Assembly (NCBI GenBank): GCA_965197925.1
Contig: CBDAOC010000020.1
Coordinates: 896,001 to 960,000, forward strand
Length of the DNA: 64,000 nt
Direction of reading: 5' to 3'
DNA from: Nitrososphaerales archaeon
Lineage (GTDB): Archaea > Thermoproteota > Nitrososphaeria > Nitrososphaerales > UBA213
Shown here: positions 1 through 64,000 of the stretch, piece by piece
How the letters are laid out: every line of letters starts with the position of its first letter
Numbering within the stretch: the stretch's first letter is position 1
Made by a program: the position numbers and the translations under genes
The notes under the pieces: model-generated
The model's input: only the letters and a program-made list of their open reading frames with translations
The model's database searches: none
Told to the model about the DNA's origin: nothing

Positions 1-72
1 GAAGCACATGCTCAGAAGTTAATCAATCAGAGGCATCAAGTTATTTTTGTTATGAAATTATGTCCATACCTC
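1..72 (+). mobile_element. 3' end of IS type B (transposase C-terminus and right IR)
   Basis: Nearly identical to 59517-59590 (KHML..S*, ...aattatgtccatacctc). Confidence 0.85.
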
Positions 73-628
73 ATTTAATTAGCTATTGATAAGAGATTAT
101 ATTAACTCCTTGTCTCCCTTTAGGCCTATCTTCCAAAATATAATTTACCTTAATTGTAGATGTTTGTTGTTAATTGCTGTATCTAGAGTTGTTATTGTTA
201 GATCTTTAAAAATACCTTAAAGGTTTCTCAGAAAAAGAAAATTTGATTTGAAAAGAAGAATAGAGCAGAAAAAAAAGTATTTGTTTTGTATGTATTCCAT
301 TAGCCCTAGCTAGCTATATGCACAATATTTTCTAGTCAAATTATTTAGCAGATGATACTCTTTTTTTGTCTTACCCTATTTGTTATAACCAATATTTCCT
401 GTTAATATCCTTCCATCTATTCTTTTCTGGAAATTCCTCTTTCCCTATCAGCTAATTCTAGATATTGCTTCTTGATGGTGTTGTGTGATAGTTGTTAATA
501 TCTTAGGTAAGTGTTGGGTAGCAAGAATCAGAATCTATTGATTGATGCGTTGAAAGATAACTTATAATCAGAGTCTGACGGGTAAAGTAGAAGTTATTAT
601 TGAGACTCATCCTACAAAATCATACAGC

Positions 629-1402
629 CTAGTTCTTCTTAGCCTTTCTAAATCCATGAGTAAATGAGGGATTGTAAACCTGCGAATAGTTATAACTTTT
701 TGGTTTTATTACGTCTCCAACTATGACAACCGCGGTCCTGCTCACATTAGCTTTCTTCACCTTCTTTGCTATATCTGTAAGCGTACCAGTTATTATGAGC
801 TCATCCTCCCAGCTTGCTCTGTAAACTACAGCAGCAGGAGTCTCCTTCACGTAACCTCCAATCAACATCTCCTTGATCAATTGGTCTATTAGATGTACAC
901 TAAGGTAGAATACCATCGTAGTTTTATGCTTAGCCAATTCCGAAATCTTCTCTCTTGTAGGAACCGGTGTACGCAATTCAGCCCTTGTTATGATAACTGT
1001 TTGAGTTATCCCTGGCAACGTAAGCTCAAGTTTCAACCTAGCGGCTGCTGCAAATACCGCACTTATTCCAGGAATAACTTCACATTCTATACCCTCCTCT
1101 TCTAATTTGTCAATTTGTTCTCGAATAGCGCTGAACAAGGCAGGGTCACCATCATGAAGCCTCATAGTGAGCTTTCCTCTTTTTGCATTGTTCCTTAGAA
1201 TTTCGAATATTTTTTCTCTGTCTATCTTTGCAGCATCAATCAATTCCATACTTTTCTTATTATAATCTAATAGTTTGGGGTTGAGCAAAGATCCAGAATA
1301 CACTATTATCTCTGCTGCTTCGATCAATTTTTTTGCTTTCAACGTAATTAGTTCAGGATCTCCAGGTCCTGCACCAACAAAAAATACCTTACAGTTATTC
1401 AC
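629..1402 (-). CDS. cbiF: Cobalt-precorrin-4 C11-methyltransferase
   Basis: VGAGPGDPELIT, RLHDGDP, ELTLPGITQTVIITR, YRASW motifs of CobM/CbiF. Confidence 0.92.
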   Translation of the reverse strand: MNNCKVFFVGAGPGDPELITLKAKKLIEAAEIIVYSGSLLNPKLLDYNKKSMELIDAAKIDREKIFEILRNNAKRGKLTMRLHDGDPALFSAIREQIDKLEEEGIECEVIPGISAVFAAAARLKLELTLPGITQTVIITRAELRTPVPTREKISELAKHKTTMVFYLSVHLIDQLIKEMLIGGYVKETPAAVVYRASWEDELIITGTLTDIAKKVKKANVSRTAVVIVGDVIKPKSYNYSQVYNPSFTHGFRKAKKN

Positions 1403-2123
1403 GCTTTACCACCAAGATCGAAAAATATTTTTCAGCAGGTTCTCCATTTATAACATCTTTCAATTTCGATACTTTCACTATCTCACCATCAACGGATACT
1501 TCCTGCGCAATCGCGACTAGCGAATTATCAGAAAACCCAGATTGCTTGAGCATTTCTATAACTTTAGTAAAATACCTTCCATCCTTTAGGAAAATTAAAG
1601 TATCACATGAACTGGCCGTTGACTTTACCTTGTTAAGATCGTAACATGCAGGAAGAATTGCTAATGTTTCCTCGCCTTCTGCCAAACTGATCTTAGCCTG
1701 GGATGCAAATGCGAACATAGATGCAACACCTGGAACCACTTCTATTTTAATCGCCGGATATCTATCCTTCAATTCCTTGTGAATGTAGATAAAAGTGCTG
1801 TATAGTGAAGGGTCTCCCACCGTTAGATATACTAAATTCCTTTCCCCATCACTTTTCTGAGCTATCTGGTCTGCATTGTCCCTCCATGTTTTCTGTAGAG
1901 TCGCTTTATCTTTGACCATGGGAAATACAAGATTAATTATTTCAGGATTATCTTTTCTTTCTCTTAAAATTGGTTTCACTATAGACAAAGCCATACTATC
2001 TCTTCCCGGCCTTGCGGTTGGGCAAAAAATCGTATCTGCTGATTTGATAATATTAACAGCCTTTAGTGTTAGCAATTCAGGGTCGCCTGGACCACATCCT
2101 ACGCAAAATAACTTCCCACTCAT
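1395..2123 (-). CDS. cbiL: Cobalt-precorrin-2 C20-methyltransferase
   Basis: GCGPGDPELLTLKA, LVFPM, GDPSLYST, KYFS motifs; overlaps cbiF. Confidence 0.9.
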   Translation of the reverse strand: MSGKLFCVGCGPGDPELLTLKAVNIIKSADTIFCPTARPGRDSMALSIVKPILRERKDNPEIINLVFPMVKDKATLQKTWRDNADQIAQKSDGERNLVYLTVGDPSLYSTFIYIHKELKDRYPAIKIEVVPGVASMFAFASQAKISLAEGEETLAILPACYDLNKVKSTASSCDTLIFLKDGRYFTKVIEMLKQSGFSDNSLVAIAQEVSVDGEIVKVSKLKDVINGEPAEKYFSILVVKRE

Positions 2124-2162
2124 TGAGTTAGCATAATTTACTGCCTTATTTAAACTCAGTAA

Positions 2163-2753
2163 TCATATTTTTTCTGCAGCTATTATTATAACAGGATTTC
2201 TAGCCAACATCATCGTACCACTCTTAACTTTTCTGCTTTTAGCTATTGTTATTTGTGTCAGGTCTAAATTTACCAAATTCAATTGGTTTATTGCTTCAAG
2301 TGAATGAAACATTGTTTCAATTAGTATTGTATTGATCACAATTCTTCCTCTGCTCTTTAATTTGTCGTAAGCCATCTTGATTATATCAAAAGTGTCACCA
2401 CCAGTTCCCCCGACAAATATTACATCTGCACTAGGCATATTGCTAATTATCTCCTGTGCCTTTGAATGAATGATCTTTGTATTTGAAACATTGAATTTTG
2501 CAACATTTTTTTTAGTTAATTTGATTGCATTTTCATCTTGATCTATTGCGTAAACTGTGCCCTCCGGAGTTATTTGCCTTGCGACTTCTACTGTTAAACT
2601 ACCACTCCCGCATCCAACATCTATCACAATAGCGCCTGCACTCAATCTTCCTTTGCTTATCGTAACTGTCCTAACCTCTTCTTTAGTAATAGGAACATTT
2701 TCTTCTCGTTCAAACATTTCGTCAGGAATACCTGGTGTTCTAAAGTTCCACAA
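2163..2753 (-). CDS. cbiT: Cobalt-precorrin-6B C15-methyltransferase (decarboxylating)
   Basis: PGIPDEMF..PITKEEVR, DVGCGSG SAM motif, ARNPV. Confidence 0.9.
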   Translation of the reverse strand: MWNFRTPGIPDEMFEREENVPITKEEVRTVTISKGRLSAGAIVIDVGCGSGSLTVEVARQITPEGTVYAIDQDENAIKLTKKNVAKFNVSNTKIIHSKAQEIISNMPSADVIFVGGTGGDTFDIIKMAYDKLKSRGRIVINTILIETMFHSLEAINQLNLVNLDLTQITIAKSRKVKSGTMMLARNPVIIIAAEKI

Positions 2754-2793
2754 TTAAGACTTCCACTGCTGAAAACTGTATTTAATCTATCTA

Positions 2794-3075
2794 TTAGCCA
2801 ACTGTATAAGTATTATACAAAATCCATACAATCATGAACGTAAATACATATCCTGCCATACCAGTGGTCACCATCTTCCTGTATTCCGTTGGAAGTAGAT
2901 ATGTTGAAATGTAGACTCTCGCAATTATATAAGAAGCAAAATAGACCATGAACCCAACTCCTATACCTCTGAATGCCTGGGGATTGAAACTAAGATAGCC
3001 AAGTGCTCCGGCAGCTATGCCTGCTAACACGCCTAAACCTATTCTCATCCAGAAAATCCTGTCTATAGGACCCAA
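2794..3075 (-). CDS. Small three-TM membrane protein, EMC6/Rab5ip-like
   Basis: WMR..LGVLAGIAAGALG N-terminal helix and YVFTFMIVWILYNT C-terminal helix resemble the EMC6 pattern. Confidence 0.6.
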   Translation of the reverse strand: MGPIDRIFWMRIGLGVLAGIAAGALGYLSFNPQAFRGIGVGFMVYFASYIIARVYISTYLLPTEYRKMVTTGMAGYVFTFMIVWILYNTYTVG

Positions 3076-3501
3076 AGCCTTCCCGCTTCTTTGTACGCAA
3101 ACTCTGTTTAATTCCTTTTGGTAGGCATAAGAGTATAAATTTGGTGCATGTAAGCAAAAATATCTTAAACCCTCTCGTATAGCCGCGGTACAAGGTAAAC
3201 GAAATAAAGAAGAAAATCATTAACTGATATCAAATTAATAATCTTCATGGAATTACAATAGATTCCATTAATAAAATCTCTGCTATATGTTTTATTCGCA
3301 TCAGGTAATTCCTTATCACCAGATCTGTAATAAGGCTCAAAACGGACTTTACCCTGCTAAAGATGTATTTTCTAAACCTAAAATGGGTTTGATTTTTATG
3401 ATATAATCTTGTACTACCAAGAGGAGATTGGATATCATCTTTGCACACGAAGTGATAAAAGTGATCTTCATCAAAATGATTAAAAGCGAGAGCGTATAAG
3501 C

Positions 3502-4089
3502 ATGATTATGAGCGATAGAGGAGAAACACATGCTACTAGTAGATTAATGGTGAAGGATATCATGAATAGTCCGGTAATAACAGCTTCGCCAAGTGATAAT
3601 ATGAAGGTTATTGCTGAAGAAATGATCAAGGCTGGTGTGGGAGGCATAGTGATTTTAGATGATGATAAACCTGTTGGAATTGTAAGCGACGGGGATATAG
3701 TATCCAAGACTGTTGCAAAGGATCAAATGCCCAGCAAAGTACTTGCTAAAGATGTAATGCACCCCTTGCATACAATAGGGAGTGAAGAAAGGATACTGGA
3801 AGCTGCGAGGCTATTGCGCAAGCACAATATAAAACGGTTAGGAGTTACTTACAAGAATAAACTGGTAGGAATGATCTCCTCATCTGACGTAATAGCAGTG
3901 ACACCCGAGCTTATCGATGTTGTTTCAGAAAAGGCTAATATATTGAGGGGAGAGTTCGGCAGGAAGCCAAGTCTTGTGTCTGGTTACTGTGATGAATGCA
4001 ATCAATGGTCAGAGTATTTACAGTACGTTGATGGAACATTCATTTGTGAAGAATGTAGGGGAGATGTTCCCGCTAAAGATCAGAGATGA
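3502..4089 (+). CDS. CBS-domain protein with C-terminal Zn ribbon
   Basis: Tandem CBS motifs (VKDIMNSPVIT, PVGIVSDGDI); CDEC...CEEC. Confidence 0.85.
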   Translation: MIMSDRGETHATSRLMVKDIMNSPVITASPSDNMKVIAEEMIKAGVGGIVILDDDKPVGIVSDGDIVSKTVAKDQMPSKVLAKDVMHPLHTIGSEERILEAARLLRKHNIKRLGVTYKNKLVGMISSSDVIAVTPELIDVVSEKANILRGEFGRKPSLVSGYCDECNQWSEYLQYVDGTFICEECRGDVPAKDQR

Positions 4090-4577
4090 ATTTTGTCAGT
4101 TTTATCATCGACGGTATGCTTGGAAGCTTGGCAAGAAAATTGCGATTGTTAGAGTATGATACTCTCTATTATAGTGATGTTGATGATGAGAAACTTATAG
4201 AAATCACTGCTCTACAAAATAGAGTTCTGATAACACGTGACAAAATGCTGTTCAAGAGGGTTATGAATACAGGTATTATTAGTGTGTTATTAGATGGGTC
4301 AAGTGACATAACTGATATGGTACATCTATTAAGAAATTTTGGAATTTCTTCTGTTGAGTTCTTACCTGAAAAGTCTAGATGTTCGTTGTGTAACAGTGAA
4401 TTAGATAAATGTGATAAATCTTTTGCAAATAAAATTATTCCTGCCAAGGTTACCAAAATGCATGAAAGATTTTATTTCTGCCACCATTGTAACAAGGTAT
4501 ATTGGGGTGGGGGCCACTTTAGGAAGCTGCAAGAGTTTGGAATCACCGTTAGAAAGAGGTTAAACAATGCATCTTAG
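4086..4577 (+). CDS. Mut7-C RNase (DUF82, PIN-like) protein
   Basis: FIIDGMLGSLARKLRLL.YD, RVLITRD, RCSLCN, CHHCNKVYW.G.H. Confidence 0.88.
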   Translation: MNFVSFIIDGMLGSLARKLRLLEYDTLYYSDVDDEKLIEITALQNRVLITRDKMLFKRVMNTGIISVLLDGSSDITDMVHLLRNFGISSVEFLPEKSRCSLCNSELDKCDKSFANKIIPAKVTKMHERFYFCHHCNKVYWGGGHFRKLQEFGITVRKRLNNAS

Positions 4578-5190
4578 GGAAGAGGATGGATCAGAACTAG
4601 TAAAACTGGCAAGATATGCTATAGAAAATTATCTAGTTGAAAAAAATACAATAACTACCCAAGGTCATATCGCAATGAAGTATAAAGAGAAGTCTGGGGT
4701 ATTTGTAACGCTTAATTCTGCTAAGACCAACCCAGAAAGACTCAGATGATGTATCAGTTTTCCTAATGCAGACAGCGTCTTGCATGTTGCTGTAATAAAT
4801 GCTGCAATAGCATCTGCTACTAACGATCCTAGGTTCAAACCAGTTGTAAAGGAAGAACTTGACAGTATTACAATTGAGATAAGTGTGCTAACGCAGCCTC
4901 AATAGATTGTGGTAAAAGATCCCAGGCAGTTCAAGGAGAAAATAAAAATTGGTAATACTGGATTGATAGTGAAATGGCGTTATGGTTCTGGTCTGTTATT
5001 GCCACAAGTTCCAGTTGAATATGGATGGGATGAAGAACACTTTCTGTGTGAAACATGTATCAAGGCTGGTGCATTGCCAGACTGCTGGTTTTATGAGGAT
5101 ACAATAATATACAGATTTGATGCGCTTGTGTTTAAGGAGGTCGAACCTGGAAGGAACGTAATCAGGGTTCCCCCCGATGTAAAAAAATGA
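4567..5190 (+). pseudogene. AMMECR1-family protein interrupted by in-frame TGA at 4747-4749
   Basis: GVFVTL..LR*CISFP (expected LRGCIG), continuing in frame to DPRF, IEISVLT, GLLLPQV. Confidence 0.85.
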
Positions 5191-5556
5191 TCATGGCTTG
5201 TATCGAGAAAAATGTCTAACGTAAGCTTTTAGAAATTCCTTGGCAAAGACGTCCGCATATTTCTCGGTACCTTTATGCTTCCCTGAATTAGACCTCAAAT
5301 GATGATAGAATTCGTGGAGCATGATAAAAGGATTGAACATTATTATTGAATTTAAAGCTAGTATAGTATTATTTTTTTTGATGTATACGGCCAAAACATT
5401 TTTTCTACGACCCTTCACAGTACCTACTCGTAACTTAGGCTTTTCCACTCTGTACATTGTGGAAAGAAGTTCAAAAGCATCTTCAGTTCTCTTCGCAAGT
5501 ATGAGCCGTACAACCCTTGCTTTGTTTTCGTCGTCAAGATACACGTAACTACCCAT
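5191..5556 (-). CDS. Hypothetical protein with HExxH (zincin-like) motif
   Basis: PFIMLHEFYHHLR...E.YAD.FA. Confidence 0.6.
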   Translation of the reverse strand: MGSYVYLDDENKARVVRLILAKRTEDAFELLSTMYRVEKPKLRVGTVKGRRKNVLAVYIKKNNTILALNSIIMFNPFIMLHEFYHHLRSNSGKHKGTEKYADVFAKEFLKAYVRHFSRYKP

Positions 5557-6218
5557 AATAATTAGTCGATGTTGTACCCAATATACCTTGATACTATAAT
5601 ATGCATTTTAAGATAATAATTGAAACTCACAGGATGATATATGATGTACTCCTTTCCACTTATGTTTCGGCAGCAAACGTTCATGAGAAGAAATATTATA
5701 CATTAAACGGATATTATTGTAGATAATGGATTTGAACTGATAAGATTAACCATCATTATAGGAAAGAGATTAGATTTTCTAAATGCAGAACGGATTAATT
5801 TATGTATACATATATCATGTATGGCGAACACTAGAGCTATAGAAGAAGTTTCCTAATTCGCGGATACGTGTAATAAGTACGGTATTTGCATAAATCAGTT
5901 TAGTAGATGATTGGTGTGACTCAAAGGAGGACAAATATAACTACGAATAATATAGTTCATCTACTGTCTTGTCAAGCAGTACGATCTAGAGGTATTGGTA
6001 TGAACAAATTTCCATGGATTACATATATGATTTGTTGGCATTAATACCAAGTCTTACTAGAGTCCAAAACTCCTTCTGGAATCATTATTTCCTAATTACT
6101 GAAACCATAACAGATAAGTTCTTCTACATAGATAGGATTTTAGACCCGTTCTAAATTAGTGTTGAATTTCATGATTTTTTAGCAATAAACATTTAATCCA
6201 TAAAATTGATCTATAGAT

Positions 6219-6992
6219 GTGGGTAACAACAAGATATGTACTACAATAGGTACTAGCGACATCAATAAACTAGGAATCATGTTCGATGATTCTCTTAATA
6301 GCAGCGCAAATTATTTTGAAATCAGATTCGACTTTCTTGATAACTCAACATTGAATGATGCTCTGGCTGTTGTTCTAGATTACAAAGACCAAGCTGTTTT
6401 TACTTGTAGAGCACAAAATGAAGGAGGAAATTATCGTGGTGCAGAGCAAGATAGGTTAAAAATACTAGGGCGATTAGCAGCTTTTAGACCTATGTTATTA
6501 GATATTGAATATCAAACCATGAAAGAGAATGAATATTTGTTAGATCAAATCATGGCGCTAAATTGTGATATTTTGGTATCATGGCATGACTTTGAGGAAA
6601 CACCAACTAAAGACCACCTTATAAGTATGTCAGAAAAGATGAAAGAGTACAGCAATAACATAAAGATCGTTTGTATGGCAAAGAGCTTGGAAGACAGTAT
6701 TTCAGTATTGAAACTATATGAGAATGCAAGGATATCGAATATAAATTTAATAGCATTTTGCATGGGTGAATATGGTATACTTTCAAGAGTGCTATGTACT
6801 TATGCGGGTTCAAGATTCACTTATGCAAGTCTTGAGGAGGCATTAGCGCCGGGACAGTTGACTATAAAGCAAATGCAAACAATATTTGAAAGACTTGATC
6901 ATGAAAAGTCAGAGTTAAATAATTATGACAAATGGAAGAACAGACAAGATTTCAATGACATCCTTAACGTCATAAATGATAGCGTACGATAG
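6219..6992 (+). CDS. aroD: Type I 3-dehydroquinate dehydratase
   Basis: EIRFD, FTCR..EGG, SWHDFEETP, FCMG..G.LSR, APGQL. Confidence 0.92.
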   Translation: MGNNKICTTIGTSDINKLGIMFDDSLNSSANYFEIRFDFLDNSTLNDALAVVLDYKDQAVFTCRAQNEGGNYRGAEQDRLKILGRLAAFRPMLLDIEYQTMKENEYLLDQIMALNCDILVSWHDFEETPTKDHLISMSEKMKEYSNNIKIVCMAKSLEDSISVLKLYENARISNINLIAFCMGEYGILSRVLCTYAGSRFTYASLEEALAPGQLTIKQMQTIFERLDHEKSELNNYDKWKNRQDFNDILNVINDSVR

Positions 6993-7831
6993 TGAGACAA
7001 ATGTCAACAAATGAAGGCTTCAGAACCTATTGTATTGTCGGTGATCCCATAACTCATTCGCTTTCACCAGCAATGCATAATGCTGCTTTTAAAGCCTTGA
7101 ACTTAAATTGTGTCTATTTTGCTTTTAGGATTGCAAGGAACGAATTAGATGCTGGATTATTATCGTTAAGGAAAGTAAGTGTGGCAGGGTTCAATGTTAC
7201 AATGCCTCACAAAGTTGACATAATACCATTGCTTGACGAACTTGATGAAACAAGTAAAAAGACAGGTGCAGTAAATACAGTAAATAACGAAAAAGAGAGG
7301 TTTGTAGGGTATAATACTGACATTCAAGGATTCATCGAACCTATAAAGCGTAGAAAGATTGATCTGGATGGCAAGACTGTATTGTTGATTGGTGCTGGTG
7401 GCGCTGCGAGAGCAGTAGTGACTGCACTTATGGATGAACATATAAAGGAAATTGTAATTGCAAGTAGGTGTTTAGTAAAATTGAAGATATTGAACGATAT
7501 TTGTAAAGGATCGAATGTTAAGTGTGAAATGATATTATTAAAGGACGTAGAGAAATACTCACCCAAAGCGGATCTTATAGTTAATGCTACACCCATTGGT
7601 ATGAATCGAGAAGCGAGTATAATTACAGCTGAATATTTGAGCAGTGAGAGTATAGTGTATGACCTCGTATACAGACCAATAGAAACAGCCTTGATTAGAA
7701 ATGCTGAAGAAGTTGGAGCTACTGTTATCCACGGTTATGAGATGTTATTGGAACAAGGTGTAAAATCATTTGAAATATGGGAACAAATGGAGGCTCCTCG
7801 CAATGTGATGAAGAAAACATTGGTTGGATAA
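6992..7831 (+). CDS. aroE: Shikimate dehydrogenase (start may be ATG 7001)
   Basis: GDPI.HSLSP.MHN, NVTMPHK, GAVNT, GAGGAARA, NATPIGM. Confidence 0.95.
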   Translation: MRQMSTNEGFRTYCIVGDPITHSLSPAMHNAAFKALNLNCVYFAFRIARNELDAGLLSLRKVSVAGFNVTMPHKVDIIPLLDELDETSKKTGAVNTVNNEKERFVGYNTDIQGFIEPIKRRKIDLDGKTVLLIGAGGAARAVVTALMDEHIKEIVIASRCLVKLKILNDICKGSNVKCEMILLKDVEKYSPKADLIVNATPIGMNREASIITAEYLSSESIVYDLVYRPIETALIRNAEEVGATVIHGYEMLLEQGVKSFEIWEQMEAPRNVMKKTLVG

Positions 7832-7862
7832 TTTATTTGGATAATTTATTTGGATAATTTAT
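7824..7862. repeat. 3 x 13-bp tandem repeat TTGGATAATTTAT over the aroE stop codon
   Basis: Read directly. Confidence 0.95.
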
Positions 7863-7950
7863 TAAATGTAAAAGAGAAGAACTAATTTATGGTTCCTAAT
7901 TTGACAGTCGTGATTAAATATATCACAAAATCTTCATGGGTTGATGGATT

Positions 7951-8802
7951 ATGAAATCAGCTAATGCTACCCTACATGGTGCTATATCAATTGTGAATGC
8001 TATAGCAAACGGGAATGGTTGCTCCTTGGGAATATCACTTGAAGCAAATGCTTCAGTTGAATTTCTGGGTGGCACTGGTATAACATTCGAGCCAAAAGGA
8101 GAGTTCAGGGATGACAAATTGGTAAAAGCTGTTGTAAATAGAGCTGTTCCACAGCAAATGTTGGAACAATATCGCGTAATGGTGAGCATAAATTCTGAAA
8201 TCCCTATAGGTTATGGACTTAAAAGCTCAAGCGCCGTATCAAATGCAATTTCATTAGCGTGTTTAAAACTTGTAAGAGGTAATTCAGGCGATCTTGAAGC
8301 TGTTAATACCGCTGTTGATGCGTCTTTCGATGCAAAGGTTACCATAACTGGGGCATTCGATGATGCTTGTGCATCATACTTTGGTGGTTTTGCAGTCACT
8401 AATAATATAAATAGACAATTGATAAGAATTGAAGAAGCGCCGAATGATCTTTATGCTATAATTCTCCTCCCACAGAAAGCTAAGAGGAATGATCCGTTGC
8501 GATTACGGATGTTATCTAGATTTTTTGATGAAGCATTTTATCTCGCAAAAAATGCAAAATATTGGGAAGCGATGATGCTTAACGGAATACTGGTTTCGGC
8601 TGGATTAACAATGCCGTACGAACCAATAAAGGAAGCTGTTGAGAATGGTGCTCTTGCTGCGAGTGTAAGCGGTAATGGGCCAGCTCTGGCAGCAGTAGCG
8701 TATGAATGGCATCTTGATGATATCGTTAAGTGTTGGCAAGCTTATACTGGCAAAGTATTGGTTACTAAAATAAATAATGAAAGGGCGAAGGTAATTGGTT
8801 AG
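7951..8802 (+). CDS. aroK: Archaeal shikimate kinase (GHMP family)
   Basis: GAISIVNAIA, SEIPIGYGLKSSSA, TGAFDDACAS, SGNGP. Confidence 0.93.
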   Translation: MKSANATLHGAISIVNAIANGNGCSLGISLEANASVEFLGGTGITFEPKGEFRDDKLVKAVVNRAVPQQMLEQYRVMVSINSEIPIGYGLKSSSAVSNAISLACLKLVRGNSGDLEAVNTAVDASFDAKVTITGAFDDACASYFGGFAVTNNINRQLIRIEEAPNDLYAIILLPQKAKRNDPLRLRMLSRFFDEAFYLAKNAKYWEAMMLNGILVSAGLTMPYEPIKEAVENGALAASVSGNGPALAAVAYEWHLDDIVKCWQAYTGKVLVTKINNERAKVIG

Positions 8803-10072
8803 TATTGAGGTAAAGCAATCCAAAATTGGTGGAACTATAACTTGTTCTGCTAGCAAGAGTTATACACATAGAGCAATCGCAATTGCGTCGCTTGCGAGAG
8901 GAGAATCAACTTTAATAAACACACTATTGGCTAGAGACACACTAGCAACAATAAATGGATGCAAAATACTGGGATCCAATCTTTCGCAATCCAATGGAAT
9001 AATCAAGGTTTTTGGTAAGAATAAATTCAATTCAGCCAACAGGGAAATAAATGCTGAAAATTCAGGCACAACTATAAGATTCTTGATTTCTATGTCAACG
9101 CTAGTGGAACTTGGAAGAACAATCTTGACTGGTGATGAAAGTTTACGAAAGAGACCAATGCAACCATTATTAGATGCACTAAAGGATCTTGGTGTAGATT
9201 CAAATTCTGTAGATGGTATGCCTCCTGTTGTTGTGAATGGAGGTGGTATAAAAGGCGGTCATACAGAAATTTATGGTAATGTATCCAGTCAGTTTATCTC
9301 GTCCTTACTGATCTCTTCCATTTATGCAAATAAAGATGTTACGATATCTGTTAAAGGAAAACAAGTATCAAGACCATACATAGATGCTACAGTAGCAACA
9401 ATGAAGCGATTTGGTGTGGAGGTAAAAAACAGACAGTATAGCGATTATGAAATAAGATGCCAGGAATACAAACCAGCAAAATTTGTTGTACCAAGTGATT
9501 TTTCAACTGCTGCTATTTTGCTTGCTGCAGGTGCACTGGTTGGCGAAGTCACTGTTGGTGGTTTGAACTTTGAATTGCCACAAGCAGATGTAAAGATCGT
9601 AGATATCTTGCACGCTATGGGTGTTAACATAAAGATGGACAAAGCTAAGGGCATTATTAGAGTAGAAGAGTCAGGAAGGCTTGAGGGAGGTCTATTCAAT
9701 TTACATGACAGCCCTGATCTGCTGCCAGTTGTATCAATCTTGGCATTGAAAGCACAGAAAAAGGTAACTATTTGTGGAGTTGCGCATGCAAGGGTCAAGG
9801 AAACAGACAGAATATCGAACGTATCTCGGGAGATCAAGAAGCTTGGTGCAGAAGTAGAAGAATTTGAAGATGGTATGAGTATACGGGTTTCAAACAAATT
9901 GAGAAACGCAAGACTAACAGCTTACAACGATCACAGATTGTTCATGGCATTCAGTGTTGCGTCCTTGTTAACAGAAAAATGTATCATAGATGGTCTTGAA
10001 TCAGTAGATGTTTCATATCCAAACTTCGTAAACGACTTGCAAAAATTAGGTGCAAATATCAAAAAATTGTAA
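8795..10072 (+). CDS. aroA: EPSP synthase
   Basis: SKSYTHRA, NSGTTIR, SSQFISS, KETDRI, DHRLFM, SYPNF. Confidence 0.95.
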   Translation: MVSIEVKQSKIGGTITCSASKSYTHRAIAIASLARGESTLINTLLARDTLATINGCKILGSNLSQSNGIIKVFGKNKFNSANREINAENSGTTIRFLISMSTLVELGRTILTGDESLRKRPMQPLLDALKDLGVDSNSVDGMPPVVVNGGGIKGGHTEIYGNVSSQFISSLLISSIYANKDVTISVKGKQVSRPYIDATVATMKRFGVEVKNRQYSDYEIRCQEYKPAKFVVPSDFSTAAILLAAGALVGEVTVGGLNFELPQADVKIVDILHAMGVNIKMDKAKGIIRVEESGRLEGGLFNLHDSPDLLPVVSILALKAQKKVTICGVAHARVKETDRISNVSREIKKLGAEVEEFEDGMSIRVSNKLRNARLTAYNDHRLFMAFSVASLLTEKCIIDGLESVDVSYPNFVNDLQKLGANIKKL

Positions 10073-10149
10073 CTTATGAGAAACCAATTTGTTCTTCTCC
10101 TCTGGAGTAGATAATGTTCATGTATTAAGAATGATGTTACAATTTTTTT

Positions 10150-11022
10150 TCATGATTCCCTGAACATCTTAAGTATTTCATACATTTTTTGATATGATTT
10201 TTCTAGGTTAGCCTGTTTAGAAAGTCTATCTTGTATTTTTTGATATGTCTTAGAAAGTCCTCTAGGATTCTCATCCAGAATATATTTACAAAATTGTTGG
10301 GTAGTTTCAAGAAGAGTCCTTGCATAGTGTTTCATATTTGAATTTGACATCAGTAAGGATTTGAACAGTTCAGGGTGATCATTCATTATGCTTTCACTAA
10401 CAAGGGATTGCATCCTGTAAGTTGAACCCCCAATCTCCTTTAATCTATCAAATTCTTTTTCATCAGAGATTATCTTCGCAAATATGGCATTGTTCAAATG
10501 TGTAAGTCCTAGCACTACTGCTATTATCTTATCATGATCTTTAACATCTACTATTACTAATGATGCACCATGTAGTAATTTTTTAGCATTTCTTAACTCT
10601 GTATGTACATCGAAGACCGGAATCAATGCGATCTTCATTTCATTAATATCTTCTGCACCAGGCCCAAACAAGGGATGAACACATAAAGGCTTCAGCTTAT
10701 ACATTCGGACAACCTCAGACAAAATTTTATGGGCTTCGTGCTTTATAGAAGAAATCTCAATCAGAGTAGCACCGATCATCATATATTTTGATACGTGGAG
10801 TAATACACGCTTCATCGAATTCATAGGCACACATACAATTACAATGTCTGAATTCATCAGGACAAATTTCAAATTGTCAACAATATTGACTCCCAATCTC
10901 TTTAGTTTCTTCAAAGATTGATTATCGGTATCATACACAAACACCTTATGCTTGTGTTTAACGAAATACTTTGTAAACCAAGAACCCATCTTTCCTGCTG
11001 CCCCTATGACTGTAATACGCAT
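10150..11022 (-). CDS. tyrA: Prephenate/arogenate dehydrogenase
   Basis: IGAAGKMG, EISSIK, HPLFGPG, HDKIIA.VLGLTH. Confidence 0.9.
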   Translation of the reverse strand: MRITVIGAAGKMGSWFTKYFVKHKHKVFVYDTDNQSLKKLKRLGVNIVDNLKFVLMNSDIVIVCVPMNSMKRVLLHVSKYMMIGATLIEISSIKHEAHKILSEVVRMYKLKPLCVHPLFGPGAEDINEMKIALIPVFDVHTELRNAKKLLHGASLVIVDVKDHDKIIAVVLGLTHLNNAIFAKIISDEKEFDRLKEIGGSTYRMQSLVSESIMNDHPELFKSLLMSNSNMKHYARTLLETTQQFCKYILDENPRGLSKTYQKIQDRLSKQANLEKSYQKMYEILKMFRES

Positions 11023-11047
11023 ATTAGCTATCCATTATCAATCCTTT

Positions 11048-12421
11048 TTAATTATAATGTTTACACCGAAGTTCCTGCTCTAGAATATCTAATCCTTCTT
11101 CTATCACATCTTCAGACTGTCCAGCGGAAATTCTCAAAAAATCGGGATAATTTCCAAAGCCAGTTCCAGGTGTCAAGGCGAGTCCCCGATCTAGAATCTT
11201 CTCAGTAAATCGATCTGCATTAAATCCATCAAGATCAACTCTAGCAAATACATACATCGCACCTTCGGGCTGCTGGAAGGAAACCGGCATATTTTTCAGT
11301 CTATTTGAAATTAAAGATAAACGTCTCTTCATTGCTTTGGCATTTTCCTTTATATTGTTGCTTTGTAGAACACTTAATGCAGCTAACTGCATTGGCTCTG
11401 CTACGCTTGTAAGCGCAATAGCCTGTAATTTCACCATCCTAGCAATTATATCTTTGTTAGCTACTGCATAACCAACCCTGAAACCAGTCATCGCTGGCCC
11501 CTTTGAAAATGATGAGACCAAAATGCTGTTATCATAATTATGGTTTAGAATGCTGGAGAATTTATTAGAGGAATAATCCGCATACACCTCATCACTCATA
11601 AGGATAATTTTATTGTCCTTTGCTATGCTCACTATTTTTTCTAGATTTTTATGATCAAGTACCTTACCAGTTGGATTATTAGGATAATTTATTATCAGCA
11701 TTCTTGTATTCTTGTTCACCATGTTTTCAAGCTTCCTTATATTTGGCATCCAATGATCTTCAAGAGTTGTGTGTAAAACTCTTAACTTTGCATTTACAAT
11801 ATTTGCACATTCCCTGTAAGCAGGCCAATATGGTTCTATTATAACGATTTCATTCCCTGGTTTTACTAATGAGGATATTGCAAGGAAAACTGCAAACCTT
11901 CCACCTACTGTGACTATTAATTGCTCTTTCCGAACTGAGGAATTAAACTTGTTGGCCAAGGAACTTGCTAATTCACACCTAAGTTTTTGCACCCCGCTAG
12001 GTTCCGTATAATGGTAATGCCCTTTTTCCATTGCGTCCATTAATGCATCCTTGACAGTTGCAGGAGGCACAAAATCTGGTTCACCCACCTCTAAATGTAT
12101 TATCTTCCTGCCTTCACTTTCAAGTTTTTTTGCTTTAGCAAATATGGCTGTAGGTGTTTGTTTTAGCTGAACTCTTTCTGATTCATTAAGCAAGACGTTC
12201 AGCAATCTTATCCCGATATCGTTCTCAAGTCCTATCTCTGAGCATAACTCAGTGATTGATCCACGTAATTCATCCTCTGTCTTTTCGTTAACAATTTCCA
12301 GATCCATTTCTTTTTTTATATTACCAATTTGATTGGCAATTTCCATTCTCTTCCTAACATGTCTCATAATGTCTGCAGTTACTTCCTTCATCTCTCCCCT
12401 AAGCCTCTCGAGCTCATCCAT
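11048..12421 (-). CDS. Chorismate mutase domain fused to class I PLP aminotransferase
   Basis: N-terminal AroQ-like helix (LERLR..R..IA..IG..K); GEPDF, NYPNNPTG, SDEVY, SFSK...TGFRVG. Confidence 0.88.
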   Translation of the reverse strand: MDELERLRGEMKEVTADIMRHVRKRMEIANQIGNIKKEMDLEIVNEKTEDELRGSITELCSEIGLENDIGIRLLNVLLNESERVQLKQTPTAIFAKAKKLESEGRKIIHLEVGEPDFVPPATVKDALMDAMEKGHYHYTEPSGVQKLRCELASSLANKFNSSVRKEQLIVTVGGRFAVFLAISSLVKPGNEIVIIEPYWPAYRECANIVNAKLRVLHTTLEDHWMPNIRKLENMVNKNTRMLIINYPNNPTGKVLDHKNLEKIVSIAKDNKIILMSDEVYADYSSNKFSSILNHNYDNSILVSSFSKGPAMTGFRVGYAVANKDIIARMVKLQAIALTSVAEPMQLAALSVLQSNNIKENAKAMKRRLSLISNRLKNMPVSFQQPEGAMYVFARVDLDGFNADRFTEKILDRGLALTPGTGFGNYPDFLRISAGQSEDVIEEGLDILEQELRCKHYN

Positions 12422-12426
12422 GAAAA

Positions 12427-13527
12427 TTACCTCTTGAGTACAGGGGGAATTAGTCCATATCTAATAGCATGATCTGTGAGGATAATCGCCACAATAGCTT
12501 CGACGACTGGGCTTGCTCTTGGAACCACACAGGGATCGTGCCTTCCAGGTACCGTCATTTCTATCTGCTCCATTCTCTGTATATCAACCGATTGTTGTTT
12601 CTTCGCGATTGATGAAGCAGGTTTAAATGCAATTCTCATTAGAACAGGCATGCCGTTCGATAATCCTCCAAGTATTCCTCCAGAGTTATTTGACACAGTC
12701 ACGATCTTATCATTCTCAATTTTGTAGGTATCATTATTTTGAGAACCTCTTTTTTTCGCACCTTCGAATCCTGAACCAAATTCAACACCTTTAACTGCTG
12801 GTATTCCGAATAATGCTTTGCTAAGATCAGATTCTAGAGCACCAAAAACTGGTTCACCAAGACCAGTTGGTAGGTTCAGGGCTATACATTCTACTACTCC
12901 CCCTAACGAATCTCCCTCCCTTTTTGATTTTACTATTGCCTCCTTCATCTTCTCCGCTACTATTGGATTGGGACATCGAACCTCATTTGTATAACGTAGT
13001 TTTCTAATATCATCTATTGACAAGTTATCAACTCTTATACCACCTATTTCCAAAGTATACGCAAGAACTTCTATTCCCAGTAATTGTTGCAATAATTTCT
13101 CAGCAATAGCCCCCGCCATTACAAACGTTGCGGTTATCCTTCCAGAAAATCGTCCTCCCCCTCTATAATCATTAAAGCCTCCATACCTCACCATCGCAGG
13201 ATAATCTGCATGTCCTGGCCTAGGCATGTTTCTTATTTGATCGTATGGTCTAGAATCAGGATCTTTATTCCATATTAGCATACAAATAGGAGCACCTGTA
13301 GTATTTCCATTGAATATACCAGAAAGTATCTCAACTTGATCCTCCTCTTTTCTTTGTGTCGTAACTACCGATTGACCTGGTTTTCTGAGGTCAAGTTTCT
13401 TCTGTATATCCACATCATTAATAGGCAAGCCCGCAGGACAACCATCTACAATAACACCCACACATTTTCCATGGCTTTCACCAAAGCTTACAGCAGTGAA
13501 ACGTTCCCCTATCATATTACCTGACAT
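12427..13527 (-). CDS. aroC: Chorismate synthase
   Basis: FGESHG, PRPGHAD, GGGRFSGR, GGILGGLSNG, GRHDPC. Confidence 0.96.
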   Translation of the reverse strand: MSGNMIGERFTAVSFGESHGKCVGVIVDGCPAGLPINDVDIQKKLDLRKPGQSVVTTQRKEEDQVEILSGIFNGNTTGAPICMLIWNKDPDSRPYDQIRNMPRPGHADYPAMVRYGGFNDYRGGGRFSGRITATFVMAGAIAEKLLQQLLGIEVLAYTLEIGGIRVDNLSIDDIRKLRYTNEVRCPNPIVAEKMKEAIVKSKREGDSLGGVVECIALNLPTGLGEPVFGALESDLSKALFGIPAVKGVEFGSGFEGAKKRGSQNNDTYKIENDKIVTVSNNSGGILGGLSNGMPVLMRIAFKPASSIAKKQQSVDIQRMEQIEMTVPGRHDPCVVPRASPVVEAIVAIILTDHAIRYGLIPPVLKR

Positions 13528-13662
13528 TTATTCTCACTGCATTATGCTCTTTTATATCTCTATCATGAATTCTTTTTATATCGAAGGGAAATCCTCTATC
13601 AATATTAACAAGCGTAAAAGAATACAAAAGAATGGAAATTGTACATTAAATGGTAATCATTG

Positions 13663-14967
13663 CTATTGCTCTTTATACTCTCTTTGTTGAGGTAACATGA
13701 TATATACACATGCAGAACCACACATAGTGCAGGGTACATTATTTCCTTCATGCTGTCCTTCCCTATTGTGGATCATAGCAGCTTTTTCTGGATCTATTGC
13801 AAGCGAGATCTGTTTTTGCCAATTTAGAGTTCGTCTGGCATCTGTCATTTCTCGATCCCATTTTATAGCTCTCTCTCTCAACTTCACAAGATCGCCAGCA
13901 TGTGCGGCTATTCTGTATGCAATCAAACCTTCCTTAACTTCTTCAACTGTAGGCAATCCAAGGTGTTCTGATGGTGTAAGATAACAAAGTAGGTCTACAC
14001 CTTCTGCTGCAGATATAGCAGCTCCTATAGCACTAGCTATATGATCATAACCTGCTGCTACATCAGTCACTAAAGGTCCTAGTACATAGTAAGGTACTTC
14101 ACCAATCATTGATTTAGCTAGTCGTACGTTTGCAGCAATTTCGTTCAATGGGACGTGTCCAGGTCCCTCTATCATGACTTGTACATCTTTCTCACGTGCC
14201 CTCTTTGCAAGTCTTCCAACATTGATCATTTCCGCAATTTGAAGCTCATCATGGGAATCAAGAATAGAACCAGGTCTCAATGCATCACCTAAGCTGAACG
14301 TTACATCATATTGTCTAGCTATATCACAAAGATAGTCAAAATGCTTATAGTAGGGGTTTTCCTTACCATATTTCAACATCCATGCTGCGGTTATTGTTCC
14401 ACCCTTGCTAACTATACCAGCGTGGCGTTTCACCTTCATTATCCGTTGCGCAATTTCGTAAGTTATGCCAGAATGTATTGTGGTGTAATCTACTCCATCT
14501 CTAACACATTTTTCAAATGCATTAAGATAATCATCCTCATCCATGGATAGTGGGTTCTTATGCATCTTCACGGCATGGGAATAGGCCTGATATACAGGTA
14601 CATAACCAAACTGTATAGGCGCCTCCTTGAGCAAGGTCTGTCTTATTAGGTCCAAGTCTCCACCGTCGCTTAGATCCATTATAGTATCCGCACCATGCTT
14701 TACAGCCACCTTAGCTTTTTCGATCTCTGCTCCAAGGTTTACCTTTGAAGTTGATGTTCCTATATTCACATTTACCTTTGTCGTTAAACCCGTGCCTATC
14801 CCGACAACCTTGATCTGATCCTTCCTAATGTTATTCCTTGGAATAATGATCGAACCATTTGCTATTCTAGATAATAAAATATTCAGATCCATTTCCTCAG
14901 CTCCAGCTATCATTTTCATCTCTTCTGTCGCTATTCCCCTTCGCGCACTGCTCATTTGTGTGCCCAT
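13663..14967 (-). CDS. thiC: Phosphomethylpyrimidine synthase
   Basis: KVNVNIGTS, SLGDALRPG, EGPGH, EHLGLP, CTMCGSAC. Confidence 0.96.
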   Translation of the reverse strand: MGTQMSSARRGIATEEMKMIAGAEEMDLNILLSRIANGSIIIPRNNIRKDQIKVVGIGTGLTTKVNVNIGTSTSKVNLGAEIEKAKVAVKHGADTIMDLSDGGDLDLIRQTLLKEAPIQFGYVPVYQAYSHAVKMHKNPLSMDEDDYLNAFEKCVRDGVDYTTIHSGITYEIAQRIMKVKRHAGIVSKGGTITAAWMLKYGKENPYYKHFDYLCDIARQYDVTFSLGDALRPGSILDSHDELQIAEMINVGRLAKRAREKDVQVMIEGPGHVPLNEIAANVRLAKSMIGEVPYYVLGPLVTDVAAGYDHIASAIGAAISAAEGVDLLCYLTPSEHLGLPTVEEVKEGLIAYRIAAHAGDLVKLRERAIKWDREMTDARRTLNWQKQISLAIDPEKAAMIHNREGQHEGNNVPCTMCGSACVYIMLPQQREYKEQ

Positions 14968-15133
14968 TAAATCACAAAATATAGTATGAATTGGAAAATA
15001 TAAAAATGCATGGGTCTAAAATTACCCAAAGTCAGGATTTTTGGATCCAAGGGTATTTGCTGAGGCTACAACCTTTGTGAATATTGTGTAAGGACTAACT
15101 ACAAATAGCAATTATTGCTTTTTAATCATATAA

Positions 15134-16465
15134 ATGACGAAAGCCCTTACTATAGCAGGTTCGGATACAAGTTCTGGCGCAGGCATACAGGCAGATCTCC
15201 GAATATTTTCGATGCTCAAAGTCTATGGTGCCAGTGCTATCACAGCAGTTACTGCCCAGAACACCAAGAGTATATTCATGATTAGAGCAGTAGATTCTGA
15301 GATGGTAATGGCGCAGATCCGTAGTGTGTTAAAGGATATAGATATAGATGCAATTAAGATAGGGATGGTTTATAGCAAGGAGATCATAACTAGCATAATA
15401 AGAGAGTTAAAAGATGTAAATATTCCTTTAATACTTGATCCTATATTCAGAGCGGGCACCGGTAAAGTATTACTAAAAAATGATGCGTATCCAACATTTA
15501 TCAAGAGACTTGTTCCCATTGTTGATGTTTTAACACCTAACCGCATGGAAGCGGAGAGAATCTCCAATGTAAAGATCTATGACGTAGATGATGCTAAAAT
15601 CGCAGCGGAGAGGATTTCCTCACTAGGAGCAAAAAATGTAATCGTGAAAGGTGGACATATTCGAGCCAAGTATTCTACGGATGTCCTTTACCATAGAAAA
15701 AGATATTTCGAATTTACTAATGAGAGAATCAAGACAGAAAATTTGCATGGTGCTGGATGTAACTTTTCAGCAGCTTTAACAGCAGAAATGGCCAAGGGAA
15801 AGAATATCGTTGATGCAACCAAGAGAGCTAACGAATTTGTTAGATGTGCCATAATGACCTCATCAAGAATAGGAAAAGGGTCTAGCATTCCCAGCCTTGA
15901 ATTGGTAATACCTACGAATAAGTTGCTTGCAGAGATGTACAGAATAGTTTCCATGATTGAGGATACTGATTGTATTGGCACATTAATACCTGAAACGCAA
16001 AGCAATATAGTATATGCAAAAGTGAATGCAAAGTCCGTTGATGATGTGGCTGCCGTAAGAGGGAGGATAGTAAAGATTGGTAAAAAAGCAAAGGCCGCAA
16101 GTGGTGTTGGTTTTGGCGCATCCAAACATGTGGCTTCAGCGGTACTTGCAATTATGCAATATGATAAATCAATTCGGTCTGCTATTAATATAAAGTATGA
16201 TGAACAAGTGATTTCCATATGTAAAAATTTGAGATTGAAAATATCAAATTATGATAGAATGAACGAACCAGTAGAATTGAAATCTATGGAGGGTATGAGT
16301 ATACAATGGGGTATAGAACAGGCTGTGATGAAATTAAAATTAATACCAGATGTTATATACCATCGAGGCGATTGGGGCAAGGAACCTATGATGCTCCTGT
16401 TTGGTAAAAATCCTTTCGAAGTATACAAGAGGGTTATTTCTATTTTACAAAAGCTCAATAACTGA
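15134..16465 (+). CDS. thiD: Bifunctional HMP/HMP-P kinase with ThiN thiamine-phosphate synthase domain
   Basis: IAGSD.S.GAGIQAD, TPN..EA, HGAGC; ThiN motifs LIPETQSN, FGASKHVA, GKEP. Confidence 0.92.
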   Translation: MTKALTIAGSDTSSGAGIQADLRIFSMLKVYGASAITAVTAQNTKSIFMIRAVDSEMVMAQIRSVLKDIDIDAIKIGMVYSKEIITSIIRELKDVNIPLILDPIFRAGTGKVLLKNDAYPTFIKRLVPIVDVLTPNRMEAERISNVKIYDVDDAKIAAERISSLGAKNVIVKGGHIRAKYSTDVLYHRKRYFEFTNERIKTENLHGAGCNFSAALTAEMAKGKNIVDATKRANEFVRCAIMTSSRIGKGSSIPSLELVIPTNKLLAEMYRIVSMIEDTDCIGTLIPETQSNIVYAKVNAKSVDDVAAVRGRIVKIGKKAKAASGVGFGASKHVASAVLAIMQYDKSIRSAINIKYDEQVISICKNLRLKISNYDRMNEPVELKSMEGMSIQWGIEQAVMKLKLIPDVIYHRGDWGKEPMMLLFGKNPFEVYKRVISILQKLNN

Positions 16466-16523
16466 ATGAAAAACTGAATGAGTTATCATTATATCTTAAA
16501 TACTTCTAAACTTTATCTTGCTT

Positions 16524-17225
16524 ATGAAAACAGTTATACTTGCTGGTGGCTTGGGCACCAGACTACAACCGTACACATTTTTCATGCCAAAACCTATGCT
16601 TCCATTGGGCAACAAACCATTACTTGAACATATTATTACATGGATAAGAAGGAACAATATGAAAGACATAGTGATTTGCGTAAGTTACCTAGGGAACACA
16701 ATTGAAAATTATTTTGCTGACGGCACCAAGTTTGATGTTAGAATTGAGTATGCCAGATCAGAAAGACCATTAGGTACTGCGGGTCAGCTCAAAAGTGCTG
16801 AAAAATTCATACATGACCCTTTTCTCTGTATATATGGAGATTCTATATATGAATTTGATCTGCGTAAACTGGCAAAAGGACATAAATCAAAGAAAGCATT
16901 GGTAACAATGACACTAGTTAAATATAGTGAAAAGTTGAAGTATGGTTTCATCGAATTAAATGGTTCAAGAAGGGTAAAGTCTTGGAAAGAGAAGCCTGAA
17001 TTCAAAGGGCTAATCAATATTGGATGCTATGCCATGGAACCACAATTTTTACAATACATAAAGACAAAATCTGCCAGTAGTATGGATAAGGCATTTATTG
17101 ATGCATTAAAAGCTAACGAGAGGATCTACGGCCATGTGATCAATAGAGGTTTTATTGATATAGGAAACAAGAAATCATATATGAAAGCGTATAAAGATTA
17201 TCTCACAAAATTAGGAAGAGTATAA
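16524..17225 (+). CDS. Sugar-phosphate nucleotidyltransferase
   Basis: ILAGGLGTRLQP...PKPMLP, PLGTAG, EKP. Confidence 0.9.
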   Translation: MKTVILAGGLGTRLQPYTFFMPKPMLPLGNKPLLEHIITWIRRNNMKDIVICVSYLGNTIENYFADGTKFDVRIEYARSERPLGTAGQLKSAEKFIHDPFLCIYGDSIYEFDLRKLAKGHKSKKALVTMTLVKYSEKLKYGFIELNGSRRVKSWKEKPEFKGLINIGCYAMEPQFLQYIKTKSASSMDKAFIDALKANERIYGHVINRGFIDIGNKKSYMKAYKDYLTKLGRV

Positions 17226-17230
17226 TAACT

Positions 17231-17722
17231 GAGGCTTAGGCGTAATTTAGTTCGAAACGATAAGATCAGGTTCTAGTTTTTATTGTTGATATGTTTAGCT
17301 CATACTCGATACTCCTTCGTATATTATTTTTGATTGACGTGATTCTAGTCAAAACCTAATAGGAAAAGGGTAGACCATTCTACTATTCTCCTACAGTTAT
17401 GGTGAGATGCTTCATCGTTAGAGTATGGATAAGAATACCAAGCAACAATGCTTTGCATGAAACTTTTTGATAGACATGCCATACAACAGGAAGGTAATGA
17501 AGGCATGTGGTCTTGATAGGTTGCCAGACAGAAGAACATTCGACAGAAGGTTCAAGACCATATCAATTGACATAAGATCAAGGATAGATGTTATGGGTAT
17601 GCTCTTCATAAAAGATGGGTTGGTAGACCCAGCCATAGTATCCGTTGACAGTTCATTGTTGAAAGCAAAGGGACATGTATGGCACAAATCTAGCATGAAG
17701 AAGAATGAAGTGCCACGCTCCG
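17231..17722 (+). mobile_element. IS type B, 5' half (DDE transposase pseudogene), truncated by IS type A
   Basis: Left IR GAGGCTTAGGCGTAATT; LPDRRTFDRR..VSVDSS; homologous to 58509-59590. Confidence 0.85.
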
Positions 17723-18602
17723 CAACTCATCTCAAAACCCTACAATACATCAAAAATGATGCAAGATTAACAAATGCCAGATAGTTTTCTGCCGTTCTTT
17801 CATACCTGATTCTTGTTCTGTGAAATCCATTCTTGAGCCATGCAAAGAATCTCTCAACTACAAATCTTGTCTTGTTGTAATGTTTGCAATCATTATTTTG
17901 CAAGATGAACTTGGAATTTATTTTGTATGGGATGCAACATGCAATATTTCTATCCCACAACCACAAATACATTCTGATGTATTTTGCATCATTTTGTCTG
18001 CATAAACTGGTTCTATCTGTTGTATTGAATCATCATCAAGATAGTCTGAAATTGATCCTGTAACATCCATGCATTTTGTACTGTCATGTTCATTTGCCGG
18101 ACTCAGCAGTATGGATATTGGAAATCCGTTACCCTCTACTGCGGCATGTATTTTTGTACCTGTTATTCTCTTGAATCCATTATATCCAGTTACATTGCCC
18201 CTTTTTTATCAGGAATGGATGAAGAGTCAACTGATATTTTTTGCAGATTAATTTTGCCAGATTTATGTGCTGAGTGAATAGTACGTGATAGAATCTTTTT
18301 CCAGATTCCTTTTTGTTGCCATTTGTTTAACCTTCTGTTTGCAGTAGAATCATCACCATATCTTTTTGGCATATCGTCCCATCGGCATCCAGTAGTTAGA
18401 ACATGGATTATTCCGTTAATGATTTTTCTATCATCATCCCTAGGCCTGCCAGTTTTTGCATGTGGTGGTATGTGTGATTCCATCATACTCCACTGTTTGT
18501 CTGATAATTCTTGGAATTTCATAAAATAATTTTAGATGTCGCTATTCATAGATCTAAATGGCCGCTAAAAATTGTCTAAATGGTTAGTTTTGAGATGAGT
18601 TG
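17723..18602 (-). mobile_element. IS type A copy 1 (IS5 family, split orfA/orfB), 880 bp
   Basis: 16-bp IRs CAACTCATCTCAAAAC; orfA 18190-18522 (GRPR.DDR, TGCRW); A6G4 frameshift site; VVERFFAW. Confidence 0.92.
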
Positions 18603-19248
18603 ATTATACAACACTGCAGAAGTTTGCTTCAAGGATGAATGACATGCTTCTGTACAGGATAATCAGTTCATTCATCCTTCTTACGAAGGTAAGGAAGATG
18701 TTTGTGGGAATAGATGCGTCTGGATTCAAATCCAGTAACGCTTCATCATATTATACTGATGTAGCAGGAATAAGGAAGCGTTACATCAAGCTGTCTATAG
18801 GTGCTGAAGTGAGAGAGCAGCTGGCATGTTCTTTGAAGATAAGAAGAGGGCCAAGACACGATACTATAGATTTCACACCATTGCTGCAAAGGGCATCAAG
18901 TATAATGCCATTGTCTATAGTTGTAGCTGATAAAGGCTATGATAGCGAAGCAAATCACGAATTTGTTAGAGAGTATCTAGGTGCTGTGAGCAGTCCCTGC
19001 TAGATATGGAGATGTACCAGTATGGAGAACGCATGGAAGATACAGGAAGCAGATGGAGAGGAGATTCTACAAGGAACTTTACTGTCAGAGTAACAAGAAC
19101 GAAACCATACTGTCTGTGGTAAAGAGAATGTTTGGTGAGTATATACTATCAAGATCTGTTAGAATGCAGAACAGGGAGCTGTTCTTCAGAGTAATTGCCT
19201 ACAACATGCATAGATTAACTGTATTTTTGGTATGGTTTCTACAGAGCC
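18603..19248 (+). mobile_element. IS type D (IS5-like DDE transposase), 3' part, frameshifted
   Basis: YTTLQKF, GIDASGF, VADKGYDSE, ETI.SVVKR.FG; ends GGTTTCTACAGAGCC. Confidence 0.85.
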
Positions 19249-19826
19249 TCCTTAACAGAGATTATTTATTTACAAAAGTAGGTTTGTTTCCTTGTAAAGA
19301 TTTACGCTCGGGAAATGAAATTATACTAAAAAGACCTAATGGAGTTAGGGACCCATTCAATTTAACTATTGATTCTGGTGTTTCAGTCAGGTATAACATA
19401 ATCAGATTTGATTAGGAATATGGTATGAAAAGGCGATAAACAAGGATGAAAAGACAGCAAATTTTCTCAACAGATAGCTATAGTGATTGCTGATTTTATA
19501 AACCAAATGTTTATCTTTTTCCTAAGCTTCATCGGTGTAGTCCTCGATACTAACTAACAAGAAATTCGGCCTAGTCGTCTCCATAACGGATCTTGTAGAT
19601 AAGTATAATATATGAAAATTATGTGCAGAATCTTCTTTTTGAGTTTACCAAAAATAAACCACTCAATAGTTCATATTAAGAGAGAGTCAAGATTTTCTTT
19701 ATAGCGAAAATATATTTACCGCGACAGAATTCCTTTACTATATCCCTATTTTCCCTGAAGTTCTTTCATTCACCATTTTCATGTAGTTCTTCATACTTCT
19801 AAAATTAATTTCTTCCATGATTTACT

Positions 19827-22016
<2,190 letters not shown>

Positions 22017-22550
22017 TTATTCAATCTTCACTGCTGTCCCCTTTGGTTTCAGGGGTTCCTTCAGCTTTATCTTCAGCTCAAGTATTCCATTCGTGTATGT
22101 CGCCTTTGCAGAACTGTCATACAATTTCACATTAACGGGTACATCAGTATGGTATTTTTTACCACCCTTTTCTGCATGGATCGTGACGTAGTTCTCTGCC
22201 ACTTTCACATCTATGTCTTCCTTTGAAATGCCGGGCATTTCTGCAGTAACTTTTAACAGATTCTCCTTCTCATCTAGGATAGTATCTACTAGAGGTTCTC
22301 TAACTTCTCCCTGCTCCACAAGACCTTTTGCAGATGGTCGTACATTACCAAATTCCCTTATCTGAGGTCTTCCGTCTGATCCTACTATTACTTGATAACC
22401 ATAGTAATAGGGGAAACTGTCAATTTCTGCAAGGTTAGTCTCATGCACAGTCCTGAACAATCTGTTTACCATATCTTCCGCTTCCCTGAACTCTCGATCC
22501 ATTTCTTCGAAAATGCTCCTGGAACTTGCGCTTATTGGTTTTCTCCACAT
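22017..22550 (-). CDS. hsp20: Archaeal small heat shock protein
   Basis: YYYGY..GSDGRP..REFGN, EPLVD, AEMPG, ATY.NGIL. Confidence 0.92.
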   Translation of the reverse strand: MWRKPISASSRSIFEEMDREFREAEDMVNRLFRTVHETNLAEIDSFPYYYGYQVIVGSDGRPQIREFGNVRPSAKGLVEQGEVREPLVDTILDEKENLLKVTAEMPGISKEDIDVKVAENYVTIHAEKGGKKYHTDVPVNVKLYDSSAKATYTNGILELKIKLKEPLKPKGTAVKIE

Positions 22551-22659
22551 ATGAAATTCACCTTACTATTGTAATAGATATTACATTATATATAGTTATC
22601 TTACATATAGTAATATTAAATAGCATGAAACATAATATAGATTACTTGGTGTTAATAAT

Positions 22660-23331
22660 ATGCAAAACTGGGATAGGCCATCCGTACCAGATGCGATACG
22701 GAGTATAATCACTGGAAACCAGCCAGTTTACCTATGCCTAAAAATGGGATTGATAAATTATACGGCACTTGCTGCAAGAATAAGGCCAGAGGTTGAAAAT
22801 CTTGTCGGTGATGCCGTTAATCTTAACACAATAGTTGTAGCTATCAAGAGGTATGTTGATTCTATGGAAAAAATGCAAAGCAGAGAAGAAAGATCGGAAG
22901 TTCTTAAGGCCGCTAGAATGTCGCTTACAGGAGGAATAATAAATGTTGGTTTTCATCCTATCAATAGATTTGACGATTATGTCTCGGATATACTTCATAA
23001 GTTGTTTGATTTTGATCCTCAATTTCGTCTGGTTCAGTCAGAAAGTTTTATGAGAATATTTGCTGATGATGTGGAAGGTGTTAGAAAATTGTTTGCAGAT
23101 ATGGCCAATAGATTTGATGTTGATATTCGTGAAGGCTTTGCTAAGATATCTATAAAGTTACCTATTGAAGCAGATGATAAACCCGAGGTTGTTTCTTTAA
23201 TTTCAGATGTATTATATAGAAATGGAGTTACTTTGCGAGATGCATTATTCGGCCATGATGAGATATTATTGGTTGTGGATGAAAGTGTTGCTGCAAAGGC
23301 TTATGATCTTTTACGAAAGATCTTTGGTTGA
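22660..23331 (+). CDS. Conserved archaeal HTH/ACT-domain protein
   Basis: GLINYTALA..I, IVVAIKR N-terminal motif; ACT-like C-terminus. Confidence 0.7.
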   Translation: MQNWDRPSVPDAIRSIITGNQPVYLCLKMGLINYTALAARIRPEVENLVGDAVNLNTIVVAIKRYVDSMEKMQSREERSEVLKAARMSLTGGIINVGFHPINRFDDYVSDILHKLFDFDPQFRLVQSESFMRIFADDVEGVRKLFADMANRFDVDIREGFAKISIKLPIEADDKPEVVSLISDVLYRNGVTLRDALFGHDEILLVVDESVAAKAYDLLRKIFG

Positions 23332-23340
23332 TAGATATAT

Positions 23341-23880
23341 GAGGCTTGGGCGTAATTGAGTAGCCCAAAACGATAAGATCAGATTTCAGTTCCAATTATT
23401 GATGCGTTTAACTCAGACCCCATCACTTCTTCGTATATTATTTTTGATTGGTGTAATTCGTTGGCGAAAACCTAATAGGAAAAGAGGTAGACCATTCTAC
23501 TATTCTCCAACAGCAATGCTGAGGTGCTTCGTCGTTAGAGTTTGTGTAAGTATTCCCAGTAACAACGTTTTGCATTAGTATTTCTGTATGGATATGCCGT
23601 ACAATAGGAAGGTGATGAAGACAAGTGGGTTGGATAGGTTACCAGATAGGAGAACATACGATAGGAGATTCGAGCTAATATCCTTTGATATCAAAGTAAG
23701 GATAGATGCAATGGGTTTGTTATTCATAAATGAGGGTCTGATAGATTCATGCGTTGTATCTGTAGATAGTGCATTGTTGAAAGCAAAAGGACGTGTACGG
23801 GATGGATCAAACATGAAGAAGAATGAGATACCACGTTTAGGTATAGATACAGATGCAAAATGGGACTACAGCCGAACTAA
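23341..23880 (+). mobile_element. IS type B, truncated 5' fragment
   Basis: Left IR GAGGCTTGGGCGTAATT; LPDRRTYDRR, GIDTDAKW. Confidence 0.85.
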
Positions 23881-24321
23881 CATATAGATAAACTTTAGGT
23901 CTTAATTCAGGAAAGTATTAATCGGATTGGAAGCAGTAGGATTATTCTGCAGGAATTAGATATAAATGATTTTCTGTATTTTGGCTCAAGAAGCCAGATC
24001 ATGATGATAATCAATCTAATACATTTTCCAAGTTATCGCCCTAGGTTTCATCCTTTTGAATCTAATTTTTTCTAATTCATTTTCACCAAACATTAGCTTT
24101 ATGCCAGAAAGTATGGTTTCATAATTCAGGAATAAAGGGAAGACTGTGGAGTAGAGATGATACTATTATCGTGAAACATAGATAATCCAAGAATTCATGA
24201 GGAAAGGATCAAAGCATGAAGTTTCAATAATGGACGAAATGACAATAAATACAGAGTTATAATGTCCGTTTAATTTGTGAAATCAAATATTGTTTAGGAA
24301 AGCTTTTTACGACCATGCTAG

Positions 24322-24855
24322 ATGGTTATCACACGAATGAAACTTGAAAATGTGATACGCTCTTTTCTAGATTTTCCCAAGAAGGGAATTTTATTTAGGG
24401 ATATTAGCCCCATTTTACGAGATCCTGATGTATTATTCTATGTAATTGATCATTTTTATGAGCATTACAAGGGCACCAAGATCGATCTTATTGCTGGAAT
24501 AGAGTCAAGAGGCTTTATCTTCGCATCCGCACTTGGTTTGAAGTTTCACAAAGGTATTATAATGATAAGGAAACAGGGCAGGTTACCTGGAAATACATTA
24601 ACTAGGAAATATGACATTGAATACGGAAGTGCTACAATGGAGATACAGCAGGATGCGGTCGACGAGGGACAGAATGTGCTAATTGTGGATGATCTTATTG
24701 CTACTGGAGGCACAGCAAAGGCATCTGCTGAACTGATCGAGAAACTTGGTGGAACTATAGCTGGGTTCGCTTTTGTAATGGAACTTGCAAGCTTGAAGGG
24801 AAGACACAAGATTATGGATTACGAAATCCATTCTTTGGTGAAATACGATGATTGA
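24322..24855 (+). CDS. apt: Adenine phosphoribosyltransferase
   Basis: DFPKKGILFRDI, GIESRGF, EYG, IVDDLIATGGT. Confidence 0.95.
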   Translation: MVITRMKLENVIRSFLDFPKKGILFRDISPILRDPDVLFYVIDHFYEHYKGTKIDLIAGIESRGFIFASALGLKFHKGIIMIRKQGRLPGNTLTRKYDIEYGSATMEIQQDAVDEGQNVLIVDDLIATGGTAKASAELIEKLGGTIAGFAFVMELASLKGRHKIMDYEIHSLVKYDD

Positions 24856-25645
24856 TCATGCAGAATTGGGAATAATAGGAGGTACGGGGGGTTACCAACC
24901 GGATTTATTTACGAACAAGAAGGAGGTAAAAGTTTATACTCCTTTTGGAGAACCTTCAGATTTCATAACTTTAGGGACCTATGCTAGAAGAACTCTTGCA
25001 TTCCTACCTAGACATGGGAGAGGTCATAGATTACCCCCCCACAAGATCAATTCAAGAGCGAATATATGGGCTCTAAAAAAATTGGGTGTCACAAGAATAC
25101 TTGCGCCAGCAGCTGTTGGCAGCATGGCGATACGACTGAAGCCGGGCCATGTAGTCATACCGGATCAGTTTGTAGATTTTACGAAATCAAGAAAGTATTC
25201 GTTTTACGACGGGGGTGAGGTGTGTCATGTTTCTCTAGCAGATCCCTTTTGTCCGGAGCTTAGAAATTTCGCAACCAAGACTGCGAAATCTCTCAAAATG
25301 AATTTTCAGAACAAAGCTACATACGTTTGCATAGAAGGGCCTCGATTTTCCACTAGAGCTGAATCCAGATTCTTCAAAGATTATGTTAAAGCAGATATCA
25401 TAGGCATGACCGTAGTGCCCGAATGCGTGTTAGCACGAGAGGCTGAAATTTGCTATCTTTCAATTGCAACAATCACTGATTATGATGTATGGGCTGAGAA
25501 ACCAGTAAGTTCAAAAGAAGTTCTAGAAACGCTTCGAAAGAATACTCAAAATATAAAAAAATTATTATCTGAACTTATTCCAAAGATTCCAATTCAAAGG
25601 AAAAGGTGTGAATGCGGCAAAGCGTTAGAGGATGCTAAGCTTTAG
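24848..25645 (+). CDS. mtnP: 5'-methylthioadenosine phosphorylase
   Basis: GIIGGTG, TPFG.PSD, RHGRGH, EGPRFSTRAES, TDYD. Confidence 0.93.
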   Translation: MIDHAELGIIGGTGGYQPDLFTNKKEVKVYTPFGEPSDFITLGTYARRTLAFLPRHGRGHRLPPHKINSRANIWALKKLGVTRILAPAAVGSMAIRLKPGHVVIPDQFVDFTKSRKYSFYDGGEVCHVSLADPFCPELRNFATKTAKSLKMNFQNKATYVCIEGPRFSTRAESRFFKDYVKADIIGMTVVPECVLAREAEICYLSIATITDYDVWAEKPVSSKEVLETLRKNTQNIKKLLSELIPKIPIQRKRCECGKALEDAKL

Positions 25646-25650
25646 AATTT

Positions 25651-25938
25651 TTAGGAATTTATCTCATCTTTTCTTGTCTCAGGCATTATCATATCCCCCA
25701 GGATTATTTTTCTTTGTACTCTTACTATAAGCTCTTCGGGGTCTATACCCAACTTCCTCAAATTCTCTTCATTCTTCTTTGCGATCTTCACATTTATGTT
25801 GTGCCCACCAATTCTCCCAAAAGCAATGGCCTTGAACCTTATCGTTTGTCCTCTGAATGTAAAATATCCGTTAACTTTGCTCGCAATCGCACCAGGGGTA
25901 CTACTAGAAATGTATATTGTAATATCAGCATCACTCAA
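25651..25938 (-). CDS. Conserved hypothetical protein
   Basis: Clean ORF in a minus-strand run; AIAFGRIGGHN motif. Confidence 0.7.
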   Translation of the reverse strand: MSDADITIYISSSTPGAIASKVNGYFTFRGQTIRFKAIAFGRIGGHNINVKIAKKNEENLRKLGIDPEELIVRVQRKIILGDMIMPETRKDEINS

Positions 25939-26330
25939 TCGATCTCAATCTCCTTGTTTATTGATTCGTCCACTAATACCGTCCAATGTTTGTCATTCTT
26001 AACCCTGTAGTTCTCTATGATGAATGAAACTTCTTTATCTATGCATGAGTGTTTTATCTCGCCTTCCTTCTTTATCCGAATCAGGGCCCATCTAGCCTTA
26101 TCTATGTTCAAACTACAGATGAGAATTGCCCATCGTTCATATGGACCTATGTTAGGCATGCCTATTTCTGAGGAAATATCAAGAATGCCTAACTGTTTTT
26201 CCTCACAGAAAATTTGCTTGCATCTAACACATCTCCATGCATCAATAGCACCAACTGTTTGGTTCTGGTATCTTAGGTTTACAACACCAAAATACACATT
26301 TTGATGGTCGCATTGCATAATGATCGCCAT
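25935..26330 (-). CDS. Hypothetical Cys-rich (Zn-binding?) protein
   Basis: C.H..VYFG, WRC..CKQIFCEE; coupled with neighbours. Confidence 0.7.
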   Translation of the reverse strand: MAIIMQCDHQNVYFGVVNLRYQNQTVGAIDAWRCVRCKQIFCEEKQLGILDISSEIGMPNIGPYERWAILICSLNIDKARWALIRIKKEGEIKHSCIDKEVSFIIENYRVKNDKHWTVLVDESINKEIEID

Positions 26331-26338
26331 AACAACCT

Positions 26339-26710
26339 CTATTTGGTTCTCACATCTTGATATGGCTTTTCCAATATGGTAGCAATTTGATCAACTGTTT
26401 TGTTTCTCTTCACTTCCTTATTCGCAGTATGACACATCATCCTATACATATTGGTAATAGCAAATCGTGGATTTAACGCTTCAATTTCACCATCCATTTC
26501 AATACAGGTACCCTTGTCGATCAATCCTGTTATAGCCTTTTCCGTAGCAATCATATCCAACGCAGTGTAAAAAGCAATTTTAGCATTGCGCATTTTACCT
26601 CTTTGAAGCAATATCATGTAGATCTTTGCTTCTTCTCTTGAAATATTAAGTTCAGATACCATCACATTTTCCATAGTCTTAACATTGAACATTGTTCTAT
26701 CTCCATTCAA
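26339..26710 (-). CDS. TrmB-like winged-helix protein
   Basis: L.IS.EEAKIY..LL..G, ALNPRFAI. Confidence 0.7.
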   Translation of the reverse strand: MNGDRTMFNVKTMENVMVSELNISREEAKIYMILLQRGKMRNAKIAFYTALDMIATEKAITGLIDKGTCIEMDGEIEALNPRFAITNMYRMMCHTANKEVKRNKTVDQIATILEKPYQDVRTK

Positions 26711-27262
26711 TAATTAAAGTTCCTTATTGCTATCTTATAAATGGAGTTATTAAAGTCGAAGCTAGAGTGAGTTAAATAATAATAATACCCCGGATTTTAT
26801 TAAATTGCTTTTAGGCATAAACGGGAATTCCTGAGTAGCTTATTTACATTATTTCTAGAGATTATGAAAACAATAATTGATCACTGTTGGTGTATATCAA
26901 TGGCAGGAGAATGGATCAAGAACGAGGAAATTAGTAAACCCTCATAAATTTAAGATTTAATAAAGTATGTTTATAGTAATAATATTATAGCAATAAAAGT
27001 ATCCACCTGCTTCTCAGGAACATATTTTAGAGGAATTTCTTATTAACTATCACCATTTTTATACACTTGAAATAAACATTCCATTATCCAGTAACAAAAT
27101 TAGGTTAAATAGGTTTACAGGTCAAAAGTTGATTCAAAGATTGTAGGAAATTGATTAAACCTCCATAGTAATTTGGAGGCTGAAATTATTCTACTATTGG
27201 TAAAACTGATTTTAAGGGTTTATAAGTATCAAAGTCCAAAAAATGAAATTAGACTGATCTAT

Positions 27263-27724
27263 ATGGCCAGATACAAGAGACGTTATGCATATGACCAATC
27301 CCTTGATCTTGTAGTGCCGTTACTAGTTTTACTTTTTCTTGGAGTGATGTATGCGATGGTTATTCGTACAGAACAGAGTTATGCTGGTTTTATACTATTG
27401 GCTATAGCCTCTATTTTTATGGTATATTGGATAAGAGAGCTTAAGAAAATGGCTAAAACAGAAGAACTTAGAGTAATACCAAAAGAGATAGAGGAAAAGA
27501 CATGGGTTTATGACTTGATCAAAGGGAATCAAGAACTTGTGTTCGTGGCAGAAGTACCAGGACCAGAAGATCAAGTAACCGTTAGATTGATCAGTGGGAT
27601 ACTGTATATAAGGGGGGGGCAAGGATTTGCAAGAGACGTACAGCTCGACGTAACCGAAAACATGGGGATTGCTGAATTTAGATATAGAAATGGTGTTCTA
27701 ACTTTGAAGATAAGAAAAATCTAA
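27263..27724 (+). CDS. Membrane-anchored Hsp20/alpha-crystallin-like protein
   Basis: Two N-terminal TM helices; VAEVPGP...YRNGVL. Confidence 0.75.
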   Translation: MARYKRRYAYDQSLDLVVPLLVLLFLGVMYAMVIRTEQSYAGFILLAIASIFMVYWIRELKKMAKTEELRVIPKEIEEKTWVYDLIKGNQELVFVAEVPGPEDQVTVRLISGILYIRGGQGFARDVQLDVTENMGIAEFRYRNGVLTLKIRKI

Positions 27725-28794
27725 TCCATACTAGTTGCCATTTCTAATTTCTCTGGTAAGTAATCATCAGTAATTTTCGTCAAGCCATACTTAGAAAAGG
27801 CTTCTAACTCGCTCTTTCTCTTCATCTTTAGAAAGATGTCAAGTTCCCTCTGCCAAATATCCGATTGATACCTTGGATCACGCTTCAATTCATGGCATCT
27901 CTTGATGTCAGCCTCAGTCATTGGATCAGAAGGTAGTTTGTACTTTTGAATGTCACTTGCCCACACTCCTATCCACTTGGCATCAGGCACAGTGAGCTCT
28001 CTCAAATGCGCCGCATTTGCAGAACCTGATTTTATGACCATTGCTATATGTTCACCATAAACATCTCCATCAGCGAGGATGAAAACGTCAAGGTCTAACT
28101 CTTCATGTAATCTTTTCAGCAGAAAGCGAGTGGATCTTGGAGGTTGTCCAGCAGTGTCAACTACAATTGCCTTGAATTTCTTATGTATCTTCTCTTCAAT
28201 AAACCGTGTAAATATACCACCTTTCTCGACTGCAATCACTTTATCTGCTGTAGAGTTAACTAATTCAGCGGTGCTCAAACTTGGTCCAATTAAGTAACCA
28301 TCAGGATGGTCTGATAAATTCAACCGCTTTCCTTCATATCCGGGTACCGTATATTCAATTGTTAGATCACCAAAAACGCTACTCCTCTCTTCAGGATAAA
28401 GGTTGAAGTCTTCCCTTGCCATTGAAATCAGTGCTTCCAAGTCAGTGATAATATGATCAGATTCTGGCTGATCCTCAAAGTCCATACTGAATGCCTGCGC
28501 CGAATAGTAGATATCCCTTAAGGTTGATGTTTTTCCTTCACTTAGCAATTTATTAACAAAAAAGCCCATCCAGATAAGCTGCGTAAACGGTCGCAAATGA
28601 CGCATGTTCTTAGCTGATCTATTCACCACATTCTTCCCGAGAACGTATTGCCTGAGTTTTTTATCATAAACAATATTACTAACAGATCTACTAGGCAAGG
28701 ATACTTCTGGAAATACATCATTATCTAGATCCTCGTAAACCTTGACCCCCAGGTCTTTGAGGAGTTCCTTAACTTTAGCTTTCTTAGCCTTCAT
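27721..28794 (-). CDS. top6A: DNA topoisomerase VI subunit A
   Basis: TLRDIYY, VEK, GQP.R.TR, D.D.YG, KSELEA. Confidence 0.95.
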   Translation of the reverse strand: MKAKKAKVKELLKDLGVKVYEDLDNDVFPEVSLPSRSVSNIVYDKKLRQYVLGKNVVNRSAKNMRHLRPFTQLIWMGFFVNKLLSEGKTSTLRDIYYSAQAFSMDFEDQPESDHIITDLEALISMAREDFNLYPEERSSVFGDLTIEYTVPGYEGKRLNLSDHPDGYLIGPSLSTAELVNSTADKVIAVEKGGIFTRFIEEKIHKKFKAIVVDTAGQPPRSTRFLLKRLHEELDLDVFILADGDVYGEHIAMVIKSGSANAAHLRELTVPDAKWIGVWASDIQKYKLPSDPMTEADIKRCHELKRDPRYQSDIWQRELDIFLKMKRKSELEAFSKYGLTKITDDYLPEKLEMATSMD

Positions 28795-30628
28795 TATTTC
28801 CTTCTTCAACTTCTTCACCCAATTTCAATAATACTTTGTATCGTGGTTGCTTTTTAGCTTTAGCCAACTCCATAGAAAATTGTGCAATCATAGGTATGTA
28901 TTTCGAATATATACCTGCACGTTTCTTCTGCATTGCTAGGTGCCCCTTCTTCGAAAGAAACGCTGCAAGCTTTCTTGCCAGAAACCTTATACCATTCTTA
29001 AGTTCATAATCTATTTCAGCTCTGTCCGCTATATACTCCTTCCCAACTGTCTTGTAGGGCACTTTTGTGGAGCAAATATGTGTAACTATTATTAAAGGCG
29101 AGTCTTGACTAACTCTGTATCTAGGCCAGTCAACCTCTTCTATTGCCTTCAACGCAACATCACTCCCTTCATCGTAGAGCAACGGTATCCGGTTTGCAAA
29201 TCTGTAGAGATTTATCGATTTTGATTTGATTTCTCCACCATAAGCCATACCCATCTCTACTATGAAGGGAAATCCTGAATACGCAGAAGGTGGCCTCTGT
29301 ACCGTAGCTACAAATTCCGGGTTAAAGATCTTCCTTATGCCTACTTCTAGCAATTTGTCTCCCAAGGGTGCGAGACAGGTAGCATCAGGAGCAAGAAATT
29401 TTGGGTATCGTTGCATAGCATCCGCAAGTGTTACAATTTCATCATTAGAAAGAGTACCAACTTTCTTTCTACTATCAATCTCAGTAAAATCCATGAACTT
29501 CCTTGCAATACTTGGTCCCACCCTCTGGAAGTTTTTGTTCATAAAATCCACAACGAAATCCCCTTCAACTAAAGATGAAAGGTGTTTAAAGAAAGGTGAA
29601 ATTTTTTTAAGTTTAATTGTATGATAGTTCTCGTCAAGTAATGTAATGAATGATATCTTCGAATTTGGAATATCAACGCTATCAATACGAACCTTTTCAA
29701 GGTCATCCAAATTTATTTCTAATAAGACTACAAGTGATGCCGCAGTCCTTACAGTTTGGGATAATTTTGACCAGCGTTTCTTTGCAAGATCAGCCACAGT
29801 TACTGCACTCTGGTTTATTCTTTCCGCTCCAAGCTCTTTCTTCAAACGTTCTTTCATATCTTCACCGAAGGACGGTGGAGTATTATATTCCCTGCTTATC
29901 AACCTCCGCAATGTTTCAACATCAACACCTGTTGGGTGCGGTTGGATCTCTACAGGTGGAGGTGGTATTATTTTCGTTATTCGTTTAAATGAGGTCCTAT
30001 TGCCAGCAGGATCCAGCCACGAAATATTTGCATATGGAGTGATAAGCGCTGTCTGTGCTACATACTCCCGTATCTTGTTGTGTGCTTTACCAAAATCTCC
30101 TTCAAGTGTAATGCTTACGGATAAACCCCTAAAACCGTTTGCATTCATTTTTGTTTTATTAAGTATCATCGGTCTGTTACGCTGAATATCAAGCTGCAAT
30201 ATGTATTCGTACATCTTGCTGTTTTGCGTTGTTTTAATCGTGACAGGCTTGTTAGTGGTGATCTGTCCGTACAAAATTGCCATTGTAGCACCAAGGCCAA
30301 ACATCCCTCTTGCTTGTCTGAGTGTAAATTTCGTGCCATAAAGGACCTTACCGAATGCCATAGGGACATAATCTGCTGCTATACCTGGACCATTATCGGT
30401 TACAGTAATAGTGTATTGCTGCGGGTCTATATCCTCCTTCTCTACAGTTTTTATCGAGATCGTAATGTGTGGCAATATCTTATTGTGATCACAAGCATCC
30501 AATGAATTTTCCACAAGCTCCCTAACAGCCATATACAAAGCTCTTGATGGATTGCTAAATCCAGCAAGATCCCTATTTCTATAAAAAAACTCACTCGGTG
30601 ATATCTCGCTAAATGTTGTTTGACTCAT
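28784..30628 (-). CDS. top6B: DNA topoisomerase VI subunit B
   Basis: EFFYRN, ELVENSLDA, DNGPGI, QARG.FGLG, RFANRIPL. Confidence 0.95.
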   Translation of the reverse strand: MSQTTFSEISPSEFFYRNRDLAGFSNPSRALYMAVRELVENSLDACDHNKILPHITISIKTVEKEDIDPQQYTITVTDNGPGIAADYVPMAFGKVLYGTKFTLRQARGMFGLGATMAILYGQITTNKPVTIKTTQNSKMYEYILQLDIQRNRPMILNKTKMNANGFRGLSVSITLEGDFGKAHNKIREYVAQTALITPYANISWLDPAGNRTSFKRITKIIPPPPVEIQPHPTGVDVETLRRLISREYNTPPSFGEDMKERLKKELGAERINQSAVTVADLAKKRWSKLSQTVRTAASLVVLLEINLDDLEKVRIDSVDIPNSKISFITLLDENYHTIKLKKISPFFKHLSSLVEGDFVVDFMNKNFQRVGPSIARKFMDFTEIDSRKKVGTLSNDEIVTLADAMQRYPKFLAPDATCLAPLGDKLLEVGIRKIFNPEFVATVQRPPSAYSGFPFIVEMGMAYGGEIKSKSINLYRFANRIPLLYDEGSDVALKAIEEVDWPRYRVSQDSPLIIVTHICSTKVPYKTVGKEYIADRAEIDYELKNGIRFLARKLAAFLSKKGHLAMQKKRAGIYSKYIPMIAQFSMELAKAKKQPRYKVLLKLGEEVEEGNNEG

Positions 30629-31190
30629 AATCAACATCCTCCCATAGTTTTATACGTTCCAACTTATCACGCCTTTTTTCTTCTTGCAACATGTTATATA
30701 CTGACTTGTGCATGCTACCTCTTGCGAGCATAGTAACAGCTTCATTTGCTAGTCTTACCTCCCCAGGCATGCCGATCATCGCAACTGAGTGACCGTATAT
30801 AGATATGTATGCGCCGCTTAGTTCTTCCATGATTTTTCTTGCTTTGCCATTTACTCCAATGATCCTCCCTTTTATTCTTTCCAGAGCATTACTTGATTTG
30901 CCAGAATAATCCTTAAGATCTTTAACATGCAACATAACTTCTACATCGAGTAACCTGTTTGCTCTCTGTGGAGAAAATCCCTTCCCTATTGCAGTAACAA
31001 TTTCCACTGCTTTAAATGGTAGCATTTCTTCTGGATTCCCTGCATTTCTAATAGTAACATCACCATAATCACTATCTATCTCTAACTTTACCCCGCAGGA
31101 TTTCTCGATTTTATCCTTTACTTTGCCTCCCTTCCCAATAAGTGCACCCATACGATCTTTATGTACCTTCACAGTATGCATGAAACTCAA
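30609..31190 (-). CDS. KH-domain pre-rRNA processing protein Dim2/Pno1
   Basis: GALIGKGG, GFSP..A, KGRIIG..GK. Confidence 0.9.
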   Translation of the reverse strand: MSFMHTVKVHKDRMGALIGKGGKVKDKIEKSCGVKLEIDSDYGDVTIRNAGNPEEMLPFKAVEIVTAIGKGFSPQRANRLLDVEVMLHVKDLKDYSGKSSNALERIKGRIIGVNGKARKIMEELSGAYISIYGHSVAMIGMPGEVRLANEAVTMLARGSMHKSVYNMLQEEKRRDKLERIKLWEDVDYESNNI

Positions 31191-31972
31191 ACTTTCTTCA
31201 CCACCTTCATTGCTTTCTCGGATTCATATACATCAATTCCTTTTTTATTAAAAAACCTGTTTATGTTTGCCAAGTCACGCATAAGGAAATTTTCTGCATT
31301 CGGATGTAATACGCTAACAGCGGAACCGAAATCGAATAACATTGGTTTATTTTTGTGAAGGAAGATATTATACTCCGAAAGATCAGCATGAACAAGTTTT
31401 GCCTTGTAGAGTCTTGATACGGTCTTTAGTATATCCAAATAATATTTTCGCTCGATCTTACATAGATTCAATGTGGGTGTGGGAATGCCATCTTCCTCAA
31501 TGAACTCCATTACAAGTACGTTGCCCTTCACGTATATGGGCTTTGGAACTGGAACTTTCGCATAATAAGCTGTCCTAAGATTCTTAAATTCTTTCTTAGC
31601 CCAAATGTTAACTATATTTCGTATACCTTTTCTAGAAACACCAAACCTTGGGTCGCCTGCAATATATTGTGATCTATGTCTAAATTCAGAACTTGTGACC
31701 GTGTAAATCTTCACAGCAACATTTGTATTCTTAGCAGTGACACCAGCGTAAACCCCAGATTCTTTTCCGCTTGCAATCACGCCGTTAAGGTAACGGAAAA
31801 CACCTGCGTTCATTATATGGTTGAGAATCATCAACGTAGATTTATCAAAAACTTCTTCAAAGACAGAGCGATCGGATTTTTGGTTCATTCCCATCCTTTG
31901 CTCCTTATCAACTTTGTTAAGATTCTGCGTAACCTTTCTAATTATCCTCTCAGGCATTTCTTCATCACTCAT
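31187..31972 (-). CDS. rio1: RIO1 Ser/Thr kinase
   Basis: SGKES, AVKIY, WAKKEF.NL, LVHADLSEYN, DFG. Confidence 0.93.
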   Translation of the reverse strand: MSDEEMPERIIRKVTQNLNKVDKEQRMGMNQKSDRSVFEEVFDKSTLMILNHIMNAGVFRYLNGVIASGKESGVYAGVTAKNTNVAVKIYTVTSSEFRHRSQYIAGDPRFGVSRKGIRNIVNIWAKKEFKNLRTAYYAKVPVPKPIYVKGNVLVMEFIEEDGIPTPTLNLCKIERKYYLDILKTVSRLYKAKLVHADLSEYNIFLHKNKPMLFDFGSAVSVLHPNAENFLMRDLANINRFFNKKGIDVYESEKAMKVVKKV

Positions 31973-32231
31973 TATGTAACCACCCCCAAATCAACTATGA
32001 AATCAAAGGAAACAATCATTATAGCTATTTACTTCGGTTAGTTATTTAATATTTCACAAAACGAACTATTTCATCAACAATGTTTATTTACGTAATTGTT
32101 TTCCTTGCAGTCAACCTGTAAGAGCATATATCTCCAAACGATATCATCATTCTTAACAATCAAAATCAAGTAGAAGAAAGTATTTTGCCATTTCCCTGAA
32201 TTGCCTAGGGTTCAAATTCTCTCTATCTCAC

Positions 32232-32910
32232 CAACTTAGAGCCTATCCTAAAATTCTATCTGATTGTTAACGATTGGTAGAAATGATAACATTTAGAATG
32301 CAAGAATATTAGTTCAAACTGTCGGGTTTAGTTTTCTTACTATTGATTTTATTAGTATTGTAGATAGTAGATACTAGAAACAGTTGCATTAACGTGTTTA
32401 TGACACTACCAATATATCGCTCTGTACACTATTAGGCAGTTAGCAAATTCTACTAGCGCCTGATAATTTTCCTCTCTCTTCTCGAACCTTACCAATAACT
32501 TTCTGAACCTGTTATGCCAAGATGCGGTTCTTTCTACAACCCATCTCTTTGCTTTGTACAAATTCTTTTTCAACACTTCACCCTTATGACGAATGTGATC
32601 CACGTATCCCCTTCCTAACTCTATACTCTATCTCAGGGAAATCATATCCTATTCATGCATATGTTCTGTTTAACTTGGGCCTATCAACAACAATGCTATC
32701 TATTGTAGGAAAGGCTGATTTCATATCGTGTTTATTTGCTCCAGTAATTACAGATGAGAGAGGAATACTTCTTCTATCAACCAGCATGTGACGTTTGGTA
32801 CCTAGCTTGCCTCTATCCGTTGGGTTTGCTCGGCCGTTTTCCCCCTAATGGGGCCTTCGGTACGCTATCCATGGATTGCCAGTCCCATCCTATACCCTTC
32901 AATTCATCAT
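32232..32910 (-). mobile_element. IS type C (IS5 family), 3' part, truncated by IS type A copy 2
   Basis: Terminal CAACTTAGAGCCTATCCTAAAATT; RWVVERT.SWHNRFRKL; near-identical to 63003-63295. Confidence 0.85.
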
Positions 32911-33790
32911 CAACTCATCTCAAAACTAACCATTTAGACAATTTTTAGTGACCATTTAGATCCATGAATAGCGACATCTAAAATTATTTTATGAAATTCC
33001 AAGAATTATCAGACAAACAGTGGAGTATGATAGAATCACACATACCACCACATGCAAAAACTGGCAGGCCTAGGGATGATGATAGAAAAATCATTAACGG
33101 AATAATCCATGTTCTAACTACTGGATGCCGATGGGACGATATGCCAAAAAGATATGGTGATGATTCTACTGCAAACAGAAGGTTAAACAAATGGCAACAA
33201 AAAGGAATCTGGAAAAAGATTCTATCACGTACTATTCACTCAGCACATAAATCTGGCAAAATTAATCTGCAAAAAATATCAGTTGACTCTTCATCCATTC
33301 CTAATAAAAAAGGGGCGATGTAACTGGATATAATGGATTCAAGAGAATAACAGGTACAAAAATACATGCCGCAGTAGAGAGTAACGGATTTCCAATATCC
33401 ATACTGTTGAGTCCAGCAAATGAACATGACAGTACAAAATGCATGGATGTTACAGGATCAATTTCAGACTATCTTGATGATGATTCAATACAACAGATAG
33501 AACCAGTTTATGCAGACAAAATGATGCAAAATACATCAGAATGTATTTGTGGTTGTGGGATAGAAATATTGCATGTTGCATCCCATACAAAATAAATTCC
33601 AAGTTCATCTTGCAAAATAATGATTGCAAACATTACAGCAAGACAAGATTTGTAGTTGAGAGATTCCTTGCATGGCTCAAGAATGGATTTCACAGAACAA
33701 GAACCAGGTATGAAAGAACGGCAGAAAACTACCTGGCATTTGTTAATCCTGCATCATTTTTGATGTATTGTAGGGTTTTGAGATGAGTTG
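32911..33790 (+). mobile_element. IS type A copy 2, 880 bp
   Basis: Perfect IRs; orfA 32991-33323; orfB frameshifted. Confidence 0.92.
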
Positions 33791-34083
33791 TATATCATAA
33801 AAATAAGATCGCCATATAAAAATTTAGTATATTAATGGAATCTTCCTAAACCGGCAAGATGTATGTGTAACCTATAAGAGAGGGTAAAGTTTTGCACTAG
33901 CAACATCGAACAATTATAAAATTACTAGCAAGTTTGGTTGTAGCATTTGTGGAATTACATTCATTGGCAACAATAACTTTTACATTAAAGTCTGTGGAGG
34001 ATTTCTACTTGGTCATTTTAAGATCATATTAGCCATTCTCAAGAATGCTTATTAGTTGAAACACCATTCAACAAACAACACTC

Positions 34084-34692
34084 ATGAGTGATCATTATAG
34101 TGAGAAAGCTTTTGCAGGGGATCCATCTCAGCCCAAGAGAACACGTAGTGTGAGTTTTAGAATAGATTCGTCAGTTATTGATGAAATACAACGTGAGGCA
34201 GATGGCAAGGAGGTATCTCTTAACGTATTGGTGAACCAAGTTCTAAAGCGATATTCAGATTGGGACATATATGAAAACAAACTAGGCATAATTCCTGTAC
34301 CCAAGGTAATGTTGTCATCATTGATGGAATCAGCGATAACATTAGCTGAAAAGAGTAGAATTAAAGATATTGGTCCATACAGAGACGATATCGTGAAGCA
34401 GGCTGCTGAGTTACCATTCAATGTCATGAAGGATTCAGTATTATATATGAAGAAAGATTTCAACCTCTGGACAGTGCTGCAAGTCCTGCAGGATTACATG
34501 AAGGTATCGGGGATAAATGCTGACCACATGATAGATGGGAAGAAACACATCTTCGTAATAAAACATGAATTGGGCAAAAACTGGTCTCTATTCACAGAAG
34601 AGTTATTGAAAATCATCTTCGAAAGATTGGCCACAGTCAAAATCGAAATCAGTAGTACTACGAATACTACAAGGGCTGAAGTAGTTCTTTAG
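34084..34692 (+). CDS. Ribbon-helix-helix N-terminal domain protein (putative regulator)
   Basis: SVSFRID..V...I..EA....SLN.LVNQ.L.RY; IKHELG.NWS. Confidence 0.7.
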   Translation: MSDHYSEKAFAGDPSQPKRTRSVSFRIDSSVIDEIQREADGKEVSLNVLVNQVLKRYSDWDIYENKLGIIPVPKVMLSSLMESAITLAEKSRIKDIGPYRDDIVKQAAELPFNVMKDSVLYMKKDFNLWTVLQVLQDYMKVSGINADHMIDGKKHIFVIKHELGKNWSLFTEELLKIIFERLATVKIEISSTTNTTRAEVVL

Positions 34693-34724
34693 GTAATACT
34701 ATATTTTCTGAACGTTGAGAGGAT

Positions 34725-35132
34725 TCAAATAAAGTGAATAAGTAGAGCCTTTATCTTTCCTTTCTTTGAGTCAAAGGCCTCGATAGTATTAGAATTGGAA
34801 ACAGAATCAATTTCAAATGTAAATCTTCCTTTCAATTTGTCTCCTTTTTCAAATGTGGCCAATGCAGTAATTGGGCTCGAATATCCATTTTTTCCCCTCT
34901 CGATGACAATACTCTGTGTTAGACTGTCACTAGCCATCATCACAACCGTAAGAAAAGACTCGATGGCTGGTTTGCCCCTTATGTCATCAATCTTACTGAA
35001 TGGCTCGTAAATAACGGCATCATCCTTAAACAGATCTAACAGATTATGAATATTCTTCTCCTTAACCAGTCTAAAATACTCATAGATTAGGTCTACTCCT
35101 CTCACTCCATCTCCATCCTTTGGTTCATTCAT
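34725..35132 (-). CDS. SnoaL/NTF2-like protein
   Basis: LLDLF.DDAVIYEPF...RGK.AI..F...GKI. Confidence 0.75.
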   Translation of the reverse strand: MNEPKDGDGVRGVDLIYEYFRLVKEKNIHNLLDLFKDDAVIYEPFSKIDDIRGKPAIESFLTVVMMASDSLTQSIVIERGKNGYSSPITALATFEKGDKLKGRFTFEIDSVSNSNTIEAFDSKKGKIKALLIHFI

Positions 35133-35279
35133 GAATTATCATATCTTCTCCTACATTATTAATGAATTACTTCAGTAATTATTTTAGATAAATTGTATGG
35201 ATGCAGTGTCTTGCAAAGAATGCATTTACATGTGAATATACATTTTGAAGACCCGCTTCCTAAATAATGTGGAGAGACT

Positions 35280-35741
35280 ATGTGGAATATGGATTCTATG
35301 TTGTCAGAATTGATGTATGAAGTTCAGGTATCATCATGTGCTCAAACAACAGCACTAGAGTATGAAGGTGATCAACAAATACAAGGAATTGTAAATTCTA
35401 TAAGGCAACGCGATCTGCTGAAGGCCTTGGGAGATGATTGCGCAAGACCAGTACTATTGACAATAATAAATGAATCCAAATCGGCCATGGAAATATCCAG
35501 AGAGATATGTTTCCTTATCAGTACTGTATATAGAAAGATTCATTGGTTAGAAAAAGCTAATTTGGTGAAGCAAAAGGGTTTCGTGATATCAGGCGATGGC
35601 AAGAAGTACCGCCGTTATCAGAGTAGGATCAACACCGTACAAGTGTCACTCACAAATAACAAGATTAATGTAGATTTTAAAATCAATTATGATATTAAAA
35701 GAGATATCCCAACAAAATCACTACAAGAAATTATAACATAG
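35280..35741 (+). CDS. ArsR-like winged-helix regulator
   Basis: LKALGD...R.VL, KSAMEIS, STVYRKI..L, DGKK...Y. Confidence 0.75.
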   Translation: MWNMDSMLSELMYEVQVSSCAQTTALEYEGDQQIQGIVNSIRQRDLLKALGDDCARPVLLTIINESKSAMEISREICFLISTVYRKIHWLEKANLVKQKGFVISGDGKKYRRYQSRINTVQVSLTNNKINVDFKINYDIKRDIPTKSLQEIIT

Positions 35742-35905
35742 TCTTGTTTCAGTGGAGAGAATTCTTACTCATTTTTTATTTCTTTTTTTAATATTTAGTT
35801 GTTGTTTCATTTATTCATTATTAATCGAAGATCTTGATAAGGGATTCTACAATTGAAGAATTCCAATTTGGCGGTTAACATAAATGAGGGGGATTAAGAT
35901 ACAGC

Positions 35906-36397
35906 ATGACAAAATCCCCGGGTAAAAACAAGATCTGTGCATTCTCTAACATCTTGGTTCCATTGGATGGTTCCGATAATGCATACAAGGCTCTACGGTA
36001 CGCAGTTCAATTAGCAATTACCAATAATGCAAATTTAACACTTCTACACGTTGTCGAGGAACCTCGTTATATCATACCTGAAGGAGAAAGTTATGCCGTA
36101 CCAAAGAGGATAGTCGATTATGGTGAGAATGTTTTAAGTATCGGCAAGGATCTTGTTGGAAAATCAAATGTAAAAACTAAATTACAATTATTAAAAGGAA
36201 ATCCAGCAGAACGGATCTTCCAATATTCAAACAAAGGTAACTTTGATCTTATAGTTATGGAGACTAGAGGATTGAGTAGAATGAAGTCAATGGTATTTGG
36301 AAGTGTGTCTGACAAGTTGGTACACTTTTCCAAATGCCATATAATGTTGATCAGACCTGATACAAGGATTGAGCCTGGCAGGCGGTACCTGTTTTAA
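35906..36397 (+). CDS. Universal stress protein (UspA family)
   Basis: ILVPLDGS, LLHVV, G.PA..I, DLIVM, GSVS. Confidence 0.9.
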   Translation: MTKSPGKNKICAFSNILVPLDGSDNAYKALRYAVQLAITNNANLTLLHVVEEPRYIIPEGESYAVPKRIVDYGENVLSIGKDLVGKSNVKTKLQLLKGNPAERIFQYSNKGNFDLIVMETRGLSRMKSMVFGSVSDKLVHFSKCHIMLIRPDTRIEPGRRYLF

Positions 36398-36544
36398 TCC
36401 TCGTCCATACCATAATATAATAACTTGATTATGATTAAATTTTATGTGTGCATTGCCAACGACGGTATACCTAGGCTTGGCACTTTACTGCCGCGTAGAC
36501 CTTGGTCTTACTGCTCCCCATTTGATTATACCTACGTACCTATT

Positions 36545-37418
36545 CAACTCATCTCAAAACCCTACAATACATCAAAAATGATGCAGGATTAACAAATGCC
36601 AGGTAGTTTTCTGCCGTTCTTTCATACCTGGTTCTTGTTCTGTGAAATCCATTCTTGAGCCATGCAAGGAATCTCTCAACTACAAATCTTGTCTTGCTGT
36701 AATGTTTGCAATCATTATTTTGCAAGATGAACTTGGGATTTATTTTGTATGGGATGCAACATGCAATATTTCTATCCCACAAATACATTCTGATGTATTT
36801 TGCATCATTTTGTCTGCATAAACTGATTCTATCTGTTGTATTGAATCATCATCAAGATAGTCTGAAATTGATCCTGTAACATCCATGCATTTTGTACTGT
36901 CATGTTCATTTGCTGGACTCAACAGTATGGATATTGGAAATCCGTTACTCTCTACTGCGGCATGTATTTTTGTACCTGTTATTCTCTTGAATCCATTATA
37001 TCCAGTTACATCGCCCCTTTTTTATTAGGAATGGATGAAGAGTCAACTGATATTTTTTGCAGATTAATTTTGCCAGATTTATGTGCTGAGTGAATAGTAC
37101 GTGATAGAATCTTTTTCCAGATTCCTTTTTGTTGCCATTTGTTTAACCTTCTGTTTGCAGTAGAATCATCACCATATCTTTTTGGCATATCGTCCCATCG
37201 GCATCCAGTAGTTAGAACATGGATTATTCCGTTAATGATTTTTCTATCATCATCCCTAGGCCTGCCAGTTTTTGCATGTGGTGGTATGTGTGATTCTATC
37301 ATACTCCACTGTTTGTCTGATAATTCTTGGAATTTCATAAAATAATTTTAGATGTCGCTATTCATGGATCTAAATGGTCACTAAAAATTGTCTAAATGGT
37401 TAGTTTTGAGATGAGTTG
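36545..37418 (-). mobile_element. IS type A copy 3, 874 bp, ATT target duplication
   Basis: IRs flanked by ATT on both sides; inverted relative to copy 2. Confidence 0.92.
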
Positions 37419-37954
37419 ATTGGGGAGTTTTAAGATGACTTCTAAATTGGAGCATCTTTTATCATTGTCGCATCACCTCAAAATTGATGATCATATGCAA
37501 GGACTTCGTCAAATATTTAAACTATTATCGACATGGATTAAAGCCTGTTGCATTACATGATTCTGATAGATTCCATACTTGTGGGGATGGTCTGACTGGA
37601 CGCTTTGATAATAGCAGCTGGAGAAGGTAAAGTAGAGAATGACATAGAAGCGAATGTAAGATCTAGAATTATTCCAGAGGACTAGCCCAAATAAGGTATG
37701 AAAAAAAGAAAAAAGTTTGTTTTATGTTTTGCAACTAATTGGAAGCTTCGCAGCCCAATGGTATCTCACCATTCTGGCAGGTTTGATATATCGTGACTCT
37801 CATGCATAACAGCGTATGGCATGTAACACAATGATCTAATGGTGCAATTCGATATGCAATGTCGATATACAATGGGCTAAAACCCATGGTTTCTATAGAG
37901 CCAATTCAGATTAAAAACATATTAATATTACACTGGGAAAAACACGGAACATAT

Positions 37955-38878
37955 ATGGGTAATCCATTTAAGAAATTTAGAAGAGACGGTGAACCAGAGG
38001 AGGCGGTCCGTGAGAGACCTAGACATAGCAGACCCAGGTCACCTGAGAGCAAAACGAAGCTTGGACTTGGGATAGTGACGGCAATAATCATTTTGGTAAT
38101 AGTCTCACAGTCCGTAGTAATCGTTGAGGCAGGTCATCGTGGAGTGGTTTTATATTTTGGTGCCGTTGAAGATAGAGTACTTCCTGAAGGCTTCTCCTTC
38201 ATAGCTCCGTTTGTGGAACAGGTTGTACAAATGGAAGTTAGGACCCTAAAGTATGAGGCGGATGCGAGCTCGTCTTCCAGCGACCTCCAAGTAGTATCTA
38301 CTGCAGTTGCTTTGAATTTTCATGTAGATCCCGCGGTAGTTCATACAATTTATCAGGAACTTGGAGAAGATTATGCTGCTAGATTAATTGCACCCACCAT
38401 ACAGGAATCTGTAAAGGGGAGCACTGCAAAGTTCGTAGCCGAAGAATTGATCACTAAAAGAGAGGAAGCAAAGGCAAGGATTGGTGATACAATCAGTGAA
38501 ACATTGATCACGAGAGGCTTTATCGTAGAACAGGTCTTCATAACTGACTTCCAATTTTCAGCTGATTTCGCTAGATCAATTGAGCTGAAGGTGGTAGCGC
38601 AACAGGAAGCAGAGAGAGAGAGAAATGTCCTAGAGAGGGTGCGAGTGCAGGCAGAATCAAGAGAAGCCGAGGCCATTGGTAACGCGAACGCAAACATAGC
38701 ACAGGCAAAAGGTGAAGCTGAAGCAATATTGATAATACAAGAACAACTCAGAGAAAGCCCCGATTATCTAAAGTGGCAGGCGATAAACAAATGGAATGGA
38801 AAATTGCCAATAGCGATGGGAGGAGGAGGAGCAATGCCATTCATCGATATCACTACCTTAGCTACTCAGCCCGAATAA
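37955..38878 (+). CDS. Prohibitin/SPFH (band 7) membrane protein
   Basis: TM helix, V.AGHRGV...FG, SSDLQ.V, DFQFS, AKGEAEA, KWNGKLP. Confidence 0.9.
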   Translation: MGNPFKKFRRDGEPEEAVRERPRHSRPRSPESKTKLGLGIVTAIIILVIVSQSVVIVEAGHRGVVLYFGAVEDRVLPEGFSFIAPFVEQVVQMEVRTLKYEADASSSSSDLQVVSTAVALNFHVDPAVVHTIYQELGEDYAARLIAPTIQESVKGSTAKFVAEELITKREEAKARIGDTISETLITRGFIVEQVFITDFQFSADFARSIELKVVAQQEAERERNVLERVRVQAESREAEAIGNANANIAQAKGEAEAILIIQEQLRESPDYLKWQAINKWNGKLPIAMGGGGAMPFIDITTLATQPE

Positions 38879-38884
38879 TTGATT

Positions 38885-39052
38885 GAGGCTTGGGCGTAAT
38901 TAAGTAGCTCGAACCGATAAGATCATGTTTCTGTTTTTATTGTTGATATGTTTAATTCAGACTCCATACCTCGTATATTATTCTTGATTGGCGTGATTCC
39001 TTGGCCAAATCCTAATAGGAAAAGAGGTAGATCATTCTACCATTCACCAACA
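38885..39052 (+). mobile_element. IS type B, left-end remnant
   Basis: GAGGCTTGGGCGTAATT plus about 150 bp homologous to 23341. Confidence 0.8.
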
Positions 39053-39609
39053 ATGATTTACAGAGTTTTGGTTGGCCTCTGAATTTATAGAAGGTATTAA
39101 ACAGATTGACCTCACTGCAATTCGATATACAATGGGCTAAAACCTATGGTTTTTGCAGAGCCGATTAGATTAATACCTTAATTGTTTCGATATGACCCGA
39201 ATCTTTACAACATATCACATGGCCCTAAGATTTGACAGAGCCATAAAACACAACGGTTCAAGAATGCTGAAGAATACTTAAAATCCCTAGATGAAGATTA
39301 GTGGAAAGTGCCATACAACAAAATCCTGTAGTTTTCAAACGCTTATCCGAGATATAATTGGCCGAGTTCACTAACGATATTCTTCTCCTACATGAGAAAG
39401 TAATGGAGTCCTTTTCCGATTATATTAATAACAAATCATATAATTAATTCATCTAACGAACTTTTACACCAGATTAACTACGCGTGTCAAACACAGGCTT
39501 GACAGAGACTTTAAAGAACATATACTAGGGCTTTATTTCATAGAAATTTCCTTAATCTGGAACAAACGAGCCGGTTTTGGGGGGTACAAGTACTCATGTG
39601 CGTTTTTAT

Positions 39610-39906
39610 ATGCTAGAGAAGTTTGATCCATTAATATGGCATTCCCCTACCAGAGCAAGGCAAAGGTATGTTCCACATAAAACTCTGCGTGAAGGATGGA
39701 CTTACGTGCCTGTTCCTGATGATGATATGGTAATAGGCATTAGAGTTGCCGTAACTAAAGTTATGAAAGTTTTAAATCCTGACGATACGCCTGTTGTGGA
39801 TAGTGCGGGTAATCCCTCATACTTCATGCAATCAGTAAATATTGTTAAAATTTTAACAGATACTGAATTCGACATCGTGAAGAAAATGGAATTGGGCGGT
39901 GAATAG
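39610..39906 (+). CDS. Hypothetical beta-rich protein
   Basis: ORF overlapping the next gene; E.W...DD..I.I.V.V..V..G.P.Y...S.NIV. Confidence 0.6.
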   Translation: MLEKFDPLIWHSPTRARQRYVPHKTLREGWTYVPVPDDDMVIGIRVAVTKVMKVLNPDDTPVVDSAGNPSYFMQSVNIVKILTDTEFDIVKKMELGGE

Positions 39907-40006
39907 AGATATGGATGCTTATAGAGATTCATTCCAGAAACCTTTGATCCGGGATAGAACAGTCTTAACAGTGAATAGAGATATGGATGCTTATAGAGAT
40001 TCATTC
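39899..40006. repeat. 36-bp direct repeat / 36-bp spacer / 36-bp direct repeat
   Basis: GTGAATAGAGATATGGATGCTTATAGAGATTCATTC at 39899-39934 and 39971-40006. Confidence 0.95.
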
Positions 40007-40534
40007 AATGAACTACCTAAATCTATCATGCATGACATAAATGTGAATCGTAACTTTGAATTTGTAGATGGGAAACAACCTAATCGAGCAATAAAAATAC
40101 CAGCCAGAAAGAAAAGAGGAAAGGCCATAGAGTGGACTACATTGGAGCAGGAATTACATGAATTCGATCCTACAATAGTGGTTCTAAATGTATGGAATGT
40201 TAATAAATCAATACGCGTGGGAATAACGCCTGCTATATTTTCGACGTCAGAAGAAGAGAGGGAGATTTCTGAATTAGAATATACTATAATGGGATTAATC
40301 AAAAATGGTTCCATCACGGAGGATAATGCCGTAGATATGTTTACACAGGAACAAATATTCAATGACAAATTTGAGGAATTGAAGATGAAACATGCAGATA
40401 AGGAAATAATAGTGTGTGGCAATGAGATATTTTTAGGTGATAGTTTTGAGGAGGCTCTCGAAAAAGCTCGTAGTAAACATCAGAACAGACTCTTCTACTC
40501 TTACAGTCCTACTAAAGAACCAATAACATTTTGA
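39899..40534 (+). CDS. Hypothetical protein with C-terminal DUF5678-like domain
   Basis: FEELK.KHA.KEIIVCGNEIFLGDSFEEALEKAR pattern. Confidence 0.6.
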   Translation: MNRDMDAYRDSFQKPLIRDRTVLTVNRDMDAYRDSFNELPKSIMHDINVNRNFEFVDGKQPNRAIKIPARKKRGKAIEWTTLEQELHEFDPTIVVLNVWNVNKSIRVGITPAIFSTSEEEREISELEYTIMGLIKNGSITEDNAVDMFTQEQIFNDKFEELKMKHADKEIIVCGNEIFLGDSFEEALEKARSKHQNRLFYSYSPTKEPITF

Positions 40535-40541
40535 GGGGTTT

Positions 40542-40915
40542 GTGTTGCAGCTGTCATCGCGTGGAGATATGTTCTTTGCAGGGCTAACTATTGTGGGAAA
40601 CAAAAACCGGGATATCGATGTATTAGTAGATACGGGTGCAAGTGAAACCCTGGTTGATAATGACACATGCATTGATTTAGGACTGACTTTGGACGGGTTT
40701 AGGGAACGATCATGTATTCATGGAGATAGTAAACCGTGTCCCTTGTACAAGGGGTGATAGAGATAGCTGGCATCCGTAAAGATGACACTCGAATTTGTGG
40801 TTTGACCTTGGAATTAGGTGGTGAACGCGTGGAGGGAATTCTGGGCAGAGACATGATGAAGGACTTTAAGTTAACAATTGATTGGCGAAACTGTGTTGGT
40901 CAACTTGCTGATTGA
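40542..40915 (+). pseudogene. Clan AA (retropepsin-like) aspartyl protease, frameshifted in a G4 run near 40751
   Basis: LVDTGASET in one frame; ILGRD...LTIDW in the -1 frame. Confidence 0.8.
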
Positions 40916-41035
40916 TTTGCCTACCGATAGAATGAATTTTCTCTTATGATTAGTAAACCCCGACACTCGTCAGAATAAGATCGCTACACCTTTAGTCCTT
41001 CTTGTTTTAGTACCAAAGATGATCTTTTCAACTAC

Positions 41036-41365
41036 GTGGATTGTACGGAAGAATTTGCAGTAATATCCATCTTTGCAGGGTTGACGGGAAGCGGTGATGC
41101 CAGTCTCGCTGTCTCAATTGGAGGCGTGGATATTGGTAGCCCAATTGATCTGGAAGTTGATGGTTACAAGGAATTAGTTGGAGAGGCTGGAATGCCTGGA
41201 AGAGCTCTTATTTCAATAGCAGACGATGACGTGGTGATAACTGCTGCTGAAACAGCTGCTGATGATGGCAATGACGAAGAGGTAACCGTAACGGCTCGGG
41301 TAATGGTGTCAAAAGGTGGAAGCTGCACGTTTGAAAATACTACACCGCCTGCAACAAACGGATAA
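41036..41365 (+). CDS. Acidic hypothetical protein, possibly a fragment of a secreted protein
   Basis: 109-aa ORF followed by an oligo-T terminator. Confidence 0.45.
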   Translation: MDCTEEFAVISIFAGLTGSGDASLAVSIGGVDIGSPIDLEVDGYKELVGEAGMPGRALISIADDDVVITAAETAADDGNDEEVTVTARVMVSKGGSCTFENTTPPATNG

Positions 41366-41399
41366 ACTAGCTATTTTTTTTTACAACTTGGTCTGAACT

Positions 41400-42125
41400 T
41401 AGTCAGGAGGGATTATTTATTTGGAGACACTGATGACGGCACATTGTTTGGGAGGATCGATGACGATGTATTGGATAGCAGTTTTGGTTTAGACTTACTA
41501 ATTGAAGGTGATAGGGATGATTCATTGTATGGCGGGGTGGTATATTCGTCGAGACGATCAGTGGTGGCGCTAGAGATGATTCAATAGATGACGGGGGTGG
41601 TGATGGCATTGTTGATGGAGCCGGAGATGACGTTATCTAGGACGCTCTAGGTAATGATAGTATCGATGGTGGAGATGGTGATGACAGGCTTGAAGGGGAT
41701 GTTGGTAATGATATCGGGGATCGGGGAATGATACCGCCAAGGGTAGAAGTGGGGATGATGAAATTGACGGAGGAGACAGGCTTGAAGGGGATGTTGGTAA
41801 TGACACTTTTATCGGGGATCGGGGAATGATACATGACACTTTTATCGGGGATCGGGGAATGCAAGGGTAGAAGTGGGGATGATGAAATTGACGGAGGAGG
41901 TGATGACAGGCTTGAAGGGGATGTTGGTAATGACACTTTTATCGGGGATCGGGGAATGATACCGCCAAGGGTAGAAGTGGGGATGATGAAATTGACGGAG
42001 GAGATGGTGATGACTTGATGGTGTAGTGATATTGATACATTAAGTGGAGGAAATGACAATGATTTTCTTAATGGCGTGGCTGGAAGATACTCTAGACGGA
42101 GGTGATGGTAGTGATATACTTTTTG
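41400..42125 (+). pseudogene. Decayed RTX/haemolysin-type Ca-binding repeat protein
   Basis: GGxGDDxLxG nonapeptides scattered over all three + frames with stops. Confidence 0.8.
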
Positions 42126-42669
42126 GATCTTTTGATACTGATACGTCCCCCAATGGGGAGACAAACCTTTCCTGTGAACTTTAGCGGAGCTTCATTATCC
42201 TAGGATACTGTTTTGACGAGGAAGGTACCTCAATAGAGGAAAGAAGAATTTAGATTTGTTTATTGTATTGTAACCGAAATTAATTTTGTCAGGAATTTTT
42301 CTAATAGTTAAATCCACTTGATCCATAAACTAAAGATTATGAACCTGTGAAATCATCTCCCACTGATAGTAATGTTGTACATGCTTTATGAACGCAATAT
42401 TTACATGAATACATATCTTACTATTTCTCTTTGTTCATGAGCCAACATATTGTATATTCCCGAGTAGTTTATTTCTAAATAAGACGCGCCGCTTGGACTA
42501 GATGATCACCGCCATCCAATCACAAATTGGTATCGTTCACAGAATTACGGTAAGGGCAAGTTGTTGATGCAATAAATGGGATGTGTGACAAATGATGTTG
42601 GTAATCGGAATACCAGAAGAATTATCTATTTTTCAGTATCTTCACAAGAATGGCTTTATTGCCATTTAG

Positions 42670-42828
42670 TTATTTTATCCTTCCTTCGTGCTTTAGATCC
42701 GATAATATTTTCTTTAAGGTATCGTAATCAACATTAACTTCATTCAGAATCCTCGCATGGTCTATATTTCCATGCTTCTTAATAATTCTCGCGACAATCT
42801 GCTTCTTTTTGAGATATATCCTATCCAT
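42670..42828 (-). CDS. 52-aa small basic winged-helix-like protein (below ORF-track cutoff)
   Basis: MDRIYLKKKQIVARIIKKHGNIDHARILNEVNVDYDTLKKILSDLKHEGRIK; TATA-like TTTATTTA upstream. Confidence 0.6.
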   Translation of the reverse strand: MDRIYLKKKQIVARIIKKHGNIDHARILNEVNVDYDTLKKILSDLKHEGRIK

Positions 42829-43318
42829 ACCCACAAATTAGATTGGTGATAAATAAAGATCAGGTGGAAAATTTATTTAATCATCTTTTCTAGCATATAG
42901 AGAAAATTCATTCACTTTTCAATTACAAAAGGGGAGAGGTTACATGAAGAGTATCAAATAATTGATCCTATTCGTAAGTCATTCCAACCAATTGCAAAAT
43001 AAAATTCGCGACTTGCTTTATTTACGACCCAAATTAACGGTTAACAAGCAATCAAGTTACGTACAGAATGCAATAGAGGTTACAAATAGTTGATCATAGA
43101 CAATTTATGGACCACATGGGCCATGACAACAGGAAAGTGATGCTAAAATTGCAGCCACTGAGAGATGGGTTAAAAGGCCAAGGTACGACTAATTACCGGG
43201 ATCTTTGAACCATAAGATACCAATGTCCAAGGAGTTGAAATATTGTGGAGAAACCAAGTATTTTTTCATCATTCTCTTTTGTTCCCCTTCGAGGAGGTGG
43301 ATTATTTTTTTCTTCAAA

Positions 43319-43919
43319 TCACTTTACCGTAACCTTACCCTCCATCCATGGGTGAACCACACAGTAATATGGGTATTGTCCTTCCTTTTCAAAAGTGACA
43401 GTAAATGTAGTTCCACCACTACTAGGAGTAAACTCTTCAGGGAATAGCTAACCCGAATTAACGTATTTCTCACTGCCGTTCAGAACATATTTTTTGTTTG
43501 GTCCAAGATAGTTCACTTTGTCTTTTGAATCAATCACAACTGAGCTCCATGATCTTGAATTCAAGGCCACCAGAGTATCCATTTCTCCCTCACCTGGTAT
43601 CACCATAGCTTCACTGTTAAAATCTGTAAGTGAAGGCATCAATTGCATAGATCTTGGTATAAGCCGCCAAGTTCGTTCCATCTGGAAGACTATTTCTGTC
43701 CATGACGAATGTAACTGTATGTGGCTCCGCCACCTTACCTACTTTGCTTACGAAATTTACACTTTCCCCAACTTTAACCTCTATATTTTTTGGGAAGAAT
43801 GCTATCCTTTGAATGGTAGGACTGCCCCAGCCTACGTACACTTCGTTAGCTTCTCTAGATTCAAAGAAACCTTTACCACCTTTTGAATATGGTTCTTTGC
43901 TGTACACATTTTCCATCAC
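43319..43919 (-). pseudogene. Cupredoxin (plastocyanin-like) protein with frameshift and in-frame TAG
   Basis: FFP..I.VKVGESV, EPHTVTF, then VNSG*LFP...YYCVVHPWM.GKV. Confidence 0.8.
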
Positions 43920-43931
43920 TTCGCCTCCTGC

Positions 43932-45299
43932 CTAAGTCACTATCACCCTACCGGTCATCCAAGGATGTAGTGTACAAACATAATCGAACGTTCCTCCCTT
44001 TTCAAATGTATAAGTAAAAATATCCCCAGGCTTCATAATTGCGGAGTCAAATATTTCATCTATGTTGGTTACCGTATGAACGGCTGAATCATCGTTGGTC
44101 CATGTTACAGTATCTCCTAAATTAACACGTATCTTTTCAGGTTCGAAAGTTATACGCAATGATGCCTTTGCCGAGTCAACCGGTGCCGAGACCATTGTGC
44201 TCTCAATTATGTCTGTCTTACCCTCTCCATTTTCACCCTCGTTGTAAACAGATTTTTTTGGCGTACTCACTTGCCCATCTGGATCTTCCGCCTGCAATTC
44301 CTTGAGCAGGTCTTCTTGCCAGCCTATCATACTGATGGACTTTGTTATAGATACATCCAATCCATCCATTGCATCTCCAGGCGCTTCTGTGACATCAAAG
44401 TAACCTAACGTTCCTTTCTCTTCAGGCGTTCCATGTATGTGGAAAAGATACCTGCCTTCCCATGGCCACGTTGCCTCAAAGATAGCAGTATCACCTGCTG
44501 ACACGGCATACGTCATTACCTTCAGAGGAGGATTTTGCCACAAACCAGCTGGCCATGCTTTGAAAGTCGTGCCATGTATATGAAATCCCCATGCAGGTGA
44601 GGCACTTATATTGGTGAAATAGATCCTAACGGTCTCATTCACTCTAGCAGGAAGTGGGTTGGACATATACTGGTCCACGTAACCATTGAGCATCACATAC
44701 TGGGGTGTCTCCGTCATCTGATCTTGTGTATCGTACTCTCCCATAACAAGCATGTACTCACGCGCCGCTTCCAACGGTGTCTTCGGATCGATTATGAATG
44801 CCCCATACATCCCGTTGCGTATATGCAGTGTTACTGGCATCACATGGCAATGGTACATCATTGCACCCGCAGGCGTTGCTATGAAATCATAAGTGAAGGT
44901 TTCATTAGGTAGAACTTCTTCGAAAACGCCATCGTTTATAGAATTATGATCACCGTGGAAGTGTATTGTATGTGTGGTTGTTGAGTTGTTTATGAAATGC
45001 GTTATAACACGATCGCCCTCAGTAACCCTTACAGTAGGTCCTGGTATCGTACCGTTATATGCCCATGCCAAAACCCGGACTCCAGGAGCTATCTCAACTG
45101 TAGTTTCCTTCATAACCATTGTATATTCATGTGTTTCAGGAGCGCTTGTTTGTATACCTTCGACTTCATTCCCCACAGAAAGAGGAGTTACATCGTTGGA
45201 ATAATTCAAAATACCTTGATTCACATTCAATAAAGTTATTCCAGTAATGGTAACTGCAGCGATTATAACAGCTAAGTACACTTGGGACTTTCTTATCAT
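43932..45299 (-). CDS. Two-domain multicopper oxidase fused to a C-terminal plastocyanin-like domain
   Basis: N-terminal anchor; HTIHFHG, YHCH..H....M, FHIHG, FHIH; C-terminal HTVT..YVCTLHPWM. Confidence 0.88.
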   Translation of the reverse strand: MIRKSQVYLAVIIAAVTITGITLLNVNQGILNYSNDVTPLSVGNEVEGIQTSAPETHEYTMVMKETTVEIAPGVRVLAWAYNGTIPGPTVRVTEGDRVITHFINNSTTTHTIHFHGDHNSINDGVFEEVLPNETFTYDFIATPAGAMMYHCHVMPVTLHIRNGMYGAFIIDPKTPLEAAREYMLVMGEYDTQDQMTETPQYVMLNGYVDQYMSNPLPARVNETVRIYFTNISASPAWGFHIHGTTFKAWPAGLWQNPPLKVMTYAVSAGDTAIFEATWPWEGRYLFHIHGTPEEKGTLGYFDVTEAPGDAMDGLDVSITKSISMIGWQEDLLKELQAEDPDGQVSTPKKSVYNEGENGEGKTDIIESTMVSAPVDSAKASLRITFEPEKIRVNLGDTVTWTNDDSAVHTVTNIDEIFDSAIMKPGDIFTYTFEKGGTFDYVCTLHPWMTGRVIVT

Positions 45300-45368
45300 A
45301 ATTATCTACAAAAATCAGGGTAATATTAATGAACGATCCTTCGGAAACGAGGGTGATGCAATTTCAAA

Positions 45369-45416
45369 ACTGAGCTTATCTAAGATAAGTTTACTGAGCT
45401 TATCTAAGATAAGTTT
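45369..45416. promoter_or_regulatory. 2 x 24-bp repeat, each containing the palindrome CTTATCT-A-AGATAAG
   Basis: Read directly, 70-117 bp upstream of the MCO start; operator role inferred. Confidence 0.5.
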
Positions 45417-45701
45417 AAGCCTTGAAGTATAGAAAATGAGAACAATACCATTTCTTATATTACGAGAATCCTATCAGGTTCAAATTATAGTTTTCCATAA
45501 TACCTTGCCATATGTAAATTAAAATTCCAAGAATTACCAGAAATTAAGAAAGAATCATCTAAAAATATCCATAGATTATTCTTAATATGACTTGTCAAAT
45601 CTTCGTTTATACTATACTCACCGTGGCAGCCGGTTTGGGCCGTGTTAATTTAGGTTACGTAATTCAAATGATTTTATATTTCAAAAAATGGAAAAGTGAT
45701 G

Positions 45702-45986
45702 TTAACGTTTCCGCGCAGTGATAGTGTGTGTTTTTCCCACATACCATCTTATGGTATCTTTAAAGCTTGACCACCAGTCAAAAAAGGCATCGCTATTGTC
45801 TGCCTCAAAAAGCAAGAACCCATTGTACTCAGTTCCCCATGCATGGTCATATTCACCAGCCAGCCTAATTCCTGATGGTAGCTTATTCTTTAGTTCATGC
45901 CATTCTGAACCAGCTTTCAGAGCCTCATCTTTGCTCATTGTCTTGAATCTATAAAAAACTAGGAATGTAGTCGTCATATACGACAC
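45702..45986 (-). CDS. Small dimeric alpha/beta-barrel-like hypothetical protein
   Basis: GIRL.GEY.HAWGT.YNGFLLFEA. Confidence 0.65.
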   Translation of the reverse strand: MSYMTTTFLVFYRFKTMSKDEALKAGSEWHELKNKLPSGIRLAGEYDHAWGTEYNGFLLFEADNSDAFFDWWSSFKDTIRWYVGKTHTITARKR

Positions 45987-46122
45987 TTCTATTTACTGAT
46001 ATTAATAATTTTTCATCACTTTCCTCCGTATACATCATATCATAATTTCACTCAATCTATACATTTCAGGTATTACCTTGTTGGCCAACTTTCTGTTGTA
46101 TTTCACGACAAGTCTGAATATT

Positions 46123-47002
46123 CAACTGATCCCAAAACTGATCATTTAGTGAATAATTGACGATCATTTGGATCTATTTGCAATGCTGCCCGTAGCAGAT
46201 CATGAAATTTCAGGAGATAACAGGTGAACAATGGAAGATGATATCACCGCATCTCCCCAAGCCAGCCAGAACCGGAAGGCCAAGGGCAGACGACAGAAAG
46301 ACAGTCAACGGAATCCTGTTTGTCGGGATAACAGGATGCAGGTGGACTGGGATGTCACAAAGGTACGGCTCCAAATCAACTGCGCACCGCAGACTGCAGA
46401 ACTGGCAGCGACGTGGAATATGGAAGAATATCCTCTCCGCTGCAGTCAAATCAGCCCACAGATCAGGCAAGATGCAGCTGCAAAAAACGGTCGATTCGTC
46501 ATCAGTTCCGGCCAAAAAAGGGGAAGCGTCATAGGATACAACGGATTCAACAGGATTTCAGGCACAAAAATACACGTTGCGGTGGAACAAAACGGACTGC
46601 CAGTCTCAGTAGTGATGGGTCCTGCAAATCAGCATGACTCTGCAAGATTTGTAGACGTGATGGATGGCATCTCACAATATCTGGATGAGAGATCTATCAG
46701 AAAAATTGCGCGGTGCCAAGCAGACAAGGGCTATGATGCAGAATTCATCAGGAAATACCTCACCAAAAGAAAAATCTCTGACTGCATACCTTACAGAAAA
46801 AACAGTAAGACACAACAACAAAATGATAATACAGAACAATACCTATACGGCAAGACGCGCTATGTTGTGGAGAGATTCTTTGCCTGGTTGAAGAATGGGT
46901 TCCACAGAACCAGGATCAGATATGAGAAGAATGCACAAAACTATCTGGCATTTGTTATCATTTCGTCGATTATGATGTATTGGAGAGTATTGGGATGACT
47001 TC
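46123..47002 (+). mobile_element. IS type A-related element (copy 4), apparently intact, 880 bp, ATT target duplication
   Basis: Imperfect IRs; orfA 46202-46534 and -1 orfB to 46998 via AAAAAAGGGG; ADKGYD retained. Confidence 0.9.
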
Positions 47003-47538
47003 ATTATATAAACTCAAAAGTCGGACTTTACTAGTTTATATTAACAAGTGTTTACTTGCAGTCAGTTGCACTGTATACGCGAATGATAAATAACAATATT
47101 ACCCTAATTCAGTCAGATTGAATGACTATGATTACTGTTCAAGGTGTGGTAGACTTTATGACTATCTAGATTTGAAACCTTACAATTTAAATTGGTTCTG
47201 TAAGAGGTGTTACAAGGAAAGGGTGACGGTGGATTCTATAGCAATAGGCGGGGCTCCAACCAACTGAAGAGTTAAAGACCGTGATGAGTTGAAGAGTTTG
47301 GTTCATTTAATATTCTATTAGCCTATAATTATCTTCTCATAGAGAACAAACAACACTTGCCCCATACCAGAACAAAATCTCCATATGAAGTGATAGAGAG
47401 GAATAAGATGGCGGGTTATCAATGGGTTTCCTGTTTCAGGATCAATGAATATTTGGTAGACAGATCCAAGATAGCATTAGGTATCGTTCACTCGCTTTGG
47501 AGGAACAATTATTGATAAAGGACTTTACAGGGTTTTTC

Positions 47539-47770
47539 TATGGTAAGTAGGTTGGTTACAGCTGGTATAATTGCTGGAGTAATAATTACGACTGCCATTT
47601 CAGCGTTGTCTATTTTCAAGATGCCAACAATTCTAACACACAAACATCACGGCTGATAGAAAAAGTTACACTAACGGCTATACTGAGCCAAAAGGAAGAT
47701 GGGTATTCTTTTCGATGATTCGTTACAGGAGTTGAAAAGTCACACAATTGGAAATTGAAATATGTTGGAA
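47539..47770 (+). pseudogene. Possible remnant of a secreted solute-binding protein N-terminus
   Basis: MVSRLVTAGIIAGVIITTAIS TM segment, then VTLTAIL in a shifted frame. Confidence 0.3.
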
Positions 47771-47800
47771 GATCCTAGAATTATTCTACAAGCCGTCAAT

Positions 47801-49748
47801 TTAAGCTGGATTATCTAATGCTTGTATTGAATCTGGATTTTCTAAACTGGATAGGTCGCCCAGTTCAGTTTTCAATATCTTTGCTCTTATCAGCCTTCTA
47901 ACTATCTTTCCGGTTCTGGTTTTTGGTAGATCCCCAACGATCTTCACATCTTCTGGCTTTGAGATTTTTCCTATCCGATCTGCAACATATGTCTTCAATT
48001 CTTGTTTTATAGATTCATAAGAACTGCATTCTTGCTTAAGCACGATATAAAGAATAATGGCTTCGCCCTTTAGCTCATGCGGTATGCCTATAGCAACAGC
48101 TTCCAAAACTGCTGGATGTTGTGAAAGAACAGCTTCTATTTCTGCACTGCTTATCCTATGGCCAGCAACCTTGATAACATCATCTATCCTGCTATATAGA
48201 TACCACAAGCCGTCCGAATCGTTCACAGCCCAATCACCATGAAGCCAAACATCATCATACTTTGACCAATAGGTCTTGATATAACGATCTGGCTTACCCC
48301 ATAATCCCCGGGTCATTCCTGGCCATGGTTTCTTGATCACCAGATAGCCCGTTACTCCTCTCACAGATTTACCAGATTCATCAAATACGTCAACATCAAA
48401 ACCCGGAACTGGTCAGCCAACTGTGCTGGGCTTTAATGACAATATTGGTAAGGGGCTGAGTATTGCACCGTCCACTTCTGTTCCACCTGAAAGATTCATA
48501 ATTGGACATCTTGATTTTCCCACCTTTTCAAAGAACCAGTTCCATTCATCCGGATTTAAAAGTTCACCGGTTGATGCAAGGATCCTCAAAGTATCCAATC
48601 TATAATTTCTTAAAGATTTATCATACTTCATGAATAGACGAATAACTGTAGGAGATGCACCGAATATGGTAAACCTTATGATCATCAATCATACGAAACC
48701 ATCTATCTGGCTCTGGGTAATTAGGAGCTCCATCGTATACCAATGCAGTGCTTCCTAGTATAAGCGAACCATAAACCGTCCATGTCTGCCCCGTTATCCA
48801 ACCAATATCTGCAGGCCAAAAAAGTAGATCACTGTCTTTTAGATCAATAAGATAAGCTGTTTGCTGTGCAGCAAAAACTGTGAAACTTCCTTGAACATGC
48901 AATGTACCTTTCGGCTTTCCCGTTGTTCCTGAAGTGTAAAGAATAAAAAGTGGATCTTCAGAATCCATAATTTCACAACTACATTCGCTTGATTGTTCAT
49001 CAACAATTTTATCATGCCATAGATCTCTTCCATCAATCCATTTAATATCGTTCTTAGCATACCTGTACACGATAACCTTACTTACAGTCAGGCATGAAGC
49101 CAACGCTTCATCGGCACAATTCTTTAAATCTACTAGACATCCTCTTCTGTAGTAACCATCTGCGGTAATTAGCAACTTTGCCCCCGAATCGTTGAGCCTT
49201 CCAGCTAGAGAGGCAGCACTGAAACCAGAGAAAACTACACTATGTATTGCACCAATCTTTGAACATGCAAGTATGGATACCAAAGCTTCAGGAATCATAG
49301 GCATGTAAATTCCTACTACATCACCCTTACAAATGCCCAATATCTTTAGAGCATTAGCAAGTTTATTGGTCATAACATAAAGGTCAGAGTATGAAATTTC
49401 CCGTTTAAATCCATTCTCTCCTTCCCATATGTAGGCAAGTTTTTCTTTTCTCCATGTCTTCATGTGTCTGTCTAAGCAATTGTATACGATATTGCATTTT
49501 CCGTTAACGAACCACTTCGCCCACGGGTTACCATTTGAGGTATCAAGAACCCGCGAATATGGTTTGAACCAATCTATATTAAGATCTTTATTTACAGCAT
49601 CCCAATACCATTCTATGTTATCAGAAGATCTATTGATCAGTTCATCGTAACCCGTTATTGAATTCTTGTCCATAAATCGCTTGATGTTGCTCATATCTAC
49701 AGTCTCCTTGGAAGGTCTAAAGGCTATGCCGGAATGTTTGTGCGTCAC
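47801..49748 (-). pseudogene. Acetyl-CoA/acyl-CoA synthetase (AMP-forming), frameshift near 48670 and TGA at 48413-48415
   Basis: YTSGTTGKPKG, ADIGWITG, SGGTE, HGD, R.DDVIKVAGHRI, PKTRTGKI. Confidence 0.88.
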
Positions 49749-49978
49749 AGGTATAATTAATATATAACTAGATATAGAAGTTATCCGAATTTTACAATCG
49801 TCATATAAATTTCCTCCAACCTTTGTTAAATATTATAATAGATGACTGTCTTTGTAAATAGAAGCGGTGTCGACAATTTTCTAAAATATAAGATTCTGGG
49901 ATTTGCAACCTGCTGCCTATGGCTTACTGTTTTTCTTGACAATCACACATCAGAGAAGTTGAGATGGGGGTTGATTTT

Positions 49979-50473
49979 TTAGGTCTCCTTAGTTACCCTC
50001 GTTGCAACTATCTCTTTGCTTTCCTTATCCACCACTATATGCATCTTGATGAATCCCCTTACATACCACTTTTCCCTCAACAATTCTCCCTTGTTTGCTA
50101 CCTTTGTACCGGTGGAATCTACAGCTATTACAATAACATCCTCCTTCATAATTGATGGGTCTATCTTAACATCCATCTTCGCTACCCTCCATGCTATGCT
50201 TGTATAGTCAGGTGTATGCAAACCTCCAACATGTTTTGTTAATACCTTTGTGAATTCTTCTAACTGCCTGTATGGTAGCAGGTAAGCATGCACAACAGAA
50301 AGCATCACTAGGAATGATTCTGGATACACGAATGGCTTGCCTACTTTACCTTCATTCATTCTTGCAAGCTCATTAGGCCATGAATCTATGAAATCCATAT
50401 CAAGAAGTATCTCTCCCCTTCTTATAGCTGCCTTATTGTACCCTTTCCAGGTCATATCAGCCATAAATCTCAA
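49979..50473 (-). mobile_element. IS type E (IS5 family) truncated transposase
   Basis: W..YN.A.IRRGE, MNEGKVG.PF.YP, AVDSTG.KV. Confidence 0.8.
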
Positions 50474-50596
50474 TGATAATAACTGATCGAAATCTCATTC
50501 CATCAAACATTCATGATCTTCTGGTTAATTATTCGACACAGCAATAATAGCAGAAAAGTTATATACATCAATTCCATTTTTCTAAATCAGATTAAT

Positions 50597-50953
50597 ATGA
50601 AAAAGCCTACAGTTTATGGTCTGATTGTGGCTGTTTTGCTAGTTGCGGGTTCAGCTGGCTCAGTTTGGGCTCAGTATGGTGCAGGTTCAGGACAAATAGC
50701 AACACCGGAACAGGTTAAAGAATGCCAGCAACTGGGAATACCAGAGGTTACTTGCACGGAGACTAGTCTCCTTGCAAAGAGGAGAATGGTATCAGCAGGT
50801 CAGACAGGAGCATATGGTTCTGGTACGTCTATGATTAGTAAGACATTTGGCGAGATGGGTGTGGTCTTAGGAGCACTTGCTGCAATCTTTGGGGTAGTAG
50901 CGATCGTATTCTTTGCTAAAAGTAGAGTAGGAAAGGAAGCAGAAACAAAGTAA
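50597..50953 (+). CDS. amoZ: Probable ammonia monooxygenase accessory subunit AmoZ
   Basis: Signal peptide (VWA-Q), Cys pair CQQLGIPEVTC, C-terminal TM helix; linked to amoB. Confidence 0.7.
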   Translation: MKKPTVYGLIVAVLLVAGSAGSVWAQYGAGSGQIATPEQVKECQQLGIPEVTCTETSLLAKRRMVSAGQTGAYGSGTSMISKTFGEMGVVLGALAAIFGVVAIVFFAKSRVGKEAETK

Positions 50954-51058
50954 AACCTTCCTTACTTTTTGTTTTAAGAAATTTGTGTCTCCTATCATAT
51001 TCATAAGAATAAAGTATAAGAGATGCAGAAATGTATATATTCATGCAGGGGGAGCACT

Positions 51059-51337
51059 ATGTCAATGATTGGTATAATCGGGTTGGTTTCGTGGATTAGT
51101 TCCTCCTTAACAGACATGGCTGGACAGATAGGTCCTGTATACGATCCACTGTTCTATGATGTAATGGTGTACATATTTGGTACGATGGTTTTCGCGGTAT
51201 TCTTACTGGGCGTTATCTCATTCTGGTTAAGAAGAAAAGGGCTAGGCGGTACGGCAAAGGAGAAGTGGGTTGAGGAACTTGAGAAGCACTATGAAAGAGA
51301 AGGCGTCGGCCTTATACCAGAAGAGTCTAGGAAGTAA
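51059..51337 (+). CDS. amoY: Probable ammonia monooxygenase accessory subunit AmoY (alternative start 51116)
   Basis: Single TM helix then LRRKG.GG..K.KW.EE amphipathic tail; between amoZ and amoB. Confidence 0.65.
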   Translation: MSMIGIIGLVSWISSSLTDMAGQIGPVYDPLFYDVMVYIFGTMVFAVFLLGVISFWLRRKGLGGTAKEKWVEELEKHYEREGVGLIPEESRK

Positions 51338-51387
51338 GAAACGTCTACACTTTCTTTTTCTATTTTGCTTAAGATTTGCGTTACTAA

Positions 51388-52369
51388 GCCTTGTTGCATA
51401 ACTAACCGATTGTTCTACCAATCCAGCTTTAGATCATAACATTTTCTGTCATTTCATGAATTGGAAAACATAGAATTATTCACTAATAAGTAGAGGTGAG
51501 ATTATCATGTCATTTGACGTGATGGGTTCCCGGAAGACAGAACTAGATGGGATGAACAAGGGAAAGAAAGGAAGACAATACCAGAATCCTTCATGAAATT
51601 ACTGGGATATGCATGTGCATATATTGTATAGTCATACAGACAAACCCAAGGAATGGTACAGGCACATTGTTCCATGTGTATTCCCAGGGCACCAAACTGC
51701 ATCTCCATCAACAGTAGCATCAATAAACTAGACATCAACGTCAATCCAAATATAGGAAAGGATGTTGTCATTGCCATTGATTCTACAGGTATCATAGCTA
51801 ACCGTGGAGAGTAGATGAGACACAAATGGAAATCAAGGCGAGGATTTCTCAAGATACATGTGGACGTTGACATCAAAACCAAGAAGATAATATCATACAA
51901 AATTACCGATGAGCATTCTCATGATGCTCAACATCTTCCTTCTCTTGTGAAACAAGCTTCCAATAAGTTCCAGATTACAAAGGTGCTGGCGGACGGTGCA
52001 TATGATTCCATGAATAATTTCTCATGTCTATATCACAAGGGTATAATTCCAGCAATACGTGTGAGAAAGAATTCAACTGGTAAGGTAACAGGTTGTTATT
52101 CAAGAAAGATATCTTTGATATCGCAGCTGACCAATTACAATTACTGGAAGGATAGCGTAAGCTATGGGCACCGTTGGATTATGGAATCCGTGTTCTCATC
52201 ATTCAAGAGAATGTTTGGAGAACATGTTATGGCTCACAAGACAAAAAATATGATAAAAGAATTGGAACTGAAGATATCGCTGTATAACTTGTTTGTAAGT
52301 ATTTGAACAAGCAAAAAACAAAACAAGTTATTACAATCTCATCAAGACGAATTAGATATGCAACGAGGC
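51388..52369 (+). mobile_element. IS type E full-length degenerate element, 982 bp
   Basis: IRs GCCTTGTTGCATAACT / AGATATGCAACGAGGC; KIHV.VD, LADGAYD, RW..ESVFS.FKR.FG; stops in 5' half. Confidence 0.9.
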
Positions 52370-52446
52370 AGTTAACATTTCTTAACAATGTTTAGAACTC
52401 AACATTATCTTTACTTAAATTAAGGAAAAAAGGGTGTGTGGAATGT

Positions 52447-53004
52447 TTAGATCACTTGCCAGGGCCTTGTCACTAATGATACTCCTAGTCCTACTGCAAT
52501 GATTATAGATTGATATATTACATTACCAGTTGAAACAGGTTTCACTATTGGTTCTCCTGATACAACAACCGTTTGGCCAGGACCTAGACCTGGACCTATG
52601 TTCGCAACATTAAGTTGTGTATGCAGGTGATATAAACCCGGTTCAAGTGCTTTGACTCTCAATACGTAATCTATCTCGCCATTTGCAGGAATATCGAATA
52701 CGTTTCCAGGTGGGTCTCTTGAAATGAACTCCCATCTATTACCAGCATTGGTGGAATCACTGAATATAGAGAGCCAAGCCCTCGAATCTCTATTAATCAG
52801 ACTTACCAGCTTTCCTCTAACCTCTATTATCTCCCCAGTTTGAACCGTTTGAGCAGAGAAGGTCTCATCAGTGATCCTGATGAATCTACTCTGGAGTTGA
52901 GCCTGCACACCATGTCCCCACGCATTTTCTATTACTACTGTAGCAATGCTAAATACCAATACCACAGCAAGACTTGACATTATTACCGCCTTGCCTGTCT
53001 TCAT
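52447..53004 (-). CDS. amoB: Ammonia monooxygenase subunit B
   Basis: Signal peptide then HGVQAQLQSRF; NAGNRW, YHLHTQLNV, GPGLGPGQ. Confidence 0.97.
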   Translation of the reverse strand: MKTGKAVIMSSLAVVLVFSIATVVIENAWGHGVQAQLQSRFIRITDETFSAQTVQTGEIIEVRGKLVSLINRDSRAWLSIFSDSTNAGNRWEFISRDPPGNVFDIPANGEIDYVLRVKALEPGLYHLHTQLNVANIGPGLGPGQTVVVSGEPIVKPVSTGNVIYQSIIIAVGLGVSLVTRPWQVI

Positions 53005-53272
53005 TAATCCTTAAGCACAAGGTACAAAGATATATATTTTATCTTCATAAAATTTTTATTTATAACTCGATTAGAATAATTGTCTAATGTATAACTTCAA
53101 TGTTTATCATCGATGTTCATTTTTACAGTGTTGAAATTTAGCAGTTATTGGAACTAATTTATTCAAATTGCTTCTAATTAGTAGGTGTACTAATGAAATA
53201 AATCTATTTTTCATTAAAGATTTAAATGGTAACCCTATTATACCAGAAAGACGATTCTAAGTTTGAGTAAAT

Positions 53273-53836
53273 ATGGCACAAATGCCAGCATTAATTCCGA
53301 AAGAGGTAGAGATACAGAGACTGAAGAAAGTAATGATCATGATTATCGTTCTCGGATCCGTTGCTGCTTCGGTTGAAGTCGATAACTTCGTTGACGGTTC
53401 ATTACACCAAACTTCGATCAGAGATTCAGCATTCACACCAGCGCATTGGTGGCTCTACAGTCACTTTGTGGCTTTGCCATTGGGTTGGGGCGCTGTGATG
53501 ATATATGACCGGAGAATTCCATCACTACGCGGTCCAAACAATACAGTGAACACCGGTCTGAAGATAACCGTTATCGGTTACCTTGGAACTATGTTCACAA
53601 TCGGTATCAACGAGATGTGGCACTTTTGGTTTGTTGAGGAAATCTTTGCTGTGCCCAACCACTGGTCATTCAACATGGGTGTCGTTCTGGCATTCATGGG
53701 TGCATTGGGTTATGTGGTCAGAGTCTATGCTCGTATGATAGAGCTTGGTGTGGAAACACCACCGAGGAACCCATACGTAGCAGAGATGTACAAGATGGCT
53801 TTAGAGGGCAAACTTTACAGTAGAAGCATACCATAA
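53273..53836 (+). CDS. amoC: Ammonia monooxygenase subunit C
   Basis: MAQMPALIPKEVEIQRLK, EVDNFVDGSLHQTSIRDSAFTPAHWW, NEMWHFWFVEE. Confidence 0.98.
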   Translation: MAQMPALIPKEVEIQRLKKVMIMIIVLGSVAASVEVDNFVDGSLHQTSIRDSAFTPAHWWLYSHFVALPLGWGAVMIYDRRIPSLRGPNNTVNTGLKITVIGYLGTMFTIGINEMWHFWFVEEIFAVPNHWSFNMGVVLAFMGALGYVVRVYARMIELGVETPPRNPYVAEMYKMALEGKLYSRSIP

Positions 53837-53855
53837 GCGTGCTAGATAAAACCCC

Positions 53856-53882
53856 GTCCCCAAGTGGGACTCTTTTGTTTGT
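53856..53882 (+). terminator. Hairpin GTCCC-CAAGT-GGGAC plus T-rich tract after amoC
   Basis: Read directly. Confidence 0.55.
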
Positions 53883-54108
53883 TAAAGCCAACGTGAGTTA
53901 AGTTTGCTATTTTGGTTCAACAACATAATTCATGTTCGTAGGGTTGAATATTCAAGAATTTTAAGGTCTTATCATTTCTTGGCCCAAATTCTCTGGAATC
54001 TACTATAGTTTGAAAATACTCATGAATATATACATTCTAATATTAAACATATTTTTTTATGGAATCCCCACAGTAATATTTAAAAACCATTTGACTTGTA
54101 ATAGTCAT

Positions 54109-54366
54109 ATGTCTAGAGAAGCTCCAAGGGATGAAGTTGAAAGGATGATTGGAAAAAGAGTGGAGAACATGAAGGGGGTTTTCATAGTGGGATTCATATT
54201 GGCTTGGGCTGCGTTAGCAGTTGGTATTTATGTAGGAGTTACTTACTATCCATGGGCATATGCGTTCAAAAGTGGAATGTTTGCACTTGTTGTGCTGACA
54301 ATTATAGAGGCATTAGGATTCCTCTTCATCTGGAAGATAGCAATGGAGAAGCCAGTAAATCCTTAG
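54109..54366 (+). CDS. amoX: Ammonia monooxygenase subunit X
   Basis: 85 aa, two TM helices, between amoC and amoA; IGKRVENMKG, YYPWAY. Confidence 0.9.
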   Translation: MSREAPRDEVERMIGKRVENMKGVFIVGFILAWAALAVGIYVGVTYYPWAYAFKSGMFALVVLTIIEALGFLFIWKIAMEKPVNP

Positions 54367-54469
54367 ACGAAGAATTTTTTATCATAGAATTTCTTATTTT
54401 ATTAAAAATAGATCTAGAATATATTATTTTAGATGCCTTTAGTAATAGGCAATAAAGAGTCATAAAATC

Positions 54470-54477
54470 TTATATAA
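54470..54477 (+). promoter_or_regulatory. TATA box of amoA (TTATATAA), probably a leaderless transcript
   Basis: 24 nt before the ATG, with A-rich BRE-like bases upstream. Confidence 0.6.
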
Positions 54478-54501
54478 TGGTCTTCAGGCATTAGTTCTAA
54501 T

Positions 54502-55152
54502 ATGGTCTGGATGCGACGCTGTGTGCACTACCTATTCATAGTAGTGGTTGCAGTAAACTCAACACTACTGACTATAAATGCTGGTGACTACATATTCTAT
54601 ACAGACTGGGCATGGACATCCTTTGTTATATTCAATCTTTCTCAATCAACGATGCTCGCAGTAGGAGCGGTATACTACCTGACATTCACAGGGGTGCCAG
54701 GTACAGCGACGTATTATGCCACTATAATGACGATATATACTTGGGTTGCCAAAGGTGCTTGGTTAGCGTTAGGGTATCCATATGATTTCATAGTTACACC
54801 TGTTTGGATACCGAGTGCGATGTTGTTGGACCTTGTGTACTGGTCAACTAAGAAGAATAAACATGCAACAATACTGATAGGCGGTGTGCTGATAGGAATG
54901 ACAATGCCGCTCTTTAATATGATGAACTTGATTTTAGTAGCTGATCCCTTGGAAATGGCATTCAAGTACCCGAGACCTACACTGCCTCCGTACATGACGC
55001 CTATAGAACCCCAAGTAGGAAAGTTCTATAATAGTCCGGTGGCTCTTGGGGCGGGTATTAGTGCAGTATTATCGGTGCCTTTGGCTGCATTAGGGGCGAA
55101 GCTAACGACATGGACGTATAGATGGGCGGCTGCTTGGAGCAAGTGGGACTAA
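54502..55152 (+). CDS. amoA: Ammonia monooxygenase subunit A
   Basis: 216 aa; NSTLLTINAGDYIFYTDWAW, KYPRPTLPPYMTPIEPQVGKFY, WSKWD. Confidence 0.99.
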   Translation: MVWMRRCVHYLFIVVVAVNSTLLTINAGDYIFYTDWAWTSFVIFNLSQSTMLAVGAVYYLTFTGVPGTATYYATIMTIYTWVAKGAWLALGYPYDFIVTPVWIPSAMLLDLVYWSTKKNKHATILIGGVLIGMTMPLFNMMNLILVADPLEMAFKYPRPTLPPYMTPIEPQVGKFYNSPVALGAGISAVLSVPLAALGAKLTTWTYRWAAAWSKWD

Positions 55153-55190
55153 AAACCCCCTTTTTTAATTTTTATAGTAATACTGCATGT

Positions 55191-55220
55191 TTTTCAAATG
55201 GTTAATTTTCAAATGGTTAA
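55191..55220. repeat. 2 x 15-bp tandem duplication TTTTCAAATGGTTAA
   Basis: Read directly. Confidence 0.9.
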
Positions 55221-55244
55221 TAATCGATGTCCATTAATCGGGGT

Positions 55245-55427
55245 ATGAAGAAATTCTATCCTAAACCTCAAAGTTGTAATATATGTAATGCTAATTTGCT
55301 TGAGATGGAATCGGAAAACTTTTCTGTACTTGTAAAAGAAAATGAGAAATTGGTAGGTCATTCTCCAGTTTTAACCAAGTATGAATGTACTCAATGTGGG
55401 GATGAAATGGATCCTAAAGCACCCTGA
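55245..55427 (+). CDS. Small Zn-ribbon protein
   Basis: CNIC...CTQC. Confidence 0.6.
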   Translation: MKKFYPKPQSCNICNANLLEMESENFSVLVKENEKLVGHSPVLTKYECTQCGDEMDPKAP

Positions 55428-55494
55428 TAAATGGGAAAAAATTTAGGTTATGTACTGATTAGTTATCTTATTCAAATTAAAGAAAAATAATTTT

Positions 55495-55698
55495 TTATCG
55501 GCTCTTAGTGGCTGAAACTACAATAAACACTGCTAGTCCTACACCAAGTCCTACCATCAGCGGCACAAAAGCCTTCAATGATTCACTCAAAAAGGCCTCC
55601 TGTCCCTTTAACTCCTGTCCGAAAGCACTTTCAAAGGCAAATGATACAATAACCAGCCCAAGCAAAGTCAACAACAAATTTCTCCGCAAGCCCTTCAT
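55495..55698 (-). CDS. Small membrane protein (signal peptide plus one TM helix)
   Basis: ..SAFG-Q cleavage-like site; C-terminal VPLMVGLGVGLAVFIVV. Confidence 0.65.
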   Translation of the reverse strand: MKGLRRNLLLTLLGLVIVSFAFESAFGQELKGQEAFLSESLKAFVPLMVGLGVGLAVFIVVSATKSR

Positions 55699-55849
55699 CG
55701 TATAGGTATCTGTAGAGGTATAATATAACTATGATGGTCTTAACGAAAACAGGTATACATCTGTAACCATTAGATGAGAGTTGCCATTTAAGCGAGAATA
55801 AAATTTATCTAGTTTAATTGTAGAGTAGTCACTCAATCAAATATTGATG

Positions 55850-55937
55850 AGCCTCGGGCGGGATTCGGACCCGCGACCTCTTCCTTACCAAGGAAGCGCT
55901 TTGACCATTAATTCTAGCCAGGCTGAGCTACCGAGGC
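55850..55937 (-). tRNA. tRNA-Thr(GGT) with 13-nt non-canonical D-arm intron (55901-55913)
   Basis: Cloverleaf after intron removal; anticodon arm CTTCC-TTGGTAA-GGAAG; BHB-like junction. Confidence 0.9.
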
Positions 55938-56247
55938 ATGAAGAACTCGCTTATTTGGATAACTTATTAACTTTCCTAGATCAGACTTGTTATTCAGTTC
56001 ACTGCAGAGTTTTCTTCTCATCTTTAATCCATATTAATATCATGGATGATCCTGCAAAGACTTGTAATCATCGTAGAGAAGTTCACCTTCTGGAAACCTT
56101 GCAAGATTCCTCCCCCTTTTTGGTTCCAGCTATATGATCTACTAAGCTATATGTTCATGCAACACATAATCTATGCCTTGTGAAGACAAAGAGGTTTCCG
56201 TGTGTGTTAAAAGGTTTAAGTTATGACTTGCGAGTTAGTCTAGTGTC

Positions 56248-56365
56248 GCGGGGGTTGCCGAGCCTGGCCAAAGAGGCTAGAAAAATTGGAAGCGCGGGAC
56301 TTAAGATCTTAGAATGGGTGATCCCGTCTCTTAGGAGTTCGTGGGTTCGACTCCCACCCCCCGCA
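56248..56365 (+). tRNA. tRNA-Leu(TAA) with two introns (56274-56291 in the D-arm; 56306-56320 at 37/38)
   Basis: 85-nt mature cloverleaf with long variable arm; BHB-like helices CCAA/TTGG and CTTA/TGGG. Confidence 0.9.
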
Positions 56366-57019
56366 CGTTTAATGAGTCAACCCTATCGACTATTTCCAAA
56401 ACCATTCATTTTCTATTGTTAATGTTTGAGTATCAATCATGGTAGAATTTCTTACTCCAAATATGAGCAAAGAGCAGGGAGCACCTGCATGGAGAGGTTA
56501 AATAAGATCTTGAGGTTTACTGGACTTCCTGATAAGATTAAGAACTTGATTTACAGCCCTAGTTTAGAAGAAATCAATAAGACCAAAAAAGAAATCTATA
56601 TGAAATTACAGGGTTCATCCTAGTTAAACATGCCAAGATTTCAAATCAGCATAGGCATAAGAATAATCATGAAATCACCCTAAAGAAATGTGCATCATTT
56701 AATAATTAGGGTTAATATGCAGGCAAGAATTTTGCGAATGACATGCTCCCTATGTCATATTTTCATGCCCACATACTAACATCGGTTTGGTACTTCAAGA
56801 TTCCTATTTAGATAAGGTAATAAATCTCTTTTGATGTCCATTGGATGTACACTGCCATCTTCAATATGCTAGGTTAATATGTACAATAAGAAATTTCGTC
56901 CCTAATAGTTACACTATAATCATATCACACACATTCGATCAAATCTTCGATTACTGCTTTTTCATATCTAGAAAGTGTTGCAAGGCAAAGCTAAAATGGT
57001 TAAATGTTCATCTGTTCAT

Positions 57020-58000
57020 ATGCAAAAACCAAGATTGTATGTGACAAAGAATTTACCGAGAGCTGAAGAGATTCTTGAAAAATCTTGCAAGCTTACGGTA
57101 TATAGGGGAAGAGCTCCACTGAACAAGAAAGAGATAATCAAAAATATCATGGATAAGGAGGGTCTTCTTTGCTCCTTCTCAGATCCCATTGACGGCGAAG
57201 TTATAGGTTGTGCAGAGAAACTTAAGGTAATAAGTTCCTACAGTGTAGGATATGATCATATAGACATAGATGTTGCAACGAGGCAAGGTATATGCGTGAC
57301 CCATACACCAGAAGTTTTAACTGAAACCACAGCAGACCTGGCATTTGCTCTTCTGATTGCAGTTGCTAGGCGAATTGCGGAAAGTGATGCTTTTGTTAGA
57401 AAAGGAAGATGGCGTAGCGGTTGGAGGTATGATTTTATGTTGGGCAGTGATGTTTATGGAAAGACGTTGGGTATAGTCGGGTTAGGTAGAATAGGATCAG
57501 CAGTTGCAAACCGTGCTAATGGTTTTAATATGAAAGTACTTTATCACAACAGGCAAAAACTAGCTCTTAAAAGGGAGAAGGAATTAGCAGTTGAGTACAG
57601 ATCTCTAGATGATCTTCTGAAGGAGAGCGATTTTGTCAGCATTCACCTACCATTGACTAGTGATACTTTTCATCTATTGAATGAAAAGAAACTGAAACTA
57701 ATGAAACCAACTTCATATTTGATAAACACTGCAAGAGGTTCTGTGATAGATGAAAAAGCATTGGTTAAGGTCTTGAAACAGAAAGTGATAGCGGGTGCGG
57801 GATTAGATGTTTTCGAGAAAGAACCACTCTTAAGAAATCATAAATTATTGAAAATGAATAACATTGTTGTTGCCCCCCATATAGGGAGTGCAACTATAGA
57901 AACTAGAGAAAAGATGGCTGAGGTGGCGGCTTTTAACCTACTAAATGTACTAAATGGGATAAAGCCTCTTCACACTGTTAACCCAGAGACCATTTCTTAG
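57020..58000 (+). CDS. gyaR: Glyoxylate reductase / D-2-hydroxyacid dehydrogenase
   Basis: VGYDHID, TP.VLTETTAD, GLGRIG, INTARG, LDVFE.EP, PHIGSAT. Confidence 0.85.
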   Translation: MQKPRLYVTKNLPRAEEILEKSCKLTVYRGRAPLNKKEIIKNIMDKEGLLCSFSDPIDGEVIGCAEKLKVISSYSVGYDHIDIDVATRQGICVTHTPEVLTETTADLAFALLIAVARRIAESDAFVRKGRWRSGWRYDFMLGSDVYGKTLGIVGLGRIGSAVANRANGFNMKVLYHNRQKLALKREKELAVEYRSLDDLLKESDFVSIHLPLTSDTFHLLNEKKLKLMKPTSYLINTARGSVIDEKALVKVLKQKVIAGAGLDVFEKEPLLRNHKLLKMNNIVVAPHIGSATIETREKMAEVAAFNLLNVLNGIKPLHTVNPETIS

Positions 58001-58001
58001 T

Positions 58002-58439
58002 TTATCTATCTAATTGAATTACAGCCTTAGAACCATATTTTTTGAATATGCTATCATATCGTTCTACTCGTTCCTTTATTGGACTTCCAATTTCATCATA
58101 CATTTTTGTGAAAAATGCTGCAGTAAGTCTATCGCCTTTTGAGTCAATCAATCTTATGCTGTAGCTAATTCTGTCCTTCTTGTCTTCTCTGACGAATCTT
58201 ACTTCTTTAACTTCATTCTTGTCTATATGCATATGGCATGGACCACTGTTATCGCCAATTGTTATCCAGTTCTCTCTCACTTTAAAGGGAAGTTCATTAG
58301 TAATTCGCATCTCAATCACAACACCCCCCGTGTTCGCTGACATCAGTATATTTTCTTCATTGAGTATATCTCTTAACAAATTTTCGAGCATGCTAAGAAT
58401 CTCTGGCCGGGATCTTAAATAATATGCGGTTCGATTCAA
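58002..58439 (-). CDS. ChuX/HutX/HemS-like split-barrel protein
   Basis: GGVV.E, WITIG...HMHI, SYSI...D..G....FF. Confidence 0.6.
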   Translation of the reverse strand: MNRTAYYLRSRPEILSMLENLLRDILNEENILMSANTGGVVIEMRITNELPFKVRENWITIGDNSGPCHMHIDKNEVKEVRFVREDKKDRISYSIRLIDSKGDRLTAAFFTKMYDEIGSPIKERVERYDSIFKKYGSKAVIQLDR

Positions 58440-58508
58440 ATAATAATAATTATTTTCCTCTTATTGCTTGAATGAAGTTGCTACACAGTTCTAAATGTAT
58501 AATTAGTT

Positions 58509-59590
58509 TAGGCTTGGGCGTAATTTAGTTCGAAATGATAAGAACAGATTCCATTTTTTATTTGTGATGTATTTAATTCAAACTCTACTTCGTATATTAT
58601 TTTTGATTGATTTGGTTCCTCAGCCAAAACCTAATAAGAAGAGGGAGACCCTTCTACTATTCACTAACAGTAATGCTAAGGTGCTTCATCGTAACAATGT
58701 GGCTAAGACTTCCTAGCAATAATCTATTACATCAATATTCTTCGTTAGATATTGCATACGACAGGAGAGTTATGCAATCAGGTGATCTTGATAGGTTGCC
58801 AGATAGAAGAATATTCTACAGAAGGAACAAGACCATATCGTATGACATAAAGTCAAGAATAGATGTAATGGTTATGTTTGTGAGGGAAGAATTGGTAGAT
58901 CCATTCATTGTATCTGCTGATAGTTGTATATTGAAAAAAGAATGTGTATGGCACAAATCAAGCATGATAAAGAATATTATTCCTTACACTGGAATAGATA
59001 TAGATGCAAGATGGGGCTACGGCAAAACCAAGGGATGGATATTTGGATACAAGCTGTATATGACATCTAGTGGAGGTTCATCGATTGTACCATTATCTGC
59101 TGAACTCACTACTGCCAATATTCGTGATGATAATATCTATCAGAGTATAACAGCATCCATTGGCAGAAGGAATTAGGTACGTTGCTGCAGATGAGGGATA
59201 TGATAACTATGAATTATATCAGTTCAGCAAGTACAGGGTTCCTTCTCGTATTCCCTATAGAAAGAAGTTACAAGCATACAAAGCATGATAGGCTAGCATT
59301 ATTACAGTTCTATCAATCGGAATTTGAGCAGCGTGTATATTCGCAAAGAAGCATAAGCGTTGAGCCATTGATAGAGCATATGAAGGATGTATTTACCATA
59401 GATCCATTGCCAGTTAGAGGATTTGATAAAGCTAGGAGCATCGTTCTGATTTCTATATTGCTATACCAGCTGATGGTATACTACAACTACTTGACAGGAA
59501 GACCATTAAGGGCATTGAAGCACATGTTGGGAAGTTAATCAATCAGAGGCATCAAGTTATTTTTGTTATATGGAATAATGCCCATGCCTC
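58509..59590 (+). mobile_element. IS type B full-length degenerate element (DDE transposase pseudogene)
   Basis: IRs (G)AGGCTTGGGCGTAATT / AATAATGCCCATGCCTC; GWIFGYKL, R..SVEP.IE..K. Confidence 0.9.
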
Positions 59591-59596
59591 AATTAG

Positions 59597-59923
59597 TTAT
59601 TGGTTTGTTATAGGACCAGGAAATGAGGTACCAGATTCAGAATTAGGTAAAGACCCATCATCGTCATTATTATTGTTCATTTCTTCATTTCCCCACTCAA
59701 CACATGGCAAAATTCTGGTTTCCGTAACTCCCTTAATCACCTGTATCTTTCGCATCACAAATTCGTAAATAGCTCTAAAGTCATTCTCTTCAACTGCTGC
59801 AAAAACATCGCACTTGTCAGAAACCGCATACGCCTCAATCACACCTTCGATCTGTCTAATAAACTCAGCCGATGCTATTACATCTCTACCAGATTCTATA
59901 TTAATCTCAACATAAGCTCGCAT
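59597..59923 (-). CDS. Stand-alone Lrp/AsnC ligand-binding-domain protein
   Basis: AYV.IN.E.G, I.GV.EAY.V...D, I..IKGV..T. Confidence 0.8.
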   Translation of the reverse strand: MRAYVEINIESGRDVIASAEFIRQIEGVIEAYAVSDKCDVFAAVEENDFRAIYEFVMRKIQVIKGVTETRILPCVEWGNEEMNNNNDDDGSLPNSESGTSFPGPITNQ

Positions 59924-60033
59924 AGACCAGTTCAGTAGAATCTATTATGGTGTAGAATAAAAGTATAAAGATAAAAAAAGATTCATCCAAGATGATTAAG
60001 CTTTATAAGTGAAAAATTCTGCATCGGAATCAA

Positions 60034-60507
60034 ATGGCAGTTGTGAATAAGCACAGTCCCTTTGGCATAGGAGTAATAGCCTTTTTGATAGCAGTTGGTG
60101 TTAGCATAGGGTTCTACCAGTTTGCTTACCTTCCTGTAATCACTGCCAAACCTCAGATTCCTGAAGATATACTTGAACCGAAAGAAACATCAGAAATTAG
60201 GATCATTTCAGGCTCTTTCAGTCCAGAACAAGATGACAGTTATATACCGAAACGAGTCGAACTTTATCTCGGTTTGAATAACAAAGTTGTGTGGATCAAC
60301 GAGGATGAAATAGGACACACTATAACTACAGACAACGATTCTGAAGACCAGTTTAGTGGACGGTTTGATTCCCTTGATATTATGGGGATCCTGAAACCAG
60401 GAGAGACCTACGAATTCCTATTCACTCAGGAAGGAGAGTTTCCATACCATTGTGAGCCACATCCCTGGATGAAGGGTGTAGTTAAGGTCATTAAACAAAA
60501 ATTCTAG
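60034..60507 (+). CDS. Membrane-anchored blue copper (plastocyanin-like) protein
   Basis: N-terminal TM; W.N.D..GHT.T, YHCEPHPWMKG. Confidence 0.9.
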   Translation: MAVVNKHSPFGIGVIAFLIAVGVSIGFYQFAYLPVITAKPQIPEDILEPKETSEIRIISGSFSPEQDDSYIPKRVELYLGLNNKVVWINEDEIGHTITTDNDSEDQFSGRFDSLDIMGILKPGETYEFLFTQEGEFPYHCEPHPWMKGVVKVIKQKF

Positions 60508-60593
60508 ACCTATTCTCACATCCAACAAATTCTTAAAAAGATGAGAGCTAAGGGCGAATGATTTATTATTTAGATTAGAGGTGTAACGAGTAT

Positions 60594-62009
60594 ATGGTTT
60601 ATATGCAGAAAGCAGTTACTCTTTGTTTACTCCTACTAACAGGTAGTCTTGGGTTCAACACTGCGGACGCTACCACCAATACTACTGTAAGACTAGACAG
60701 CTTAGCTGGATATCCAACTACGCAGGGGGACACGATGATCTTCAGTGGAAGATTTGTCAAAGGGGCAACTGATACTGGTATTCAGAATTCTACAATCAAT
60801 ATTCTACACCAAATATCTTATAGTAATTCTAAAATTATTGCAACAGGGTTAACAGATGCTAACGGGTACTATTCGATCCCATGGATTGTTGATGTGGTGA
60901 AGATCGCCCCTGAAATTGGGGGCTCTTCAGGCTCAACATCAAAACAAGGGGAGGTGCAACGGATCCAAGTAAAGGTCATTGCTCAGTTTGATGGTGATGA
61001 AGAGTTTATCCGTTCAACAAGCAACGCTCAATCATTCGAAGTCAGGCTAAACCGGCTCAAGATTTTTGTAGAAAGGAAGCCAGTGTATCTAGCTTTTGAA
61101 AGTTTTACCCTTCGACTGCGTATTGTGGATGATGGAGAAAACCTAATTGATCCCGACAGTTTAATTGTGCGCTTCGATAATAGAGTGATTGAGCTTGTTT
61201 ATGAAAGCATTGGAATCTATTCATTTAGGATTTCATCACTAAATCCTGGACCACATTCTCTAGCGGCAGTAGCTGAAAAGGCAGGTCATGTGACCGATGA
61301 CCAGTTGGTTACTATAGAGGGAATTAAGCGTAATACTGAGCTATCTATTACTACTGACAAGCCTACGTATAAGCGTGGGGAGAATGTCATTATAACTACC
61401 GACCTGATAGACACAAGCGCCAATGTATTCGTTTTTGAAAAGGAAATATCAGCATCTCTTACATCTCCAACTCTTAGGGGCAGTACACTAGCGGTCGTTG
61501 ATGGCAGGGCAACTTACAAGGTAAGTGATTTTGATCCAATTGGTTCATGGTCAATCAGAGCCAGTTTTGCAGGTGACATCGCGTACTCAAAATCATCGAA
61601 TACGTTTTCATTCATGGTTGAAGAAGGAACAGGTATTGCATTTGATGACAAGGACCTAGTTGGGGAGAAAGTTTCGCTTGGAAGAATAGGTCTTGTGGAT
61701 CAGACCGGTTCAGAACTCAGTAATGTATCTACAGGCCAGCAAGTTATGATACAGACCAAAATGACCAGCAATATTGCCTCAAGTGAAGAGGTAGCATACA
61801 TTAGTCAGGTGAAAGATGCTGATGGTATTACAGTCTCGATCTCGTGGATAACAGGAACGATTTCTCCTGGCCAGTCACTTGAATTAGCAATTTCTTGGTT
61901 ACCCGACGAACCAGGGAGGTATAATGCAGAAGTCTTTGTTTGGAGTGACATAATAAGCCCTGAGCCACTTTCAAATGAAGTTAAACGTGCAACAATACTT
62001 GTGAAGTAA
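60594..62009 (+). CDS. Secreted multi-Ig-like-domain surface protein
   Basis: Signal peptide; TDANG.YS..W, TTDK..YK.GE.V; C-terminal GQQV.I..AYI.QVKD.DG.TVSISW..FVW domain. Confidence 0.75.
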   Translation: MVYMQKAVTLCLLLLTGSLGFNTADATTNTTVRLDSLAGYPTTQGDTMIFSGRFVKGATDTGIQNSTINILHQISYSNSKIIATGLTDANGYYSIPWIVDVVKIAPEIGGSSGSTSKQGEVQRIQVKVIAQFDGDEEFIRSTSNAQSFEVRLNRLKIFVERKPVYLAFESFTLRLRIVDDGENLIDPDSLIVRFDNRVIELVYESIGIYSFRISSLNPGPHSLAAVAEKAGHVTDDQLVTIEGIKRNTELSITTDKPTYKRGENVIITTDLIDTSANVFVFEKEISASLTSPTLRGSTLAVVDGRATYKVSDFDPIGSWSIRASFAGDIAYSKSSNTFSFMVEEGTGIAFDDKDLVGEKVSLGRIGLVDQTGSELSNVSTGQQVMIQTKMTSNIASSEEVAYISQVKDADGITVSISWITGTISPGQSLELAISWLPDEPGRYNAEVFVWSDIISPEPLSNEVKRATILVK

Positions 62010-62097
62010 CCAGAAGAAGCTCTATTAATAGTTCAAATTTAAAGATGAATAGACTTTAAAAAAAGTAAAATGGATTAAAACTACAAGCCGATCCTCC

Positions 62098-62625
62098 CTA
62101 TGTCAATTAACAGTACCACAAACAAGCTATGTCAATTAACAGTACCACAAACAAGCTATGTCAATTAACAGTACCACAAACAAGCTATGTCAATTAACAG
62201 TACCACAAACAAGCTATGTCAATTAACAGTACCACAAACAAGCTATGTCAATTAACAGTACCACAAACAAGCTATGTCAATTAACAGTACCACAAACAAG
62301 CTATGTCAATTAACAGTACCACAAACAAGCTATGTCAATTAACAGTACCACAAACAAGCTATGTCAATTAACAGTACCACAAACAAGCTATGTCAATTAA
62401 CAGTACCACAAACAAGCTATGTCAATTAACAGTACCACAAACAAGCTATGTCAATTAACAGTACCACAAACAAGCTATGTCAATTAACAGTACCACAAAC
62501 AAGCTATGTCAATTAACAGTACCACAAACAAGCTATGTCAATTAACAGTACCACAAACAAGCTATGTCAATTAACAGTACCACAAACAAGCTATGTCAAT
62601 TAACAGTACCACAAACAAGCTATGT
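62098..62625. repeat. Perfect tandem array, 18 x 29 bp (CTATGTCAATTAACAGTACCACAAACAAG) plus 6-bp partial unit
   Basis: Counted directly; no spacers and no mismatches seen. Confidence 0.97.
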
Positions 62626-62626
62626 A

Positions 62627-63301
62627 CAACTTAGAGCTTATCCGAAAATTAACATCATAGCCTAATTGTTTATACCGAAACAGATCTAGATCTGTTCTCT
62701 CTAGCTAAATTTGTGATAAAAGCTAAGAAAAAGAGCATGCCGACCATATGGCATATACCAGACGATCTATGGGAAGAGTTCGAACTAGTGCTGCCGCCAA
62801 GGAAACCAGCAAGAACAGTTGGAAGGCTAGCTGTGCCATTTAGAAAAGTGTTGAATGGAATACTGTACGTATTAAGAACTGGATGCCAGTGGAAGAAGGT
62901 ATCTAAAGAATTTGGTTCTGGTTCAACTTGCCATGCAAGATTTCAGGAATGGATTGGGATAGGAGTATTCAAGAAGGTATGGAAGAGGCTGCTGGAAATA
63001 TATGATGAATTGAAGGGTATAGGATGGGACTGGCAATCCATGGATAGCGTACCGAAGGCCCCATTAGGGGGAAAACGACCGGAGCAAACCCAACGGATAG
63101 AGGCAAGCTAGGTACCAAACGTCACATGCTGGTTGATAGAAGAGGTATTCCTCTCTCATCTGTAATTACTGGAGCAAACAAGCACGATATGAAATCAGCC
63201 TTTCCTACAATAGATAGCATTGTTGTTGATAGGCCCAAAGTTAAACAGAACATATGCATGAATAGGATACGATTTCCCTGAGATAGAGTATGGAGTATGA
63301 A
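62627..63301 (+). mobile_element. IS type C (IS5 family), 5' part, truncated by an IS type A-like element
   Basis: Terminal CAACTTAGAGCTTATCCGAAAATT; orfA 62713-63111 (ILYVLRTGCQW, GSGSTCH.RF). Confidence 0.88.
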
Positions 63302-64000
63302 TAATTTATCCCAAAACTCTCCAATACATCATGATTGATGCGATGTTAACCAACCCAAAATAATTCTCCGCTCTTCTTTCATACCTGATTGCCATTCTAT
63401 GGAATCCACACTTGAGCCACGCAAAGAATCTCTCAACAACGTAACGTGTCTTGCTGTAATCGTTTTGGTTTGTTGTCTTGTTGTTCTTTGTCTTGAAATT
63501 TCTGTGTGAAATACAATCTAGAATATTTCTGCTTTTCAAATATTCTCTAATTGCCTTAGAATCATAACCCTTGTCTGCATAAACTGATGTAATTTGTTTT
63601 ATTGAATCATCATCTAGATAGTCAGAAATGTTTTCCATCACATCAATTAATCTAGTAGAGTCATGTTCATTTGCAGAACCAATAATTATTGATACTGGCA
63701 GGGAATTACAATCAACTGAACATGTATCTTTGTGCCTGTAATCCTCTTGAATCCAGCATGTCCAATCACATTGCCTCTTTTTTGGCAGGAAAGTTGAGGA
63801 ATCAACTGATATCCTCTGCAGTTGTAGATTGGGATAGGAGTATTCAAGAAGGTATGGAAGAGATCTTTTTCCATACTTTCCTTTGCTGCCAGTTCTGTAA
63901 CCTGCGATGTGCAGTTGATTTTGAGCCATACTTTTCTGGCATCTCACGCCACCTGCATCCAGTAACTAGAACAAACAGATTCCATTTACGTGACATCATT
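63302..64000 (-). mobile_element. IS type A-like element copy 5, degenerate, runs off the window
   Basis: TAATTTATCCCAAAAC end; YADKGYD, RYVVERFFAW, MMYWRVLG. Confidence 0.88.

Follow-up and report, generated by a model that had tools for sequence, protein, structure and literature searches.

A predicted Nitrosocaldaceae-type ammonia monooxygenase cluster carrying an insertion sequence, and a neighbouring membrane microprotein gene restricted to ammonia-oxidizing archaea in the genomes searched

The region from 50597 to 55152 of the window (the whole 64,000-nucleotide stretch of DNA analysed here) appears, with a probability of about 0.95 on the basis of sequence comparison, to encode the six published subunits of archaeal ammonia monooxygenase (AMO), i.e. 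AmoA, AmoB and AmoC plus AmoX, AmoY and AmoZ. The locus is a Nitrosocaldaceae-type cluster with an insertion. All six genes are real, and a genome-wide search found each of them in a single copy. The six-gene finding as first stated in the initial annotation is already known: Hodgskiss et al. 2023 (PMC10030591) described a six-subunit archaeal AMO and, in Nitrosocaldaceae, the cluster amoZ-amoY-amoB-amoC-amoX-amoA. Not found in the literature searched are a family of membrane microproteins, whose gene here lies next to amoA, and the occurrence of the six-gene order in Nitrososphaeraceae.

Table 1. Predicted features of the amo region (coordinates refer to the window)
Feature	Coordinates	Strand	Match or basis
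amoZ (AmoG), 118 aa: signal peptide, two-helix outer domain with Cx9C, a GSGT motif and a membrane helix at the C-terminus	50597..50953	+	
amoY (AmoF): one membrane helix, mixed-charge cytoplasmic tail	51059 (or 51065)..51337	+	
Decayed IS5-family insertion sequence, 982 bp, between converging amoY and amoB ends	51388..52369	+	NF033579, 140.2 bits
amoB, 185 aa: signal peptide, cupredoxin domain, C-terminal helix	52447..53004	-	PF04744, E 3e-8
amoC	53273..53836	+	PF04896, E 8e-15
amoX (AmoD), 85 aa, two membrane helices	54109..54366	+	lies between amoC and amoA, matching PMC10030591 Table S16
amoA	54502..55152	+	PF12942, E 7e-111
Zinc-ribbon-like ORF, 66 aa, between amoA and the microprotein gene	55227..55427	+	weak family matches only
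Membrane microprotein gene, AOA-restricted, 67 codons, converges on amoA	55495..55698	-	

The six subunit genes

The initial annotation had reported amoA, amoB and amoC with intact copper-ligand motifs, and this is borne out by the family matches and by the residues present. AmoB contains His31, His126 and His128, while D41/H45/H58 and N113/H117/H130 of AmoC show no variation across 15 aligned AmoC sequences. We take these residues to be the CuB, CuC and CuD ligands, after work on pMMO and AMO. The core of an archaeal AMO, comprising members of all three families with copper-ligand residues, is thereby predicted. AmoA had no PDB sequence match at E<=0.01. Two hydrophobic segments were found in AmoX, in agreement with its earlier description as a two-helix protein encoded between amoC and amoA. 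According to published work, AmoX provides the helices that the short AmoC of archaea lacks, and a clamp between the protomers of the trimer is formed by AmoY and AmoZ. By homology, the AMO of this organism would turn ammonia into hydroxylamine at the AmoC copper site.

Of the two small ORFs upstream, the one described as having a signal peptide, a cysteine pair and a C-terminal membrane helix corresponds to amoZ. Its hydrophobic segments cover residues 4-27, assigned as the signal peptide from hydropathy and an A-Q site, and 83-112; Cys43 and Cys53 form the Cx9C spacing. A predicted structure of modest confidence (mean pLDDT 68.7, pTM 0.29) has helices at 37-46, 55-69 and 80-115, consistent with a two-helix outer domain, a putative lineage-restricted disulfide formed by the Cys pair, and a C-terminal helix. 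The other ORF, amoY, has the single membrane segment that had been claimed for it (residues 30-58), but not the basic tail, since 9 K/R are accompanied by 8 D/E and the tail is basic only just past the helix. Its one membrane helix, its length of about 80-90 aa and the position of amoZ upstream all fit AmoY.

The identification of these ORFs as AmoZ and AmoY is supported by homology as well as distribution. Motifs from two peptides of N. viennensis AmoY (NVIE_004540) in the cross-link table of PMC10030591 occur in 5/23 and 2/23 rows of our AmoY alignment (A3), and that of an AmoZ peptide (NVIE_004550) from the same table in 1/26 rows of the AmoZ alignment (A2), the row being L092. At the positions that are readable, the homologues from locus L015 fit the published N. 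cavascurensis model, AmoZ as chain G (Gln1, Cys22, Lys23, Cys32, Thr33, Ala98) and AmoY as chain F from Met1 to Arg85. Window AmoY is 57-72% identical to the A3 members that match the peptides or the model, and window AmoZ is 46% identical to the L015 homologue. These comparisons point to homology of amoZ with NVIE_004550/NCAV_0486 and, via alignment members and not full-length named sequences, of amoY with NVIE_004540/NCAV_0488. The Cys pair is found in 12 of the 26 AmoZ rows, which are Nitrososphaera-titled or deep-branching, and two rows have a C-terminal zinc ribbon; both agree with lineage traits described in PMC10030591.

Among 121 genomes of the phylum, amoA matched 16, AmoY the identical 16, and AmoZ the identical 16 plus one weak match (E 6e-4) inside a 435-aa frame. 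When 41 relatives were searched, the 25 lacking amoB gave no match to either the AmoY or the AmoZ profile, and AmoY was matched in 13 of the 15 that have amoB. In one genome (G001, 97% complete) AmoY went unmatched; its amoB contig stops just past amoB. In the samples searched both ORFs are conserved in ammonia-oxidizing archaea (AOA) and confined to amo-bearing genomes, so the refuting outcome named in the initial annotation did not occur. A PDB sequence search gave chance-level matches only for AmoZ and AmoY (E 0.04-0.8), no Pfam or NCBIfam family was found for AmoZ, AmoY or AmoX, and cluster look-ups returned only the name ‘hypothetical protein’, save for three unrelated 394-aa members.

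Evidence of transcription comes from assembled RNA contigs of four runs from one study, which carry no strand, end or level information. Mismatch-free, gene-sized contigs were present for amoZ, amoB, amoX and amoA in all four runs, and for amoY and amoC in three. None of the four runs had a contig over the insertion sequence between amoY and amoB or over the zinc-ribbon-like ORF, although missing cover is not evidence of silence; an upstream IS fragment was represented by a 175-nt contig with 2 mismatches in one run.

Gene order and the element between amoY and amoB

The order Z-Y-B-C-X-A is that published for Nitrosocaldus (NCAV_RS02360-02385) and is also found at loci L025-L029. The synteny comparison across AOA that had been proposed gave the same order as for the Nitrosocaldaceae in PMC10030591 Table S16; strands equal those of the loci of family f8, and the AmoZ Cys pair and two-helix AmoX are likewise shared. 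The window differs from the Nitrosocaldaceae cluster in its host, which groups with Nitrosomirales, a lineage absent from Table S16, in its AmoB, which lacks the insertion of the 209-aa Nitrosocaldus-type protein, and in the insertion sequence between amoY and amoB.

A cryo-EM preprint on N. maritimus AMO (10.64898/2026.08.31.748207) describes eight chains per protomer, with AmoD, AmoF and AmoG equivalent to X, Y and Z, plus AmoE and AmoH. The A/B/C core with copper-ligand residues and the X, Y and Z subunits are common to that enzyme and the window, whereas AmoX has three helices in N. maritimus and two here, and the IS alone lies between amoY and amoB, with no homologue of AmoE or Nmar_1504 at that place. 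Given eight chains, six genes may not amount to the ‘all subunits’ of the initial annotation. Its statement that they sit together as in deep-branching AOA is correct for the six genes and their Nitrosocaldaceae order, but the arrangement is not limited to deep branches and here has an IS inside it.

In a joined AmoA+AmoB+AmoY tree of 25 rows, the window clustered with SAT137 and two other MAG loci (93/93), its closest named rows being Nitrosomirales; by these sequences, the host genome groups with Ca. Nitrosomirales. With midpoint rooting, this tree does not separate the Nitrosomirales rows from those of Nitrosocaldus type as a clade of their own. The closest named relatives of the window include the Ca. 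Nitrosomirales reference MAGs SAT137 and DSS1. Genomes of this group carry amoABC, X, Y and Z according to the main text of Zheng et al. 2024 (PMC10811736), in which the wordings ‘synten’, ‘arrangement’ and ‘gene order’ do not occur.

The full order was also present in five uncultured Nitrososphaeraceae-titled loci, an observation not found in the literature searched (subscription papers, figures and bioRxiv supplements being outside its scope), and Z-Y-B-X-A was read in 18 of 80 loci. The order shared by Nitrosomirales-type and these five Nitrososphaeraceae loci suggests that the amo cluster is ancestral to all AOA families and was later broken up piecemeal, often amoC first. The Nitrososphaeraceae loci soften the published statement that amo genes are scattered in that family. 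In many loci rps15 adjoins amoZ.

The locus had been called contiguous, which it is not: the six genes are in order, but a decayed IS5-family element accounts for 982 bp of the 1109-bp gap that separates amoY from amoB. The gap without it (127 bp) compares with 122-131 bp in five related loci that do not have the element. Its 18-nt terminal inverted repeats (51388-51405 and 52352-52369) are 89% complementary, and the ends are presumably IS903-like. It shares with the IS5 family (NF033579) the DDE transposase, terminal inverted repeats of about 18 nt and a length of about 1 kb; here, however, the transposase is broken at several places by stops and frameshifts, and the target duplication is degenerate or absent.

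It is highly improbable that the element inserted recently, or arose in assembly, and disturbs the expression of amo genes. The absence of the element from relatives and the numerous IS5 fragments in the genome would fit such an event, but its transposase is decayed, its closest genomic copy is only 87% alike, and RNA contigs lie over both amoY and amoB. Moreover, DNA contigs cross an IS junction in 3/4 runs (X5, X9, X16), from three studies, so the element is not an assembly artefact; one of these runs represents a strain about 96% alike, and no IS-free amoY-amoB join was seen among the DNA contigs listed. From promoters and terminator-like tracts read by eye, the amo genes would mostly be transcribed singly, with the IS outside the T-rich tracts of both amoY and amoB, and the element is thus likely to be neutral.

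A membrane microprotein gene converging on amoA

Downstream of amoA, the 66-aa zinc-ribbon-like ORF, found in 4/5 of the Nitrosomirales-type loci L025-L029, is not thought to belong to AMO. The region as initially delimited ends before a conserved seventh small membrane gene. This is a real coding gene, AOA-restricted in the samples searched. Its product has a signal peptide and a mature chain of about 40 aa with one helix, containing PLxVGLxxG, and a basic tail; the family consists of single-helix membrane proteins with mature chains of 33-41 aa. At E<=0.001, profile A4 matched the identical 16 of 121 phylum genomes that amoA matched, and 69 of 71 genomes of the Nitrososphaeraceae-type family f15, every best E being <=6e-7. 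Profile A1 matched 7/8 genomes of f1, 11/11 of f8, 24/24 of f12, 10/23 of f15 and 1/84 of the order's other families. Eight weak A4 matches in non-AOA genomes (E 0.0015-0.009) were taken as chance; all are partial, seven within frames of 132-778 aa and one across a stop. A search of 1.84 billion representatives gave 27 matches, all of them apparently members of this family. Purifying selection is indicated by a pN/pS of 0.13 (252 pairs of 63 cores, the pairs not being independent), with 636/350/2580 differences by codon position.

The gene is linked to amo in deep-branching and streamlined genomes: it is convergent with amoA, 109-469 bp away, in 17/19 of the deep-branching f1 and f8 genomes, and lies 3.7-11.4 kb from it in 12/15 f12 genomes. 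In f15 it adjoins a ribosomal-protein gene (read as rpl44e) in 29/30 loci, and the long ORFs listed there include no evident amo gene. None of the five Nitrososphaeraceae loci with the complete six-gene set contains it. Every locus inspected has TATA-like and T-rich flanks of its own at this gene. No Pfam or NCBIfam family and, with the profile, no PDB match was found, and atlas matches stayed under 0.9. A description of the microprotein was not found in the literature searched, which included a motif search of nine PMC12856327 supplement files but did not extend to figures, to papers behind subscription, to the large PDF supplement of Hodgskiss et al. or to bioRxiv supplements.

Several known proteins were considered and rejected as its identity. 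By comparison of text alone, it is neither AmoH, the chain without a gene, which is loop-rich and cytoplasmic, nor AmoE, which has one helix plus a C-terminal domain and is marine only, whereas the microprotein is domainless and occurs in all four families. Nor, given its description, its distribution and a topology that is likely opposite, does it stand in for the third helix of Nitrosopumilus-type AmoX; the highly expressed, co-migrating NVIE_013530 (Hodgskiss Table 2) was rejected on its size of 271 aa.

The microprotein would most likely serve as a small accessory subunit within some membrane complex specific to AOA. It is doubtful that this complex is AMO, i.e. that the microprotein is an AMO subunit or assembly factor that has escaped notice, having come with the amo block in the ancestor of ammonia oxidizers, its helix packing on the AmoA/AmoC bundle with the N-terminus out and the basic tail in. 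Like amoY and amoZ, the gene would then have left the cluster later in soil lineages, and small size would have hidden it from gene-calling programs, from proteomics with trypsin and from screens of synteny. In favour of an AMO role, both genomic criteria behind the naming of AmoY and AmoZ apply (conservation in and exclusivity to AOA, and synteny in deep branches), the co-occurrence, linkage, low pN/pS and uniform matches described above point the same way, and a 174-nt mismatch-free RNA contig covers the gene in one of four runs. Three runs have none, however, and in f15 the gene is unlinked to amo. Order next to amo is also kept without function, e.g. rps15 next to amoZ, and the helix count of 6+1+4+3+1+1+1 already gives 17 per protomer, leaving no obvious cryo-EM slot. 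NVIE_024260, by position the probable N. viennensis gene, has a log2 TPM of 8.2 and falls in a different expression cluster, compared with 12.1-14.4 for amoA/B/C6/X and 13.4-13.6 for amoY/Z, although short transcripts may be under-counted. Neither it nor NCAV_0493 is in the published proteomics file; a 7-25-residue non-hydrophobic tryptic peptide is expected from only 3/21 members, so trypsin would mostly miss the microprotein, and little can be concluded from its not appearing in BN-PAGE proteomics. A Thaumarchaeota-specific module comprises 216 mostly unannotated families (PMC9258230), which makes AOA restriction alone weak evidence for an AMO role.

On balance it is somewhat probable that the microprotein acts, as small subunit or regulator, in another AOA-specific membrane complex, such as the hydroxylamine-oxidising machinery, a respiratory complex or an ammonium transporter, and that its place by amoA is inherited order. 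The near-universal, AOA-restricted distribution under purifying selection, the flanks of its own and the decay of amo linkage with lineage are all consistent with this, as are a size and charge pattern that we take to resemble those of small single-helix respiratory-complex subunits. Against it, Pfam, NCBIfam, PDB and the atlas name no such complex, and f1, f8, f12 and f15 show no consistent linkage to another candidate.

The known composition of archaeal AMO has grown from six chains in 2023 to eight in the 2026 preprint, one of them without a gene. As a candidate, either for AMO or for some other component still missing from archaeal ammonia oxidation, the microprotein can be tested directly and at low cost. 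Should it prove, against present expectation, to be a seventh amo gene, the ancestral block would be larger than the published six-gene set, and the gene would have been kept by nearly every AOA searched.

Gene content of the amo locus and an IS5-family insertion

All six ORFs that the initial annotation had assigned to ammonia monooxygenase (AMO) are present, each single-copy in the 2.91-Mb genome, and a Pfam search matched the window proteins to the families of AmoA, AmoB and AmoC. The copper-ligand motifs had been called intact; the residues that we take to be ligands in AmoB (His31/126/128) and AmoC (D41/H45/H58 and N113/H117/H130) are all kept, those of AmoC without variation across 15 aligned rows. 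Two hydrophobic segments in AmoX agree with the two-helix prediction, and the first small ORF (amoZ) has the expected signal-like segment, cysteine pair (Cys43/Cys53) and C-terminal helix. For the second (amoY) the single helix was found but not the basic tail, the tail charge being mixed. By homology, the six genes would encode a copper membrane monooxygenase that converts ammonia to hydroxylamine. As described in a 2026 cryo-EM preprint (10.64898/2026.08.31.748207), copper is found at CuB and CuD, AmoX completes the AmoC bundle, and AmoY/AmoZ clamp the protomers; further chains are AmoE, which is marine, and AmoH, built as a poly-alanine model. The window enzyme may, by analogy, share the copper at CuB/CuD, the AmoX-filled AmoC bundle and the AmoY/AmoZ clamp.

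Ca. Nitrosomirales DSS1 and SAT137 are among the five closest named AmoY loci, and in a 25-row tree the window groups with SAT137 (support 93/93), a reference Nitrosomirales genome (Zheng et al. 2024, PMC10811736). The main text of that paper credits Nitrosomirales with all six amo genes and gives no gene order.

The locus had been described as contiguous, but an IS5-family element interrupts it, occupying 982 of the 1109 bp that separate amoY from amoB. The element has 18-nt inverted repeats at both ends and a broken transposase (nearest copy in the same genome 87% alike). Without it the gap is 127 bp, against 122-131 bp in relatives, and DNA contigs from sequencing runs X5, X9 and X16 cross its junctions. 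Every amo gene has, as judged by eye, a TATA-like sequence 5' and a T-rich tract 3'. RNA contigs without mismatches come from four runs of a single study, labelled sponge metagenome, and those over the amo genes are gene-sized. These are hints that the amo genes are transcribed separately, contigs being no proof of transcript ends; separate transcripts would explain why an IS is tolerated between two converging gene ends. The flank upstream of amoZ is rearranged, since relatives have rps15 or alba there.

Features of the amo locus and its flanks (window positions)
Feature	Position	Strand	Remark
Two-domain multicopper protein	43932-45299	-	cupredoxin at its C-terminus (NirK/MCO-like); lies 5.3 kb upstream of amoZ
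Acetyl-CoA synthetase-like gene	47801-49748	-	split over three frames, probable pseudogene; adjoins IS5 fragment
IS5 fragment	49979-50473		
amoZ	50597-50953	+	
amoY	51059-51337	+	
amoB	52447-53004	-	
amoC	53273-53836	+	
amoX	54109-54366	+	
amoA	54502-55152	+	
Zinc-ribbon ORF	55227-55427		right flank, conserved in close relatives
Microprotein gene	55495-55698	-	beyond the span initially annotated; converges on amoA
tRNA-Leu(CAA)	55849-55937		right flank, conserved in close relatives
2-hydroxyacid dehydrogenase and HutX/ChuX-like protein	56975-58439		right flank, conserved in close relatives
Plastocyanin-like protein	60034-60507		downstream

Small subunits and gene order in ammonia-oxidising archaea

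AmoY and AmoZ were named by Hodgskiss et al. 2023 (PMC10030591), where the amo genes are described as all syntenic in Nitrosocaldaceae and as scattered in Nitrososphaeraceae. The two small ORFs are indeed AmoZ and AmoY. Peptide motifs of N. viennensis NVIE_004540 and NVIE_004550 from the cross-link table of that paper are present in rows of our alignments, homologues at locus L015 agree with chains F (AmoY) and G (AmoZ) of its N. cavascurensis model at every position read, and the AmoZ Cys pair and zinc-ribbon tail are distributed according to the lineage pattern described there. In a profile search of 121 genomes across the phylum, amoA, AmoY and AmoZ fell in the same 16, AmoZ with one weak extra, and neither small subunit was found in 25 relatives lacking amoB; both ORFs thus show the homology and, in these samples, the restriction to ammonia-oxidising archaea (AOA) expected of them. 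Their database names are "hypothetical protein", as had been anticipated. The initial interpretation of the locus is right, but already published.

The 17-residue Cx9C loop of AmoZ (ECxxLGIPExxCTExxIL) also occurs as two tandem N-terminal copies in an unrelated membrane-anchored protein (G000:C19, ~266,150-266,350). Since only 12 of 26 aligned AmoZ rows carry this loop, as an insertion, it is possibly a mobile disulfide mini-module.

Gene order was surveyed in the best 80 of 264 AmoY loci, a choice that biases the sample towards the query; many loci are cut by contig ends. Among these 80, the order Z+Y+B-C+X+A+ (amo genes with strands) occurs in 12 and Z+Y+B-X+A+ in 18. The synteny comparison initially proposed finds the full order recurring in five Nitrosomirales-type loci and five titled Nitrososphaeraceae (L030, L035, L046, L051, L087; no gap >607 bp), the remaining two having intervening genes. 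Uncultured Nitrososphaeraceae with full or near-full order run counter to the published "scattered" picture, and an intact order in this family was not found in the later synteny literature searched, including passages of PMC10117904.

Several loci depart from these patterns. One Nitrososphaeraceae cluster (L102) is reshuffled (A-, Y+, B-, C+, X+, Z-) with all six genes still together. At the Nitrosomirales locus L007/L027 the amoZ adjoining amoY is frameshifted; further copies are present in genome G002, which has several amoZ genes and a second archaeal-type amoB (L017, G002:C22; 66%). Other relatives also have extra amoB-like genes, longer frames of 293-389 aa with ~30% identity, at L018 (G007:C31), L019 (G001:C100) and L023 (G036:C63).

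A membrane microprotein encoded beside amoA

In the microprotein a signal peptide is followed by a short loop on the outer side, a single helix and a basic tail. Its gene converges on amoA in 17 of the 19 genomes from the deep-branching families f1 and f8, the two genes being 109-469 bp apart. Leader-free forms (33-41 aa) were found by profile in the other two AOA families, with matches in 24/24 genomes of f12, where the gene lies 3.7-11.4 kb from amoA in 12 of 15, and, using a refined profile, in 69/71 of the Nitrososphaeraceae-type f15. At E<=0.001 the profile picks out, of 121 genomes across the phylum, exactly the 16 in which amoA is matched; other families of the order gave a weak match in 1 of 84 genomes (E<=0.01). 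In the genomes searched the microprotein is thus AOA-restricted and near-universal in four AOA families, which makes it a candidate for a partner of AMO or of some other AOA membrane complex. TATA-like and T-rich flanks accompany it in 12/12 loci inspected, pN/pS is 0.13, and RNA covers it in one of four runs. A search of 1.84 billion representatives gave 27 matches, all apparently of this one family, and no family or structure match was found in the databases searched.

It is unlikely that the microprotein is a partner in AMO. In f15 its gene adjoins a ribosomal-protein gene, presumably rpl44e, in 29 of 30 loci, and the five complete Nitrososphaeraceae amo clusters are without it. NVIE_024260, probably the N. 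viennensis microprotein gene by position, reaches a log2 TPM of 8.2 against 12-14 for the amo genes and belongs to a different expression cluster. The protein was not found in published proteomics lists, although a usable tryptic peptide is expected from only 3 of 21 members. By our own count, chains already known can supply all 17 helices of a protomer, and AmoH as described (10.64898/2026.08.31.748207) is loop-rich and cytoplasmic, whereas the microprotein is a single membrane helix. AOA-specific families are, moreover, often unannotated (PMC9258230). We favour, with a probability of about 0.55, a function of the microprotein in another AOA-specific membrane complex.

The analysis adds three things: a six-gene instance in Nitrosomirales that carries an IS, some Nitrososphaeraceae in which the order is intact, and a microprotein that is pan-AOA and testable.
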